A stretch of 64,000 bases of DNA, taken from positions 32,001 to 96,000 of the forward strand of contig CAVQRZ010000006.1 in assembly GCA_963715335.1 (NCBI GenBank). The letters are read 5' to 3'. Position numbers and translations under genes: made by a program. Positions 1 to 64,000 of the stretch are shown here, in pieces. This DNA comes from an uncultured delta proteobacterium (GTDB lineage Bacteria > Desulfobacterota > Desulfuromonadia > Desulfuromonadales > BM103). Position 1 is the stretch's first letter. Each line of letters starts with the position of its first letter. Below the pieces are notes generated by a model. That model did no database searches. It was given only the letters and a program-made list of their open reading frames with translations, and was not told the DNA's origin.

Positions 1-657
1 AAGGATATGGCCGCAGTCGAAAGATTCCAGCAGGGTCCGATCGGCCAGGAAATGCTGGTATCGATGAAAGACAAAGGCTACATCGGCCTCGGCTACCTGC
101 ATAACGGCATGAAGGAAATTTCGGCCAACAGCCCGCTGCGGGTCCCGGCTGACGCCGCAGGCAAGAAGTTCCGCATCATGACCTCTGATGTTCTGGCTGC
201 CCAGTACGAAGCCGTAGGGGCCATGCCTCTGAAGAAGCCGTTCTCCGAGGTCTTCACCCTGCTGCAGACCAAGGCGATCGATGGCCAGGAGAACACCTGG
301 TCGAACATCTACTCGAAGAAATTCTTTGAAGTGCAGCCCTACATCACCCAGACTGACCATGGCGTTCTTGATTACCTGCTGGTGACCTCGACCGAGTTCT
401 GGATGGGCCTGCCGGACGATATCCGTACCGAAATCAAAAAGGCTCTCGACGAAGCGACGGCGTTCGGCAACAAAGTCTCCGAGGACAAGGCCATCGAAGA
501 CCGTCAGCTGATCATTGACTCCAAGCGTACCGAAGTCATCGTACTGACCGACGCCGAGCGTGCCCTGTGGGTTGAAGCCATGAAACCCGTCTGGAAGCAG
601 TTCGAGGACAAAATCGGCGCAGACAAGATCGAAGCCGCCGTCAAATCCAACATGTAA
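1..657 (+). CDS. dctP: TRAP transporter substrate-binding protein, DctP family (5'-truncated by window)
   Basis: Frame is open from base 1. Motifs G-K-K-F-R-I-M, PFSEVFTLLQTKAIDGQEN and KKFFEVQPY are typical of DctP; followed by dctQM. Confidence 0.92.
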   Translation, partial: KDMAAVERFQQGPIGQEMLVSMKDKGYIGLGYLHNGMKEISANSPLRVPADAAGKKFRIMTSDVLAAQYEAVGAMPLKKPFSEVFTLLQTKAIDGQENTWSNIYSKKFFEVQPYITQTDHGVLDYLLVTSTEFWMGLPDDIRTEIKKALDEATAFGNKVSEDKAIEDRQLIIDSKRTEVIVLTDAERALWVEAMKPVWKQFEDKIGADKIEAAVKSNM

Positions 658-673
658 GCGGACGTCACTTCAG

Positions 674-701
674 TCGCGGGCTCCGGAAACGGGGCCCGCG
701 A
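674..701 (+). terminator. GC-rich stem-loop between dctP and dctQ (partial terminator or mRNA stabiliser)
   Basis: tcgcgggctccg-GAAA-cggggcccgcga, 12-bp stem with one G-U pair, weak U-tail. Confidence 0.55.
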
Positions 702-747
702 ATTTCTATCTGATCTGAATCTGCATGATTTCTGGTAAGGATTAACT

Positions 748-1299
748 ATGCTCGGGATAATTAATAAACTGGAGGAAATCTTTATTTGCCTCCTACTCGC
801 ATCGATGACCTTACTGGTCTTTGTTGAGGTTGTGCTGCGCTTCGGCTTCGGCATCGGCTTGATGTGGTCCCAGGAACTGACCCTGCACCTCTCGGCCTGG
901 ATGGTTCTGTTCGGGGTCTCTTACGGGATCAAGGTCGGCTCTCACATCGGCGTCGATGCACTGGTCAAGGTCTTGCCTGCGACCGCCCGGAAAGTCGTCG
1001 GCTTTCTGGCAGTCTCTGCCTGCCTGGTCTACTGCGGCCTGTTTGCCAGCGGCGCCTGGGTCTATCTGAGCAAAATGCATCAGATCGGTATTGAACTTGA
1101 CGACATGCCCATTCAAAAATGGGTTGCCCACAGCATTCTGCTGATCGGTATGGTGCTGATGGCCATCCGCTTGCTGATGCTTTTGTGGGGAATTTTCACA
1201 GGCAAAAACGAAGGTTTCCAGCTGGCCGACGAAGCCAAGGAGAGCCTGCATCTGGCTGAGGAAACCAAGGCCGCTGCCCGGGGAGGAGATTCAGCATGA
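748..1299 (+). CDS. dctQ: TRAP small permease DctQ
   Basis: Four hydrophobic segments, WSQEL and GSHIGVD motifs; overlaps the dctM start (ATGA). Confidence 0.92.
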   Translation: MLGIINKLEEIFICLLLASMTLLVFVEVVLRFGFGIGLMWSQELTLHLSAWMVLFGVSYGIKVGSHIGVDALVKVLPATARKVVGFLAVSACLVYCGLFASGAWVYLSKMHQIGIELDDMPIQKWVAHSILLIGMVLMAIRLLMLLWGIFTGKNEGFQLADEAKESLHLAEETKAAARGGDSA

Positions 1300-2696
1300 C
1301 CACCGCCGCACTTTTTTTATTACTACTCCTCTGCCTGCTGACCGGCATGCCGATCGCGTTTGCCCTGGGTCTTTCCAGCATCACCACGATCCTGCTGTTT
1401 TCCAATGATTCGCTGGCCTCAATCGCACTGAAACTGCTGGAGGCCGAATCCGCACACTACACCCTGCTGGCGATCCCCTTTTTCATCCTCTCGTCGACCT
1501 TTTTGTCGACCGGCGGCGTCGCCACCCGGATTATCAATTTCGCCATCGACTGCGTCGGCTGGATTCGCGGCGGCCTGGCGATGGCCTCGGTTTTGGCCTG
1601 TATGATCTTTGCCGCGGTCTCCGGGTCCTCACCGGCAACGGTCGCCGCCATCGGCTCGATCGTCATTGCCGGCATGGTCCAGGCCGGCTACCCCAAGGCC
1701 ATGGCTGCCGGGGTGATCACCAATGCCGGCACACTGGGCATCCTGATTCCACCTTCGATTGTCATGCTGGTATACGCCGCGGCGACCGAAGAGTCAGCCG
1801 CGCGGCTCTTCATGGCCGGCTTCCTCCCGGGCCTTTTGATGGGCACCATGCTGATGATCGTCATCTACGTCGTCGCCCGGATCAAAAAACTGCCGGCCCA
1901 ACCTTGGGTCGGCTTCCCAAGCCTGATAAAATCAAGCTTCACCGCCAGCTGGGGGCTGATGCTGATCGTCATCGTGCTCGGCTCGATCTACGGCGGCATC
2001 TGCAGTCCGACCGAAGCAGCAGCCATCTCAGCCGTTTACGCCTTCTTCATTGCCATCTTTATTTATCGCGACATGGGCCCGCTCAAGGGAATGAAATGGC
2101 GCGAGCATGAAACTGACGGCATCCCCAAAATCGTCGTACGCAACCTGTGGCTGACCAGCAAAGCCCTGCCGCTGTCATTTTTCCATAAGGACACCAAAAA
2201 GGTGCTGATGGATTCCGCGAAAGTTTCCATTATGCTGCTCTTTATCATCGGCAACGCCATGCTCTTCGCGCATGTCCTGACCACCGAGCGGATTCCCCAT
2301 CACATCGCCGAAATCATCGTCGGCTGGGGCCTGCCCGCCTGGGGCTTCCTGATCGTCGTCAACCTGCTGCTGCTCGCCGCAGGCAACTTCATGGAACCAT
2401 CGGCAATCCTTCTGATCATGGCGCCGATCCTCTTCCCCATCGCCGTCAAATTGGGGATCGACCCGATCCACCTTGGCGTCATCATGGTCGTCAACATGGA
2501 GATCGGCATGATCACGCCGCCGGTTGGACTCAACCTGTTTGTCACCGCCGGAATAACCGGAGAAAACATCACGTGGGTCCTCAAAGCCGCACTCCCCTGG
2601 CTGCTGATCCTGCTGGTGTTCCTGATCATGATCACTTACATCCCACAGATCTCGTTGTGGCTCCCTGAGTATATTGATCATCTCAAGGGATATTGA
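1296..2696 (+). CDS. dctM: TRAP large permease DctM
   Basis: LLAIPFFIL, SGSSPAT, GILIPPSI, PTEAA and ITPPVGLNLFV motifs. Confidence 0.95.
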   Translation: MTTAALFLLLLLCLLTGMPIAFALGLSSITTILLFSNDSLASIALKLLEAESAHYTLLAIPFFILSSTFLSTGGVATRIINFAIDCVGWIRGGLAMASVLACMIFAAVSGSSPATVAAIGSIVIAGMVQAGYPKAMAAGVITNAGTLGILIPPSIVMLVYAAATEESAARLFMAGFLPGLLMGTMLMIVIYVVARIKKLPAQPWVGFPSLIKSSFTASWGLMLIVIVLGSIYGGICSPTEAAAISAVYAFFIAIFIYRDMGPLKGMKWREHETDGIPKIVVRNLWLTSKALPLSFFHKDTKKVLMDSAKVSIMLLFIIGNAMLFAHVLTTERIPHHIAEIIVGWGLPAWGFLIVVNLLLLAAGNFMEPSAILLIMAPILFPIAVKLGIDPIHLGVIMVVNMEIGMITPPVGLNLFVTAGITGENITWVLKAALPWLLILLVFLIMITYIPQISLWLPEYIDHLKGY

Positions 2697-2710
2697 TCGT
2701 TCCAACCTTC

Positions 2711-2739
2711 CAGGCGCGGGGAGATCCTCCCCGCGCCTG
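2711..2739 (+). terminator. Strong hairpin after dctM
   Basis: caggcgcggggag-atc-ctccccgcgcctg, perfect 13-bp stem; no clear U-tract. Confidence 0.5.
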
Positions 2740-2824
2740 ATTACAACAACGGCATTTATCAGTAGAATACTTTAAAAACAAGCTGAGCCTATCGAACCCT
2801 AGATGTTCTGCCTGGAGAGAAACC

Positions 2825-3313
2825 ATGCTGCCTTATTACGAGAATATTCTTTACGCAACCGACCTGACACCGAATTCTGAATACGCATTCAAGCACGCAA
2901 TCCTGCTGGCCAGGAAGTCACAGGCAAAAGTCCATTTGCTGCATGTCATCCCCGAAATCGATGCAGGTTTTCGCAGCTACGTCTCCGCAGTCATGGGCGC
3001 AGGAAAACTCGAAGCGTTTGAAGGTCAGCACGAAGAGCAGGCGCGGATTGCCTTGAAGGGGCGCCTTGAAAAATTTGCTCACGATGAGTTGGAAGATCGC
3101 CCCGAGGATCTGCAAAACATCGCGAGCATTGAAGTTGTTCATGGCCATGCGGTTTCTGAAATCCTACAGGCAGCAGATCGCCTGAAGGTCGATGTTATTG
3201 TCATGGGTACACACGGCAAAGGCACAATAGGGCACACCTTCCTCGGTAGCGTAGCTGAAAAAGTTTTGCACAAATCGAAAAAACCGGTTTTCGTTATTCC
3301 AATCCCCGATTAA
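2825..3313 (+). CDS. Universal stress protein (UspA family)
   Basis: ILYATD N-terminus; IVMGTHG...LGSVAEKVL motif; GGAG RBS. Confidence 0.93.
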   Translation: MLPYYENILYATDLTPNSEYAFKHAILLARKSQAKVHLLHVIPEIDAGFRSYVSAVMGAGKLEAFEGQHEEQARIALKGRLEKFAHDELEDRPEDLQNIASIEVVHGHAVSEILQAADRLKVDVIVMGTHGKGTIGHTFLGSVAEKVLHKSKKPVFVIPIPD

Positions 3314-3352
3314 AGACTGCATTGCCAAAATTTGCAAACACTTGCAAACACT

Positions 3353-3383
3353 AAGGGCCACGGTTTAAGTGGCCCTTTTTTAT
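3353..3383 (+). terminator. Rho-independent terminator
   Basis: aagggccac-ggtttaa-gtggccctt followed by T-run. Confidence 0.75.
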
Positions 3384-3690
3384 TCATCGATCTTAAGCCC
3401 ATACTTGTCAGTATTGCCGCATCAATTATAGCATGGATACATCCTAAAACGCTGATATACTGCTGCAGTAAAGTCGTTTATGGTCGCGTTGGGGGCTTTT
3501 TTCATGTTTTCCAACCCCCACAAAAAGCCATTCCAATCAAGCAAAACCATTGCAATAATAGAACATTGTGTTTTAATCTTAAAATCCAGCATTCATGGGG
3601 GCTGTATTCCTTTGCCTGCAAAGGCAAGTTGTTAGTTACAAAATCGACCACAGCAAGCACCTGGCAACAACAACCCAAGAGGAGGAAAAG

Positions 3691-4686
3691 ATGAAAACTG
3701 TCACACGCACCCTGTCCCTGATCAGTGCGCTCGCACTGGTCGCAGCCTTTGCCCTGCCCAGCACGGCGCTCGCGGAAAAAACCCGTCTCGGTTTTGGCGG
3801 CGGCCCTGAAGGGGGCACCTTCCAGTACTTCTCCAACGGGATTGCTTCTCGCCTGTCGAAGATGATCCCCGATGTGGAAGTCTCCAACATGGCATCGGCC
3901 GGCTCGGTCGAAAACCTCCGCCGCGCCAATTCCGGCGAAATTGACTTCGGCATCTCCTATTCCGGCGACACCTATCTTGGTCGCAATGGCAAGTTGACCA
4001 ACGATACCACCGTATACCCCAATGTCATGGCCATGGCATTTCTTTACGGTGCTCCTGCCCATCTGGTCGTACTTGAGAAAAGCGGCATCAACACGGTTGC
4101 TGACCTCGAAGGCAAGCGCATTGCCGTTGGTGACTCAGGCTCCGGTGCCGCCGCCGCGGCCCAGCGTTATTTCAGCTCTATCGGCCTGTGGGATAAGATG
4201 AATGTCGAGTTCATCGGCTACAGCAAGGCCGCAGCAGCAATCGGTGACGGCCTGATCGACGCCATGTGGGTGTTTGCCGGTTTCCCCAACAGTTCGGTGA
4301 TCCAGGCAGCCGCCAGCAACAAGATCAAACTCCTCTCCACCTATGAAGCTGGGGAAAAGGGCGGCGCCTTTAAAGAGTACCCATTCTATGCCCCGCTGAC
4401 CATCCCTGCCGGCACCTACAGTGGGGTCGACTATGACGTCAAGTCCTTCCAGGATTCCGCCCTTTGGGTCGCCGGCAAGCATGTCGCTCCCGAGCACGTT
4501 TATGCGGCCCTGGCCAACATTTACACCGAGGATGGCCTCTCCTACATGGTCAAGGTCAAGAGCACGGCCAAGTCCATGTCGGTGGAAGGAGCCCTCACCG
4601 GCATCGTCACCCCGGTTCACCCCGGCGCTCAGAAGTTCTGGAAAGAGCAGGGTCTAACTCTGACCGAAGCACAAATGGGTATGTAA
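3691..4686 (+). CDS. TAXI-family TRAP solute receptor
   Basis: Start reassigned to ATG 3691 behind an AGGAGG RBS. Signal peptide ends ALA; motifs GGPEGGTF, SAGSVENL, VADLEGKRIAVG, TIPAGTYSG and PVHPGA. Confidence 0.92.
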   Translation: MKTVTRTLSLISALALVAAFALPSTALAEKTRLGFGGGPEGGTFQYFSNGIASRLSKMIPDVEVSNMASAGSVENLRRANSGEIDFGISYSGDTYLGRNGKLTNDTTVYPNVMAMAFLYGAPAHLVVLEKSGINTVADLEGKRIAVGDSGSGAAAAAQRYFSSIGLWDKMNVEFIGYSKAAAAIGDGLIDAMWVFAGFPNSSVIQAAASNKIKLLSTYEAGEKGGAFKEYPFYAPLTIPAGTYSGVDYDVKSFQDSALWVAGKHVAPEHVYAALANIYTEDGLSYMVKVKSTAKSMSVEGALTGIVTPVHPGAQKFWKEQGLTLTEAQMGM

Positions 4687-4709
4687 CCCCATCCTCAACA
4701 ACTGATCGG

Positions 4710-4735
4710 GAAGCGGGGCCGTACGGCCCCGCTTC
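4710..4735 (+). terminator. Perfect 26-bp palindrome after the TAXI receptor gene
   Basis: gaagcggggccgt|acggccccgcttc followed by ttgt. Confidence 0.55.
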
Positions 4736-4804
4736 TTGTCGATGCAATATTTTTGATGCATTTGGCAGCAATGCCCATATTTCACATCTAGGCAGGGACA
4801 GCGC

Positions 4805-7402
4805 ATGGCTGAAGAACTCCAAGACGATTTAAAGGACCTCTCCGCTGAGGAAAAGGAAAAACTCAAGAAGCTGATGGAGAAGGACTCCAAGTCCTATCGG
4901 TCACCGACCGGACTCTTCAAATGGCTGGTCGCGGTGCTCGGTGCCAGCATGGTCCTCTTCTATTTCTATGCGGCCGGCATGGCTGCCGTCGCCACCAATT
5001 ATCATCTCGGGGTTTATGTCTTTGTCACCTACGTACTGGTCTTCCTGCTCTACCCGGCAGGCAAGGTCCGGATACGCATTCCGCTTTCGTTGATCATCGG
5101 CGGCATCTTCTCCTGCGCTATTGCAGCCCTGGGTTTCTTTGGCACCATCGACGAATTCCATGCGGCAATCACCAGCGGCAACGTGCGCCTGATCGTTGCC
5201 ATAACCATCGGAGGTCTCGTAATCGGCGCAGCCGCCATCTTAATAGACAATTTCATGATGCAGAGGTGGCCGAAAAATCCAACCCTCTCGGATATCCTCT
5301 ATGCCCTGACCTCTGCGGCAGTTGTCTACTACTGGATACACGAATTCGAAGTTCTCAATTATCGGGCCGGCGCTGAGACCAACCTTGACGCAATGGTCAG
5401 TATCGTCGGCATCATTCTCTCCCTGGAAGTCTGTCGACGGGTCCTCGGTTTGTCGATGACTTTTATCGGCGTTGCCATGTTCATCTACGGTTATCTCGGA
5501 CCGATTTTCCCGGAGATTATCGCCCACCGCGGTTTCGGTATCGAACGCCTGTGTACTGCTCTTTACCTGACAACCAACGGGGTCTTCGGGGTCATGGCCA
5601 ACGTTTTGGCGACCTACGTCATCCTGTTTATCTTTTTTGGCGCCTTCCTCCACAAGTCGGGGGCTGGAAAGTTCTTCATTGATTTTCCCCTGGCATTGGC
5701 CGGCCGCACCACCGGTGGTCCGGCGAAGGTTGCTGTGATTGCCTCGGCCTTCTTCGGTTCGGTCTCCGGAAGCGCGATTGCCAACACCGTCTCCACCGGC
5801 GCATTCACCATTCCGTTGATGAAACGCGCCGGTTTCAAGCCGCACGTTGCCGGTGCCATCGAACCCGCGGCCTCGATAGGCGGCATGTTCCTGCCACCGG
5901 TCATGGGCGCCGGCGGGTTCCTGATGGCTGAACTGACGGAAGTCTCTTACGCCTATATCATGATGATCGCTGTCTTCCCCGCCCTGCTCTACTTCTTCTC
6001 GGTCTTCTGCATGATTCACTTCGAGGCCAAGAAGCAGGGAATCAAGGGGATTGAGGACGAGGAATACCCTCCCTGGAAGGCCGTCCTGAAAAAGCAGTGG
6101 TATTACTCCCTGCCGTTATTCATCATCACGATCCTCATGATCATAGGGAAATCCCCCGGGATGGCGGCTTTCTGGTCTGCATTGTCATGTATTGTCGTCA
6201 GCTGGGTGAGGCAGGACAGGAAAGTCTCGTTAACGGACAGATTGATTTATCTCCCTTTTACGGTCCTGTTTATTTTGATTGTTCTGCTCGGCTTTATCGA
6301 GCTTCCAGTTAATGACTTGTTCGGATTTAAAATCCAATTTTTCATTTCTTTACTGGCAACGGTCTGGTGCCTGTTGGTCAGCGCTTTCCGTAAAGACATT
6401 GCGATGGATCTGAAAGGCATCTGGGCGGCGATCCTGACCGGCGCCAACAACACCCTGATCATCGGTGCCACGCTCGGTGTTATCGGCATCATCGTTGGCA
6501 CCATTTCCCTGACCGGCATCGGCCTCAAGTTCTCCGACATCATTATTTCGCTGGCCAGCGGCAACCTGTTCTTAGCGATAATACTGGTCGCGCTGGCTTC
6601 ACTGGTCCTCGGCATGGGTGTCCCGGTCACGGCAGCATACCTGATCACTGCAGTGCTCGCAGTCCCCCCTCTGATGGAGATGGGTGTACCCCTGCTCTGC
6701 GCTCACATGATCGTCTACTGGTTCAGCCAGGACTCGAACATCACGCCACCGGTTTGCGTGGCGGCTTACGCCGGAGCTGCGATTGCCGGATCTGATCCAT
6801 GGAAGACCGGCTGGACCAGTTTCAAGTTTGCCAAACTGCTCTACGTCATGCCGATTCTGTTTGCCTTCACCCCGGCAATCCTGTTCCAGCCACACACGGC
6901 CAACGTCAAGGTGCCAAAGCTCGGCGACATGCCTTTTGCATCGGTCGTTTCAGTGGCAGTCAAGGAGGGGGATCATATCAACGAGGGTGATGTCGTGGCC
7001 CAGATTATGATCGGTGACGAAATCCGCGATATCAAAGCGAAGCGGGGCGGCAACGTGACCGATGTCAAGATTTTCCCCGGCGGCATGGTCAATGCGAAAG
7101 AAACGATCATCGAAGCCAATGATCCGGCAACCGGGCTGCAGACTGCGTCTTCCTTCTTCTCGGCGGTGCTGGGGACGATTGCCTTCTCGGCGACAACCAT
7201 GTTCTTCTGGTTCCGTCGCACCACACTCTTTGAGTGGGTTTTTCTGGCAGTCGGCACCGTATTTCTATACTGGCCGACACTGATAACGGATGCGATCGGC
7301 ATTGCCCTGGTTGGCATGGTCATCTTCATGCAGATCAACAAGAACAAGAAAGAGCACGGATCTATGCTGGCGCCTAAAATCGGAGCGGAGGGGGCCGGGT
7401 GA
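4805..7402 (+). CDS. TRAP fused 4TM/12TM permease (TAXI-associated) with inserted lipoyl/biotinyl-like domain
   Basis: GGPAKVAV, SGSAIANTVSTG, PPVMGAGGFLMAE, LGMGVPVTAAY and ITPPVCVAAYA motifs; soluble ~72-aa insert near the C-terminus. Confidence 0.93.
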   Translation: MAEELQDDLKDLSAEEKEKLKKLMEKDSKSYRSPTGLFKWLVAVLGASMVLFYFYAAGMAAVATNYHLGVYVFVTYVLVFLLYPAGKVRIRIPLSLIIGGIFSCAIAALGFFGTIDEFHAAITSGNVRLIVAITIGGLVIGAAAILIDNFMMQRWPKNPTLSDILYALTSAAVVYYWIHEFEVLNYRAGAETNLDAMVSIVGIILSLEVCRRVLGLSMTFIGVAMFIYGYLGPIFPEIIAHRGFGIERLCTALYLTTNGVFGVMANVLATYVILFIFFGAFLHKSGAGKFFIDFPLALAGRTTGGPAKVAVIASAFFGSVSGSAIANTVSTGAFTIPLMKRAGFKPHVAGAIEPAASIGGMFLPPVMGAGGFLMAELTEVSYAYIMMIAVFPALLYFFSVFCMIHFEAKKQGIKGIEDEEYPPWKAVLKKQWYYSLPLFIITILMIIGKSPGMAAFWSALSCIVVSWVRQDRKVSLTDRLIYLPFTVLFILIVLLGFIELPVNDLFGFKIQFFISLLATVWCLLVSAFRKDIAMDLKGIWAAILTGANNTLIIGATLGVIGIIVGTISLTGIGLKFSDIIISLASGNLFLAIILVALASLVLGMGVPVTAAYLITAVLAVPPLMEMGVPLLCAHMIVYWFSQDSNITPPVCVAAYAGAAIAGSDPWKTGWTSFKFAKLLYVMPILFAFTPAILFQPHTANVKVPKLGDMPFASVVSVAVKEGDHINEGDVVAQIMIGDEIRDIKAKRGGNVTDVKIFPGGMVNAKETIIEANDPATGLQTASSFFSAVLGTIAFSATTMFFWFRRTTLFEWVFLAVGTVFLYWPTLITDAIGIALVGMVIFMQINKNKKEHGSMLAPKIGAEGAG

Positions 7403-7845
7403 TGAAACAGTTCGACAACATCCTGTTTGCCACTGACTTTTCTAACGCATCAGCGCCTGCCGCCGATTACGCAATCACCCTGGCAAAGTTGACTGGTGCG
7501 CACTTGCATGTCCTCCACGTGATCAACGAGCTCGATGAACCCCAGCGGGTCATGATCCCACGGGAGGCGTTCCTGATCCTGGAAAAGGAAATCGAGGTTC
7601 AGGCCATCAGGGAACTGGAAAGGTTCTGCAAAGGGCCTGCGGCAGGGGTAAACACGACCAGCTATGCAGTGGTCGGTGCCGCGTTCCAGAAGATTCTCGA
7701 GACCGGCGCCAAGGTTAATGCCGACCTGATCGTCATGGGAACGCACGGGCGTACCGGGATCGAGCAGGTAATCGTCGGCAGTACCGCGGAACGGGTGGTC
7801 AGGCGATCAAAGATTCCGGTTCTGACCGTACGCTCTCAAGACTGA
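7399..7845 (+). CDS. Universal stress protein (UspA family)
   Basis: ILFATDFS; IVMGTHGRTG...GSTAERVVR; start (GTG 7399 or ATG 7402) overlaps the permease stop. Confidence 0.93.
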   Translation: MMKQFDNILFATDFSNASAPAADYAITLAKLTGAHLHVLHVINELDEPQRVMIPREAFLILEKEIEVQAIRELERFCKGPAAGVNTTSYAVVGAAFQKILETGAKVNADLIVMGTHGRTGIEQVIVGSTAERVVRRSKIPVLTVRSQD

Positions 7846-7850
7846 CACGA

Positions 7851-7888
7851 AAAAGAGGCGGGGCCAAAAGCTCCGCCTCTTACTTTTT
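7851..7888. terminator. Bidirectional terminator between convergent genes
   Basis: aagaggcggggc-caaaa-gctccgcctctt flanked by A-run and T-rich tail. Confidence 0.7.
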
Positions 7889-7908
7889 AACTTGTCCTGC
7901 CCAAGATA

Positions 7909-8283
7909 TCATTCCGGCAGGAGCCCCCGCCGACGCATTTCGTTGCGAACATCGTCGCGCCTGAGTTTCAACTCCCGGGCAGTACTGTTTACACTGCTGC
8001 CCCCCAACCACTGTTCGGTCCGGACTCCGTAACCTGAACTGCCTCCCCACGAACCGAGACCGAAACCGATCCCGACATCGCCGCTGCTGGAACGGCTTGA
8101 GTTGACAAGTTCGTCACTCAACTTCTGCTCGTAATCGACAAGTTGCGTGTTCGTCATTTTCAGGTAATCCTGCTCAAGCAGGAAGGTGACCTCTGAAGGG
8201 GGCCCCGCCGACATGCAGCCCACCAGAACAAGCCCGCAGAGAATGACGATAACCGTACGCAGGCAATCAGGGTTGCGATCCAT
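7909..8283 (-). CDS. Hypothetical lipoprotein
   Basis: Hydrophobic signal ending in lipobox LVGC; Gly-rich VGIGFGLGSWGG segment; overlaps the kinase stop. Confidence 0.65.
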   Translation of the reverse strand: MDRNPDCLRTVIVILCGLVLVGCMSAGPPSEVTFLLEQDYLKMTNTQLVDYEQKLSDELVNSSRSSSGDVGIGFGLGSWGGSSGYGVRTEQWLGGSSVNSTARELKLRRDDVRNEMRRRGLLPE

Positions 8284-9448
8284 TCGATTCCTCCGGCAGC
8301 ACTACGGGAAGACTTAAGGTAAACCTGGTCCCATATCCAGGTTTGGAGATGAAGCGTACATCGCCTGAGAGCAAGCGTGCCAGTAGCTGCATGCTGTATG
8401 TTCCCAGCCCGCGGCCAGCCCCTTTGGTGGAGAAGTCCCGCTGGAAAATTCTCTGCTGGTACTCCCCCGGGATCACTGCAGAATTGTGGACCCAGAGATT
8501 CAGTCGTCTGTCCCGAATCTCTGCGCCGAGAGTCACTGTGTCCTCTGCCAATGAAGCTTCCACGGCATTTTTCAGCATATTCCCCAGAATCCGGCGCAAA
8601 AGGGTCGCGTCACTGACAAAAGGAGTCGTAACAGTTGCGGCATCGATCTGCACGGTGCGATTGCGGACCACATCCTGCCCCTCATAAAGCTCTGCAACAT
8701 CGTCAAGGATTTGTACACTGTCCAAAACCTGATTGTCGACTATCACTTCTCCCTTCTCCACGGCCAGGAGGACCCGCTGGGCATCAATCTCATCGATGAC
8801 TCTTTGCGAAGCCAGTTGAATCCTGCGGCTGATGTCCAGGCGATCAACCTGGTTGTCAACTTCCAAGAGCGCCGCGAACCCGCGGATACTGCCGACCAGG
8901 TTGAGGATGTCATGAAAAAAAGTTCGTTCCAGTGCCAAGCGGCGTCTTTCGTGACTGATGTCCATACCCGCCAGCACGGAAAAATCCTCATCGGCATATC
9001 GCAATGGTGACGACCAGACCCGTAACGTCAGGTTTTGTGTGGCTATCCCTTCCCTGCGCGTAATCATGCACTCCTGGACGTTCTCTTTACCTGCCAGACC
9101 CGAGAGCATGGCCGTGAGAGCTCCACAGGTTTCACAGGAGGTTCCCATACCGCAACCGGAGTCAAGATCGTGGATCACATGACATGCCAGGACATCACCG
9201 ACCAGACGCCCCAACAGGCCTGCCGAACTCGCATGCCCGGCAAGCTCACAGAAAGCCCGGTTGGCAAAAATGATCTGACGATAACGGTTGAGCACCAGGA
9301 CAATGCCCGGCATTGAATCAAGGAGGTTACGGATCAGGAGGACACTGGAAAAATAGGCGGACTGGCGCGACAGTTCGCCCCTGGTCGCGAATTTACTGTT
9401 ATCAATCGCCCTGATTTTTTCTGCAATTTGAGCGTGAGTTGTGTTCAG
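8267..9448 (-). CDS. Sensor histidine kinase (PAS-like domain with Cys cluster + HisKA + HATPase); start CTG 9448 or ATG 9313
   Basis: H-box FFHDILN, N-box LGNMLKNA, STKGAGRGLG; frame open upstream to the stop at 9467-9469. Confidence 0.88.
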   Translation of the reverse strand: MNTTHAQIAEKIRAIDNSKFATRGELSRQSAYFSSVLLIRNLLDSMPGIVLVLNRYRQIIFANRAFCELAGHASSAGLLGRLVGDVLACHVIHDLDSGCGMGTSCETCGALTAMLSGLAGKENVQECMITRREGIATQNLTLRVWSSPLRYADEDFSVLAGMDISHERRRLALERTFFHDILNLVGSIRGFAALLEVDNQVDRLDISRRIQLASQRVIDEIDAQRVLLAVEKGEVIVDNQVLDSVQILDDVAELYEGQDVVRNRTVQIDAATVTTPFVSDATLLRRILGNMLKNAVEASLAEDTVTLGAEIRDRRLNLWVHNSAVIPGEYQQRIFQRDFSTKGAGRGLGTYSMQLLARLLSGDVRFISKPGYGTRFTLSLPVVLPEESNGSQP

Positions 9449-9521
9449 ATCAAATCTCCTGAGCGGTCATTGGCGCAGAGAACTAACATTCAGAGGAACC
9501 GCTGTCTCTGTACGAGAAGCA

Positions 9522-10247
9522 TCAGTCTTCGTCGAAACAGGTCCCGGCAATCAGGGTCACTGGTGCCTCAAGATAACTTTTCAACGAATCAAGGAATTCC
9601 GCAGCATCTGCACCATCAAGAATCCTGTGATCTGCGGAGAGTGTTAAGCGCACCATGGGTGCCACCACAAGCTCTTCATGCTCATCGACAACCACTTCTC
9701 CTTTGACGGTCCCCACGGCCAGGACCGCAGCCTGTGGTGGTGTGATAATGGCTGCAAAGGACTCCACTCCAAGCATGCCCATGTTACTGACAGTAAACGT
9801 CCCCCCATCCTGGTCATCGTCGGTGAGTTGGCCAAGGTGTGCCTTCTCAGCAAGCGCAGAAGCTGATACGCTAATTTGCTTCAGCGAGAGGCGTTCAAGA
9901 TTTTTGATCACCGGGTAGTAGAGCCCGCCTTCCGTTGCGACGGCCATGGCCAGGTTGATATGCTCCTGCTCGACTGCTGCACTTTCTGCCCATAGGCTAT
10001 TCACCCAGGGGTGCTCCTTGAGCGCTGCCGCAGTGGCCGCCAGGACGAAATCGTTGATCGTTATCCCCAGGTCTTTGCGGAAACGGATAACATCCGTCAT
10101 ATCGACCGCTACAGTCACAAAGAAATGCGGCTTGTTCTGCCAACTGTCAACCATCTTGCGCTCGATCAGTCGGCGAATGCGTACGGCTTTTTTGTTATTA
10201 TGGCCAGTTTCACCCTGTGGACCGTTTTTATTGCCTGGTTCGGGCAT
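9522..10247 (-). CDS. Dihydrolipoamide acyltransferase (E2) catalytic domain only
   Basis: PHFFVT, TINDF, GGTFTVSNMG, IITPPQAAVL and intact catalytic DHRILDG; start ATG 10247 behind AAAGGA; no lipoyl or E3-binding domain. Confidence 0.88.
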   Translation of the reverse strand: MPEPGNKNGPQGETGHNNKKAVRIRRLIERKMVDSWQNKPHFFVTVAVDMTDVIRFRKDLGITINDFVLAATAAALKEHPWVNSLWAESAAVEQEHINLAMAVATEGGLYYPVIKNLERLSLKQISVSASALAEKAHLGQLTDDDQDGGTFTVSNMGMLGVESFAAIITPPQAAVLAVGTVKGEVVVDEHEELVVAPMVRLTLSADHRILDGADAAEFLDSLKSYLEAPVTLIAGTCFDED

Positions 10248-10520
10248 GTCAGTCATCCTTTCAAACCGCAAAAATATTCAGGAATATTCACCCTGTAATG
10301 GGGATAAATTTGACAACTATTGTAATAGAGGTGCCCTTTAAATACGACCCTAAACAAACATGAGGCCACCACAACCCTTAAACACGGCGCCAGGCAGAGA
10401 GAGAACAGAAGTTGAAAGATGAAAATTAGCTGGTTTATTTGACGCTGTACAGGTCTGTTTGGGTAAGACACGAGAGGTTAAACAGGGAGTGGGAAGTTAC
10501 ACGATTGAAAAGAGAAAAGC

Positions 10521-10551
10521 AAAAAGCCCGGGACCAAGGTCTCGGGCTTTT
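10521..10551 (-). terminator. Rho-independent terminator of the small CxxC gene
   Basis: Minus strand aaaagcccgagacc-tt-ggtcccgggcttttt. Confidence 0.8.
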
Positions 10552-10570
10552 GATTATGGACAGTAGTGAA

Positions 10571-10726
10571 TCAGCCGAGAAAAACGTTATGATTGCGGGC
10601 CCGATTGGCCAGAATCGTTGGATCGACGACCTCACCACAGGAGCAACATTTCCATGCGTCAAAAGCACGAACAAAATCATAATACTTCTCGGCGTACATA
10701 CGACCTTTACACTTGGGACATCTCAT
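10571..10726 (-). CDS. 51-aa dual-CxxC (zinc-ribbon-like) small protein, absent from the ORF track
   Basis: MRCPKCKGRMYAEKYYDFVRAFDAWKCCSCGEVVDPTILANRARNHNVFLG; GAGGAGG RBS 7 nt upstream; own terminator. Confidence 0.85.
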   Translation of the reverse strand: MRCPKCKGRMYAEKYYDFVRAFDAWKCCSCGEVVDPTILANRARNHNVFLG

Positions 10727-10785
10727 CTAACGGCCTCCTCATTCATAGACCAAGAAATTTTGGGTAACTTCTATGCATGAGGTAT

Positions 10786-10802
10786 TACACGAGACGTGCC
10801 AA
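10786..10802 (-). promoter_or_regulatory. Putative sigma-54 (-24/-12) promoter with non-consensus -12
   Basis: Minus strand TTGGCACG-tctc-GTGTA versus consensus TGGCACG-N4-TTGC(A/T). Confidence 0.4.
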
Positions 10803-10873
10803 CTACAGTTGAATCTTTCCTGTCAAGCAAAAGCGCCAAGACATCCGGAGAAAACCATCTAAATTACATATAG

Positions 10874-11452
10874 TTATGTTGTTCTAAAAAAAATCCTCCA
10901 ACTTTCGATTCTGCCCTGGCCTATCCCTTTGACCCTTTTCAACGCATCCAGAGAGCCGAATTCGCCATTTTTTTGACGATCAAGATGGATTCTTTCGGCC
11001 AGTTTGTCTCCAATCCCTGGCAGGGCAACCCAATCAACCCTGCTCATCCGGTCAGGATGGAGCGGGATGCCCAGCGCAATTCGTTTGCTGGCCGACATCC
11101 ATCCTCGTCGGACAATCTCAATTTTCTGATCTTTTTTTGCGATTGCGTAGCTCGCGCCGTCGTTTACCGGTTCAAAATAACCCTCAACAGTTGATGATAT
11201 TTTATCGGACACCGCAATCGTCAATTTCATGACGTCTCGCAGAGAGAAACCGTCATTTATTTGATACACCCCCGGGGTCAAACCGTACCCTGCCAGTTCA
11301 ACGTGCACATAATTCGCATCCTGGGACAAAAAAGACGGGATATCTTCCAATACGGAAGCACCCCGCCCCAAAAGCACAGCAAGAAAAACAAAGGCCGCCA
11401 GCACAACGGGCACTGGCGGCACCCGAAACAGGGCCCTATTCGGCATGGTCAC
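10874..11452 (-). CDS. ComEA-like membrane-anchored helix-hairpin-helix DNA-binding protein
   Basis: N-terminal hydrophobic anchor; PGVY (SLBB-like); [12 protein letters not shown] and VKGIG HhH motifs. Confidence 0.75.
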
Positions 11453-13007
11453 GCATCAGTTTGTACTGCAGCGCGTCAACCAGCGCCTGGTAAGAGGCGT
11501 CTATAATGTTATCACTGACCCCAACCGTTCCCCAACGCCCGGTCTTGTCGCCGGACTCGATCAGAACCCGTGTCACGGATGCGGTTCCCTTCCCGGCAGG
11601 AAGGACCCGTACCCTGTAATCGAACAGCTTCATCTCCTTGAGCTGAGGGTAGAACTGTTCCAGGGCCTTGCGCAACGCGTGGTCAAGCGCATTCACCGGG
11701 CCATTGCCCTCGGCGGCCGTATGTTCGATGCGCCCGCCGACCTTGACCTGGACTGTCGCCTCGGAGGTTGGCATCTCATCTTCATGTCGCTTGGTGTCAA
11801 TAACCCGGAAGCCGATAACCGAGAAGTAATTGCGCAATTCGCCCAGGGCACGCCGCATGAGCAGTTCGAAAGAAGCCTCGGCACCCTCGAACTGGAACCC
11901 CTGGTTTTCGAGTGACTTGATATCTTCAAGGATTTCCAGTGTCACCGGATCCTTGCTGTCGAGGTTGATGTTAAACTGTTCAGCTTTGACGAGGATGTTC
12001 GAGCGACCGGAGAGATCGGACACCAGCACGCGAGTCACATTGCCGACTTTTTCCGGGCGCACATGCTCGTAAGTTTCAGGATGCCTCTGAATCGCCGAGA
12101 CATGCACGCCGCCCTTATGGGCAAAGGCAGAATTCCCGACGTAAGGCTGGTGCTTGTTCGGCACCAGGTTGGCCAATTCGAAGATATAGCGTGAGGCGAT
12201 CCGCAGGCTCTTCAGCTGCTCATCGGAGACACAGTCCCGGTCCATTTTCAATCTGAGCGCGGGGATGATCGAGCAGAGATTGGCGTTGCCGCAGCGCTCA
12301 CCAAAACCGTTGATCGTGCCCTGGACATGGACAGCGCCATTTTCTACCGCCACGAGTGAGTTGGCCACAGCACATTCACTGTCGTTGTGAGCGTGGATGC
12401 CAAGTGGTGTCTTGATATTCTTTTTGACCTTCTTGATAATATCGGCCACTTCATACGGCAAGGCACCGCCATTGGTGTCGCAAAGCACGATACAATCAAC
12501 ACCGGCCCGCTGAGCGGACTCCAGTGTCTTGAGGGCATATTCCGGGTTGGCCTTGTAACCGTCAAAGAAATGCTCGGCATCGTAGATAACTTCTGCAACG
12601 TTCTCCTTCAGGTAGGCCAGAGAGTCGTAGATCAGTTCAAGGTTCTCTTCCAGGCTGATGCGTAGCGCCTCGCGCACCTGGAAATCCCAGGATTTACCAA
12701 AGATTGTGACTGCATCGGGCTCGGCCTGAATCAGGGTCCGGATATTATTGTCCTTGGCCGGAGTGGTCTTGGCCCTGCGCGTGGAACCGAAAGCGGCTAT
12801 CTTGGCATGGTTCAAGGTAATTTTTTTAACGTCTTTGAAAAAGGCAATGTCCTTGGGATTGGAACCGGGCCAACCTCCCTCAATATAGTCGATACCAAGC
12901 TCGTCAAGCTTCTTGGCGATCTGGATCTTGTCCGCTACCAGAAAAGAGACGTCTTCAGCCTGCGTACCATCACGCAAGGTCGTATCATACAGAAAAACTC
13001 TGCTCAT
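11436..13007 (-). CDS. cimA: Citramalate synthase
   Basis: [33 protein letters not shown] and HKGGVH motifs; C-terminal LeuA-type regulatory domain. Confidence 0.9.
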
Positions 13008-13040
13008 GATCTTCTCCCGGATATCTGTCCTACAGGGGGC

Positions 13041-14273
13041 TTATTCCTCGGCCACCCGAACCTTATCCAAGCCAAAAGCTTCGTGCAGAACGCGCACGGC
13101 CAGCTCGGTGTACTTGTCATCAATGACGCAGGAAACCTTGATTTCACTCGTTGAAATCATCTGGATGTTGACCCCTTCCCTGGACAGGGTTTCAAACATC
13201 TTGCTGGCGATCCCTGAATGCGAGCGCATGCCGACTCCAATAATTGACACCTTGGCAATCGACTCGTTGGTCTGTACGCCGGCAGCACCGATTTTGCTTG
13301 CGGTCTCTTCAACAATTTTCAGGGCCTTCTTGAAATCACCTCGAGGCACGGTAAAGGTCAGGTCCGTGAACCCCTCGTGGGAGACGTTCTGAATAATCAT
13401 GTCTACCATGATGTTCGCTGTCGAAAGGGGTGAAAAAAGCTGGGCCGCCACTCCAGGCTTGTCCGGAACGCGCATCACGGCAATTTTTGCTTCATCCTTG
13501 TTATATGCGATACCTGAAACCAGGACCGTTTCCATATCTGCATCCTCCTTCATCACCAGAGTCCCTGGGTTGTCATTAAGGCTGGAACGTACATGAACGA
13601 CTACTTCGTATTTTTTCGCAAATTCGACCGACCGCAACTGCAGCACCTTGGAACCGAGCGAGGCCATTTCGAGCATTTCGTCGTAGGAGACCTTTTCCAT
13701 CTTGGAGGCCTCAGGAACAATCCGCGGGTCAGTGGTATAGACACCGTCGACATCGGTCAGGATTTCGCAAACATCGGCTTTTAACGCCGCAGCGACGGCC
13801 ACAGCCGAGGTGTCCGAGCCGCCACGACCCAGGGTCGTAATGTTGTTGTCACGGTCGATACCCTGGAAACCTGCGACGATCACGATCGTGCCGTTGTGCA
13901 GGTCCTCACGGATATTGGTATCCTGAATCTCCTCGATACGCGCTTTTGAAAAGGAATTGTCCGTGTAAATCGGGATCTGCCAGCCGAGGTAGCTCTTGGC
14001 CTTGTACCCCATGGACTGCAGGGCCATTGACAGGAGCGCAACAGAGACCTGTTCGCCGGCAGCGACGAGGACGTCGTACTCACGCTCGCTCGGGAATTCA
14101 CACATTCCTTCAGCGAGTGCCACCAGCTTGTTGGTCTCACCCGCCATCGCCGAGACAACCACGATCATGTCGTTGCCTTCATCGTAGGTGCGGGCAACCC
14201 GTCTGGCGACATTCTGGATTTTTTCGATGGTCCCTACCGAGGTGCCACCATACTTTTGAACCACCAGTGCCAT
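13041..14273 (-). CDS. lysC: Aspartate kinase
   Basis: [31 protein letters not shown]; two ACT domains. Confidence 0.95.
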
Positions 14274-14353
14274 CTGTGATCAATCCTTTCTGGCACGGCT
14301 CGACTCGGAACCTGCCATCGGTGAAATTCCCCCTTAATTGGGGTCAAATGATT

Positions 14354-14382
14354 TTAATAACAGTATTCCTGCCGGTCGTCAA
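14354..14382 (-). promoter_or_regulatory. Putative sigma-70 promoter for lysC-cimA
   Basis: TTGACG-17 nt (ending TGn)-TATTAA. Confidence 0.4.
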
Positions 14383-14398
14383 AGGTTTTCACGGAACA

Positions 14399-14896
14399 TC
14401 AGGCGGGCATCTCGACAGCGGTCCATTGCCGAACCAGCTGGCCAAGCAGTTCAGCGCCGCAATCGTCCCTCGCCTCGAATTGAAACTTGCGCCGCTCCCC
14501 TCCCAGAGAGTCTATGGCAACGTCCAGTGAGGACATCAAAGCACCCGTCATGCGATCGGCCCACTCGACCATTGTCAGGCCATTACCCTCTGCATATTCG
14601 TCGTAGCCGAGATCGGCAAGATCATCAACCTGCGCAAGGCGGTAAAGGTCGAAATGATAGAACGGGAAACGCCCCTGATGAATATTCAGCAAAGTGTAGC
14701 TCGGGCTGGTCACAGGAGTGGCCGGGGCAACGCCGAGGCCGTCACCGACACCCTGGGCAAAACAGGTTTTTCCGGTTCCCAATTGACCACTCAGGAGCAC
14801 GACCAGTCCGGCTTCGGCTAGGCTGCCGAACAGCCGCCCAAGTTCACGCGTTTCCGTGGCGCTGCCGGTTGTCGTTTCCCAGGTCAGCAAGGTCAC
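14399..14896 (-). CDS. tsaE: tRNA threonylcarbamoyladenosine biosynthesis ATPase
   Basis: GQLGTGKT Walker A, VTSPSYTL, HFDLYRL, VEWA. Confidence 0.93.
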   Translation of the reverse strand: MTLLTWETTTGSATETRELGRLFGSLAEAGLVVLLSGQLGTGKTCFAQGVGDGLGVAPATPVTSPSYTLLNIHQGRFPFYHFDLYRLAQVDDLADLGYDEYAEGNGLTMVEWADRMTGALMSSLDVAIDSLGGERRKFQFEARDDCGAELLGQLVRQWTAVEMPA

Positions 14897-15342
14897 GAAC
14901 TCATGCTGCGAATAATATCGAGACGGCTGACAACCCCAACCATCCGACCGTCAGACAACACGGGCACCAGGTGGACCTTGTTGTCGACCATCAGGCTGGC
15001 TATCGTCGCAACCTTGTCATCCGGCACACAGGTCACGACATCCCTGCCGCAGATTTCTCCCACCCTGCGCGCGGTGACCTTGCGCACTGCCTCGGTGAAC
15101 TTCTTCGGGCTCTCCAGGTAGATAACCCAGTCGAAAAGCGAAATCACCGTAGGGATATGGAGAGGCTTGTCCTGCTCGACAAGATCCGTCTGGGTGACCA
15201 TCCCCACCAATGCCCCGTCGTCATCGACAACCGGCATGGCGTTGACATTGTATTTGACAAATTTCTTTGCCAGAGCCGTAATCTCAGTGTCCTGATGTAC
15301 AGTATGAATCTCTTTGGTCATGATATCGCCAGCAGTCAGCAT
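14893..15342 (-). CDS. CBS-pair (Bateman) domain protein
   Basis: AGDIMT, MPVVDDDGALVGMVT, VPV..GRMVGVVSRLD. Confidence 0.9.
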   Translation of the reverse strand: MLTAGDIMTKEIHTVHQDTEITALAKKFVKYNVNAMPVVDDDGALVGMVTQTDLVEQDKPLHIPTVISLFDWVIYLESPKKFTEAVRKVTARRVGEICGRDVVTCVPDDKVATIASLMVDNKVHLVPVLSDGRMVGVVSRLDIIRSMSS

Positions 15343-16899
15343 TTAGCCCTCCATTGCCAGAGCCTGTCGTGCAGCAGGCAGTTCGTAGATCAGGTCGGTG
15401 GCCAACAGACCGGCATCACCGAATGTCGACTGCAGCCTCTCGGCGGCAAGGCCGTGCAGGTAGACAGCCAGGGTTGCAGCAGGCATTGCCGGCAGGCCCT
15501 GAGCCAGCAGGCTGCCGACCAGCCCGGTCAGGACGTCACCCATGCCACCACTGGCCATACCTGCATGGCCTGTCATATTGACGTGAACCGTGCCATCCGG
15601 TGAAGCAATCAGGGTCCGGGCTCCCTTGAGCACCAGGGTCACCTTGTGTTGGATCGCAAAATCTCTCGCCAGGCGGAATCGGTCACTCTGGATCGCTGCG
15701 ACCGACAGCCCCGTCAAGCGTGACATCTCACCGGGGTGCGGGGTCAGAATAATTTCACGACCCGGCTGCTGACCCAGTAGCGACAGATGTCCAACCAGGG
15801 CACTTAACCCATCAGCATCGATAACGACAGGCTGGCTGGTGTCCTGAAGTAAACGGCGAATCAGGCTGCTGACTTCTTCGCCGACACCCAGCCCCGGCCC
15901 GACGGCCAGCGCCTGCTTTCCTTCAGCCGACCCCAGGATATCTTCCAGAGCCAGCATGCAGACTTCACCTTCCCGTTCATCCAGGGGCACTGTCATAACT
16001 TCAGTCAGCCTGGCAGCGACCCCCGGTTGCACGCCTCTTGGGCATGCCAGCGTGACCAGACCTGCGCCACCACGCATACCCGCTTCGGCGGCCATGACAG
16101 CGGCACCACACTTGCCTGTGGAACCTGCCAGTATCAGCAGATGCCCGAAGGTGCCTTTATGTCCATCCATAACTCGCATCGGCAGAAGATGCCTTGCTTC
16201 CTCGCCATCGATCCATCGGCACTCGGCGCCGGTCTCGTACATCACCTGCTTGGGAATGCCGATATCTGCAATCACCAATTCACCCACATGCCGAGCCCCG
16301 GGGAAAGTCACCTGGCCTATTTTGGGAAAAGCAAATGAGACAGTCAGGTCCGCATTGACCGCGTCACTCATGATCCGGCCGGTAGAGCCATCGATCCCGG
16401 ACGGGATATCTACAGAGACCACCGGGCAGGCCTGACAGTTCATCCAGCCAACGGCCTCAAGGAAAAGGCCCTCGAGAGGCTTGGTAAGCCCGGTTCCGAA
16501 CAGGGCATCGACAACAACGGTAAATTCATCGGCATCATCAAGAACGGCATAGAGCTCGTCCTCAGACCGTATGTAAGTAATCAGCCCGCCGCAGTTGGCC
16601 AGCGCCACGGCATTAACTGCAGCTTCACCGGTGATTTCGTCTGCCCCTGCAAAAACCAGGGTCAGGACGTCCCAGTCGTTGTCCAGCAGATACCTGGCAA
16701 CCACGTAACCATCCCCACCGTTGTTGCCTTTGCCCGCCAATACCAGCGCACGCTGGATTCCGCGCGTTGCATAACGAGAAAGAATTTCCTCAGCCACGCA
16801 CCGGCCGGCATTTTCCATCAGGACAATACCCGGGATGCCGATTTCTTCAATGGTCCGGCAATCAACAGCCTGCATTTGTTGTGCGGTCAGGACTTTCAT
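15343..16899 (-). CDS. nnr: Bifunctional NAD(P)HX epimerase/dehydratase
   Basis: GKGNNGGDG, DALFGTG, DIPSG, HKGTFG, TPHPGEM, GGMGDVL. Confidence 0.93.
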   Translation of the reverse strand: MKVLTAQQMQAVDCRTIEEIGIPGIVLMENAGRCVAEEILSRYATRGIQRALVLAGKGNNGGDGYVVARYLLDNDWDVLTLVFAGADEITGEAAVNAVALANCGGLITYIRSEDELYAVLDDADEFTVVVDALFGTGLTKPLEGLFLEAVGWMNCQACPVVSVDIPSGIDGSTGRIMSDAVNADLTVSFAFPKIGQVTFPGARHVGELVIADIGIPKQVMYETGAECRWIDGEEARHLLPMRVMDGHKGTFGHLLILAGSTGKCGAAVMAAEAGMRGGAGLVTLACPRGVQPGVAARLTEVMTVPLDEREGEVCMLALEDILGSAEGKQALAVGPGLGVGEEVSSLIRRLLQDTSQPVVIDADGLSALVGHLSLLGQQPGREIILTPHPGEMSRLTGLSVAAIQSDRFRLARDFAIQHKVTLVLKGARTLIASPDGTVHVNMTGHAGMASGGMGDVLTGLVGSLLAQGLPAMPAATLAVYLHGLAAERLQSTFGDAGLLATDLIYELPAARQALAMEG

Positions 16900-17279
16900 A
16901 GGCTTTCCAGAACCACGGTGGCGACGGCATATTCACCTTCATGGCTGTAGGACAAGTGTACCATCTCAACACGTTTTTCGCCTGCCACCTCTGCGGCTCT
17001 ACCTGATAAGATCAGGTCGGGGCGACCGAGTTCATCAGGGACGACCTCCATGTCATGCCAGCTGATGCCATCACGCCAGCCGGTCCCGAAAGCCTTGAGA
17101 CACGATTCCTTGGCGGCAAAGCGTGCGGCCAGGTGCGGAGACGGGTCTGCCTTGGCAAAGGCGTACTGCCTTTCACCAAGGGTAAAAAGCCGCTCCAGGA
17201 GAGCGGTCTTTTGGTCCTCTACAAATTTCCTGAAACGAGCGACCCTGGCCAGGTCGGTTCCCAGACCGACAATCGGCAT
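16896..17279 (-). CDS. acpS: Holo-ACP synthase
   Basis: GLGTD, RFAAKE, SYSH; start reassigned to ATG 17279. Confidence 0.93.
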   Translation of the reverse strand: MPIVGLGTDLARVARFRKFVEDQKTALLERLFTLGERQYAFAKADPSPHLAARFAAKESCLKAFGTGWRDGISWHDMEVVPDELGRPDLILSGRAAEVAGEKRVEMVHLSYSHEGEYAVATVVLESL

Positions 17280-17281
17280 AT

Positions 17282-17998
17282 TCAGCTCCCGTGAACCAGT
17301 TCGGCCATCTCGCATACGGCCCGGTCAAGCCCGACCAGGACGGCACGCGAAATGATACTGTGGCCGATATTGTATTCCTCGATCCCGCCGAGTGCGAGTA
17401 ACGGTCGGATGTTCTGGTAGTTGAGTCCGTGTCCGGCATTGACGCGCAACCCAAGCTTCCTGCCGGCCCTTATGGACTCTTCAATCTTGGCCAGCTCAGA
17501 TGTCTTGTCCCGCCCTTTGGCCACGCAGTAGGACCCGGTATGGATCTCTATACAATCGGCCTTGACCCGCGCGCTGGCCTTTAGCTGCTCCAGATCGGGA
17601 TCGACAAACAGGCTGACGACGATTCCGGCCTGATGCAGCAGTTCAATCTGCTTGGTCAGGGACTGAACATATTTGGCGACGTCAAGCCCGCCTTCGGTCG
17701 TCAGCTCCTGGCGTTTTTCCGGCACGAGGGTGACATAATCCGGGACGACCTTCATGGCGATGGCCACCATTTCATCAGTCGCCGCCATTTCGAGGTTCAG
17801 AAGAGTCTTGACCGTACGCCTCAGGATCATGACATCCCGGTCCTGGATATGTCGGCGGTCTTCACGAAGATGAACCGTGATACCATCGGCACCGGCCAGC
17901 TCGGCGATCGCCGCAGCAGCAACCGGGTCAGGTTCAACCCCGCCCCGGGCCTGACGGATCGTCGCAATGTGATCGACATTGACTCCCAGTTTTGCCAT
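17282..17998 (-). CDS. pdxJ: Pyridoxine 5'-phosphate synthase
   Basis: [30 protein letters not shown]. Confidence 0.96.
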
Positions 17999-17999
17999 T

Positions 18000-19367
18000 T
18001 TACGCTCCTGAATCTTCCCCGATGGAGGACTTCACCAACGCGGCAATCTGGTTGGCCATAGCGGTAATTTCGTTCTGGTTCTGCCCTTCCAGCATGATTC
18101 TCATCAAAGGTTCGGTTCCCGAGTAACGGATCAGGATACGACCGGCATCTCCCAGTCGCCTCTCGACATCTTCAATCAGTCCCTGAACATCAGGCAGCTG
18201 GTCGATGGCGCGGCGTTCCCGCACCCGGACATTGACGAGGACCTGGGGCAGCGACTGCATCACCGAAGCCAATCCGGAAAGGCTCTTGCCGCTCTTCTGC
18301 AGGATAGCAAGGATTTGTAGCGCGGTAATAATCCCGTCACCGGTCGAGTTATGTTCCAGGAAGATCATGTGCCCGGACTGTTCCCCACCGAAGCTATAGC
18401 CGTTGCGGCGCATCTCTTCAACAACATAACGGTCGCCGACATCGGTTTTGACGACACGGCCACCAGCCTGGCGCAGGGCGATATCCAGACCCATGTTCGA
18501 CATGACCGTGGCGACGACCGTGTTTTGCGGCAAGGCGCCCCGTTTCAGCATATCGATACCGCAGATAGCCATGATGTGGTCACCGTCAACCTCTTTACCG
18601 TGCTCATCGACAAAGATGCAGCGGTCGGCATCGCCATCAAGGGCAATACCAAGGTCTGCTCCGTGCTCGATGACAGCCTTGGAGATCACCTCCGGACAGG
18701 TCGAACCGCAACCGGCGTTGATATTCGTTCCATCCGGCTTGACGCCATAAGTAAAGACCCGGGCACCCAACTCTTCGAGAACCGCCGGGGCGACCCGATA
18801 GGCAGCGCCGTGAGCGCAATCGAGGACTATTTTCAGACCGGTCAGGTCGAGTTCCCGGGGGAAGGTGTTTTTCAGGAAGACGATATAGCGCCCGATTGCG
18901 TCGTCAACACGGAAGGCTTTGCCCACCTCTTCGGCCGTTGGCCGTAGTGAATCGATCCGCGCCGAAAAAAGCAGATCCTCGATCCTCAGCTCTAGGTCAT
19001 CGGGAAGTTTGAAGCCGTCACGGGCGAAAAACTTGATGCCGTTGTCCTGGTAGGGGTTGTGCGAGGCGGAGATCACCACCCCGGCATCGGCCCGCATCGA
19101 AGCGGTGATAAAGGCAATGCCCGGGGTCGGTAAAGGCCCGACCAGCAAGACATCGACTCCCATGGAACAGATCCCGGCTGCCAGGGCGTTTTCGATCATG
19201 TACCCGGAGAGGCGGGTGTCCTTGCCGATCACAATCCGGCTGCGCCGGTCATCATGTTTGAAGACATAAGCTGCGGCACGCCCAAGCTGCATGGCCATTT
19301 CCGTGGTCATGGGATGTTTGTTGGCAATGCCGCGCACCCCATCAGTACCAAAAAGCTTTTTGCTCAT
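18000..19367 (-). CDS. glmM: Phosphoglucosamine mutase
   Basis: [34 protein letters not shown]. Confidence 0.96.
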
Positions 19368-20083
19368 TGTTTCTTTTTCTCACTCCCGGCTGCGGCCTGC
19401 CCATCCGACGGTTCTTCTGGACGGGCGGGGACATAATCGGGGTTAGGCTTTAAAACCACTTTGACCTCGACGGTTTTCGTCTCTTTCAGATCCGTATAAT
19501 TGCCAACATAACTGAGGGCTACGGTCTGGGTGAAACTCTCCTGAACGTTGGTGATATCGATCCCCTCGGTCACAACCTCCGAAACCGCCTTGAGTTCACT
19601 CTCCGCCCCGATGATGACAACCCGGTCAGGAGCGGCCTTGACCGATTTGACCAGGAACCTGGGTGCCGGATCACCGGTCAGGACAACCTTGACCGGCACG
19701 CCTCGTTCACGCACCCTTTCCAGCTTGACATCGACATAAGATGGAGATATGCGGGTAATTTTCAGACCACCGGGGATATCAAGAGTTTCATCGAGGCGTT
19801 TGAAAGATGTCACGCCGGCCGATAAACCCTTCAGGTCGACTCTGAGTCCGATGTCTTCCTTGTCAAGGTTTACCTGCAGGGCACGAGGCCCATTGATCCT
19901 CAGTGCGACTGAAGTCGGCACTTCACTGGCAATCATCAGTCCCTCGGGCAGGTTCACGTATTCCAGGGTCACGATATGATTGACTTCCATGCGGCTTTCC
20001 CCCATGACAAAGAACCAGAGCACCACTGCAAAGGCCAGGGAGACAAGTTTCAACAACCAGTTTTCGAATATTTTTTCAACCAT
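19364..20083 (-). CDS. cdaR: CdaR/YbbR-family regulator of diadenylate cyclase
   Basis: [16 protein letters not shown] anchor, two YbbR-like repeats, position between cdaA and glmM. Confidence 0.85.
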
Positions 20084-20085
20084 GG

Positions 20086-20874
20086 CTAACTCTTCTTGCC
20101 ACGCAGACGGCGGGGCTCAAGCAGGCGGTTGAGGACTTTTTTCAAGGTCGCCACTTCCAGGTCGCGTGTGATCTTTCCTCCGACCACGACCGCAATTCGA
20201 CTGGTCTCCTCAGACACCACAATCACGACGGCATCAACCAGCTCAGTCAGACCTATGGCCGCCCGATGGCGGGTTCCGTACTGCGGGCTGACTCTCGGGT
20301 CTTGGGTCAGGGGAAGAAAACACCCGGCCTTGGTGATCAGGCCACGCTGAATGACTACCGCGCCATCATGCAGCGGTGATGCGTGATGAAAAATCGCATG
20401 GATCAGGGCGACTGATGGTTTTGCATCCAGTTCGACACCGATTTCGAGGAAATCGTTGATTCCGGTTTCACGTTCGATGACGATCAGGGCTCCCAGTTGC
20501 TTCTGCGCCAGGGTTGCGCAAGCGCGGCACAATTCATCGATAACCTGGGTTTCTTCACGAAAGGACAGATCGGCAAAAAACGGGTTGCGCCCGACATGCA
20601 TCAGGGCCCGGCGGATATCGTTCTGGAAAATCACGACAATCACCAGGATGATGGATGAAAGGAAGTTATTGAGTATCCAGTTGAGGGTGTAGAGGCCGCC
20701 GACCTGGGACGCGACGTAGACGATCAGAAGGACAGCGAGGCCAATCAGCATCTGCAAGGCCCGCGTGCCCTTGATAAGCAGGATAATCCGGTAAATAATG
20801 AAGGCGACCAGAACAATGTCGAGCAGGTCTAAAACCCACCTGAAATTTTCCAGCATCTCGAACATCCGGAACAC
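20086..20874 (-). CDS. cdaA: Diadenylate cyclase (c-di-AMP synthase)
   Basis: Three N-terminal TM segments; PLHDGA and GTRHRAA catalytic motifs; VSEET; exact start uncertain. Confidence 0.93.
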   Translation of the reverse strand: MFRMFEMLENFRWVLDLLDIVLVAFIIYRIILLIKGTRALQMLIGLAVLLIVYVASQVGGLYTLNWILNNFLSSIILVIVVIFQNDIRRALMHVGRNPFFADLSFREETQVIDELCRACATLAQKQLGALIVIERETGINDFLEIGVELDAKPSVALIHAIFHHASPLHDGAVVIQRGLITKAGCFLPLTQDPRVSPQYGTRHRAAIGLTELVDAVVIVVSEETSRIAVVVGGKITRDLEVATLKKVLNRLLEPRRLRGKKS

Positions 20875-20891
20875 CCTCTCGATAAACCGGG

Positions 20892-21776
20892 TCAGTTACC
20901 GACCCAGGCTGCACCTTTGCAGACTGCCTGCGCCATCCATGCCGCCTCACGTGCCAAAGCGACATCATGCACCCGGAACAACCGGGCCCCTCCAGCATAA
21001 CCCAGAGCGATTGTGGCCAGGGTTCCGGCAAGCCGCTCAGACGGATCATCCTTGCCGAGGACCCGGCCAATAAAACTTTTACGGGAGGTTCCCAGCATGA
21101 CCGGATGTCCGAGCGCGACCAGGTCGGCTGTCCTGCGCAACAGCTCCAGGTTCCCGGCGACGTCTTTGCCGAAACCAATCCCCGGATCAAGCGCAATCTT
21201 GTCTCTGGTGACACCGGCCGATTCCGCAACTTCAAGACTCATGTTCAGGGAGGCGGCAACTTCCGAGAAGAGGTCGGCGTAGCGCGTATCCTGCTGCATA
21301 ACCATGGGCCGGCCACGGGTATGCATGATGATCAGTCCCGCCCCCGCAGCAGCAACCACCCCGGCCATCGCCGCGTCGAAGGTTAACCCGCTTACATCAT
21401 TGACAAAATCTGCTCCTGCGGAGACAGCTTCCCGGGCGACTGCACTTTTCGAGGTATCAATGGACAAAGGCAAGTCGACTTCGCGGCGGAGCCTCTCAAC
21501 GACCGGGATAACCCGATCCAGCTCTTCCTGCTCGGAAACCTGCCGAGCCCCCGGTCGTGTGCTCTCCCCACCGATGTCAAGCAGGTCAGCACCTTCTTCA
21601 GCCATCCTGAGGCCCCGGTCAAGTGCCTGCGGCAGCCCCATGAACCGGCCGCCGTCAGAAAAGGAGTCAGGTGTTACGTTGAGAATACCGACGATGTAAG
21701 GCCGGTCCATGACGAGTGAGCAGTCTCGCCCTAACAGAACAACCCTGGGTTCGGAACCGCCGACCAGGTCTGACAT
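20892..21776 (-). CDS. folP: Dihydropteroate synthase
   Basis: ILNVTPDSFSDGG, GGESTRPG, DPGIGFGK, SRKS, RVHDV. Confidence 0.96.
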   Translation of the reverse strand: MSDLVGGSEPRVVLLGRDCSLVMDRPYIVGILNVTPDSFSDGGRFMGLPQALDRGLRMAEEGADLLDIGGESTRPGARQVSEQEELDRVIPVVERLRREVDLPLSIDTSKSAVAREAVSAGADFVNDVSGLTFDAAMAGVVAAAGAGLIIMHTRGRPMVMQQDTRYADLFSEVAASLNMSLEVAESAGVTRDKIALDPGIGFGKDVAGNLELLRRTADLVALGHPVMLGTSRKSFIGRVLGKDDPSERLAGTLATIALGYAGGARLFRVHDVALAREAAWMAQAVCKGAAWVGN

Positions 21777-23650
21777 CAGGCCTCGTCTACACAGGGGCCT
21801 TCACCCGGGGCAACCGAATCTTTCGCGACGGCAAGATCTTCAACCACAGCTTCGACCACCTCTTCAGCACCGAATATCATGGCCCTGATTTCACTGCCGT
21901 CCATATTTTCACGTTCGAGCAACGCTTCAGAAACCTTGATCAGGGCGTCTTTATGCTGTGAGAGGGTATCCGTCGTACGCTCGTAGCATTCCTCGACGAT
22001 CCGACGAATCTCCTCATCGATCGCCATCGCGGTGGCCTCGCTGTAATTCTTGACGTGCCCGTAATCACGACCGAGGAAGACTTCACCTTCCTTTTCACCG
22101 AAAGCCAGCGGTCCGAGCTTGTCGCTCATCCCCCACTCGCAGACCATCTTGCGGGCAATCGCGGTGGCACGCTCCAGGTCATTCGAGGCACCACTGGTGA
22201 CACTTTCGAAGATCAGTTCCTCTGCCACCCGGCCGCCAAGCAAAGTACAGATCTTGATATTCAGACCGACCTTGGTTTCGTTATACTTCTCTTCCTCGGG
22301 CAGGTACATGGTGACGCCCATGGCCCGGCCTCGCGGGATAATTGAAACTTTGTGCACCGGGTCGGCGCCAGGGGTGTACATCGCCACCAGGGCGTGCCCC
22401 GCCTCGTGATAGGCGGTCACCTTCTTTTCTTCGTCGGTAATCACCATGGAGCGCCGCTCGGCCCCCATCATGACTTTGTCCTTGGCTTTCTCAAGGTCAC
22501 TGCGCGTGACTTCGTTTTTGTTGGCACGCGCCGCAAGCAGCGCAGCTTCGTTGACCAGGTTTTCAAGGTCTGCACCCGAGAATCCCGGCGTTCCCTTGGC
22601 AATGACCTCAAGTTCAACATCCGCGCCCAGAGGCACTTTGCGCGCATGGACCTGCAGGATCTTCATTCGACCGCGAACGTCTGGACGCGGCACCACGACC
22701 TGGCGATCGAAACGGCCGGGGCGGAGCAACGCAGGGTCAAGGACATCGGGCCGGTTGGTGGCCGCAATCAGAATAACCCCCTCATTGGACTCGAAACCGT
22801 CCATTTCAACCAGCAGCTGGTTGAGGGTCTGCTCGCGCTCGTCGTGGCCACCGCCCATACCGGCGCCGCGATGACGGCCAACGGCGTCTATTTCATCGAT
22901 AAAGATGATGCAGGGGGCATTCTTCTTCCCCTGGACGAACAGGTCCCGAACCCGGCTTGCACCGACACCGACGAACATTTCGACAAAGTCAGAACCCGAG
23001 ATCGAGAAGAAAGGAACCCCGGCTTCCCCGGCAATGGCTCGACCCAGGAGGGTCTTGCCGGTACCCGGGGCGCCAACCAGCAGCACGCCCTTCGGAATCC
23101 GGCCACCCAGCCTGGAAAACTTTTTCGGGTCTTTCAGAAATGCGACCACTTCTTCGAGTTCGTCTTTGGCTTCGTCAATACCGGCAACGTCATTAAAGGT
23201 GATCTTGGCCTGGGAATCACTGAGCAGCTTGGCGCGGCTCTTGCCGAAGCTCATGGCCTTGCCGCCGCCAGACTGCATCTGGCGCATGAAGAATATCCAC
23301 ACGGCGATCAACAGCAGGATCGGGCCCCAGGAAACCAGTATTGACATCCAGAAGCTGTGGGTTTCGTCTGGTTCTGCTTCTATGGCGACGCCCTTTTCAC
23401 GCAGCATGCTGATCAGGTCAGGGTCGTCCGGGGTATAAGTCTTGAAGGCGGAACCGTCGCTGTAGGTGCCCTCAAGGTTCGAGCCCTTGATCGTCACGTC
23501 GACAACCTCATCATCTTCGAGGGCTGCCAAAAAGGTCGTATAGGGGACCGGCTTGAGTTCGCGACCCTGCTGGGTCATCATATTGAAAAGCATGATCATC
23601 ACCAAAGAGATGACCAGCCAGAGTGCAAGATTCTTATAAAACTGGTTCAC
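21776..23650 (-). CDS. ftsH: ATP-dependent zinc metalloprotease FtsH
   Basis: Two TMs, [18 protein letters not shown]; likely GTG start at 23650. Confidence 0.96.
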
Positions 23651-23713
23651 ATGACCCCCTGAAGCTGAAAACACCATAAAAATGCGGTGTTTGGCGTTGT
23701 AAAATCACTGGGA

Positions 23714-23742
23714 ACTTTACCATACTGGGTTCCTTATCACAA
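23714..23742 (-). promoter_or_regulatory. Putative sigma-70 promoter for ftsH
   Basis: TTGTGA-17 nt (ending TGn)-TAAAGT. Confidence 0.45.
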
Positions 23743-23747
23743 GCCGT

Positions 23748-25115
23748 TTATGACTCATTTTGCACGACTTCGACCCGTAACACAGGTTTTCCCGTGACCG
23801 GTCGCCATCCTTCACATCGGCGTAAACCGAGGACCCATAAAATTTTATCATTGCCGAGCAACAACAATGATTTCTTGCGATCCTCCACGGTGAGCTTGAG
23901 GTCGACAAATAAATCCTGAATTTTTTTCGTTCCGTCCATCCCTGCAGGCCGGAAACGATCTCCAGCCAGGCAATGCCTCAGGGTCAGGGGAAACAGCAGC
24001 TCCGACGCATCGAATTCCACTGCAGTCGGGCCTTCTCCCAGGGCATTTTCAAGCAGCGACAACTGCAACGCACGACCATCAGGGAGCAGATAGTCCCCCT
24101 CTCCATCCAGAACAACTTCAAGGGGATCGACTGTCTCGGGGGCCTGTTTGTACAGCAGAACGTCCTCGTACCGGCAGGCAATCCATGCTCCGGGCAGGTG
24201 CAACTCGCCCTGGGGCGGGCCCGCGCAGACCAGCTGCAGGACACTTGTGACATGGGTTGCCGTGAGACCCTTGAGGTGACCGCGAATTTCATGCAGCACC
24301 GCCCTGACGACCCGACTCGCCAGTGCAGGAGCCATCCCGGCAAGGGCTCCGCGTCGAAGAGAATGGCCGCCGTCAACCCTTGTGCCAACCTCCGCCAGGG
24401 CCCTGTTTGTGAGCTCCGACCAGAAATCCTCGTCCAGGCGCAGCTGTTCACAAAGTCCGGCAAGTTGCCCTGTGATCTTCGGGTTGAAACTTTCCAGCAG
24501 CGGCAACAGTTGATGACGCATGCGGTTGCGGGTCAAGGCATGATCGAGGTTGCTCTCGTCTTCGCGCCAGGCAAAGCCGCCTGCTTCCAGGTAGGCCACC
24601 AGCTCTTCGTGATGAAAAGGCAGCAGCGGGCGCACCATCCGGCCATCGACCTGGCGCATCCCGGCCAGCCCTGCCGTGCCGGCACCGCGCACCAAACGCA
24701 TCAGGAAGGTTTCAGCCTGGTCACCGGCATGATGACCAAGGACAATCAGGTCACAATTGCGGTCCTTCGCGGTCGCATCAAGAAATTCCCGGCGCACATC
24801 CCTGGCAACTTCTTCCAGGTTCCCCTTGCGCTGTCGGGCAATGACCGCCACGTCTCGACGCACCACCGTGACAGGAACATCCATGTCGTCACAGAGTTGC
24901 GTGACAAAACATGCATCTCCACAACTGGCCTCCCGCAGAGCGTGGTCAAGATGCGCGGCTTCCAGGGACAGGTTCAGCTTATCGGCAAGGCCATGCAGCA
25001 GCCGGAGCAGTGCGACCGAATCGGCGCCACCGGAAACGGCAACCAGCAGACGGCTGCCCGCCGGGATGCAGCCGGACTGGAGAAGAGCCTTATGAAACCG
25101 GGCCTGCAGGGACAT
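23748..25115 (-). CDS. tilS: tRNA(Ile)-lysidine synthase
   Basis: AVSGGADS PP-loop, GHHAGDQAET, RPLL, EDESN, RNRMRH. Confidence 0.95.
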   Translation of the reverse strand: MSLQARFHKALLQSGCIPAGSRLLVAVSGGADSVALLRLLHGLADKLNLSLEAAHLDHALREASCGDACFVTQLCDDMDVPVTVVRRDVAVIARQRKGNLEEVARDVRREFLDATAKDRNCDLIVLGHHAGDQAETFLMRLVRGAGTAGLAGMRQVDGRMVRPLLPFHHEELVAYLEAGGFAWREDESNLDHALTRNRMRHQLLPLLESFNPKITGQLAGLCEQLRLDEDFWSELTNRALAEVGTRVDGGHSLRRGALAGMAPALASRVVRAVLHEIRGHLKGLTATHVTSVLQLVCAGPPQGELHLPGAWIACRYEDVLLYKQAPETVDPLEVVLDGEGDYLLPDGRALQLSLLENALGEGPTAVEFDASELLFPLTLRHCLAGDRFRPAGMDGTKKIQDLFVDLKLTVEDRKKSLLLLGNDKILWVLGLRRCEGWRPVTGKPVLRVEVVQNES

Positions 25116-25175
25116 GGAAAATACCTAGCTGGCTTTGCCCTGTTAACGACAGGGAACAAGCCCCGCTGAAAGCGC

Positions 25176-25206
25176 AAAACCCCCTTCCGGGGCTGGAAGG
25201 GGGTTC
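25176..25206 (-). terminator. Terminator-like hairpin after the tRNA pair
   Basis: Minus strand aacccccttcc-agcccc-ggaagggggtttt. Confidence 0.65.
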
Positions 25207-25214
25207 TGTCAGAG

Positions 25215-25291
25215 TGGTGGCGGTGCAGAGATTCGAACTCCGGACACTGCGGATATGAGCCGCATGCTCTAACCAACTGAGCTACACCGCC
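25215..25291 (-). tRNA. tRNA-Met (elongator, CAT)
   Basis: GGCGGTGTAGCTCAGTTGGTTAGAGCATGCGGCTCATATCCGCAGTGTCCGGAGTTCGAATCTCTGCACCGCCACCA; 77 nt, encoded CCA, paired 1:72. Confidence 0.9.
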
Positions 25292-25333
25292 GAAAACCAG
25301 CCGACCGCCAAAACGGCGGCCGTATATTTTATT

Positions 25334-25410
<77 letters not shown>

Positions 25411-25422
25411 ACAGAATTCTGG

Positions 25423-25451
25423 AATTTACCCGTCTACCTTGAGGATGTCAA
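25423..25451 (-). promoter_or_regulatory. Sigma-70 promoter of the tRNA operon
   Basis: TTGACA-17 nt-TAAATT with upstream T-tract, 12 nt before tRNA-fMet. Confidence 0.8.
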
Positions 25452-25466
25452 GAAAAAAACTGTTGC

Positions 25467-26126
25467 CTAACGCTGCCGGACAATCGCCGACAACCTCTCC
25501 TTTTCACGCAGGAAATGAACCGCCTTATCAGCATTTTCACGAGAGGGGAAAGGCCCTGAGAGGACCCGGTGCCAGACGCCCTTTTCGCCGAGATCCGCCC
25601 TTTCGACAAAAACGGTCAAACCATGGGCTTTGAGTCGACCGACCAGCTTGGCAGCATCCTCTCCGGTACGGAAAGACGCGACCTGCACCACAAAGTCGCC
25701 CGCGGACGAAGCCGGTGGTTTGGCCCCGGGCTTCGGTAACGGCTTTGGCGTCGGACTGGCCGGCGCGACGGCTATTTTCCCCACGGTATCGGGACTGGCG
25801 GCCTCTTGTTCCGGAGGCAGGTTGATGCCACTGCCGAGGGGGGCCTGCTTCCCCTTGGGCAGGTTGTCATAGAAAGTCAGCGGCTCAGATTTCACGGCAG
25901 CCGCTTCTTCGACCGGCTTGGGTGGCGGCTCAAACTGAGCGACGGTCGGCAATCTTGAGTTTTCAGTTTCGCTGAGCCCCTCCGCCGCAACGCCACTCTG
26001 CTTACCGTACATGACCCCGATGGAGAAACTGACACCGGCAACGGCCAGAATCAGGATGAAGGCCAGAACGAGCTGTTTTCGTTCAATCCGTCTTTGGGTG
26101 CGTGATACCACCGGCTGCGCCATCAT
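25467..26126 (-). CDS. SPOR-domain cell division protein (FtsN/DedD-like)
   Basis: N-terminal TM, LTFYDNL motif, Pro-rich linker, VQVASF...WHRV.GPF SPOR domain; downstream of argS. Confidence 0.85.
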   Translation of the reverse strand: MMAQPVVSRTQRRIERKQLVLAFILILAVAGVSFSIGVMYGKQSGVAAEGLSETENSRLPTVAQFEPPPKPVEEAAAVKSEPLTFYDNLPKGKQAPLGSGINLPPEQEAASPDTVGKIAVAPASPTPKPLPKPGAKPPASSAGDFVVQVASFRTGEDAAKLVGRLKAHGLTVFVERADLGEKGVWHRVLSGPFPSRENADKAVHFLREKERLSAIVRQR

Positions 26127-26150
26127 CTAAAGATCTCCATAAATTTTTCG

Positions 26151-27809
26151 TTACATACGCTCCGGGGCGTCAACCCCGAGCAAACCCAGAGCATTGGCGA
26201 GGACGATCCGGACACCATTGACCAGGTACAGGCGCGCCCGGCTGACCGCAGCGTCTTCCACCAGCACACGCTGCCGATTGTAGTAGCTGTGGAACTGGGC
26301 CGCAAGCTCCTGCAGGTAGTACACGATCCGGTGTGGTTCACAGCTCTGGGCCGCCCCGACAACCAGATCAGGGTAGCGAGCCAGAAGTTTGGCCAGAGCC
26401 AGTTCCTCGGCAAGGGTCAGGCATGAAAGTTCTGCCGTGCCACGCGCCGGCAAGTCGACGCCCTGCTCTTCTGCTGTGCGATGGATGCTGCAGACCCGGG
26501 CATGAGCATACTGAACATAGTAAACCGGGTTGTCGCTGCTCTGTCGTTTGGCCAGCTCCAGGTCAAAATCCAGCTGACTGTCAGAGCGCCGCAGCAGGAA
26601 GAAAAAGCGGCAGGCGTCCTTGCCCACTTCATCGACTACGTCACGCAGGGTGATGAAATTCCCCGACCTTTTCCCCATCGTGTAAGGCTGGCCGTCGCGC
26701 AACAGGTTGACCATCTGGATCAGCAGGACCTGGAGATCCTCCGGCGGATGCCCAAGGCCAGCCACGACGGCTTTCATGCGTGGCACATAACCGTGATGGT
26801 CAGCACCCCATACATCGATCACCCGGTCGAAGCCACGGTCGAATTTTTCCATGTGGTAGGCGACATCCGAGGCAAAATAGGTCGGGCTGCCATCTGACTT
26901 GATCAATACCCGGTCCTTGTCGTCACCGAAATCAGTCGTACGCAGCCAGAGGGCGTCCTCCTGTTCGTAGGAAAGTCCCATTGCCGACAGCTTGGCGAGT
27001 TCAATTGCCACCATGTTCCGGTCATAAAGACTTTGCTCGCTGAACCAATTGTCAAAAGTGATGCCAAAAGCTTCCAGATCGACAGCTATCCAGCCAAGAA
27101 CTTTTCCCACACCGTAAGAAGAGCACCGTTTGATCGCTTCCGTTTCTTCAAGCTTTACCGCTGCCGGGTCCTCGTCGCGCAGGCTGGCCGCCAGCTCGCG
27201 GATATATTCTCCCTGGTAGCCATCTTCGGGGAAGGTAATCTCATCTCCGTGCAGTTCACGCAGACGCAGCCAGATCGAGCGGCCAAGCGTTGCCACTTGG
27301 TTGCCGGCATCATTGATATAGTACTCGCGTTGCACTTCGAAACCTGCCGCACTCAGGATTGAGGCGACGGCATCACCCACGACGGCACCCCGACCGTGAC
27401 CGATATGCAGGGGGCCGGTTGGATTGGCGCTGACGAATTCAACCTGGACCTTCTGCCCCTTGCCTGCCAGGGAGGTGCCGTAGCCTTTCCCCCTGGCGGT
27501 AATGTCATCGAGCACTTCGTACCAGCAAACCGGCGCCAGGGTAAAATTAATGAACCCGGGGCCGGCAATATCGACCTTATCGAGGAGCGAACTTTCACCG
27601 AGGGCCGCCACCAGGGCCTCGGCAATCTGGCGGGGTGGCTTCTTCTCGGCCCGCGCCATGGTCATGGCCAAATTAGTCGCAAAATCACCGTGGTCGGGAT
27701 TCCCCGGCACCTCGACCTGAATGTCCGGAATCTTGCCGGAGTGCAGGGTGTTGTCATCGAAGCAGACCTGCAAAGCCTTGGCAATCTGTTGTCGTAGGAG
27801 ATCCCTCAT
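26151..27809 (-). CDS. argS: Arginine--tRNA ligase
   Basis: EFVSANPTGPLHIGHGR, GADHHGY, NPVYYVQYAHAR, C-terminal PERM. Confidence 0.97.
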   Translation of the reverse strand: MRDLLRQQIAKALQVCFDDNTLHSGKIPDIQVEVPGNPDHGDFATNLAMTMARAEKKPPRQIAEALVAALGESSLLDKVDIAGPGFINFTLAPVCWYEVLDDITARGKGYGTSLAGKGQKVQVEFVSANPTGPLHIGHGRGAVVGDAVASILSAAGFEVQREYYINDAGNQVATLGRSIWLRLRELHGDEITFPEDGYQGEYIRELAASLRDEDPAAVKLEETEAIKRCSSYGVGKVLGWIAVDLEAFGITFDNWFSEQSLYDRNMVAIELAKLSAMGLSYEQEDALWLRTTDFGDDKDRVLIKSDGSPTYFASDVAYHMEKFDRGFDRVIDVWGADHHGYVPRMKAVVAGLGHPPEDLQVLLIQMVNLLRDGQPYTMGKRSGNFITLRDVVDEVGKDACRFFFLLRRSDSQLDFDLELAKRQSSDNPVYYVQYAHARVCSIHRTAEEQGVDLPARGTAELSCLTLAEELALAKLLARYPDLVVGAAQSCEPHRIVYYLQELAAQFHSYYNRQRVLVEDAAVSRARLYLVNGVRIVLANALGLLGVDAPERM

Positions 27810-27943
27810 AAGTTTACGTCAGTTGCCTTCCGCGCCGGCGTCAGCCCGCTGTTCCTTGCTGCTGTGCAGGGAGCAGGCTACCCAGGGTTCACGTGTTTAT
27901 TCTGTCACATTCCGACTCATTTTCAGGGTTGAAAAAGGAGTGT

Positions 27944-27972
27944 ATGTTAGCGCTGCCCATGCGGGGTGTCAA
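27944..27972 (-). promoter_or_regulatory. Sigma-70 promoter of argS
   Basis: TTGACA-17 nt-TAACAT. Confidence 0.7.
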
Positions 27973-28088
27973 GCGTTCACGAATGAACCAAGCACGCGCC
28001 GCAGCAGGTCGCGACAAAACCTCGGGCACAGCAAAGGCCCACCCCTGTGGTACGAGATGGGCCAGGCAAAAACGATGATAAATCGATA

Positions 28089-28400
28089 TTATTTCCGGTC
28101 CTGAAACTGAAAAACCAGTTCGTCGTCTCGAACCATTCCAAGCTCTGTTCGGGCAACTCTCTCTATGTATTTACGGTCATTCTTCAATGCAGAAATTTCA
28201 ATCCTCAGCTGCTCATTCTGTGCTTCAAACTTGCTGACCTTGTCGGCAAGCTCTGCCTTCTGGCTGGACAATTTCAACATATGCAGAATCCCGCGGTCGC
28301 CGAACAGGGCAAAACCCAGGATCAGGGCCACCAGAGCCAGCGGCCATAAATTGTGTCGCCCCCCGTCAGGGCGTGAAGCTGGAGCAGGGCTTCCCGCCAT
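28089..28400 (-). CDS. ftsB: FtsB/DivIC septum formation initiator
   Basis: TM, FGDRG, coiled coil, YIERVARTELGMVRDDE; start ATG 28400 behind GAGGAG. Confidence 0.88.
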   Translation of the reverse strand: MAGSPAPASRPDGGRHNLWPLALVALILGFALFGDRGILHMLKLSSQKAELADKVSKFEAQNEQLRIEISALKNDRKYIERVARTELGMVRDDELVFQFQDRK

Positions 28401-28523
28401 AAGCATTCTCCTCAGTTCCGGGATTGTTTCATCAAATAGCATGAAAAATCAAGGTTTTTTGCACAAGCCGCGTGATGCCCCTGAAAAGATGGCCGGACTG
28501 TGAAGCAGAGTTGGCGGACAGGC

Positions 28524-28555
28524 AAAAAAAAGGCCTGCCAAACGGCAGGCCTTTT
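28524..28555 (-). terminator. Rho-independent terminator after comEA
   Basis: Minus strand aaaaggcctgcc-gttt-ggcaggcc followed by 8 T. Confidence 0.85.
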
Positions 28556-28564
28556 CGCGATACG

Positions 28565-28867
28565 TTAATCGAGGCTCAGCTGGTCTTTGAGCTTGGCCAG
28601 TTTGGCTTGACCGATCCCCTTGACCTCTGCCAACTGATCGACACTTGTGAACGGTCCGTGTTCATCCCGATAAGAGATGATCCGCTCCGCAAGGGCCGGT
28701 CCAACGCCGGGCAGTGCCTGCAGTTGTTCAGCAGTTGCCTGGTTGAGAGGAATGGTTTGAATCGATACTTTGGCAGCCAGGTTTTCAGCTGCAGAGACAG
28801 TCGCCGGCGACAACCCGACAGACCCAACGACAAACAACAAGGCCAACAATAACAGATAATACTTCAT
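28565..28867 (-). CDS. comEA: ComEA-family periplasmic DNA-binding protein
   Basis: Signal peptide; LNQATAEQLQALPGVGPALAERI and GPF..VDQLAEVKGIG; start ATG 28867 behind GGAGG. Confidence 0.88.
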   Translation of the reverse strand: MKYYLLLLALLFVVGSVGLSPATVSAAENLAAKVSIQTIPLNQATAEQLQALPGVGPALAERIISYRDEHGPFTSVDQLAEVKGIGQAKLAKLKDQLSLD

Positions 28868-29013
28868 AACATTTCCCTCCAAAATTGGAATCATAACAAA
28901 CCCGATGCGGGCATAAAATCCTGCAACCCCTCCTTGACGACACCTCCCTCCCGGATCAGTTTCGCCGCCCAACCCGACCCACAATGAGCCTCACCGGATG
29001 GCTGGCAAGTTCA

Positions 29014-29045
29014 TGTGAAAGTATCAGATATTTCACACTTGTCAA
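29014..29045 (-). promoter_or_regulatory. Sigma-70 promoter of comEA overlapped by an inverted repeat
   Basis: TTGACA-16 nt-TACTTT; TGTGAAA-N10-TTTCACA at 29014-29037. Confidence 0.6.
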
Positions 29046-29065
29046 ACGAATCGCATAAAACAGTG

Positions 29066-31249
29066 CTACATGCCGAAGCCACCACCGAACCCCTTGTTCA
29101 TCCCCAGCCCGGCCAAAACGAAACTGAGCATCACTTCATGGTTCTTGCTGTCGTCAATCCGGTAGCGGCTACGATAAGTCAAGAGGATGCTCCAGCACTT
29201 TGAACGATATTCGAGGCCGACGATCTTTTCAAGTTCACGATTCTCCCGAAAGTCGTAACGCTCCTCGAACCTGAGATAGACCGGCGTGAGGATCGACGTA
29301 TCAAGCTGGAAATTGACGTAATCCGTTGCCGCATCCACGTAGGTATCGTCCTTGTATGTGTAATTGACCCTGACCGCATTACCACCTTCGTCCCTGGCAG
29401 AGGCAGCGGCACGCAGGTTCCGTATCCCGCTGTCACCGTAAACCGGGATCAGGCTATCCACCTCCAGGGCAAGGTTGCGGGTTGGCCAGAAATCCAGCTC
29501 GAAGCGTACATCTGAGAACGGCTGGTCATCATCGAACAGGTCGTCCTCACCGTCAAACCTATAGGTCTGCGAGAGCCGCAGATCCAGGAAGTCACGATAA
29601 ACCGTGGTACCGTCCCCCGCAGTACTGCTGGTTGTCAGACGGTTGACCAGGGCATAACTGATATCGTTGCGCTGGACCTGACGATCAAGGAGGTCGAAGA
29701 GGGGCAGATCATCCTGGCTCTTATCCGGCACGTAAGTATAGACCACTTTCGGTTCGATGCTGTGCATAAGCCTTTCCATGCCCCAGCGGTTCGGCGCGTA
29801 GGCCCTGACCAGACGCGTCGCGAGGGTCAGGGAGTATTCCGGGACAAACTGCTGATCGTCTTCGGCATCTGTATCGTAAAGCCGTTCATGAAGAGATATC
29901 TCCGGGGTCAACTCCAGCCAGGACCCCGGCTTGAATGACGCCGAGACGAAAGGCCTAAGGTAAAGCCGCTCGCCATCCAGGCCTTCGTCACGCTGGAACC
30001 GCGTCGCATAACTCTCCAGGCCAAGATACAGAGGGGTATCACCCAGCCGGTAGCGGCTCTGGCTGAGACCCACCTCAGGCAGGCGCTGCAGTGACCTGTC
30101 GTTATCTTCTTCGAGGTTCTTGAGGTAACGACCATAACCGGTCAGGTTGAGTTTCTCCCAGTTGCGCTGGAGAATCACGGTTGAAACTGTCAGGTCGCGG
30201 TTGTATTGATCGGCCGACTCACCAAATTCATCAAAGAACTCCTGCTTGTTGGTGTATTCGACATCGCTTGTCAAGGTCCAGCCGCCAGGCAGATTGCCGC
30301 GATGCTTCCAGTCGAGATAGTAGGTGTTTGGCATATCATTGATGCCGGCGACATGATAGTAAAGGGCCTTGCCATTGTTCTGGTTGGCCAGGGCATAACG
30401 GTACTCAAGGCCGGTGCCGAGGCCGATTTTGGAAAGGTAGTCGAGGTAGAAAGTCGCGTCCATACTGCGATCGATAACCTGGTACCAGGCCATGGACGCA
30501 CGCGCGCCCTTGTTGTTTGAATAGCCGAACCAGGGGGCCAGCAATCCGGACTCGCGTTCGGTCTTTACCGGAAAATACATGTAGGGGGTATAGAGCACCG
30601 GGACATCCTTGATGTAAAAGAAGGCGCCTTTGGCGCGGGCATAGCCGCCCAGATCAACATCTACCTCTCTGGCGGAAAACTTCCAGTCCGGAATCTCTCC
30701 GTCACAGGTTGTGAAGCTGCCATTTTGGACAAAATAATTGACCTGCCCGTGTTTTTCTATCTCTTCACCCGCAAGGTGGAAATTCCCGTCATGAATCAAA
30801 ACCTTGCCGCCATGGGCCCGACCCTGGCCGGTGGTCATATTGTACTGCATGCTGTCACCGGAGAAAGTAACGTCGGCATCGTTCAGCGTAACGCTCCCCC
30901 GTGCGGCGGCATCCTGAGTCGAAGCTTGCCAGAGGAGTTCCTCCGAACGCAACTCAACATCGGCCTGACGCAGGACGACATCCCCTTTGGCCTCGTAGCT
31001 CTCTTCTTCCGCGTTGTACGAAAGCTGATCTGCAACCAGAGAGATGGATGCATCCTGTTTAGTCTCCGTCCCAGGGGACGCAGACTCGATCCCTGCTACG
31101 GACTTTTCATCCGCAGCCGGAACCAGCTCATCGCCGGCCTCGGCAGGCCTGCTCAAAGCCCCCCAGGAAACAATGCTGATGACAAGCAACGCGCAGAGCG
31201 TTACGGCATAAGATGAATCTCGCATGGCACGACCTGTCTTGGTAAGCAT
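29066..31249 (-). CDS. lptD: LPS-assembly outer membrane protein LptD
   Basis: OstA-like N-domain, FTTC, RESGLLAP, LQRLPE, HSIEP, YRSKCW; start 31249 or 31225. Confidence 0.9.
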   Translation of the reverse strand: MLTKTGRAMRDSSYAVTLCALLVISIVSWGALSRPAEAGDELVPAADEKSVAGIESASPGTETKQDASISLVADQLSYNAEEESYEAKGDVVLRQADVELRSEELLWQASTQDAAARGSVTLNDADVTFSGDSMQYNMTTGQGRAHGGKVLIHDGNFHLAGEEIEKHGQVNYFVQNGSFTTCDGEIPDWKFSAREVDVDLGGYARAKGAFFYIKDVPVLYTPYMYFPVKTERESGLLAPWFGYSNNKGARASMAWYQVIDRSMDATFYLDYLSKIGLGTGLEYRYALANQNNGKALYYHVAGINDMPNTYYLDWKHRGNLPGGWTLTSDVEYTNKQEFFDEFGESADQYNRDLTVSTVILQRNWEKLNLTGYGRYLKNLEEDNDRSLQRLPEVGLSQSRYRLGDTPLYLGLESYATRFQRDEGLDGERLYLRPFVSASFKPGSWLELTPEISLHERLYDTDAEDDQQFVPEYSLTLATRLVRAYAPNRWGMERLMHSIEPKVVYTYVPDKSQDDLPLFDLLDRQVQRNDISYALVNRLTTSSTAGDGTTVYRDFLDLRLSQTYRFDGEDDLFDDDQPFSDVRFELDFWPTRNLALEVDSLIPVYGDSGIRNLRAAASARDEGGNAVRVNYTYKDDTYVDAATDYVNFQLDTSILTPVYLRFEERYDFRENRELEKIVGLEYRSKCWSILLTYRSRYRIDDSKNHEVMLSFVLAGLGMNKGFGGGFGM

Positions 31250-31263
31250 AAAGGCATCTGCCG

Positions 31264-32538
31264 TCAGTTGACAAACGGCAGACTTCCCTCCTGAAATTTC
31301 TGCCGCAACTCGGCGACCAGGTATAATGAGCCGCAGACAACCACAGGGCATTCATCCCCGGCGGCGGCAACCGCTGCGGCCAGCCCCGCCTCGGCGGAGG
31401 GGAACTCCGCACAAGGCCGACCCAGGCCGGCTGCCCAGCCGGCGATCCGGGCCGTTGGCACGGATGTCTCGTAGCAAACCGGTACAGCATATACTGCAGC
31501 GACAAAATTTTCCAGAGGCATCATGACCTCTTCTGGCACACGTTCGCCGCTCAACCCGGCAACCAGGTGAATTTTCCTTACTTCCTGGTCATTCAGGTAA
31601 TCGGCAAGGCAGCCGATCCCGGCACGGTTATGCGACACATCCGTCAAAATCCTGGGTTGGCACGGCCACCATTCCAGACGCCCTGGCCAAATCGCCGCCC
31701 TGCCGGCCTCTCGGATCGCACTATCGTTTATCGGCATGCCCTGCTCGCGCAACTTGATGGCTGCAGCGACGGCCTGGGAGAAGTTGTCCAGCTGATGTCG
31801 ACCCGCCAGTGGGCAGGGCAGATCATCGATACGGTTGACGCCCACGGCAACCGAGAGGCTGTCGTGGGCTCCCTCCCAGGAAAAATCGCGCCCGGCCAGA
31901 CAAACACTGGCATCAAGGGCGGAGGCAGCACTCATGACCACTTCAAGGGCCTCAGGATCCTGCCTGCCGACAACCACAGGCACACCGGGCTTCAGGATAC
32001 CTGCTTTTTCCGCAGCGATCCCTGACAGGGTCTCGCCAAGGTGCTCAGTGTGGTCGTAGCTGATCGGGGTCAATATGCACAGCTGAGGTTCGACTATATT
32101 GGTTGCATCGAGCCGGCCACCAAGGCCTGTTTCGATGACGGCGACATCAACCCTTTGCTCACGAAAAGCCAGCAGGGCCATGGCCGTGGTCGCCTCGAAG
32201 AAGGTAATCGGAACGTCACCGGCGGCAAGTCGAATCCGTTCTGCGAGCAGCGCGACTTCATCCCGGCAGACCGGCACGCCGTCGATACGGATGCGTTCGG
32301 TAAAACAGTGCAGGTGCGGTGACGTGTAGAGACCCACCCGCAAGCCGGCATGTTTGAGAATCTCTGCCAGCATGACGCTGACAGAACCCTTGCCGTTGGT
32401 GCCGGCGACATGGATGCAGGGCAACGGCCTCTGCAATAGAGGCAGACGACTTTTTAGGGCCCGCATGTTCTCCAGGCCAAGTTTGATGCCAAAACGCTGC
32501 AGCCCATACAGGTAATCGAGGCTGGTCGAAAAGTTCAC
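31264..32538 (-). CDS. folC: Folylpolyglutamate synthase/dihydrofolate synthase
   Basis: HVAGTNGKGS, YTSPHL, ETGLGGRLDATN, WPGRLE, GSLYL. Confidence 0.95.
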   Translation of the reverse strand: MNFSTSLDYLYGLQRFGIKLGLENMRALKSRLPLLQRPLPCIHVAGTNGKGSVSVMLAEILKHAGLRVGLYTSPHLHCFTERIRIDGVPVCRDEVALLAERIRLAAGDVPITFFEATTAMALLAFREQRVDVAVIETGLGGRLDATNIVEPQLCILTPISYDHTEHLGETLSGIAAEKAGILKPGVPVVVGRQDPEALEVVMSAASALDASVCLAGRDFSWEGAHDSLSVAVGVNRIDDLPCPLAGRHQLDNFSQAVAAAIKLREQGMPINDSAIREAGRAAIWPGRLEWWPCQPRILTDVSHNRAGIGCLADYLNDQEVRKIHLVAGLSGERVPEEVMMPLENFVAAVYAVPVCYETSVPTARIAGWAAGLGRPCAEFPSAEAGLAAAVAAAGDECPVVVCGSLYLVAELRQKFQEGSLPFVN

Positions 32539-32541
32539 AGG

Positions 32542-33405
32542 CTAGGAGACAGCCGCCTGCTTGGTGAAAACGCGCAGGATCTGGGATAGCTTGGCCTTCA
32601 TCTCCTGCCGGGAAATGATCATATCGACCATGCCGTGCTCCAGAAGATATTCGGAACGCTGGAATCCTTCCGGGAGCTTCTGCCGGATCGTCTGCTCGAT
32701 AACCCTGGGCCCGGCGAAACCGATCAGGGCCTTCGGTTCTGCAATATTGAGATCCCCGAGCATGGCGAAGCTGGCAGTCACCCCGCCGGTTGTCGGATCA
32801 GTCAAGACCGAGATAAAGGGGATCCCCGCCTTCTTCAGTTTGGCCAGGGCAGCACTGCTTTTGGCCATCTGCATCAGAGAAAGGATGCTCTCCTGCATCC
32901 GGGCCCCGCCGGAAGAAGAGAAGACCAGAACCGGCGCCTTTTTTTCGAGGCCGAGCTCAATGGCCCGGGTAATCTTCTCGCCGACAACGGAACCCATACT
33001 GCCGCCAAGGAAACCAAAATCAAAGACCGCGACAACGACTTCCTGGTCATTCATCAGACCGGAACCGGTGACAACCGCATCGCCACCGCCGCTCTTTTTG
33101 AGCGCAGCCTTGATCCGGTCGCTGTATTTCTTGGAGTCCTTGAACTTCAGGAAGTCAACCGAGACCATATTGGGATCAGTCTCAACAAAAGTTCCTTCAT
33201 CGATAACCAGCGAGATTCTTTCCCTGGCACTGATGCGAAAGTGATAATCGCACTTGGGGCACACGTTCAGATTGCGTTCGATCTCCTTGGAGTAGATGAT
33301 CTCCTCACAATTCTTGCATTTCGTCCAAAGGCCCTCGGGCATCTGGACCTTCTTCGTTTCCAGTTGCGCTGAAATCGGCGCTTTTGATTTTTTAAACCAG
33401 GCCAT
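32542..33405 (-). CDS. accD: Acetyl-CoA carboxylase carboxyltransferase beta subunit
   Basis: GLWTKC Zn finger, [26 protein letters not shown]. Confidence 0.97.
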
Positions 33406-33740
33406 AATCTACCTCGCGATCATTCGGTGCGGAGTTCAAAAAACGAACCGTTCATTGCTACCCAGGATCTGGAGCCTCAATCTGCTGGATTCCAGTGCTC
33501 TACTTATCTTTTCGGGATATTGCGGCTGCATTTGAAATATTCTGACCGGTACATCCGGTTTGTCCAGCTAGTCCGGCTCTTTTGCCAGTAACGTCGGCGG
33601 CTGGAGCCACGTTTCCGCAGCGAGGAGCTCCTCACCCAGTCCTCAATCAGTAGGCAGCGGGTTGATCCGGTATGCATGAACCAGGACAACCTGAGCCCAT
33701 GCTCTGCGCGGATTGCTAGCAATCCGCCTTTGCCAGAGAA

Positions 33741-34532
33741 TCAGATCGCCTTTTTCAGTGCCTTGGCAAAAGCCCCAACGGCAGCCAGAAGATCCGGGGA
33801 AGAACTCTTTTCCGCTATTAATTTTACCAGAGCACTTCCGACGACAACAGCGTCGGCGATTCCGGCAACGGCCCCGGCATCTTCCGGTGTCGAGATACCG
33901 AACCCAACCGCGACCGGGACCGGGCTTTGCTCTTTCAACTCTCTGACCGAAGCAGCGATTGCGTCTGCATCCACCTGTTTGCTCCCCGTGACGCCAGTCA
34001 TCGAAACGTAGTACAGAAAGCCCTCTCCTGCCGCGGCAAGCTGCGCGCTGCGCGCTGCACCGGTTGTCGGAGCCAGGAGCGTAATCAGGTCGATGCCCGC
34101 GGCCTTGAGCAACGGGTGCAATTCACCGGCCTCTTCCGGCGGCAGGTCAACCAGGAGCAGGCCGTCGACGCCGGCGGCCGCCGCATCCCGTGCGAACAGG
34201 TCAGCTCCGTAGCAGAACACAGGGTTATAATAGCCCATCAGGATAATCGGGACGTTGCTGTGCTGACGGATCCTGGCCACCATCTTGATCACCCCGCGCA
34301 AGGTAGTCCCGGACCCGAGCGCCCGCTCCGAAGCAAGCTGGATCGTCGGCCCATCGGCCATCGGATCGGAGAAAGGGAATCCCAGTTCGATCAGGTCCAC
34401 GCCCGATTCAATGAGCGTGTGGACGATCTTCTCGCTGGTGTCCAGATCCGGATCGCCCGCAGTAATAAAGGTCACAAGGGCTTTTTTGCCCTGTCCCTTC
34501 AGGGCGTTCATTGTCGCTGATATGTTTGACAT
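33741..34532 (-). CDS. trpA: Tryptophan synthase alpha chain
   Basis: AGDP, ELGFPFSDPMADGPTIQ, VGFGI, VVGSA. Confidence 0.96.
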   Translation of the reverse strand: MSNISATMNALKGQGKKALVTFITAGDPDLDTSEKIVHTLIESGVDLIELGFPFSDPMADGPTIQLASERALGSGTTLRGVIKMVARIRQHSNVPIILMGYYNPVFCYGADLFARDAAAAGVDGLLLVDLPPEEAGELHPLLKAAGIDLITLLAPTTGAARSAQLAAAGEGFLYYVSMTGVTGSKQVDADAIAASVRELKEQSPVPVAVGFGISTPEDAGAVAGIADAVVVGSALVKLIAEKSSSPDLLAAVGAFAKALKKAI

Positions 34533-34584
34533 GGAGGTATTGGCTTCCCGAAAGGTTGATTTTATCGAATCAAACCAAAGGATA

Positions 34585-35265
34585 TCAACCGTTTTCTCCT
34601 CTGGCCAGGGTTTTGACCCGCTCGAGCAGGTCGAGAAACATCTCGTTGTTCATGCGGCCGGTCTGCACGTTGTAGCGGCTGGTATGGTAGCAGCCGACCA
34701 GCCACAACCCATTCGCCAAGCGGTGGACTGCGGCATGGCCGAACGGGACATCAGACAAGCGGCTGATCCGCCCCTGCGCCTGGAAAAGTCGCAGCAAACT
34801 GTTATGTGCTCCATGCCCGAGGCTGATGATCACGCGGAGATTGTGCAGGGCTTCCAATTCCTCGACAAGATACGGTCGGCAATTTGAAAACTCGTCGGCA
34901 TTCGGCCGGTTCTCTGGCGGCAGACACTTCACCGCATTGGTAATATAGAGGTCGTGCAATTCCAGACCGTCATCGACAGCGGTCGCGTCGGGCTGGTTGG
35001 CAAACCCGGCCTGATGCAGAAGCGGGTACATGAAGATGCCTGCGCCGTCTCCGGTGAACGGCCGACCAGTGCGATTCGCGCCGTGCGCCCCCGGCGCCAG
35101 GCCTACCAGGCAGATCCGCGCCTGTAGATCGCCGAAACCGTTGACCGGGGCATTGTGGTAATCGTCCCTCAGGCGGCCCTTGCTCGGCGGCAATTGCCCA
35201 ACAAAGTCCGCAAGCCGCGTGCAGCGTGTGCAGCCCTGCAGACCATTGAGATCAATCCTTGCCAT
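34585..35265 (-). CDS. Uracil-DNA glycosylase, family 5 (UdgB-like)
   Basis: CTRCTRL Fe-S ligands, GLAPGAHGANRTGRPFTGD, KCLPP, YHTS; true start ATG 35265, since the longer track ORF overlaps rhlB. Confidence 0.88.
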   Translation of the reverse strand: MARIDLNGLQGCTRCTRLADFVGQLPPSKGRLRDDYHNAPVNGFGDLQARICLVGLAPGAHGANRTGRPFTGDGAGIFMYPLLHQAGFANQPDATAVDDGLELHDLYITNAVKCLPPENRPNADEFSNCRPYLVEELEALHNLRVIISLGHGAHNSLLRLFQAQGRISRLSDVPFGHAAVHRLANGLWLVGCYHTSRYNVQTGRMNNEMFLDLLERVKTLARGENG

Positions 35266-35266
35266 T

Positions 35267-36535
35267 TCAGCTGCTACTATTCGGGCGGGGCTTGCCACCG
35301 GGCCGACGTCGCCTGGGCGGCTTGGGTTTGCCGGCAACGGCCCGCTTTTCGTGAGGCGGCTTTTTCTTGTGCGGCACCCCCCGTTTGTAATCGTGACAGA
35401 GGTCTTCATCGTGCGGAACAGCACTCGGGATTTTCTTGCCGATGTACTCTTCGATGTCAGGCAGAAAATAGGCAAGATCTTCATCGGCAAAGCTGACCGA
35501 CTTGCCCCTGGCTCCCGCCCGCGCGGTTCGACCGATGCGATGTACATAGTCCTCGGCATCCTGGGGAAGATCGTAATTGACCACGTGCGTCACATTCTCG
35601 ACATGCAGACCGCGCGAAGCGACATCGGTTGCAACCAGAAAATTCAGTTTGCCGGCCTTGAAATCTTCAATGATGCGCAGGCGCTTCTTCTGGACAATGT
35701 CACCGGAGAGATAAGCCACCTTGTAATCATTCATCTGCAGGCGGCCGGCGAGGTGCTCCCCTTCCCTCTTGGTGTTGACAAAGACCATGACCCTGACATC
35801 TTCAGTCTCTTTCTTCAGAAGCCCCAGCAGCAGCGGGAACTTCTCCCGTCTCGATACGTGGTAAACGATCTGTTCAACCAGTTCGGCAGTGACCTGCTTC
35901 GGTTCTATGCTGACTTTTTCAGCGAGATTCATGAACTCATAGGCCAGCTCCATGACCCGCTGCGAAAGCGTCGCGGAGAAGAGCATCGTCTGACGTTTTT
36001 CAAAAGGGGGTAATTTGCGCAGGATATAACGCAAATCCCGGATGAAGCCCATGTCGAACATCCGGTCGGCTTCGTCAATCACCAGGGCTTCAACATGTTT
36101 CAGGGTAAAGATGTTCTGCTTGACGTAGTCAATCAGGCGTCCGGGTGTGGCGACAATGACATCCACACCGGTCTGCAATGCCCGACGCTGCTTCTCGTAG
36201 TCAACGCCGCCAAAGATCGCCTGCACCTTGAAGGGACAGTGGGCCCCGAGCCCGTCTGCGTCGGTACATATCTGCACGACCAGTTCCCTGGTCGGCGCGA
36301 TAATCAGGGCGCGAGGAGCACCTTTTGCGGATGGCGGGTTTTTCAGCAGACGGGTGAACAGCGTGATCAGGAATGCAGCGGTCTTGCCGGTGCCGGTCTG
36401 GGCCTGTGCAGCGACATCGTGGCCCGACAGCCCCAGCGGGATAGACTCTTCCTGCACGGGGGTTAAGTCAACAAAGCCGACCGCTTCGATGCCGTGCATG
36501 ACCTCTGCGGGCAGATCAAGTTCAGTAAATTTCAT
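35267..36535 (-). CDS. rhlB: DEAD-box RNA helicase (RhlB-like)
   Basis: AQTGTGKTAAF, PTREL, DEADRMFDMGF, SAT, HRIGRTAR. Confidence 0.85.
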   Translation of the reverse strand: MKFTELDLPAEVMHGIEAVGFVDLTPVQEESIPLGLSGHDVAAQAQTGTGKTAAFLITLFTRLLKNPPSAKGAPRALIIAPTRELVVQICTDADGLGAHCPFKVQAIFGGVDYEKQRRALQTGVDVIVATPGRLIDYVKQNIFTLKHVEALVIDEADRMFDMGFIRDLRYILRKLPPFEKRQTMLFSATLSQRVMELAYEFMNLAEKVSIEPKQVTAELVEQIVYHVSRREKFPLLLGLLKKETEDVRVMVFVNTKREGEHLAGRLQMNDYKVAYLSGDIVQKKRLRIIEDFKAGKLNFLVATDVASRGLHVENVTHVVNYDLPQDAEDYVHRIGRTARAGARGKSVSFADEDLAYFLPDIEEYIGKKIPSAVPHDEDLCHDYKRGVPHKKKPPHEKRAVAGKPKPPRRRRPGGKPRPNSSS

Positions 36536-36615
36536 TTGCTATGACGACAGGCGTGGCTGCTAACGTTGAAAGCGTATTCTTTCAACCTTTTCGTGCCGCG
36601 CAATGCGTCCCTTGG

Positions 36616-37812
36616 TTAAAGTTCAAAACCCATGGCTTCAGCGACAGTATGGATATCCTTGTCACCGCGCCCGGACAGGCAAACGAGGATGACGGCGTCA
36701 GTCGGAAGCTCCGGGGCAAGTTTGTGAAGATGTGCGATCGCATGGGCGCTTTCAAGTGCCGGGATAATGCCTTCCATCTCCGTAAGCATACGGAATGCGG
36801 CCAGCGCCTCGTCATCGGTTACCGATACGTATTCCGCCCTCCCGATATCTTTGAGATGCGCATGTTCGGGGCCGACACCCGGATAGTCCAGGCCGGCTGA
36901 CACGGAATGGGCATGCTGGATCTGACCGTCAGCATCCTGCAGCAAGTAAGTTTTGTTGCCATGCAGGACGCCTACCTTGCCGGCAGAGATGCTGGCTGCA
37001 TGCTTGCCCGTCGCAACGCCTAGGCCGGCGGCCTCGACCCCGACCAGGCGGACTGTCGGGTCATCAACGAAGGGGTGGAAAAGCCCCATGGCATTTGAGC
37101 CGCCGCCGATACAGGCGACAGCGACGTCGGGCAGGCGCCCTTCCGCTTCCAGAATCTGGCCCTTCGCTTCCTGGCCGATGACCGCCTGGAAGTCACGGAC
37201 CATCTGCGGGTAGGGATGCGGGCCGGCGACCGTGCCGATCACGTAAAAAGTGTCCCGCACGTGTGTGACCCAGTACCGCAGTGCCTCGTTCATTGCATCC
37301 TTGAGGGTTGCTGTGCCGCTGGTCACATCGTGGACGCGTGCACCGAGCAGCTTCATGCGAAAGACATTCAGCGCCTGGCGCCTGATATCTTCGGTTCCCA
37401 TGAAAACGTCGCACTGCATGCCGAACAGCGCAGCAACGGTCGCCGTCGCCACCCCATGTTGTCCGGCACCGGTCTCGGCAATCACCTTGCGCTTGCCCAT
37501 ACGCCGGGCCAGCAGGATCTGACCGACGGTATTGTTGACCTTGTGGGCACCGGTGTGGTTGAGATCCTCACGCTTGAGGTAAATCCTGGCCCCGCCCAGG
37601 TGCTCGGTCAGCCTCTGGGCGAAATACAACGGGCTTGGTCTGCCAACGTAATTCTTGAGGTAAGCCTCGAACTCGGCCCGGAAGGACGGATCGGTCTGGC
37701 ACTGTTTGTAGCTCGCCTCCAATTCCAGCAGCGCCGGCATCAGAGTTTCAGCAACATAACGGCCGCCAAACTGGCCGAAATGCCCACGGGGATCGGGCTG
37801 TTGGTATTTCAC
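36616..37812 (-). CDS. trpB: Tryptophan synthase beta chain (TrpB1)
   Basis: [42 protein letters not shown]. Confidence 0.97.
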
Positions 37813-38444
37813 TTGAAGGACTCCCTGGCCATGCGGATGAACATGGCCACCTTTTCCGGGTCTTTCTGCCCGGGATTCTTCTCTACCCCGCTGGAGACAT
37901 CGACACCATAGGGGTGAACCTGGCGGACAGCCTCCGCAACATTTTCCGGATTAAGTCCACCGGCCAGGATAACCCGGTGTCGTGCGGCAACCGCCGCCGC
38001 TCGGACCCAGTCACAACGCTGCCCGGTGCCGCCTGGTTTGTCCGGCACGTAGGCATCGAGCAACAGCGCCGAAACCTGGTAAGCGGAGAAGACGCTGTCG
38101 TCCATCTCCCGCCTGAGCCGCAACGCCTTGATCACCCGGCAGGGCGGATAGGCACACTGGTCCGGTTCTTCCCCACCATGTAGTTGTACCGTATCTAGGC
38201 CACAGAACTCTATCATCTCGCGGATCCTGGCTGGCGGCTCATCAACAAACAGCCCGACGGCCGTGACCATGGGCGGCAGCTCGGCAATGATCCTTCGGAC
38301 CTGGTCCGGGTCGACGAAACGCGGGCTGCCCGGATAGAAGACGAATCCGAGCGCATCGGCACCGCAGGCCGCTGCGTGGCGAGCGTCTTCGATATTGGTA
38401 ATGCCGCAGATTTTCACCCGCGGCACTCCGTAACCTGCCATCAA
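37809..38444 (-). CDS. trpF: Phosphoribosylanthranilate isomerase
   Basis: VKICGIT, QLHG, GGTG, LAGGL, DVSSGVE. Confidence 0.96.
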
Positions 38445-39797
38445 TCAACCAACTTTCGGTAAATGCGAGAGCGATTCCTTGATCGCTGCCTCAGGATATT
38501 CATAGTCCTGGAGCTCATTGTTGAAATAGGCGTCATAAGCGGCCATATCGACATGACCATGCCCCGAAAGGTTGAAGAGGATGGTTTTCTCCTTGCCTTC
38601 TTCCTTGGCCAGCAGAGCCTCGTCGATAGCGCCGCGAATGGCGTGAGACGACTCGGGGGCCGGGATGATCGACTCGGTGCGTGCGAACAGGACAGCGGCT
38701 TCGAAACAGGCAATCTGGTGGGCCGCCCGGGTTTCGACAACACCTTCGTGGACGAGTTGCGACACGAGCGGCGCAGCGCCGTGGTAGCGCAGGCCGCCGG
38801 CATGAATGCCGGGAGGCATAAAATCGTGGCCGAGAGTATACATGCGGGAAATCGGTGCCATCTTTGCCGTATCGCCATAATCGAACTCATACACACCCTT
38901 GGTCAGCGTCGGGCAGCTGGCCGGCTCCACCGCCAGGAGACGAACGTCCTTGCCATTGGCCTTGTCGGAAACAAACGGAAACGCAATGCCGGCGAAGTTG
39001 GAGCCGCCGCCGTGGCAACCGATCACCACGTCTGGGTAAGCGCCTGCGATCTTGAGCTGCTCTTTCGCCTCAAGACCGATAATTGTCTGGTGCAGGCAAA
39101 CGTGGTTGAGAACGCTGCCGAGAGAGTAGCGGGTGTCCTCATGGGTCGCGGCATCCTCCACTGCTTCACTGATTGCGATCCCCAGAGACCCCTGGTTGTC
39201 TGGATCGTCGGCAAGGATCGCCCGACCGGCATTGGTGCGGTCCGAAGGGGACGGGAAGACTTCTGCTCCCCACAGCTGCATCATGCTTTTGCGGTAAGGC
39301 TTCTGGCCATAGGAGACCTTGACCATATAGACCGTACACTCGAGGCCGAAGTGCTGGCAGGCCATCGCGATTGACGAGCCCCACTGCCCCGCGCCGGTTT
39401 CGGAAGCAATCCGCTTGGTCCCGGCGATCTTGTTGTAGTAGGCCTGCGGGACAGCGGTATTCGGTTTGTGAGAACCGGCCGGAGAGACGCCTTCGTACTT
39501 GTAGTATATCTTGGCCGGCGTCCCAAGAGCTTTTTCCAGTTGGTGCGCCCGGTACAGGGGAGACGGCCGCCACTGCTTGTAAACCTCCAGGATCTCTTCC
39601 GGGATATCAATCCAGCGCTGCTGGGAGACCTCCTGCTCAATGAGGCCCATCGGGAAGAGCGGCAACAGGTCATCCGGGGTGACCGGCTGCAAGGTTCCCG
39701 GATGAAGCACCGGAGCCATCTGCCCTGGCATGTCGGGGATGATATTGTACCACTGTCGGGGCATCTGGTCTTCGTTGAGAAGGATTTTAGTCTGCAT
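38445..39797 (-). CDS. trpB2: TrpB-like PLP enzyme (TrpB2)
   Basis: [42 protein letters not shown]. Confidence 0.93.
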
Positions 39798-39843
39798 GAG
39801 ATATCTCCTTGACGTTGGTGTTATCGTACAATGTCGTTACGAC

Positions 39844-40638
39844 TCAGTCTGTTTGGCCTTGCAGCTCTCTCAATTTGGCGCCGATATCGTCTTCGCGCAT
39901 CAACGCTTCACCGACCAGGAACCCCCTGGCACCGGCCTGCTGCAGGCGCTTGACATCAGCGCGGCAGGCAATGCCGCTTTCGGCGACCACAAAATGACCG
40001 GCAGGGATCAGTGGCAACAGCCGCTCCGTGGTGGCCAGGTCGGTTTCAAAGGTCTGCAGATTGCGATTGTTGATGCCGACCAGCTCGCAGCCGGTCTCGA
40101 GGACCATCAGCAACTCAGCCTCGTCATGCACTTCCATCAGGACGTCGAGATGCAGTTCCTTCGCCAGTGCATTGTACTCTGCAAGCTGTCCTGCATCAAG
40201 CATGGCGGCAATCAGCAGGATGGCATCGGCACCGGCTGCCCGCGCTTCGTAAATCTGGTACGGATCACAGATGAAGTCCTTGCGCAACAGCGGCAGGTTG
40301 ACAACTTCACGGATTTTGCCGAGATACTGCAGGTGTCCCATGAAGAAGTGCTCGTCGGTCAGGACCGACAGGCAGGTCGCGCCATTGTCCTGGTAGATCT
40401 CAGCAATCGCCAGGGGGTCGAAATCCTCGCGGATCACCCCCTTGCTCGGCGAACCCTTCTTGACTTCGGCGATCACTGCCGTCCAGCCCGATTCGGCAGT
40501 GGCTCTCAGGGCGCGCAGAAATCCTCTGGGCTGGTCTTCCCGTTCACCGATGCCTCTTTGCAGAGAATCGAGGGAACGGCGTTGCTTCGCCAGGGCAACT
40601 TCACGGAGCTTGTGCTCGGCAATCTTATCGAGAATCAT
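39844..40638 (-). CDS. trpC: Indole-3-glycerol phosphate synthase
   Basis: IAEVKKGSPSKG, LRKDF, GINNRNL, AESG. Confidence 0.96.
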   Translation of the reverse strand: MILDKIAEHKLREVALAKQRRSLDSLQRGIGEREDQPRGFLRALRATAESGWTAVIAEVKKGSPSKGVIREDFDPLAIAEIYQDNGATCLSVLTDEHFFMGHLQYLGKIREVVNLPLLRKDFICDPYQIYEARAAGADAILLIAAMLDAGQLAEYNALAKELHLDVLMEVHDEAELLMVLETGCELVGINNRNLQTFETDLATTERLLPLIPAGHFVVAESGIACRADVKRLQQAGARGFLVGEALMREDDIGAKLRELQGQTD

Positions 40639-40664
40639 AGCAGTATAAAATCTCGCCGTAGCGA

Positions 40665-41714
40665 TCAGGCGTTGGTCATGTCGACCAGGCTGTCTAGCCG
40701 GGCCATGGCCAGGCCGTCATCGATCGCGGCCCGGGCCTTTTCGAGCCCCGTCTCGACGTCTTTGATCAGACCGGAAGCAAGCAAGGCATAGGCTGCGTTC
40801 AAAAGGACAACGTCCCGTTTCGGACCGGGCTTGCCGCCCAGGACATCCTTGACAATCTCGGCATTTGCAGCAGCATCACCGCCCTGCAGGTCGACAAGAG
40901 CGCAACGGCGGAGGCCGAAATCTTCCGGTTCAATCGTCGAAAGGGTCACGCTGCCGTCGCAGATTTCACCGATCCGCGTCGGTCCGGTCAGAGTCACTTC
41001 ATCCATACCATCCAGGCCATGGACGACAAAACCACGCTGGCAGCCGAGCTTGACCAGAACTCTGGCCATAACATCCACCAACTTCTCGTCATAAACGCCA
41101 AGGACCTGGCGGTCGGCACCTGCAGGGTTGGTCAGGGGACCTAGAATATTGAAAACTGTCCGGATGCCGATTTCTCGGCGCGGGCCGATCGCATGCTTCA
41201 TCGCGCCATGCAGAGCCGGGGCAAACAGGAAACCGACACCGATCTCTTTGATGCATGACTCGACCTGTTGCGGGGTCACGTTCAGGTTGACGCCGAGAGC
41301 CTCGAGGACATCGGCGCTGCCGCAGGCTGACGAGATGCTGCGGTTGCCGTGTTTGGCCACCTTGACGCCACAGGCGGAGACGACAAAGGCAACCGTCGTC
41401 GAAATGTTGAAGCTCCTGGTCCCGCTGCCACCCGTACCGCAGGTATCAAGGATTGTCTCGCGGTCCAGATTGATCTCTTCACGGTCAATGTCCAGGGCCT
41501 TGCCAACCCGAATTGGTGTCGCATGATCGCGCATGACCCGGGCCGCCCCGGCAATCTCATCGATCGTCTCGCCTTTCATGCGCAGTGCGGTAATGAACGA
41601 ACCGACCTGGGCCGGAGTCGCCTCGCCGCCCATGATCTGGTTCATTACCTCGATCATCTCGGTTTCGCTCAGATCCTGTCCGACCACAACCTTGCCAATC
41701 GCTTCCTTGATCAT
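40665..41714 (-). CDS. trpD: Anthranilate phosphoribosyltransferase
   Basis: DTCGTGG, FNISTT, KHGNR, GSADVLE, GPLTNP. Confidence 0.96.
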
Positions 41715-41733
41715 TTCTGCTCCTGAGAACTCA

Positions 41734-41812
41734 AGGTATCCAGTATCCAGGATTCAGAATGCAGAATTCGGAGGAAACCATGTTGATTCTGAATACTGAG
41801 TACTGGATTCTG
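41734..41812. repeat. Inverted arms of degenerate heptamer tandem repeats (CAGWATY) in the trpG-trpD spacer
   Basis: aggtatc cagtatc caggatt cagaatg cagaatt ... gattctg aatactg agtactg gattctg. Confidence 0.8.
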
Positions 41813-41814
41813 CC

Positions 41815-42384
41815 TTACTTTGTCATCCCGAGAAAATTCCGCAAGATGTCCATGCCGGCCACTGTCAATATCGACTCCGGGTGAAACTGCATACCCCAGA
41901 TGGCCAGTTCGTGGTGGCGCAGGCCCATGATCTCCCCCTCGTTTGTCCAGGCCGTAATTTCCAGGCATTCCGGGAAAGAACTTCTTTCGATCAGCAGGGA
42001 ATGGTAGCGGGTCGCGTCAAACGGGTTGGGCAGGCCTTCAAACAGCTCGCGATTGTCATGAAAAATCGGACTGGTCTTGCCGTGCATGAGTCGCTCTGCA
42101 CGAACGATCCGGCCGCCGAAAGCCTGGCCGATCGATTGGTGGCCAAGACAGACGCCGAGGATCGGCAGCTTGCCGGCAAAATACCTGATAGCGTCAACAG
42201 ACACTCCTGCCTCGTTCGGGGTACACGGGCCGGGCGAAATGACCAGGCGTTGAGGCTGGAGGGCTTCAATCTCGGCCAGGCTGATCTTGTCGTTGCGGTA
42301 AACAACGACTTCCTCACCCAGCTCGCGCAGATATTGCACAAGGTTGTAGGTAAAGGAATCATAATTATCGATCATCAACAGCAT
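41815..42384 (-). CDS. trpG: Anthranilate synthase component II (glutamine amidotransferase)
   Basis: [34 protein letters not shown]. Confidence 0.95.
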
Positions 42385-42385
42385 T

Positions 42386-43867
42386 TCAGTCTAACCCCTG
42401 ACGGGCCAGCTCAACAGCTTTTTTTACGCCCATCGCCTTGTTGACAGTTTCTTCATATTCTGCCGCCGGGTTTGAATCGGCGACGATACCGGCGCCGGCC
42501 TGAAGATGAATCCGGTTCTCGTGGGCCACCAGGGTTCTGATGGCTATGGCCAGGTCCATGTTGCCGTCGAACGATATATAACCGACCGCGCCGCCGTAAA
42601 TTTCCCGACGCACCGGTTCAAGCTCTTCGATGATTTCCATGGCACGAATCTTCGGTGCCCCGCTTAATGTCCCCGCCGGGAAGGTGGCCGAAAAAACATC
42701 CAGGGCGTCATATCCCGGCAGCAGCTGCCCGCTCACGTTAGAAACGATATGCATGACGTGCGAATAGCGCTCGACCACCATCAGTTCGTCAACCTGCACC
42801 GAGCCGGTTGCGCAGACCCTGCCAAGATCGTTGCGGCCGAGATCGACCAGCATGATGTGCTCTGCGCGCTCCTTCGGATCGGCCAGCAGCTCTTTCTCAA
42901 ACGCCTGGTCTTCGTCGAAGCTTGCACCGCGCGGCCGGGTTCCGGCGATCGGCCGGACCTCGACATGGTTCCCTTCCTTGCGTACCAGGACTTCCGGAGA
43001 GGCCCCGATCACCCGGGTTTCGTTGAACTGCAGATAGAACATGTACGGCGACGGGTTGATCGTTCGCAGGGCCCGGTAGACATCGAACGGATCAGCGTCG
43101 AGGTCGCCGGAGAATCTTTGCGACAGGACCACCTGGATTACATCGCCGGCGCGGACGTAATCCTTGCAGTCTTCAACGGCCGCTTCGAAACCGGCCCTGC
43201 TGAAATTGGATTGCAGCTCCCTCGAAGTGATGCGTCGCGCGTGACCGGAACGTTCCGGTAACGGCTTGCGCAACTGCGCAACCATACCCTCAATACGCTT
43301 GACCGCCAGGTCGTAAGACTGGCCGGGGTCATCGCCGTCGCACAGGTGGACATTGCTGATGACCTTGATCTTCTGTTGCATGTTATCGAAAATCAGCAGG
43401 GTCTCGGTAATCAGGAACCAGCTGTCATAAGTGCCCATTTCGGCATCATTAAGTTCCGGCAATTCCTCGATGTGTCGGACCATATCGTAGCCCAGGTAAC
43501 CCACCGCACCACCGAAGAAACGTGGCAGTTCAGGCAGGGCTACCGGCTTGTAGGGGGAGAGGAAGCGCTTCAGTTCGACCAGGGGATTAGTTGACGCCCC
43601 GGATTCTGTCGCCACCCCGTTTTCGAGAATTTCAAATTGGTCGCCGCGACAGCGGAAAGCGCGCCCGGAGCCGACGCCGAGAAAGGAATAACGTGCCCAC
43701 TTCTCGCCACCGGCGATACTTTCGAGCAGAAATGCGCTCTGTCGATCGTCAATCTTGCAGAAAGCCGAAACCGGAGTTTCCATATCCGCGAGAATCTCCC
43801 GGTAAACCGGAATCAGATTCCCTTGGCAGGCTAGTTTTAAAAACTCTTCGCGAGAGGGGCAATACAT
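42386..43867 (-). CDS. trpE: Anthranilate synthase component I
   Basis: [37 protein letters not shown]. Confidence 0.96.
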
Positions 43868-43895
43868 ACTCTGTCCTTATCTGTGCAGCCGCGAC

Positions 43896-43924
43896 AAAGT
43901 AGCATGAAGACTGCGAAATGGCAA
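43896..43924 (-). promoter_or_regulatory. Sigma-70 promoter of the trp operon
   Basis: TTGCCA-17 nt (ending TGn)-TACTTT, 28 nt upstream of the trpE ATG. Confidence 0.6.
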
Positions 43925-44047
43925 GTCAGGGGGACAACTTACGGAATAAATGATTGACCGAAATCGGCTGACTTGATATGCATACCGGACGCGAATGGCA
44001 GCAGAATCAAAACGATCACCATGTCAAGCTTCGGAGAGCACTATCAA

Positions 44048-44485
44048 ATGATACGCGCAGCAAAAATGGACACCGTCAAAGTCCACTATACGGGTCGCCT
44101 GGAAGATGGCACTGTATTCGATCAGTCTACTGAAGATCGCCCCCTGCAATTCATACTGGGCCGTGAGGAGGTCATAGCCGGTTTCGATGAGGCTGTTGAA
44201 GGCATGTGCCAGGGTGAGAGTAAAAAAGTGACCGTACCGTTCGACAAAGCCTACGGCAAGAGCAAACCGGAATTGGTGGAAAAGGTGGAACGGAGCGCTT
44301 TGGGAGACAAGCTTGACCTGCAGGTAGGGGCCCAACTCGAGGTCACCAACCATGATGATACGACTTTCCGCTTGATGGTGCGTGAAGTTACTGAAGACCA
44401 TGTCACGCTCGATGCCAATCATCCATTGGCAGACAAGAACCTGACGTTTGAGATCGAACTTCTCGAGATCAAGAAAATGCGCTGA
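44048..44485 (+). CDS. FKBP-type peptidyl-prolyl isomerase (SlyD-like, no His-rich tail)
   Basis: VHYTGRLEDGTVFD, AYG, LDANHPLA; start ATG 44048 behind GGAG. Confidence 0.9.
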   Translation: MIRAAKMDTVKVHYTGRLEDGTVFDQSTEDRPLQFILGREEVIAGFDEAVEGMCQGESKKVTVPFDKAYGKSKPELVEKVERSALGDKLDLQVGAQLEVTNHDDTTFRLMVREVTEDHVTLDANHPLADKNLTFEIELLEIKKMR

Positions 44486-44675
44486 CAGCCATCCCTGGGC
44501 CAACGGGAAATCCTTTGCTGATGGGGCATTGGTTTGCGGGATGATTCAAAGCGGTCCGATTGGGTTCTGCCGGTAATTACCGTTTGTAGCAATGATCAGG
44601 AGGATTTGATCTCCTGCAAGCGTGAAGACCCTGCGCGGAATTCATAAAGGCGCAAAGCGGAGTTTGTTTGCGCGC

Positions 44676-45404
44676 TCAAACTGATGGCTCGCTTCTCACC
44701 CATGCCTGGATACTAAGAATATCCAGTTTCTGTATCTCAGAAAATTCAAGACCCAGCCCGGACGACGCATGGTTTTTAAAATTATCTTTTCTGTTGATCC
44801 AGGCCACTCTCCCTTTGCACTTTATCAACGCCTTCTCCTGGCTGAGTTGAAACTCAAGGTGCAGTTCAGAGCCTGTCGCAAACTGCTCTTCGGTCTCTAA
44901 AAACACGCCACCCACGGATATGTCGAGAAGGGTCCCTAAAGACATTTCTTCTGGATTCTTGCCGAACTTTGCTGACGTTTTAATCGTCGATCTTTTGCCG
45001 GACCACCCTGGTAAACTCAAATATTGTTTACATATCTGGAGAACATTCTCCCTGGTTAACGGTTTGTGGATAACTTCATCGCATCCTGCGGTTTTACAAC
45101 GCTCTATATCTTTGGGATAGTTGCTGCTCGTCATCATGACAATTGGTGGAGGTCGCACGTCGGCAGCGCTCTTTATTTGTCTGCATGCTTCATCCCCGTC
45201 GCCTTCCGTCATGTACAAGTCCATCAGGATCAAATCTGTCTTGGTTTTTTTGACAATTTCAACAGCTTCGGGGCCGCTTCGTGCAAGCAGAATATTAACC
45301 TGCTCCCTCCGGAAAAGGTCTTTAGCCAGCCTGAGAAACAAGGGGGTGTCGTCTACAATCAAAAGAGTCTTTGAAAACATGGAAAGAATTTTTTTTGTAT
45401 ACAT
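44676..45404 (-). CDS. Response regulator receiver + PilZ domain protein
   Basis: LIVDD, LMDLYM, MMTS, HKP receiver motifs; DISVGG and GLGLEF PilZ motifs. Confidence 0.85.
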   Translation of the reverse strand: MYTKKILSMFSKTLLIVDDTPLFLRLAKDLFRREQVNILLARSGPEAVEIVKKTKTDLILMDLYMTEGDGDEACRQIKSAADVRPPPIVMMTSSNYPKDIERCKTAGCDEVIHKPLTRENVLQICKQYLSLPGWSGKRSTIKTSAKFGKNPEEMSLGTLLDISVGGVFLETEEQFATGSELHLEFQLSQEKALIKCKGRVAWINRKDNFKNHASSGLGLEFSEIQKLDILSIQAWVRSEPSV

Positions 45405-45656
45405 AGGGCTAATCCAATTTTTGGCAAAAAAAACCCGCCAGACAGCATCATGCGGACAATAGCGGTTTGGTGTTCATTGCTTATCTGCTTGCCTACTCAT
45501 CATCCCATCCCCCAGGCCAAACACCGCATCAAGACAAAACTAATCTACACTATAGGGTGCAACAAGGTAAAGATTTGCGTTTTATTTGTACCCCTGCACT
45601 ACTGCTTCGCATGTCAACTCATGCTTAGTAAAAAATTCTCGGAATGACTGATTTAC

Positions 45657-45742
45657 GAGAAAAGCCCCACGCCGGGAGGAGGCTGTGGGGCTGCAGGTTG
45701 CATTTTTATTGCGGAGGAGAACATGAATAAGTACGTCCCTTT
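45657..45742 (-). ncRNA. Candidate ~85-nt small RNA with CU-rich anti-Shine-Dalgarno motifs
   Basis: Promoter TTGACA-16-TAATAT directly upstream; ends in hairpin agccccac(a)gcc-tcctccc-ggcgtggggct-tttctc; no complete ORF inside. Confidence 0.6.
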
Positions 45743-45748
45743 AACGAT

Positions 45749-45776
45749 ATATTACTGGCTTGGTCATGTATGTCAA
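45749..45776 (-). promoter_or_regulatory. Sigma-70 promoter of the candidate sRNA
   Basis: TTGACA-16 nt-TAATAT. Confidence 0.65.
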
Positions 45777-45864
45777 GCGGGAAATAGACACCCCTTAAAT
45801 TCTGCCAGAGCTGTCTGGTCTCAGCCAGGACAACAATTTGATAACGACACAGAACAGCAACAAC

Positions 45865-45901
45865 AAAAGAAAGGCGAGATGGAATCATCTCGCCTTTCTT
45901 T
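45865..45901 (-). terminator. Terminator of the ribosomal superoperon
   Basis: aaagaaaggcgagatg-gaat-catctcgcctttcttt perfect inverted repeat just after rplQ. Confidence 0.85.
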
Positions 45902-45906
45902 GTCGT

Positions 45907-46416
45907 CTACATTTTGCGCAACCATTTATCAGTCTTTTTTCGCTTCCTCAGCAGGGGCTTCCTCAGCAGGGGCTTCCTCAACAACCGGGGGCACCTCGAC
46001 ATCGCAGGTTTAGCCGCCTTCTTTGCGGGAGCTTTCTTCTTTTTCGGCTTGGCAGTGAACTCCTCTTCGACCAGTTCGATGACCGACAGGGAGGCGTTGT
46101 CACCGGAGCGGTGACCAAGCTTGATAATTCTCGTGTAACCGCCAGGACGCTCAGTATAGCGTGGCGCAATCGTATCAAACAGCTTATCAACGATTTTCTT
46201 GTCACGGACGACCTGCATGACGAGACGACGGGAGTGCAGGTCGCCACGCCTTGCCATGGTAATCAACTTTTCGGCCATCTTGCGCAGTTCCTTGGCACGG
46301 GCATCAGTCGTGGTGATCTTGCCGTGTTCAAAAAACGAGGTCACCATGTTGCGCATCATGGCTTTGCGATGACTGGTGTTGCGGCCCAGCCGCTTACCGG
46401 ATTTCATATGACGCAT
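45907..46416 (-). CDS. rplQ: 50S ribosomal protein L17 (C-terminal tail apparently frameshifted)
   Basis: MRH...[29 protein letters not shown]. Confidence 0.95.
45942..45980. repeat. 15-bp tandem repeat (2.6 copies) in the rplQ tail
   Basis: gcttcctcagcaggg x2 + gcttcctca; encodes EEAPA repeats in the shifted frame. Confidence 0.85.
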
Positions 46417-46463
46417 TGGTATCAGATCCTTTCTCTATATAACCTTCCGGCAGGGGCAGCACC

Positions 46464-47483
46464 CTAGAGCTCTTCTTCGCTCTTTTCGATCATTTTCAGA
46501 TATTCGGGATCCGGGAAACCGTCCAGGGCAATGCCGAGGGTCAATCCCATTTCAGAAAGAATATCCTTGATCTCGTTAAGTGACTTGCGACCGAAATTCT
46601 GTGTTTTCAGCATTTCCGCCTCGGACTTTTGCACGAGTTCACCGATCAGGCGGATGTTGGCATTCTTCAGGCAGTTGGCACTGCGTACCGAGAGCTCGAG
46701 TTCATCTACCCTGCGGTAGAGGTTTTCATTGACCGGCGGCTTGCCGCCCTCTTTTTCTTCCGGCTCATCCGGTTCGAGAGCTTCATCAAAATTGATGAAC
46801 AGCTGTACCTGCTCCTTGATAATTTTGGCTGCATATGCCAGTGCATCATCAGGCTTGGCGCTGCCGTCTGTATAAATCTCAAGGATCAGTTTGTCGTAGT
46901 CAGTAACCTGACCGACACGAGCATTGCTGACCGTAAAATTGACTTTCCTGATCGGTGAAAAAATCGCATCGATCGGAATCGTACCGACCGGAGCCTTTTC
47001 GTCACGATTGCGCTCTGCGGCACCGTAACCCTTACCCATGGCCACAAGCATATCTATTTCGACGTCGGCTTCCTTGCCACAGGTTGCTATATAGTGGTCG
47101 GGATTCACGATCGCCACATTCGAGTCAGTGACAATATCACCGGCAGTAATGACACCGGCACCCCTTTTGACAATCCGAACATTACGGGCTTCGTGTCCGT
47201 GCAACTCGAGCAGGACGCCTTTGAGATTGAGGATGATGTCCGTCACATCTTCCGTCACACCAGGGATCGTGGAAAACTCATGCAGCACACCCTTGATGCG
47301 AACAGATGTGATTGCCGCTCCCTGTAGTGAAGAGAGCAGAACCCGGCGCAATGCATTTCCCATGGTCGTGCCGAAACCACGTTCAAACGGCTCTGCGGTA
47401 AATTTTCCGTAGGTTTCCGTCAGTGAATCGGCATCAACCTGGAGACGCTTGGGTTTAATCAGTTCTCTCCAGTTTTTGTACAT
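46464..47483 (-). CDS. rpoA: RNA polymerase alpha subunit
   Basis: [35 protein letters not shown]. Confidence 0.98.
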
Positions 47484-47540
47484 GCGAATCCTCCGTTATG
47501 AGGTTGCGTTAAAGTTTTAAACCGCCAGAATGGCTGACGA

Positions 47541-48170
47541 TTACTTCGAGTAGAGCTCGACGATCAGGTGTTCCTGGAAGCTCGGAGTCGTCATTTCTGC
47601 GCGGACCGGCAACGTTTTGACCGTCCCCTGGAATGCATCGCGGGTCAAGTCGACCCAAGACGGGATGCCACGGCGCATAACACCATCAAGAGCCTCGTTG
47701 ATACGAGTGATCTTGCGGCTTTTTTCGCGCAGTTCAACAACATCTCCCGGACGTACAAGATACGAAGGGATATTCACCTTACGGCCGTTGACGGTAAAGT
47801 GAGTGTGACGAACCAGCTGTCGAGCCTCACTTCGTGAAGTCGCAAAGCCCATACGGTAAACCATGCTGTCCAGGCGGCGCTCAAGCAGGATCAGGAGGTT
47901 CTCGCCGGTCACGCCTTTCATGCGGTCAGCTTTGACGAAGTACTCGCGGAACTGCTTTTCAAGCAGACCATAAGTGCGCTTGACCCGCTGCTTCTCGCGC
48001 AGCTGTGTGCCGTAGTCAGAAACTTTAATACGGCCCTGGCCGTGTTGGCCCGGGGCGTAATTGCGACGTTCCAAGGCGCATTTATCGGTGTAACACCGAT
48101 CGCCTTTCAGGAACAGCTTCATATTTTCCCGCCGGCACATGCGGCAAACGGGTCCAGTGTGTCTCGCCAA
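47541..48170 (-). CDS. rpsD: 30S ribosomal protein S4 (Cys-containing form; TTG start)
   Basis: CRMCRRE, QLREKQ, LERRLD, VELYSK. Confidence 0.97.
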
Positions 48171-48192
48171 CGTTCGTTCTCCTTATGACTTG

Positions 48193-48585
48193 TTAGACTC
48201 TTCTACGCTTCGGCGGACGGCATCCGTTATGGGGAATCGGAGTGACATCCTTGATCATTGTGATCGTCAGGCCAACTGCCTGCAGAGCCCGCAAGGCGGA
48301 CTCACGCCCGGAGCCTGGACCCTTGACCCAGACCTCAACACTACGCAGGCCATGCTCCCGGGCTTTGTTTGCAGCATCTTCAGCAGCCATTTGGGCAGCA
48401 AAAGGAGTACTCTTACGACTCCCTCTGAAACCTTTCGACCCTGAAGTACACCAGGAGATGACATTACCCGTTACGTCAGTAATGGTAACAATCGTATTGT
48501 TGAATGTCGCCTGAATATGGGCAATTCCATTCGTTATATTCTTCTTTTCAACCTTTTTGCGTACACGCTTGCCAGGCTTGGCCAT
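48193..48585 (-). CDS. rpsK: 30S ribosomal protein S11
   Basis: [29 protein letters not shown]. Confidence 0.98.
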
Positions 48586-48596
48586 GGTTCCTCCTG

Positions 48597-48965
48597 TTAC
48601 TTCTTCTTACCGGCGACAGTCTTGCGAGGACCCTTGCGGGTTCTGGCATTTGTCTTGGTTTTCTGTCCACGCACCGGCAAACCTCGACGATGGCGCAGAC
48701 CACGATAGCAGCCGAGGTCCATGAGTCGCTTGATGTTCATCGTCACTTCACGACGCAAATCACCCTCAACCTTGTACTCGCTGTCAATAACCTTACGGAT
48801 CTTGGCAACTTCATCCTCAGTCAAATTGTCCGAGCGGGTGTTAAAGTCAACACCTGCCTTCGACAGGATTTCCTGGGATGCAGAACGCCCGACACCGTAG
48901 ACGTAGGTCAGGGCAACTTCAATCCGTTTGTTTCTGGGTAAATCGATACCAGCAATACGAGCCAA
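48597..48965 (-). CDS. rpsM: 30S ribosomal protein S13 (TTG start)
   Basis: [25 protein letters not shown]. Confidence 0.98.
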
Positions 48966-48986
48966 TGTCCGATCCTCCTAATATCC

Positions 48987-49100
48987 TTAGCCTTGTCTCT
49001 GTTTATGCTTGGGGTTTTCGCAGATAACTCTGACGACTCCCTTGCGCTTGACTATCTTGCACTTGTCACAAATTGTTTTTACTGATGCTCGGACTTTCAT
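48987..49100 (-). CDS. rpmJ: 50S ribosomal protein L36 (not in ORF track)
   Basis: Hand translation [37 protein letters not shown]. Confidence 0.97.
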
Positions 49101-49153
49101 GTTTCTTCCCTTTAAACTGTCGCTTTGATCGCGAAGGGCTTCACCTTCACTGC

Positions 49154-49900
49154 TTAAACCCGCGTCAGAACCTCCGGGCCATTATCAGTAATGGCTACTG
49201 TATGTTCAAAATGGGCTGAACGTTTACCATCCTGCGTTACTGCCGTCCAACCGTCTTCCAGTATCTTCACGCCGGGCACTCCGGCATTGATCATCGGTTC
49301 TATCGCCAGGGTCATACCGGGCTTGAGCCGCGGTCCCTGTCCGGCTACACCGTAATTCGGGATCTGCGGAGCCTCATGCAGCTTACTGCCTATGCCATGC
49401 CCGACAAATTCCCTGACAACGCTGAAGCCTTGCGGTTCCACCCAGGCCTGAACTGCATGTGATAGATCTGACAGTCTGCCGTTCGGGACCGATTTTTCTA
49501 TGGCCCGCTCAAGTGATTCACGGGTTGCAGTGACCAGGCGCCGGGTCTCATCATCAAGTACGCCAATGGCAATCGTTACCGCCGAATCACCGTAAAAGCC
49601 CTTGTAGAGAACCCCGAAATCTATACTCAGGATGTCCCCTTCCTGCAGCGGGTTATTGTCCGGGAACCCATGTACAACCCGATCGTTCGGTGAGGCACAG
49701 ATGGCGTATGGAAACCCACCGTATCCCTTGAAAGCCGGCTTGGCTCCCTGGCGCTGACATTCCTTGTCCGCCAGTAAATCCAGTTCAGCGGTTGTAACAC
49801 CGGGCTTGATCCGGCTCTCGAGCAGGGCCAGCGTCTCAGCCACGATCCGCCCCGCTGCCCGCATCTTCTCGAGTTCCGCCGGGCTTTTCAAGACAATCAC
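49154..49900 (-). CDS. map: Methionine aminopeptidase type I
   Basis: GTG start at 49900; VHG, GHGIG..LHE.P, AIEPM, SAHFEHT. Confidence 0.95.
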
Positions 49901-49901
49901 G

Positions 49902-50549
49902 TCAGCTCGCCTGCAGCAGCGAAAGCATTTTTTCCTGGACCTTGGAAATCGGCTGCATTCCGTCAAGCTCCATCAGCACATCGGCCTGCCGGTAATAACT
50001 GATCAGCGGAGACGTCTGGTCTGCATAAACCTGCAGTCGTTTGCGAATCGTCTCTTCCTGGTCATCATCGCGCTGGTAGAGGCCACCGCCACATGCATCA
50101 CAGATTGAATCCTCGCTCGGCGGGTCAAACTTGACATGGTAGCCACGCCCACACGCGCTGCAAATCCTTCGACCAGTCAGGCGCTCGACCAACGCCTCGG
50201 CATCAACTTCAAGAGAGATAACACGATCCAGAGCCTTGTCCATCTCTTCCAGGCTGACCTGCAAAGCATCTGCCTGGGCCACAGTCCGCGGGAATCCGTC
50301 CAGGATAAAGCCGTTATTACAGTCCGCCGCCTGGAGACGGTCGCGGACAATGCCAACCACAACTTCATCGGGGACCAAGCCGCCGGCATCCATAAACCTC
50401 TTGGCCTTGAGGCCCATCGGAGTGCCCTCCGTTACTGCCGCGCGGAGAATCTCTCCGGTCGAGATCTGCGGAATGGAAAACCTTTCCGTCAGCATCTTGG
50501 CCTGGGTCCCTTTACCGGCGCCGGGAGGTCCGAGAAGTATAAGCTTCAT
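49902..50549 (-). CDS. adk: Adenylate kinase (Zn-binding LID)
   Basis: GPPGAGKGTQA, LDGFPRT, CSAC...CDAC, RDDD. Confidence 0.97.
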   Translation of the reverse strand: MKLILLGPPGAGKGTQAKMLTERFSIPQISTGEILRAAVTEGTPMGLKAKRFMDAGGLVPDEVVVGIVRDRLQAADCNNGFILDGFPRTVAQADALQVSLEEMDKALDRVISLEVDAEALVERLTGRRICSACGRGYHVKFDPPSEDSICDACGGGLYQRDDDQEETIRKRLQVYADQTSPLISYYRQADVLMELDGMQPISKVQEKMLSLLQAS

Positions 50550-50563
50550 CCCAACACCCTTAA

Positions 50564-51874
50564 TTATCCGCGCCGACTCTTTATATTCACGCCCTTCATG
50601 AAACCTTCGTAGGAGCGGGAGATAAGATGTGCTTCGATCTGCGAAGCCGTATCGAGTCCGACGCCGACGACAATCAGCAGCGATGTCCCGCCGAAGAAGA
50701 AAGGCACGTTGAACTGCCCGATCAGCAGCGTCGGCAGGACACAGACCACCGAGATATATATGGCACCGGCAAAAGTCAGTCGACCCAGTACGGTATCCAG
50801 GTAATCGGAGGTTGCCTTGCCGGGCCTGACACCCGGGACATAACCACCCTGGCGCTTGATATTATCCGCGACATCCACAGGGTTGAAGGTTACCGCCGTG
50901 TAGAAGTAGCAGAAGAACACGATAAACGCGACATAGAAGACATTGTAAAGCCAATGGGCCGGCGTCATCATCGAGGCAAAGGCCTGTACCCAGGGGACGT
51001 CGACAAAATTCGCCACGGTACTCGGGAACATAATAATCGAACTGGCGAAAATTGGCGGGATAACACCGCTCATATTGATCTTCAGCGGCAGATGGCTGCT
51101 CTGGCCACCCAGATTACGTGCCCCGACCACTCGCTTCGCGTAATGGATCGGTACGCGACGCTGGCCGCGTTCCATGAAGATAATCGCCCAGATTACCGCT
51201 ATCATGACCAGCAGGATGAGCAGCATGACGGTAAAAGTCATGGCGCCGGTTTTCAACAGGCGGACACTGTTGACTATGGCTGATGGAATCATTGCCACAA
51301 TACCGGCAAAGATTATCAGTGAGATGCCGTTGCCGATACCGCGTTCGGTAATCTGCTCGCCGAGCCACATGATGAACGCAGTTCCCGCGGTCAGGGTGAT
51401 CACCGTCAGGACGATAAAACCGATCCCCTGGACAGCGACAACCGGCTCGCCGGCCGGGCCACGCATAGTCTGCAAGCCAACAGCGATACCAGCACCCTGG
51501 ACAATTGACAGGAGGACCGTGCCGTAGCGAGTCCACTTGGTCATCGTTTTGCGGCCCTGCTCACCTTCCTTGGAGAGACGCTCGACCGGCTCGAAAACGA
51601 CCGTCAGCAACTGCATGATGATCGAGGCACTGATATAGGGCATGATCCCCAGGGCAAAGACCGTCATACGCTCCAGCGCTCCGCCGGTAAACGCGCTGAC
51701 CAGACCGAGCAGGGTCCCTTGGGTGCCCTCGAAAAACTGGGCCAAAACGACACGGTCAACGCCAGGTAGCGGCACATGGCAACCGACCCGGTAAACCGCA
51801 AGCATGCCGAGCGTAAAGAGGATCCGGCGACGCAGTTCAGGGATGCTGAAGATATTTTGGATACTGGCTAACAA
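50564..51874 (-). CDS. secY: Preprotein translocase SecY
   Basis: TTG start at 51874; LGIMPYISASII, GIGNGISL, GVRPG, FGGTSLLIVV. Confidence 0.97.
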   Translation of the reverse strand: MLASIQNIFSIPELRRRILFTLGMLAVYRVGCHVPLPGVDRVVLAQFFEGTQGTLLGLVSAFTGGALERMTVFALGIMPYISASIIMQLLTVVFEPVERLSKEGEQGRKTMTKWTRYGTVLLSIVQGAGIAVGLQTMRGPAGEPVVAVQGIGFIVLTVITLTAGTAFIMWLGEQITERGIGNGISLIIFAGIVAMIPSAIVNSVRLLKTGAMTFTVMLLILLVMIAVIWAIIFMERGQRRVPIHYAKRVVGARNLGGQSSHLPLKINMSGVIPPIFASSIIMFPSTVANFVDVPWVQAFASMMTPAHWLYNVFYVAFIVFFCYFYTAVTFNPVDVADNIKRQGGYVPGVRPGKATSDYLDTVLGRLTFAGAIYISVVCVLPTLLIGQFNVPFFFGGTSLLIVVGVGLDTASQIEAHLISRSYEGFMKGVNIKSRRG

Positions 51875-51875
51875 T

Positions 51876-52316
51876 TTAAACAACCTCGGCAGTCCCGCCG
51901 GCGGCTTCAATCTTCGCCTGGGCGGACTTGCTGAATTTTTGAGCTTTAACGGTTAAAGTTTTGGTCAATTCTCCATCGCCGAGAATCTTGACGCCATCTT
52001 TGATCTGGCCAATCAGACCGGCCTTGCCTAGAGCTTCGAGATCCACCACGGCACCGGCATCAAAGAGGTCAAGATCGCGCAGATTGACCAAGCAGTACTC
52101 TTTCCGACTGAGCGGGGTAAACCCACGCTTGGGAAGACGTCTCTGCAGAGGCATTTGGCCACCCTCGAAGCCAGGCTTGACGCCGCCGCCGGAGCGGGCG
52201 TTCTGACCTTTATGGCCTTTGCCGGCCGTTTTACCGGTTCCGGAGCCATGACCCCGGCCAATGCGCTTCTTGCTATGTGTCGAACCGTATGACGGTTGCA
52301 GATTACTTAAATCCAT
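51876..52316 (-). CDS. rplO: 50S ribosomal protein L15
   Basis: [30 protein letters not shown] 52316. Confidence 0.97.
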
Positions 52317-52329
52317 GACGTTATCCTTC

Positions 52330-52506
52330 TTATTCTTCAACGGTGACCATGTGGCTGACCTTGTTGATCATGCCGCGAATTTCCGGAGTGTCCTGGCGAA
52401 CAACTGTCTGGTTCAGTCGACGCAGGCCAAGTCCGTTGAGCACCTTGGTGAAGTATTGAGCGCGGTTGATGCCGCTACGCTTCAGAGTTATCTTGATTTC
52501 AGCCAT
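52330..52506 (-). CDS. rpmD: 50S ribosomal protein L30 (not in ORF track)
   Basis: Hand translation [58 protein letters not shown]; canonical position. Confidence 0.95.
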
Positions 52507-52520
52507 TGCTCGCTCCCGTC

Positions 52521-53027
52521 TCAGGCTTGTTCTTCTGAGTTGTTTGCCCCGAGTCCACGCCGGGCCAGGATTTCTTCAGGACTGCGCAGTTGCTGCAGCG
52601 CCCGAAGGGTTGCCTTGACCACGTTGTGCGGGTTGTTCGAACCGAGACACTTGGATAGGATATCGCTGATGCCGGCAACTTCGAGAATTGCCCGTGCAGC
52701 ACCACCGGCGATGACTCCGGTCCCTTCGGAAGCAGGCTTCAACAGGACTTTACCCGCCCCAAACTTACCGATCACATCGTAGGGGATCGTGGTCCCCTGA
52801 ATCGGCACCTTGATCATGCTTTTCTTGGCCTTTTCGACACCCTTGCGAATCGCCTCGGGAACCTCTTTGGCCTTGCCAAGCCCATATCCTACATTGCCGC
52901 TGCCATCGCCGACCACAACCAGGGCAGAGAAGCTGAATCGACGACCACCCTTGACAACCTTGGCCGTACGATTGATGTGGATAACGCGATCTATTAAATT
53001 TGTTTCGTTATTGTCAACGCGTTGCAA
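52521..53027 (-). CDS. rpsE: 30S ribosomal protein S5 (TTG start)
   Basis: [19 protein letters not shown]. Confidence 0.97.
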
Positions 53028-53046
53028 CGCTCTTCTCCTTTGCCGC

Positions 53047-53415
53047 TCAGAAAGTCAGACCGGCTTCGCGAGCCGCATCGGCCAAAGCCTTGACACGGCC
53101 ATGGTACAAAAAGCCGTTGCGGTCGAAAACCACCTGTTTGATGTCTTGTGCCAGAGCCTTTTCGGCAATCTGTTTGCCAACCAGTTTGGCAGCTTCCACG
53201 TTTCCGCTGTATTTGACGCTGTCAGCAGCACCCTTGGCAACAGTCGAAGCCGCCGCCAGGGTTTTACCGGAGACATCTTCAATAATCTGGGCATAAATGT
53301 GCTTGGCACTGCGGAATACGCACAGACGCGGACGCTCAACACTTCCGGTTATCTTCCTGCGCACTCTCACCTGACGTTTTTTGCGGGCAACCCGCCGTTC
53401 TTTCGAGATATTCAC
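53047..53415 (-). CDS. rplR: 50S ribosomal protein L18
   Basis: [21 protein letters not shown]; likely GTG start 53415. Confidence 0.97.
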
Positions 53416-53439
53416 GGTTCTCACCTTATCCTATTCAGC

Positions 53440-53973
53440 TTACTTACCAGTCTTGCCAGCTTTGCGCATGATCCGCTCGTCAGCATACTTGATGCCCTTG
53501 CCCTTGTAAGGCTCCGGCTCGCGGAAGGAACGAATTTTGGCTGCCGTTGCACCAACCAGTTCCTTGTCGATACCGGATACGGTAATCGTGTTCGCTTTGG
53601 TATCAACCGCGGCACTAATCCCCTGGGGCAGCGGGTACTCAACCGGGTGGGAATAACCGAGCGACAGGTTCAGTGTAGAACCTTTCAATTCGGCACGGTA
53701 ACCAACACCATTGATCTCCAGAACCCTGGAGAAGCCGGTTGCCACACCATTCACCATGTTGGCGACTAGAGAGCGAGTCAGCCCCTGGAGGGCCCCTGAC
53801 TTTTCCGTACGAGGCGCAACCAGCACCTGGTCTGCCTCAACTTTGATCTCCATCTGATCGTGAATAACCCGTTCGAGGTGACCTTTAGGCCCTTCGACCT
53901 TGATATTCTGGCCATCGAGAGTGACCTTGACGCCCGATAAGATATTGATAGGTTTTTTGCCGATGCGCGACAT
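53440..53973 (-). CDS. rplF: 50S ribosomal protein L6
   Basis: [14 protein letters not shown]. Confidence 0.98.
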
Positions 53974-54014
53974 CTTTAATCGACTCCTTAAAAAATCAAC
54001 AGTTACTTAAGTAT

Positions 54015-54413
54015 TTACCAGATAGTACAAAGGACTTCGCCACCGATCTTGGCTTCGCGCGCCGAGACATCATCCATCACGCCCTTTGAAGTCGAGAGGA
54101 TCGCTGCACCCAGACCGTTCTTCACGCGAGGGATCTCATCGCACCCCACGTACATCCGGCGGCCGGGCTTTGAAACCCTTGTAATTTCATGAATGACAGC
54201 GTTGTTGTTGTCATCGTACTTCAGGTAAACACGCAGGACTCCCTGCAGGTCATCGCTGATTACCTTGTAATTCTTGATATAACCAAGGCTCTTCAATACT
54301 TCGGCAACGGCCACCTTAACATTCGAAGAAGGAATATCCAGTTTCGGATGTCGCGCCATACCTGCATTGCGGATGCGGGTCAGCATGTCCGCGATAGGAT
54401 CTGTCATAGCCAT
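54015..54413 (-). CDS. rpsH: 30S ribosomal protein S8
   Basis: [22 protein letters not shown]. Confidence 0.98.
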
Positions 54414-54436
54414 GAATACTGCTCCTTATTCCACGA

Positions 54437-54622
54437 TTACCAGCTGGACTTGGTTACGCCCGGAAGCTTGCCTGCGGACGCCAGCTTGCGCAGACAGATT
54501 CTGCACATATCAAACTTACGGTAGTACGCACGCGGCCGACCACAGATCGGACAGCGGTTATACTTTCTCACCTTAAACTTCTGCGGCCCTGCGGCCTTAT
54601 TGCGCATCGATTTCTTTGCCAC
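54437..54622 (-). CDS. rpsN: 30S ribosomal protein S14 type Z (GTG start)
   Basis: 61 aa, [20 protein letters not shown]. Confidence 0.97.
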
Positions 54623-54634
54623 GAGTTTCCTCCG

Positions 54635-55189
54635 CTATGCAGCTACATTCTGTTTCCGGAAGGGCATCCCCATTCCGGCAAGCAGGGCACGGCCCTCTTC
54701 ATCAGTGCGCGCCGAAGTGACAATCGTCACGTTCATACCCTTGATCTTGTCAATCCGCTCGATATCGATCTCAGGGAAGATCAACTGCTCACGAATACCC
54801 AGGGTGTAATTTCCCCGACCGTCAAAAGCCTTGGGAGAAACCCCTTTGAAGTCCCTGACGCGCGGCAGCGCGACATTGATCAGTCGATCAAGGAATTCGT
54901 AGGCGCGCTCGCGGCGCAAAGTCACCATAGCACCGATCGGCATCTCTTCACGCAGTTTGAACTGGGCGATCGACTTCTTGGCACGCGTGATCACGGCCTT
55001 CTGACCGGTAATGCGTGACATCTCCTCAACGGCCGACTCCAGAATCTTCACATTCTGAATGGCTTCGCCGAGGCCCATGTTAATAACCACCTTTTCAACG
55101 CGCGGCACTTCCATCACGTTTTTGAGCTGCAGTTCCTGCTTCAACTTCTCAATCAGCTCGTTCTGATATATTTCTTTGAGCCTAGCCAT
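54635..55189 (-). CDS. rplE: 50S ribosomal protein L5
   Basis: ATG 55189; [16 protein letters not shown]. Confidence 0.97.
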
Positions 55190-55200
55190 GGAAAACTCCG

Positions 55201-55530
55201 TTAATTGTTCACTATCTCGTTGCACTTCTTGCAGAAACGGACCTTGCTGCCATCTTCAAGCACCTTGATTCCCGTACGTGCCGGCATGCTGCAGCCAGGG
55301 CACAGGAGCTGGACATTGGAGATCGCGATCGGCGCTTCCTTTTCAATAATCCCGCCCTCTTTGCTGATTTGAGAGGGTCGAGTGTGACGCTTGATCACAT
55401 TGAGGTTCTCAACGAGAACCCGGCCTTTTTCCGGCAAAACACGCAAGACCTTGCCGCTCTTACCCTTATCTTTCCCGGCGACAACCATCACCAGGTCATC
55501 TTTTTTTACATGGAGTTTCGTGGCTGCCAT
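55201..55530 (-). CDS. rplX: 50S ribosomal protein L24
   Basis: GKDKGK, EAPI.ISNV. Confidence 0.97.
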
Positions 55531-55551
55531 GACGTATATACTCCCAGCTCT

Positions 55552-55920
55552 CTAAAGGACCTCAGGGGCCAGTGAAACGATTTTCATAAACCGCTTGGCA
55601 CGCAATTCGCGGGCGACAGGCCCGAAGATACGTGTCCCAACCGGCTCTCCATTAGCGTTAACGACCACCGCGGAATTATTGTCAAATCGGATATAGGTGC
55701 CATCGGGACGGTTCACCTCTTTTGCGGTCCGCACAATAACAGCCTTGACGACATCACCCTTCTTCACCTTCGAGTTGGGCATCGCTTCCTTGACGGAACA
55801 GACGATAATGTCGCCGATACCTGCATATTTGCGCTTGGACCCGCCAAGAACCTTAATGCAGCAGAGCTTCCTCGCTCCGGAATTGTCTGCAACAGAAAGT
55901 GTACTCTGCATCTGAATCAT
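55552..55920 (-). CDS. rplN: 50S ribosomal protein L14
   Basis: [25 protein letters not shown]. Confidence 0.98.
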
Positions 55921-55931
55921 GACAGTATCTC

Positions 55932-56198
55932 CTAAACGCTGACGTTTTTCTCGAGAATTTCACGAACCCGCCAGCGCTTGTCTTTCGACAGGGGGCGTGT
56001 TTCCACAATCAAGACCTTGTCGCCAGCGGCACATGCATTCTGCTCATCATGTGCCTTGTAAGTGACGCGACGCTTGATGTACTTCTTGTACACCGCGTGC
56101 TTGACCATATTGTCAACCTTGACAACCACGGTTTTGTCCATCTTGTCACTTATGACAATCCCGACTCTTTCCTTGCTCTTTCCGCGTTCTTTTATCAT
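55932..56198 (-). CDS. rpsQ: 30S ribosomal protein S17
   Basis: SDKMDKT, ETRPLSK.KRW. Confidence 0.97.
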
Positions 56199-56219
56199 TG
56201 CCGTCCTCGTATGATCGGA

Positions 56220-56408
56220 TTAGCTGCGCTTCTCAGCAATCACAGTTTTGATCCTGGCAATCTCCCTGCGCACCTGTGAGATGCGTGAGGTGTTTTCCAG
56301 ATGTCCGGTGTGCAGCTGGAACCTCAGGTTAAACATCTCCTGGTTCAAATCTGCAACTTCCGTATTAAGTTCTTCAACTGACTTGCTGCGCAGTTCTTCA
56401 GCCTTCAT
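56220..56408 (-). CDS. rpmC: 50S ribosomal protein L29
   Basis: [15 protein letters not shown]. Confidence 0.96.
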
Positions 56409-56823
56409 GTCCGGCCTCCTTACGCACCAGGATTTTGGTTCTCATTGGCAGTTTATGGGCACCAAGGCGAAAGGCTTCACGCGCAGTTTCCTCGGTAACT
56501 CCCTGCATCTCGTAAAGGATCATCCCTGGTCGGATCACGCAGACCCAGCTGTCCGGTGCCCCCTTGCCTTTACCCATACGGGTTTCAGCAGGCTTGCGGG
56601 TCAGTGGCTTATCGGGAAAAGCACGGATCCAGATCTGACCGCCACGCTTGATATGGCGGGTCATGGCTCGACGCGCAGCTTCAATCTGACGGGAAGAGAG
56701 CCAGCCGCACTCGGTGGCCTGCAGGCCGTAATCACCGAAGTTCAGATCCGTACCGCCAGGCGCTGCGCCTGTCATACGACCCTTGAACTGTTTTCTATGC
56801 TTAACCTTCTTGGGCATTAACAT
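56398..56823 (-). CDS. rplP: 50S ribosomal protein L16
   Basis: [16 protein letters not shown]. Confidence 0.98.
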
Positions 56824-56848
56824 GGTAAATAGACTCCTGACCTGTTAC

Positions 56849-57493
56849 TTATTGCTCCTGGCCCTTATCACCCAGGATCTCTCCCTTGAATATAAGGACC
56901 TTGACACCGATTATACCGTAGGTCGTCTTGGCTTCCGCAAATCCGTAGTCGATATCGGCGCGCAGGGTGTGCAGGGGCACACGTCCCTCACGATACCATT
57001 CGCGTCGGCTCATCTCAGCACCGCCGAGACGGCCCGAGCATTCGATCTTGATCCCTTCAGCACCGAACTTCAAGGCCTGGCCAACGGCTTTTTTCATGGC
57101 CCGGCGAAAAGCGACTCGACGCTCAAGCTGCAGCGCAACATTCTCGGCAACCAACTGGGCATTAATCTCAGGCTTGCGAACTTCCTGAATATTAATAAAG
57201 ATCTCTTTGTCGGTCAGCTTGGCCAGCTCTTTCTTGAGCTGTTCGACCTCAGATCCCTTTTTGCCAATGATGATCCCCGGACGCGCTGCAAAGATGTTGA
57301 TCTTGGCCTTGCCGGCAGCACGTTCGATCTCAACCTTCGCAATACCTGCGTGATGCAGGCGCTCTTTCAGATAATTACGCAGCTTGAGATCTTCATGCAG
57401 TAGCTTTGAGTAATCCTTCTCAGCGTACCAGCTGGATTCCCAGGTGCGAATCACGCCTAAGCGAAATCCTATCGGATGAACTTTCTGACCCAA
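56849..57493 (-). CDS. rpsC: 30S ribosomal protein S3 (TTG start)
   Basis: [26 protein letters not shown]. Confidence 0.98.
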
Positions 57494-57511
57494 AACAAAC
57501 CTCCTCGAGGG

Positions 57512-57844
57512 TTACTTCTCGTCCAGAACCACGGTAATGTGGCTGGTCGGCTTACGAATTTTGCTCGCCCGGCCTTGTGCACGAGGCATAAAGCGTTTCA
57601 GAGCAGGACCCTGGTCAACGAACACCGCCTTGACAAACAACCGATCGACATCTGAAACACCCTTCTGTTCAGCGTTGGCGACCGCGGAACGCACCACCTT
57701 GGCAACCACATCTGCCGGGCGCTGAGGCGAAAACTTCAGGATGTTAAGGGCTTCCTGTACATTCTTGCCACGAACCATGTCGACAACCAGGCGTGTCTTC
57801 CGAGGCGACAGGCGCGTATATTTCAATTTCGCACTAGCTTCCAT
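57512..57844 (-). CDS. rplV: 50S ribosomal protein L22
   Basis: SPRK.RLV, PRAQGRA, TSHITV. Confidence 0.98.
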   Translation of the reverse strand: MEASAKLKYTRLSPRKTRLVVDMVRGKNVQEALNILKFSPQRPADVVAKVVRSAVANAEQKGVSDVDRLFVKAVFVDQGPALKRFMPRAQGRASKIRKPTSHITVVLDEK

Positions 57845-57874
57845 GTGCTGGTACTCCCTCAGCTACAAAAGGAC

Positions 57875-58141
57875 TTATTTTCTCTTGTTCGAGCCATGAC
57901 CATAGTAGGTCCTGGTCGGAGCAAATTCACCAAGTTTATGGCCAACCATGTTCTCGGTCACAAATACCGGAATAAACTTTTTGCCATTGTGGACGGCAAA
58001 GGTCATACCGACAAAATCAGGAAGAATCGTCGAACGCCGTGACCAGGTCTTGATCACTTTGTGGGAACCACTCTCAGTATTTCCGACTTTACGCATCAGG
58101 CTACCTTCAATGTAAGGGCCCTTTTTAATCGATCTCGCCAC
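57875..58141 (-). CDS. rpsS: 30S ribosomal protein S19 (GTG start)
   Basis: [25 protein letters not shown]. Confidence 0.98.
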
Positions 58142-58159
58142 GGTCGTCTCCTATTCTCG

Positions 58160-58984
58160 TTACTTGGTCCGGCGGCGGACGATAAAACGATCAGTCCGCT
58201 TGTTGGAACGCGTCTTGTAACCTTTGGTCGGGATACCCCAAGGCGTTACAGGGTGACGGCCACCGGAGCTCTTACCCTCACCACCGCCGTGGGGATGATC
58301 AACCGGGTTCATGGCGACACCACGTGATTGCGGGCGTTTGCCAAGCCAACGGTTACGTCCGGCTTTGCCGATCTTGATATTTTCATGATCAGTGTTACCG
58401 ACCTGGCCAATCGTCGCAGAGCAATCCTGCAGCACCAGTCGAACCTCGCCGGAAGGGAGACGCAGTTGAGCGTACTTGCCTTCCTTGGCGGCGATCATCG
58501 CATAGGTGCCTGCGCTTCTCGCCAACTGGCCACCCTTACCGATTCGCAGCTCGACGTTGTGCACCCATGTACCAAGCGGGATCGAACGGATCTGCAGGGA
58601 GTTTCCGGGCACGATGTCAGCACTGTCGCTGGCAATGACTACGTCACCGACCTTGATACCGACGGGAGCCAAAATATAGCGTTTTTCGCCGTCCAGGTAA
58701 CTCAGAAGCGCTATACGCGCTGAACGGTTGGGGTCGTATTCTATTGATACAACCTTGGCCGGGACTTCGCGTTTGTCACGCTTGAAGTCAATAATCCTGT
58801 ACTTGCGCTTGTGGCCACCGCCAGTATGCCGCTTGGTAATCCGGCCCGTGTTGTTACGACCGCCGGATTTTTTCAGCGGTGCCAACAGTGACTTTTCCGG
58901 AGTTGATGTCGTGATTTCCTCGAAATTCGAGGCGGTCATGTGACGTCGACCCGCAGATGTCGGCTTAAACTTTTTGATCCCCAT
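58160..58984 (-). CDS. rplB: 50S ribosomal protein L2
   Basis: [21 protein letters not shown]. Confidence 0.98.
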
Positions 58985-59017
58985 TATTGTTACTCCGTCA
59001 GATGGATATCAGACTTA

Positions 59018-59302
59018 TTAAACACCGAAGAAATCGATGGTGCCTTCCGCCAGGGTCACATATGCCTTTTTGACATTGGAACGCTTGCCAAAGTTACGAC
59101 CGGTGCGCTTGACCTTGCCGGCAACGATTATGGTGCGGACGTCCTGCACCTTGACGTTGAAAGCACGTTCAACAGCCTGCCTGATTTCGACCTTATTGCT
59201 ATTCATGGCAACTTCAAATGCCACCACGTTGCCAGTCTCTTTCATCAGGTTGGACTTTTCCGTAATCAGGGGTTTCCTGATAATCTGATGCAAAGGTTTC
59301 AT
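59018..59302 (-). CDS. rplW: 50S ribosomal protein L23
   Basis: PLITEK, KKAYVTL. Confidence 0.97.
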
Positions 59303-59922
59303 TTTGCCAGAACTCCTTCGATCTGGTCGATCGCCGCTTCGGTCATGACCAGGTTAGGATACTTCAGGATGTCATAGACGTTGACACCCTCGGCACGCAG
59401 CACCTTGACAAAAGGCAGGTTGCGCGCTGACAACTCAAGATTCGTGTTCATCCCATCAACCACGATCAGAGCCTTTTTCAATTCAAACCGGTCAAGAACC
59501 TCAGCAAAACTCTTGGTACTGATTTTCTCAAGGTCGAGACCATTGACAACGGTCATGCATTCTTCCTTGTAACGGGCAGAGAGCGCACTGCGCAGCGCAG
59601 ACTGTTTGACCTTACGGTTCAACTTGAATTTGTAGTCGCGAGGGGTCGGTCCGAAAACCACACCGCCGCCGACATGATTCGGCGCTGTCGGCGTGCCTTG
59701 ACGGGCATTACCGGTGCCCTTCTGTTTATACGGTTTCTTGCCACCACCGCGAACTTCGCCGCGACTCTTGACCTTGACGGTACCCTGACGCCTTGCAGCG
59801 AGCTGGTAACGAACCATATCATGCAACAGGTATTCCTTGACGTCCGCGTTGAACACTTCATCAACCAGATCCCGCTCGGACACCTGCTTGCGGTTTATGT
59901 CATACACTACAATCTTTGCCAT
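59299..59922 (-). CDS. rplD: 50S ribosomal protein L4
   Basis: [27 protein letters not shown]. Confidence 0.97.
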
Positions 59923-59953
59923 AACTAAACTCCGGCACTCAAACGAGTAATTA

Positions 59954-60592
59954 TCACTTGGCCTTGAAGGTCTTGCGCAACACTACCAGACCGTGATTCG
60001 CCCCGGGGATGGCCCCTTTGATCAGAATCAGGTTCTGTTCAGGACGAACCTCAACGATTTCCAGACCCTGCTGGGTGACACGGGCATTGCCCATCTGCCC
60101 CGGCATCTTCTTCCCCCTATGGACACGTGACGGCCAGGCGCTTGCCCCGATCGACCCGGGTGCCCGGTGAAACCTGGAGCCGTGCGTAGCACGCCCGCCA
60201 GAAAAATTCCAACGCTTGATGACCCCCTGGAAGCCCTTGCCTTTGCTGGTTCCGGTCACATCAATGACATCGCCGGGCTTGAAAACCGCGTCGCAGGTAA
60301 TCTGATCACCAACTTGGTAGCCATCAACATTCTCAGCACCCAGTTCGCGCAGGTAAGCAAATGCGCCCTGATCAGCTTTTTTGAAATGTCCCATCATGGG
60401 CTTGGTCGCGCGATGGGTTTTCTTGGCTGAGAAACCAACCTGCAAAGCGTTGTAACCATCAGCGGATTCCGTCTTCTTCTGCAAGACGGTACAGGGGCCT
60501 GCCTCCACCACAGTCACCGGTACACGGCGGCCGTCGGCTACGAAGACCTGGGTCATGCCCAGTTTTTTACCCAAAATTCCCTGAATCATCAC
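59954..60592 (-). CDS. rplC: 50S ribosomal protein L3
   Basis: [24 protein letters not shown]; start GTG 60592 or ATG 60589. Confidence 0.98.
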
Positions 60593-60610
60593 TTTACCCT
60601 TAATTCGCTG

Positions 60611-60919
60611 TTACAGCTTGATCTCGACATCGACACCGGCAGAAAGGTCTAGCTTCATCAAAGCATCAACCGTTTGCTGGGTCGGCTCAACGATATCAAG
60701 CAAGCGCTTGTGTGTACGCATCTCGAATTGCTCGCGGCTCTTCTTGTCAACATGTGGGCCACGCAGCACGCAGTACTTGTTGATCACTGTCGGCAGCGGA
60801 ATCGGACCAGCCACTCTGGCTCCGGTACGTTTGGCCGTGTCGACAATCTCATTGACCGACTGGTCAAGCAGCTTGTGATCATATGCCTTGAGGCGGATAC
60901 GAATCTTCTGACTCTGCAT
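60611..60919 (-). CDS. rpsJ: 30S ribosomal protein S10
   Basis: [23 protein letters not shown]. Confidence 0.98.
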
Positions 60920-60934
60920 GATCTCGTCCTTTAA

Positions 60935-62134
60935 TTACTCAACAATATCGCTGACGACACCGGCGCCAACCGTGCGGCCACCTTCGCGGATTGCGAAGCG
61001 CAGTTCTTTGTCCATGGCGATCGGGGTGATCAGGTCGACAGTGATCGCTATGTTATCACCAGGCATGACCATCTCGGTCCCTTCCGGAAGCTCGACAATA
61101 CCCGTTACGTCCGTCGTACGGAAGTAGAACTGCGGGCGGTAACCTTTGAAGAACGGGGTATGACGACCACCTTCCTCCTTGGTCAGGATGTAGGCTTCCG
61201 CCTTGAACTTGGTGTGCGGGGTAATGCTGCCCGGCTTCGCCAGGACCTGGCCACGCTCGATATCTTCACGTTTCACACCGCGCAGAAGAATCCCGCAGTT
61301 ATCACCGGCCTGACCCTGGTCCAGAAGCTTGCGGAACATCTCGACACCCGTCACGACCGACTTGGCGGTATCCTTGATGCCGACGATCGCAACTTCTTCG
61401 CCAACCTTGATGATGCCGCGCTCGACACGACCCGTGGCAACCGTGCCGCGACCGGAAATCGAGAACACGTCCTCGACCGGCATCAGGAACGGACGATCAA
61501 TCGCACGCTCAGGCTCGGGGATGTACGAGTCGCACTGGCGCATCAGCTCCAGGACCGGCTCACAGGCGGCGCAGCCGTCGACGCCACAGCCGCACTCAAG
61601 GGCCTTCAGGGCGCTGCCGGGAATGATCGGAAGATCGTCACCGGGGAACTCGTAGGAGGAGAGCAGTTCACGGATCTCCAGCTCTACCAGCTCCATCAGT
61701 TCTTCGTCATCGACCATATCAGCCTTGTTCAAAAAAACCACCATCGCGGGCACGCCAACCTGACGGGCAAGCAGGATGTGCTCGCGGGTCTGGGGCATCG
61801 GGCCGTCGGCAGCCGAGACCACCAGGATTGCACCGTCCATCTGCGCGGCGCCGGTGATCATGTTCTTAACGTAGTCAGCATGACCCGGGCAGTCGACGTG
61901 GGCGTAGTGACGGTTCTGCGTCTCGTACTCAACGTGTGCCGTGGCGATCGTGATACCGCGCTCACGCTCCTCGGGAGCGTTGTCGATCTGATCGAACGCT
62001 TTAAATACAGCGCCGCCTCGCGAGGACAGCACGTTCGTGATTGCTGCCGTCAAAGTCGTCTTGCCGTGGTCAACGTGACCGATCGTCCCAATGTTGACAT
62101 GGGGCTTAGTCCGTTCAAACTTGGCTTTGGCCAT
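60935..62134 (-). CDS. tuf: Elongation factor Tu
   Basis: [31 protein letters not shown]. Confidence 0.98.
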
Positions 62135-62172
62135 GGTCGTATCTCCTTATATTCTTGTGCTAAAAAGTTGAA

Positions 62173-64000
62173 TTAACCCTTGGTTTTGCTGATAATTTCT
62201 TCAGCAATCGCCTTGGGAACCTGTTCATAATGATCGAAGGTCATGGTGTAGGTCGCTCGTCCCTGGGTCGCACTGCGCAGGTCCGTAGAGTAACCGAACA
62301 TGCTCGACAGAGGAACCTGGGCGCTGACAACCTGTGCTCCGCCACGTGCTTCCATCCCGGCAACCCGGCCACGACGACTGTTCAAATCGCCCATGACTTC
62401 GCCGAGGTATTCCTCAGGAAGGACGACTTCCACATCCATAACCGGCTCGAGCAGTATCGGCTTGGCCTTGGCAGCGCCTTCCTTGAAGCCCATCGAACCG
62501 GCAATTTTGAACGCCATCTCCGAAGAGTCAACATCATGGTAGGAGCCGTCAAAGCAGGTCACCCTGACATCCACCAGCGGGAACCCTGCCAGGATACCGT
62601 TCTGAGCTGCTTGCTCAGCACCGGCACCGACTGCAGGGATATATTCCCGGGGGATAACACCGCCCTTGATCGCGTCGACGTACTCGAAACCGCCACCGGC
62701 CTCAAGGGGTTCAAGACGCAGATGACAATCGCCGTATTGGCCGCGACCACCAGACTGACGGACAAACTTGCCCTGAACTTCAACGGTCTTGGTGATTGTT
62801 TCGCGGTACGCAACCTGGGGAGCGCCTATGTTCGCCTCGACCTTGAACTCTCGCCTCATGCGGTCAACGATGATCTCGAGGTGCAGCTCGCCCATGCCGG
62901 AGATAATCACCTGGCCTGTTTCCTCGTCGGTTTTGACGCGCAAGGAGGGATCTTCCTGGACCAGCTTGCCGAGGGCGGTACCCATCTTTTCCTGGTCGCT
63001 CTTGGTCTTCGGTTCGATAGCGATATGGATAACCGGCTCCGGGAACTCCATGGCCTCAAGAATACAGGAAAGCTTGGGATCACAAAGAGTGTCGCCAGTC
63101 GTGGTGTGCTTCAGACCAACTGCGGCGGCAATATCGCCTGAATAGACCTGCTTGATCTCTTCACGCTTATTGGCATGCATTTTCAGCAGGCGGCCAAAGC
63201 GCTCCTTCTTGTCCTTGGTAGCATTAAGCACATGAGCACCGGACTCAGCGACGCCGGAATAGACACGAAAGAAGGTCAGCTGGCCGACAAACGGGTCCGT
63301 CATGACCTTGAAAGCCAGGGCCGCGAAAGGAGCGCTGTCGTCAGCGGGACGAGTCACTTCAGCACCGGTACCAGGTTCAATGCCCGGGATCGGTTTAACA
63401 TCGAGAGGCGAAGGCATGTAATCAATCACTGCGTCCAGCAGTGTCTGCACACCCTTGTTTTTGAATGCCGTGCCGCACAGGACCGGGTTAATCTGCAGGG
63501 CCATTGTCGCCTTGCGGATGCCGGCCTTGACTTCTTCAATGGTGAGTTCTTCACCACCGAGATATTTCTCCATCAGTTCTTCATCTGAGGAGCTGATCTC
63601 TTCGAGCAAAGCTTCCCGAGCGGCTTCCGCATCATCCAGAAGATCTGCAGGGATATCCATAACTTCGTATTTGGCACCCATCGACTCGTCGCTCCAGATA
63701 ATCGCTTTCATCTGGACCAGGTCAATAACACCACGAAAGAGGTCTTCTACGCCGATTGGCAGCTGAATTGGCACCGGGTTGGCACCAAGGCGGTCGCGCA
63801 TCATCTTGACGCCGCGGTTGAAATCGGCGCCGACGCGGTCCATCTTGTTGATAAAGGCAATTCGGGGAACGCCGTACTTGTCGGCCTGACGCCAGACTGT
63901 CTCGGACTGGGGCTCAACGCCGCCAACCGAACAGAACACGGCAACGGCGCCGTCCAGCACCTTCAGGGAGCGCTCTACCTCGATGGTAAAGTCAACATGT
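62173..64000 (-). CDS. fusA: Elongation factor G (5' end beyond window)
   Basis: [29 protein letters not shown]; frame continues to the window edge. Confidence 0.97.

What the first reader, a model, noticed from the sequence alone, without database searches (positions are those of the whole stretch)
6902..7117. Lipoyl/biotinyl-like domain, lacking the acceptor lysine, embedded in a TRAP permease
Seen: NVKVPKLGDMPFASVVSVAVKEGDHINEGDVVAQIMIGDEIRDIKAKRGGNVTDVKIFPGGMVNAKETIIEA sits between two TM helices. It follows the pattern of E2 lipoyl domains (VKVP.lG...V.VK.GD.V..GD.l..l...[DKA]...I.A...G.V..I....G..V), but IGDEI replaces the DKA/MKM turn, so it should not be lipoylated or biotinylated. 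Positive-inside flanks (WKTG..FKFAK before the preceding helix, RRTT after the next) suggest the domain is periplasmic. I know of no described TRAP permease with this domain. Inference: a co-opted beta-sandwich acting as a docking site for the TAXI receptor or another partner.
Basis: partly seen in the sequence, partly recalled or inferred. Interest (0 to 1): 0.75.

Follow-up and report, generated by a model that had tools for sequence, protein, structure and literature searches.

The report
Lysine-less lipoyl domain on TAXI transporter
A widespread family of bacterial nutrient-uptake transporters carries a borrowed enzyme module (a lipoyl-type domain) that lacks the lysine needed for its original job and is predicted to sit on the outer face of the membrane, where it likely helps the transporter hold its binding protein.

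Summary
Observation confirmed. Residues 700-771 of an 865-aa TAXI-TRAP fused permease are a lipoyl/biotinyl-fold domain: Pfam PF00364 above cut-off, AF2 pLDDT 94.5, Z 12-13 to solved lipoyl and biotinyl domains. G-D-E replaces D-K-A, and 0 of 250 distinct homologous inserts have Lys at the acceptor site.

It is a clean insertion of about 78 aa in the short loop after the last DctM helix. It is not the DUF3394 'claw', which lies two helices later; none of 303 carriers has a claw. Homology and charge pattern put it in the periplasm. It marks a family found in at least four phyla, is under purifying selection (dN/dS about 0.15), and keeps subfamily-invariant motifs at the tip that lipoyl domains use to bind partners.

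Best reading (0.5): a second, independently recruited claw that rides on the elevator domain and helps dock the TAXI receptor. This step is inferred only. Against it: close relatives lack the domain, the receptor shows no matching changes, and lipoprotein receptors pair with it too. Not found in the literature searched. New variant of a known kind; interest 0.45.

The parts
3691..4686 (+). TAXI solute-binding protein, 331 aa; N-terminus looks like a cleavable signal peptide (A-L-A, no lipobox Cys; read by eye)
   Evidence: TIGR02122 212 bits; PF16868; relatives 1US4 and 8S4J; AGGAGG at 3680-3685
4805..7402 (+). TAXI-TRAP fused (DctQM-type) permease, 865 aa
   Evidence: TIGR02123 596 bits; DctM PF06808; full-length model matches IseQM and SiaQM
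6836..6886 (+). Last DctM transmembrane helix and the short helix after it (res 678-694); equivalent to the C-terminus of SiaQM
   Evidence: alignment to 8Y4W and 7QE5 ends here; hydropathy
6893..7129 (+). Inserted lipoyl-type domain (res about 697-775; core 700-771 = 6902-7117)
   Evidence: absent at this site in sister permeases
6932..6940 (+). P710-F711-A712 motif in the beta1-beta2 surface loop (M-G-A/G in the second subfamily)
   Evidence: P 119, F 120, A 120 of 120 (counted); M/G in 20 of 20 of the second subfamily
7013..7021 (+). G737-D738-E739 turn in place of D-K-A; D738 is the acceptor-lysine position
   Evidence: D 137, E 92, G 14, other 7, K 0 of 250
7133..7339 (+). TAXI-type three-helix C-terminal extension; the loop where VcGluQM-type permeases carry the DUF3394 claw is only about 6 aa here (res 824-829, 7274-7291)
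   Evidence: AF2 helices 777-799, 808-822, 826-855; alignment with four claw-bearing permeases
7399..7845 (+). Universal stress protein, overlapping the permease stop; a second Usp lies at 2825-3313
   Evidence: PF00582; this Usp has a match in 50 of 80 related loci
7853..7881 (+). Terminator-like hairpin closing the SBP-permease-Usp unit
   Evidence: 12-pair stem plus T run; consensus match only

Best explanation
A lipoyl-type domain without the acceptor lysine is inserted right after the last core helix of a TAXI-TRAP permease, is predicted to face the periplasm, and likely works as a protein-binding appendage that helps dock the TAXI receptor, as the unrelated claw domain is proposed to do. 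Steps: (1) shown: fold, absence of Lys, insertion site, family-wide conservation. (2) Inferred: origin by one insertion of an E2-type lipoyl domain, whose adjacent N- and C-termini fit a short loop. (3) Inferred: it rides on the elevator (transport) domain, with the former lipoyl-lysine tip pointing away from the membrane. (4) Inferred: that tip, now hydrophobic plus acidic (F711 or M, M/L735, D/E738), touches the docked receptor and lengthens or steadies the hand-over of substrate. It would be an enhancer, not an essential part. Substrate unknown; a C4-dicarboxylate is a weak guess from neighbours.
For: Clean insertion: the loop is 16-21 aa in 13 permeases without the domain and 92-101 aa in 68 with it. 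Both termini lie on one side and the Lys turn on the opposite sheet, and the beta1-beta2 loop beside that turn is the E1-binding surface (PMC6270654 passages). Those two elements carry the family's non-core invariants: PFA 119-120 of 120; in the second subfamily D736 114, G737 113, D/E738 114, D708 113 of 114. Tip columns are more conserved than the rest: 0.70 vs 0.53 and 0.71 vs 0.61. Purifying selection: pooled dN/dS 0.15 over 17 pairs. Precedent: the DUF3394 claw, in the neighbouring periplasmic loop of the same three-helix extension attached to the transport domain, is modelled to contact the receptor (PMC11574862). The two domains do not co-occur: 0 of 303 carriers has a claw-length tail, and the one claw-bearing permease read across this site (L173) has a short loop there. 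No stand-alone form found: 2 hits among 246 candidates of 41-139 aa, on 601- and 914-base contigs, one clearly a permease fragment.
Against: Six intact permeases among the 80 loci lack the domain, five of them nested among carriers, so it is probably dispensable. No receptor position changes together with loss in both domain-less lineages except one (230) that carries the family's majority residue. Only two conservative receptor changes (V73L, I175L) separate the PFA and MGA subfamilies. Eight carriers pair with lipoprotein receptors and the domain-less permeases pair with non-lipoprotein ones, so the 'compensates for an untethered receptor' idea of PMC11574862 does not fit. The domain evolves faster than receptor (0.08) and core (0.04). 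The claw-receptor contact is itself only a model.
Confidence: 0.5

Rival explanations
1. The domain binds something other than the receptor. Candidates are the permease's own periplasmic face (a brace or lid coupled to elevator motion), a second permease copy, another periplasmic protein, or a cation at its acidic tip.
For: Invariant acidic tip residues in one subfamily; median net charge -6 over 250 inserts; no receptor co-variation. Permease residues next to the junction do track the subfamily or presence of the domain (Q/E695, F/M784, S783). TRAP and TAXI permeases self-associate (PMC10942642 passages). A porin gene lies nearby in 11 of 80 loci.
Against: The tip points away from the attachment points (geometry). 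The porin is found only with the MGA subfamily, and a domain of about 3 nm cannot span the periplasm (own knowledge). No conserved third partner gene except the cytoplasmic Usp.
Confidence: 0.22
2. A tolerated passenger: a stable little fold inserted once into a permissive loop and kept folded only because a misfolded insert would harm the permease.
For: Weakest constraint of the regions measured (dN/dS 0.15; mean column identity 48% vs 79% for the receptor). Apparent clean loss in L089 and L146, which keep carrier-clade residues on both sides of the junction. Most columns conserved across both subfamilies are glycines and core residues.
Against: Kept in 68 of 74 rows of its clade across several phyla although a clean deletion is evidently viable. 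Subfamily-invariant residues at surface-equivalent positions (F711; D708, D736, E738).
Confidence: 0.2
3. The domain faces the cytoplasm and couples the transporter to metabolism, for example to the Usp or to the neighbouring E2 catalytic-domain protein.
For: An E2 catalytic-domain-only gene lies 2.1 kb away, and full pdhABC lies beside the transporter in 4 of 21 stretches.
Against: Basic loops before and after the flanking helices. Parity with the periplasmic claw two helices later. The E2 neighbour is present in only 14 of 80 loci, all apparently Desulfuromonadales-type.
Confidence: 0.05
4. It is still a cofactor carrier (lipoate or biotin) in this protein or its relatives.
For: Fold and Pfam match; Lys at the +1 position in 12 of 250.
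Against: 0 of 250 have Lys at the tip. A Lys moved one place off the tip is not lipoylated (PMC6270654). The ligases are cytoplasmic (own knowledge).
Confidence: 0.02
5. It is the ordinary DUF3394 claw under another name.
For: Homologues give weak PF11874 hits.
Against: Those hits cover profile positions 5-52 only, the two helices after the insert. The claw sits in a different loop. Profile-profile comparison: probability 0.1%, E 0.5.
Confidence: 0.01

Closest known systems
TAXI-TRAP fused permeases with the three-helix C-terminal extension (P. mirabilis PMI1055; V. cholerae VcGluQM; PMC11574862)
   Same: TAXI receptor + fused permease + Usp gene order; DctM core; three-helix extension.
   Different: About 78-aa lipoyl-fold insert between the core and the extension; none was described for these proteins in the passages read.
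DUF3394 (PF11874) 'claw' of VcGluQM
   Same: Small beta-rich domain in a periplasmic loop of the extension attached to the transport domain; present in only some TAXI clades.
   Different: Different loop (last two helices vs before the first), unrelated sequence, about 110 aa and weakly PDZ-like rather than lipoyl-like.
E2 lipoyl domains of 2-oxoacid dehydrogenases (1LAB, 1GHJ, 7B9K)
   Same: Fold, length, long beta1-beta2 loop starting at a conserved Pro; 114 of the 150 best profile hits in 1.84 billion representatives carry an E2-type DK-like motif.
   Different: No D-K-A; hydrophobic residue at the -3 position where E2 has Glu/Gln; membrane-tethered at both ends; predicted periplasmic.
Biotin carboxyl carrier domains (2D5D, 1Z6H)
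   Same: Fold; top structural scores, Z 12.6-13.1, within about 1 of E2 domains.
   Different: No M-K-M; has the long loop BCCPs lack; falls with E2 domains, apart from BCCPs, in a 79-column tree (99/96).
Barrel-sandwich hybrid (lipoyl) domain of periplasmic adaptor proteins (EmrA, CusB, AcrA)
   Same: Lys-less lipoyl fold in the periplasm (Z 10-11.4): precedent for non-cofactor use.
   Different: In adaptors the two halves are split by a long hairpin (e.g. 4tko aligned range 43-276); here the domain is continuous and part of the transporter chain.

Membership tests
TAXI-TRAP fused permease | Fused 4TM/12TM permease above family cut-off | tested here: met
   TIGR02123 596 vs 320.65
TAXI-TRAP fused permease | Adjacent TAXI-type receptor gene | tested here: met
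   TIGR02122 212 vs 84; receptor found in 75 of 80 loci
TAXI-TRAP fused permease | Three-helix C-terminal extension | tested here: met
   AF2 helices; aligns with DUF3394 helices
TAXI-TRAP fused permease | Receptor-dependent, ion-driven uptake | not testable with these tools
   needs a transport assay
Biotin_lipoyl fold (PF00364) | Score above gathering threshold | tested here: met
   26.4 vs 22.1
Biotin_lipoyl fold (PF00364) | Continuous barrel-sandwich hybrid fold | tested here: met
   (predicted model)
Functional lipoyl domain | Lys at the tip of the beta4-beta5 turn (D-K-A) | tested here: not met
   D738; 0 of 250
Functional lipoyl domain | Long beta1-beta2 surface loop | tested here: met
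   ungapped profile alignment to 1LAB and 1GHJ
Functional biotinyl domain (BCCP) | A-M-K-M motif | tested here: not met
DUF3394 claw | Globular domain between the last two helices | tested here: not met
   loop about 6 aa; 0 of 303 carriers with a claw-length tail
DUF3394 claw | Sequence similarity to the claw | tested here: not met
   hhalign probability 0.1%; no PF11874 hit for P0002 at E<=0.1
DUF3394 claw | Contact with the docked receptor (works-like test) | tested here: inconclusive
   co-variation scans found no signal; positional analogy only
Periplasmic adaptor (MFP) lipoyl domain | Two half-domains split by an alpha-hairpin, with beta-barrel and MP domains | tested here: not met
   continuous 72 aa; only sub-threshold HlyD_3 hit

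The most novel reading that the evidence does not exclude
TAXI permeases have at least twice, independently, grafted a small foreign beta-domain onto neighbouring periplasmic loops of the elevator-linked extension: a PDZ-like claw in one clade and an E2 lipoyl domain in this one. The lipoyl domain's old E1-binding tip has been retooled as a moving grip that holds or prises open the receptor in step with the elevator, a step of TAXI transport that DctP-type TRAPs do not have.
Probability: 0.3. Interest if true: 0.65.

Novelty: new variant of a known kind. Interest (0 to 1): 0.45.

Why it matters
No TAXI membrane component had a solved structure as of PMC11574862 (2024), none surfaced in the PDB searches here, and the role of the claw is open. 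A second, unrelated domain in the neighbouring loop, never found together with the claw, suggests a recurring need at that spot. It also offers a natural experiment: close carrier and non-carrier pairs and a natural deletion junction (L146, L089) for testing what periplasmic appendages do in receptor hand-over. It is a clear case of a metabolic cofactor-carrier domain reused without its cofactor. It also warns annotators that a DctM + PF00364 architecture does not mean a biotin- or lipoate-dependent transporter.

Tried and rejected
Complex prediction of domain (A3) with receptor (A4): no answer, scores 0.06 and 0.10 against a mark of 0.32, controls not folded; no evidence either way. Monophyly test of carriers: free tree needs 3-4 changes, but AU p = 0.16, so secondary loss is likely but not proven; 15 rows were skipped from the first tree as fragments, frameshifts or motif misses, and the second used 37 of 81 rows. 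Neighbouring pdhC as donor: its lipoyl domain is the top-scoring true lipoyl domain for the broad profile (54.6 bits) and ranks 1-3 for the MGA profile, but the tree puts the TRAP domains outside the E2 clade, not beside it (79 columns, 36 of 58 TRAP rows); not supported. Correlation with untethered receptors: rejected. Receptor co-variation with loss or subfamily: no signal. ESM Atlas on homologue P0077: best 0.76, lead only. Sequencing runs: no run held half the words; the one RNA run gave scattered contigs, mostly over the receptor and none over 6912-7055; uninformative. Full-length AF2 model is mediocre (pLDDT 69, pTM 0.61; domain 79-86, linkers 57-68), so it was not used for domain placement. 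PMC10942642 passages did not state where the SiaQM C-terminus lies. Roden et al. 2023 is not held. Earlier scan notes: nothing returned.

Full report
1. The observation. The ORF is a TRAP fused permease (TIGR02123, 596 bits). It is preceded by a TAXI receptor (TIGR02122) and followed by a Usp and a terminator-like hairpin. The segment scores above the PF00364 cut-off. A profile of 22 family members aligns without gaps to the E2p lipoyl domain 1LAB (E 5e-9) and puts G737-D738-E739 on D-K-A. The domain model has pLDDT 94.5. It superposes on biotinyl and lipoyl domains at Z 12-13, rmsd 1.1-1.5 over 69-73 residues, and on adaptor-protein lipoyl domains at Z 10-11.4.

2. It is a family trait. A search with residues 660-820 found 831 proteins at E<=0.001, of which I saw the best 120; all 120 carry the insert. 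A second search from a distant member found 189, of which I saw 120. In the window's class, 47 of 251 genomes match at E<=1e-8, all in the window's order. In a phylum-wide sample only 3 of 301 match across the whole query. Of 80 loci from species genomes (best 80 of 202), 66 have a full insert, 6 intact permeases lack it, and 8 are fragments or frameshifted (two rows mis-flagged are carriers). Carriers occur in Desulfobacterota, Gammaproteobacteria (Woeseiaceae), one alphaproteobacterium, Acidobacteriota and Eisenbacteria. Source names add Krumholzibacteria, Gemmatimonadetes and Deferrisoma. There are two subfamilies, with P-F-A or M-G-A/G in the beta1-beta2 loop. Of 320 records examined, 303 had a full insert (250 distinct) and 17 were not counted. 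The acceptor position is D 137, E 92, G 14, other 7, K 0; 12 have K one place later. A Lys off the tip is not lipoylated (PMC6270654, passages).

3. Where it sits. Sister permeases have a 16-21-aa loop where carriers have 92-101 aa. The insert starts where SiaQM ends, before the three-helix extension that PMC11574862 describes as TAXI-specific and attached to the transport domain (passages and Discussion part 1). [quoted passage not shown] Two helices separate that loop from ours, so both are on the same side. The K/R pattern agrees. The periplasmic location is therefore an inference from parity and charge, not a measurement. Four claw-bearing permeases carry about 110 aa where this protein has about 6, and L173 has a short loop at the lipoyl site. 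The two domains are unrelated. None of 303 carriers has a claw-length tail.

4. Origin. Of the 150 best hits of the domain profile, 114 carry an E2-type DK-like motif, 20 a biotinyl motif, 3 are TRAP family by motif and 13 are unclassified, two of them family fragments. In a short tree the TRAP domains form one group (89/73) on the E2 side of the E2/BCCP split. One insertion of an E2-type domain is the simplest reading. Lipoyl domains have their two termini side by side, which suits a loop insertion. On core trees the domain-less L089/L146 and L139/L147/L148 nest among carriers. L089 and L146 keep carrier-type residues on both sides of the junction (T689, F694, S783), which suggests clean loss. 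L139/L147/L148 look outgroup-like there and may be ancestral or recombinant. The test of carrier monophyly did not reject it (p 0.16).

5. Selection. Pooled Nei-Gojobori dN/dS over 17 close pairs, some saturated: domain 0.15, tail 0.12, receptor 0.08, core 0.04. Conservation beyond glycines and core falls on the beta1-beta2 loop and the beta4-beta5 turn. In E2 these two lie together, opposite the termini, and form the E1-binding face. Assigning these residues to the surface rests on homology; I had no model coordinates.

6. Mechanism. Best reading (0.5): an accessory grip for the receptor, riding on the elevator-linked extension like the claw. In favour: position, non-overlap with the claw, a conserved partner-binding tip and purifying selection. 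Against: domain-less close relatives; no matching receptor changes; 8 carriers pair with lipobox-bearing receptors while domain-less permeases do not. Rivals: another partner or an intramolecular brace (0.22), a folded passenger (0.2), cytoplasmic coupling (0.05), cofactor carrier (0.02), DUF3394 (0.01). The substrate is unknown. Malic enzyme lies beside the transporter in 3 of 80 loci, an AEC-type permease in 7, a DctPQM system in about 5. This hints weakly at C4-dicarboxylates.

7. Novelty. I found no description. Searches: TAXI + TRAP transporter + DUF3394 (2 versions of one paper); three of TRAP/TAXI/lipoyl domain/barrel-sandwich/biotinyl (3 papers, 2 listed, both unrelated); (nothing relevant in the listings); TAXI + lipoyl + permease (0 papers). 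'Lipoyl' does not occur in the main text of PMC11574862 or of bioRxiv 2024.11.27.625746 (passages seen). The library lacks most subscription papers. I did not see the supplements of PMC11574862 (59-TAXI survey) or of the preprints, nor Roden et al. 2023; these could mention such an insert. The architecture is visible in precomputed Pfam calls, so databases already show it without comment. Verdict: a real, apparently undescribed domain architecture in a known transporter family; new variant of a known kind; interest 0.45.

Noticed in passing
window 9522-10271 (-): E2 catalytic-domain-only gene (PF00198, DHRILDG kept, no lipoyl or binding domain). An E2 match lies in 14 of 80 loci, mostly as short ORFs of about 240-300 codons and 67-93% identity. 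The orthologue in G196 (67.6%) is a full E2 in a pdhA-pdhB-pdhC operon; full operons lie beside the transporter in 4 of 21 stretches. The window's genome gave no tblastn hit to those E1 subunits. A retained stand-alone acyltransferase core of unknown role.
   Followed up: partly
L173:1642-1965, L174, L175 (DUF3394 claw): The claw looks like a circularly permuted PDZ domain: PDZ_2 E 0.0012 and 0.033 in 2 of 3; profile hits the CtpB PDZ in two swapped pieces, E 0.017. 'PDZ' does not occur in the main text of PMC11574862. Weak statistics.
   Followed up: partly
L150:1169-3811 (-), L151:1578-4223 (+): TAXI permeases of 881-882 codons with another large C-terminal soluble domain of about 270 aa and no Pfam match.
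   Followed up: partly
P0300 (1234 aa): Carrier permease fused to a downstream Porin_O_P protein that still has its own signal peptide; single cluster member. Probably a lost stop or sequence error. The porin gene is a neighbour in 11 of 80 loci, all of the MGA subfamily.
   Followed up: partly
L131 (Kiloniellaceae) permease insert: The lipoyl-turn hairpin is extended by about 8 residues, where adaptor proteins carry their alpha-hairpin.
   Followed up: no
window about 6200-6420 (permease res about 470-535): A two-helix insertion of about 60 aa in the 860-aa forms, absent from the 800-aa forms of the same family.
   Followed up: no
window 7-3313: A DctPQM TRAP system plus Usp directly upstream of the TAXI unit; in most relatives prs-ispE lies there instead.
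   Followed up: partly
L078, L094, L133, G461, G319: Frameshifted or split permease copies, two of them broken inside the insert; assembly error or decay not distinguished.
   Followed up: no
L160, L161, L163, L164, L172: A second, more distant TAXI receptor gene (42-45% identity) follows the Usp.
   Followed up: no

Follow-up and report, generated by a model that had tools for sequence, protein, structure and literature searches.

An uncatalogued, multicopy family of predicted sRNAs in the Desulfuromonadales with a conserved promoter operator and a seed complementary to translation starts

The element studied here, located behind rplQ in a 64,000-nucleotide stretch of DNA from an uncultured delta proteobacterium of the metal-reducing, sediment-dwelling type (the window), belongs to an uncatalogued family of predicted sRNAs in the Desulfuromonadales. 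It probably acts as an operator-controlled, trans-acting translational repressor and is one of a multicopy set of promoter-operator-RNA-terminator units. The initial annotation had proposed a candidate trans-acting sRNA with anti-SD motifs at this place; beyond that proposal, the family is multicopy, its seed also complements AUG-AAG, and its promoter holds a conserved operator. The window's own genome is labeled G000, and other G numbers denote relatives. Counts out of 69 refer to distinct copies harvested from fetched loci, a subset of all matches, with a pattern that required promoter, operator, terminator shape, and a TTG-C-like start; because the pattern demanded a promoter, promoter counts among the 69 are biased upward, and kin are not independent in any of the family counts. 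The features of the window copy and its surroundings are the following.

45866 to 45901, minus strand: intrinsic terminator of rplQ, 16 pairs, insulating the sRNA promoter
45771 to 45776, minus strand: -35 hexamer TTGACA, found also in 67/69 harvested homologues (biased upward by the harvest pattern)
45747 to 45771, no strand assigned: 25-bp palindromic operator, filling the -35/-10 spacer and overlapping the -10 box
45749 to 45754, minus strand: -10 hexamer TAATAT, with TAAGAT, TAATAT, or TAATCT in 53/69 homologues (biased likewise)
45657 to 45742, minus strand: predicted sRNA of ~86 nt, its start placed 7 nt past the -10 box
45718 to 45739, minus strand: hairpin 1, GGGACGU/AUGUUCU, with loop ACUUAUUC
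45713 to 45730, minus strand: seed, reverse complement of GGAGGA-spacer-AUG-AAU-AA
45693 to 45712, minus strand: A-rich single-stranded linker of variable length
45657 to 45692, minus strand: terminator hairpin with CU loop and short U tail; family loop consensus CCCUCCU
45723 to 46013, plus strand: antisense ORF opening from the seed's complement (SD plus ATG), not conserved as a gene
45635 to 45664, minus strand: junction motif (G000 C6:77664, 19.8 bits)
44676 to 45404, minus strand: REC-PilZ gene, unconnected with the sRNA and preceded by a conserved leader of its own

The promoter (TTGACA at 45776-45771, a 16-nt spacer, and TAATAT at 45754-45749 on the minus strand) carries 10/12 consensus letters and is the best of 5 promoter-like sites between 44500 and 47000, where 2.1 are expected. 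The 86-nt stretch from 45742 to 45657 folds into a 5' hairpin of 7 bp and a 3' hairpin of 11 bp with a CU loop, with a z score of -2.70 on the minus strand versus -1.33 on the plus strand. The first CU motif, UCUCCUCC, lies at 45720-45713 and the second, CCUCCUCCC, at 45682-45674 in the terminator loop, both on the minus strand. The promoter, both hairpins, the two CU motifs, and the terminator were thus all located where the initial annotation had put them, and its claim of upstream insulation agrees with the 16-pair rplQ (L17) terminator at 45901-45866, 90 nt upstream of the -35 box. Both of the anti-SD motifs that it described are present, although the first stands 3' of hairpin 1 and outside its loop. 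Within hairpin 1 of the window copy, three consensus A-U pairs have become G-U, and its U tail comprises 4 U only, where 57/69 homologues have 6-9 U. CCTCCTCCC occurs 12 times in the genome. Of 57 CTCCTCCC sites, 2 pass a filter for hairpin plus U tail, and of these only the window element places the motif in a hairpin loop. Related cassettes, promoter included, were detected in relatives by BLAST; together with the rare loop-placed motif, these homologues indicate that the element is more than a chance arrangement. The orthologue in G002 is 99% identical to the window copy, yet reads CCUCCUCCU.

The fold is conserved in a strand-specific manner. A first, close alignment gave weak covariation, with 2 compensatory pairs, a number reached by 53/500 shuffles. 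Across 32 diverse 3' modules from several families, 7/9 terminator stem pairs are compensatory, which 0/500 shuffles equaled, and CCUCC in the terminator loop is nearly invariant. Where a single transition alters a pair, the product on the RNA strand is G-U more often than A-C, 24:6 for hairpin 1 (60/69 copies scored) and 25:3 for hairpin 2, these and the covariation counts being inflated by sequence relatedness. Conservation of the stem without the CU motifs, which the initial annotation had named as contrary to its reading, did not occur: CCUCC is kept and the stem covaries.

The label of cuckoo sRNA attached by the initial annotation has to be dropped. Cuckoo RNAs, as described for Alphaproteobacteria, carry CCUCCUCCC in every loop of 2-4 hairpins (PMC4615179); given that this definition needs the motif in each loop and that the exact nonamer is found in 1/69 homologues, the element is not a cuckoo RNA. 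The family's hairpin 1 loop, ACUU(C/A)UUC, is without the motif. A true cuckoo/ar14 homologue outside Alphaproteobacteria is therefore highly improbable in our estimation, even if, of all Rfam models, ar14 (RF02344) matches the element best (E 0.0039), since its 27.1 bits stand against a gathering score of 58.8 and 12 homologous or related loci gave no ar14 match at E 0.01, only an unrelated atoC match. At gathering score, Rfam finds 2 tRNAs and nothing else in the whole window. What stands of the initial proposal of a multi-target repressor is an anti-SD sRNA that is free-standing, likely acts in trans, and has two CU motifs, in a genome that encodes Hfq, on which the RNA may rely; the cuckoo kind does not.

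The distribution of the family was followed with R1, a covariance model built on 22 copies, among them the window copy, whose 104.3 bits are thus a score within the training set. G000 holds 5 full copies, and 5/15 of its R1 matches score at least 99 bits. R1 matches occur in 37/44 genomes of the host's taxonomic family, with 15/21 matches in G015 and 15/24 in G024 exceeding 80 bits. Class-wide, 28/141 genomes have R1 matches, mostly one per genome outside the host family and several of these beside a shared neighbor gene, with none in families f24 (0/36 genomes) and f25 (0/25). A model of the 3' module alone matched 61/70 other genomes of the order versus 11/70 in families f24-f27. The copies are thus several similar free-standing genes, each with its own promoter and terminator, as in the csRNAs of Streptococcus pneumoniae. 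In the literature searched, supplements aside, no description of the family was found; a Geobacter sRNA table may still list it.

Related RNAs share parts of this architecture. Variant RNAs have the same 3' hairpin and often a CUUCUUCA...CCUCCU seed, but other 5' hairpins or promoters; in genus g10, where the operator-driven copy is mostly missing, variants of this kind carry the CUUCUUCA...CCUCCU seed behind other promoters. Variants whose 5' hairpin bears a GUGGCA loop, with the same 3' hairpin, stand under the same operator in f12 loci (L159-L170) and occur also in L334; in G000 they have a different promoter (C5:53027-53160, C15:11900-12040, C19:100839-100957, and C28:15964-16099; L073, L075-L077). 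A truncated sibling at G000 C6:111301-111395, plus strand (L038/L082), keeps promoter, operator, linker, and CU-loop terminator without the 5' seed hairpin; the operator at C6:111306, considered as an ABC-transporter site, drives this truncated sibling instead. Outside the order, L326-L330 (f24, f26) contain hairpins with a CCCCUCCU loop and a U tail behind unrelated upstream sequence and are possibly distant relatives.

The family seed complements GGAGGU-spacer-AUG-AAG-AA, that is, SD, start codon, and codon 2, and this conserved complement of SD and AUG is a further property shared with the csRNAs. TCTTCAT is present in 52/69 copies, and CCTCC in the 5' part of 61/69 and in the loop of 55/69. 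Judged from its letters, the window copy has a seed shifted to anti-AUG-AAU with the predicted fold kept. The 16S 3' tail was not found in the assembly. Read on the plus strand, the seed forms a perfect GGAGGAG plus ATG at 45723, and this, with the short hydrophobic ORFs of some copies and the multicopy dispersal, would suit the antitoxin of a type I module whose toxin ORF opens from the plus-strand SD and ATG. We rejected this very unlikely reading for want of a conserved small antisense ORF: counted from the promoter, the antisense ATG is spread over all three frames (24/23/5 of 52), TCATG is missing in 17/69 copies, ORF lengths are scattered (20 below 15 amino acids, 6 above 45), and neither a conserved toxin peptide among the 69 copies nor, by eye, a shared plus-strand promoter in the downstream flanks was evident.

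One site is common to all sibling promoters, again as in the csRNAs, with a putative binding protein. The operator core reads TGAC-N7-GT[AC]A across the family and TGAC-N7-GTAA in the window copy. With a matrix built from copies outside G000, 13 sites of at least 19.8 bits were found in G000, all intergenic: those of the 5 copies and the truncated sixth, and sites at feoAB, aceB-aceA, a peroxiredoxin, yceI, two metallo-hydrolases, and a small ORF. Weaker sites occur at ccoN, a thioredoxin-like gene, and two Rrf2 loci. The operator precedes the peroxiredoxin gene in 24/26 orthologues and malate synthase in 12/14 (17 loci, 3 unparsed), against a background rate of 20/993 genes.

The operator is likely bound by an Rrf2-family repressor, and it presumably resembles IscR type-1 sites. 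A Fur box was rejected, the operator differing in sequence from the delta-proteobacterial WTGAAAATNATTTTCAW (PMC545781), which is present before the fur gene of G000, and an HgtR site was likewise rejected on sequence (PMC2817479). G000 has three full-length Rrf2 genes: the first, IscR-like but below the curated cut-off, in a cysE-rrf2-nifS operon; the second before cysK; and the third before a decaheme cytochrome gene. In much of the order, the promoter of the third gene itself contains the operator core (27 distinct sites), and the matrix of these self sites, for which the core was pre-selected by pattern and to which 12 loci contributed no site, ranks the five sRNA promoters 6, 12, 16, 22 (window), and 57 in the genome. 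The IscR-like gene's self site, conserved in 28/29 loci (one unparsed), also resembles the operator; its matrix gives four sRNA copies 9-12.5 bits (ranks 19-54) and the window copy 4 bits. This self-regulatory palindrome before cysE-iscR-like-nifS (G000 C23:112270 and L347-L375) is highly conserved across the order. We infer that the Rrf2 paralogue at G000 C19:133822-134262 fits best as the repressor, the IscR-like one being an alternative candidate. This assignment is weakened by genus g10, which keeps the operator at the peroxiredoxin gene (5/5) with no clear site at the third rrf2 gene; g10 failed as a negative control for the same retained operator and for its variant RNAs.

In f24/f25 genomes, the best homologue of the third paralogue is 36-39% identical and precedes cydA in 4/5. 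In Geobacter sulfurreducens, the rrf2 gene GSU1639, a possible orthologue of the third paralogue, is described as down-regulated alongside cydAB, a peroxiredoxin, and a metallo-hydrolase (PMC7726332). Rrf2 proteins are reported by the same source to sense via Fe-S clusters (PMC7726332), and cluster loss would then derepress the sRNA operator. A second conserved non-coding element lies 3' of the rrf2 gene on the opposite strand in L053-L056, L058-L063, L066, and L067; it is CU-rich with a terminator, making it another sRNA candidate, is not at that place in G000, and had no Rfam match in L053.

The rplQ locus records the history of the window copy. Behind rplQ, sRNA and PilZ gene are both missing in G011 and G015; G001 lacks the sRNA but has the PilZ gene, preceded by a leader of its own; G003 retains an sRNA remnant; in G004 the promoter is intact and the RNA decayed (50 bits); and in G000 and G002 the sRNA is intact. 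This pattern of presence and decay argues that the sRNA is not a PilZ leader and that the window copy is a recent sibling; it is a diverged, lineage-specific one, decayed in sister species. The attenuating leader of the REC-PilZ gene that the initial annotation gave as its alternative is accordingly hardly credible. The element does lie on the same strand, 250 nt upstream of the gene, and its tail of only 4 U may allow some read-through, but in G001, G003, and G004, where the sRNA is absent or dead, the gene still has a conserved leader of its own, and at several copies (e.g. L037, L003, L009, L019, and L025) the next gene is convergent. That leader (window 45420-45530, minus strand), conserved in G001, G003, and G004, shows a purine-rich stretch, a short uORF-like frame, which the window copy of the leader has interrupted, and, immediately before the start, a hairpin resembling a terminator; it is a possible attenuator. 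The rplQ tail (window 45907-46030, minus strand) is a 15-nt repeat region out of its relatives' E/A/P-rich frame, which suggests a frameshift or an assembly slip. Two metatranscriptome contig sets cover rplQ and not the element, as contigs only, at low depth and with small shares.

Copies of the sRNA are gained and lost rapidly, and many sit next to repeat modules. The junction motif recurs in the lineage, both behind many hairpins and where dispersed non-coding repeat modules end; its core follows 26/69 copies. Module A, a dispersed intergenic repeat of ~130 nt with 28 nhmmer matches in G000, lies upstream of at least 22/69 copies, 20 of which were its training set. It has a palindromic junction at its start and a GGCCACC...GGTGGCC hairpin with a U run at its end, and it forms co-oriented clusters among accessory genes (e.g. 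C5:54080-57130, with five in a row, and C43:32148-35635). Adjacency to module A and the junction motif offers a route of spread and supports the view that the element is a passenger or core of a terminator-hopping MITE-like repeat, along which most f1 copies, possibly the window's included, have spread with little regulatory effect. Neighbor genes that differ at almost every copy and the rplQ site, empty in three relatives and decayed in two, agree with it. We nevertheless regard this as unlikely, although worth keeping in mind, given that the matches in other families are mostly single and several share a neighbor gene, that the operator belongs to a real protein-coding regulon, and that the seed survives in variants with other 5' ends and promoters. 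Nor did viral contigs, plasmids, or phages match the element, and tyrosine recombinases, the sole transposase type searched, number only 2 in G000.

Under the preferred reading, an operator-controlled RNA that represses translation, the targets can be predicted. Duplex energies were pooled over the five copies for 2974 G000 start regions taken from heuristic gene calls. The top 3 of the 2974 are an octaheme cytochrome, a GSU2204-type cytochrome-associated porin, and a c7 cytochrome, all carrying CxxCH, at mean ranks of 2.8-3.2 before a gap to 12.5; PccH is eighth. For the heme content of these three, P is 1.5e-5 overall and 0.0027 when the comparison is confined to secreted genes with a strong SD, and 0/40 part-shuffled seeds bring 3 heme genes into their top 5. 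As a class, heme genes show no enrichment after control for secretion and SD strength (P = 0.40). With accessibility included, three copies keep all three genes in their top 10 and a fourth ranks them 2-17; the window copy ranks them 22, 23, and 117, and its top 10 contains no heme gene. Conservation of target pairing is only partial, orthologues in the top 1% numbering 12/25 for the octaheme gene (28 loci, 3 unparsed; 2 starts probably mis-picked), 9/31 for c7, and 4/16 for the porin (18 loci, 2 partial ones left out; two of the 4 from g10). The GGAGG-led genes at 3691 and 10726, which the initial annotation offered as local test cases, come 363rd and 453rd of 2974 in the window copy's ranking, and HU/IHF genes starting with Met-Asn-Lys found no support as its targets, with a best rank of 120 in G000.

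The top 150 predicted targets are rich in signal-peptide genes (32-39, with 18 expected) and, in the case of four copies, in Met-Lys starts (40-48, with 18.7 expected). Such enrichment, and the lack of it for heme genes class-wide, would also be expected of a broad, toxic-sRNA-like damper of translation that titrates many strong SD plus AUG-AAG starts, mostly of exported proteins, and slows growth during stress, the cytochromes being incidental; Burkholderia double-hairpin sRNAs do cover RBSs, and overexpression of one, ncS27, is reported to attenuate growth (PMC5688073). The clear rank gap behind the three cytochrome-related genes speaks against such a damper, as does codon 2, which is AAG in 23/31 c7 orthologues versus 91/324 Met-Lys starts in G000, and we think it improbable.

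For the repressor preferred here, the following course of events may be proposed, with the stress signal deduced from regulon content and general Rrf2 biology. Under O2 or iron-sulfur stress, an Rrf2-family repressor would likely leave the operator, and the freed promoter would yield an RNA of ~85 nt, which is predicted to pair over the SD and AUG-AAG of target mRNAs and repress their translation. The targets likely include periplasmic and outer-membrane cytochrome genes; the window copy would retain the fold, with cytochromes ranked lower. More speculatively, the Desulfuromonadales may possess a Fur-independent heme-sparing layer, in which an Fe-S-sensing Rrf2 repressor co-releases peroxide-defense genes and up to 15 or more sibling sRNAs, these stop the translation of periplasmic and outer-membrane cytochromes via SD-AUG-AAG at signal-peptide starts, and the dose has evolved by hitchhiking on a terminator-hopping repeat; we put this forward tentatively, as a possibility on the less likely side.

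Control of extracellular electron transfer by Geobacter sRNAs has been raised as a possibility from lists and predictions (PMC6013743). The family offers a defined RNA and operator, a candidate regulator, and candidate targets (c7, octaheme, and a porin-cytochrome conduit), and with these named, sRNA control of extracellular electron transfer becomes directly testable. At least 15 siblings in one genome exceed the three to nine given in the sibling-sRNA papers cited here, and the rplQ locus shows the birth and death of an sRNA copy inside one genus.

With respect to known systems, the family would work like the csRNAs or the betaproteobacterial double-hairpin RNAs, with RyhB-like logic, and is a member of none of them. 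It shares with the cuckoo/ar14/RSs0680 RNAs (PMC4615179) an anti-SD motif in a loop, variable stems, and multiple copies, but has one CCCUCCU loop, its other motif lying outside the loops. The S. pneumoniae csRNAs are described as five CiaR-dependent siblings of 87-151 nt that pair with the RBS and AUG and control targets additively (PMC4507080); the likeness extends to five similar siblings, one transcription factor site, and a sequence pairing with RBS and AUG, whereas control there is by the response regulator CiaR, and here the promoter spacer is occupied by an Rrf2-type operator. The csRNAs also belong to another phylum, with no sequence relation found (no Rfam match), and the copy number of the present family reaches at least 15. 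The RF02278 'toxic' sRNAs and Neisseria NmsR-A/B resemble it in the double hairpin and in CU-rich unpaired stretches that cover the RBS, and also in being multicopy, with three to five homologues per genome (PMC5688073). On the element, RF02278 scores 15.1 bits (E 2.3) versus a gathering score of 50, and, unlike RF02278, the family combines a conserved operator with an anti-AUG-AAG seed located in hairpin 1. Iron-sparing sRNAs beyond RyhB form a wider class of the same logic. The likeness to the RyhB type (PMC5688073) would lie in a metal- or redox-sensing repressor that likely releases an sRNA against iron-containing proteins; unlike that type, the family has no Fur box or HgtR site, and its predicted targets are exported c-type cytochromes.
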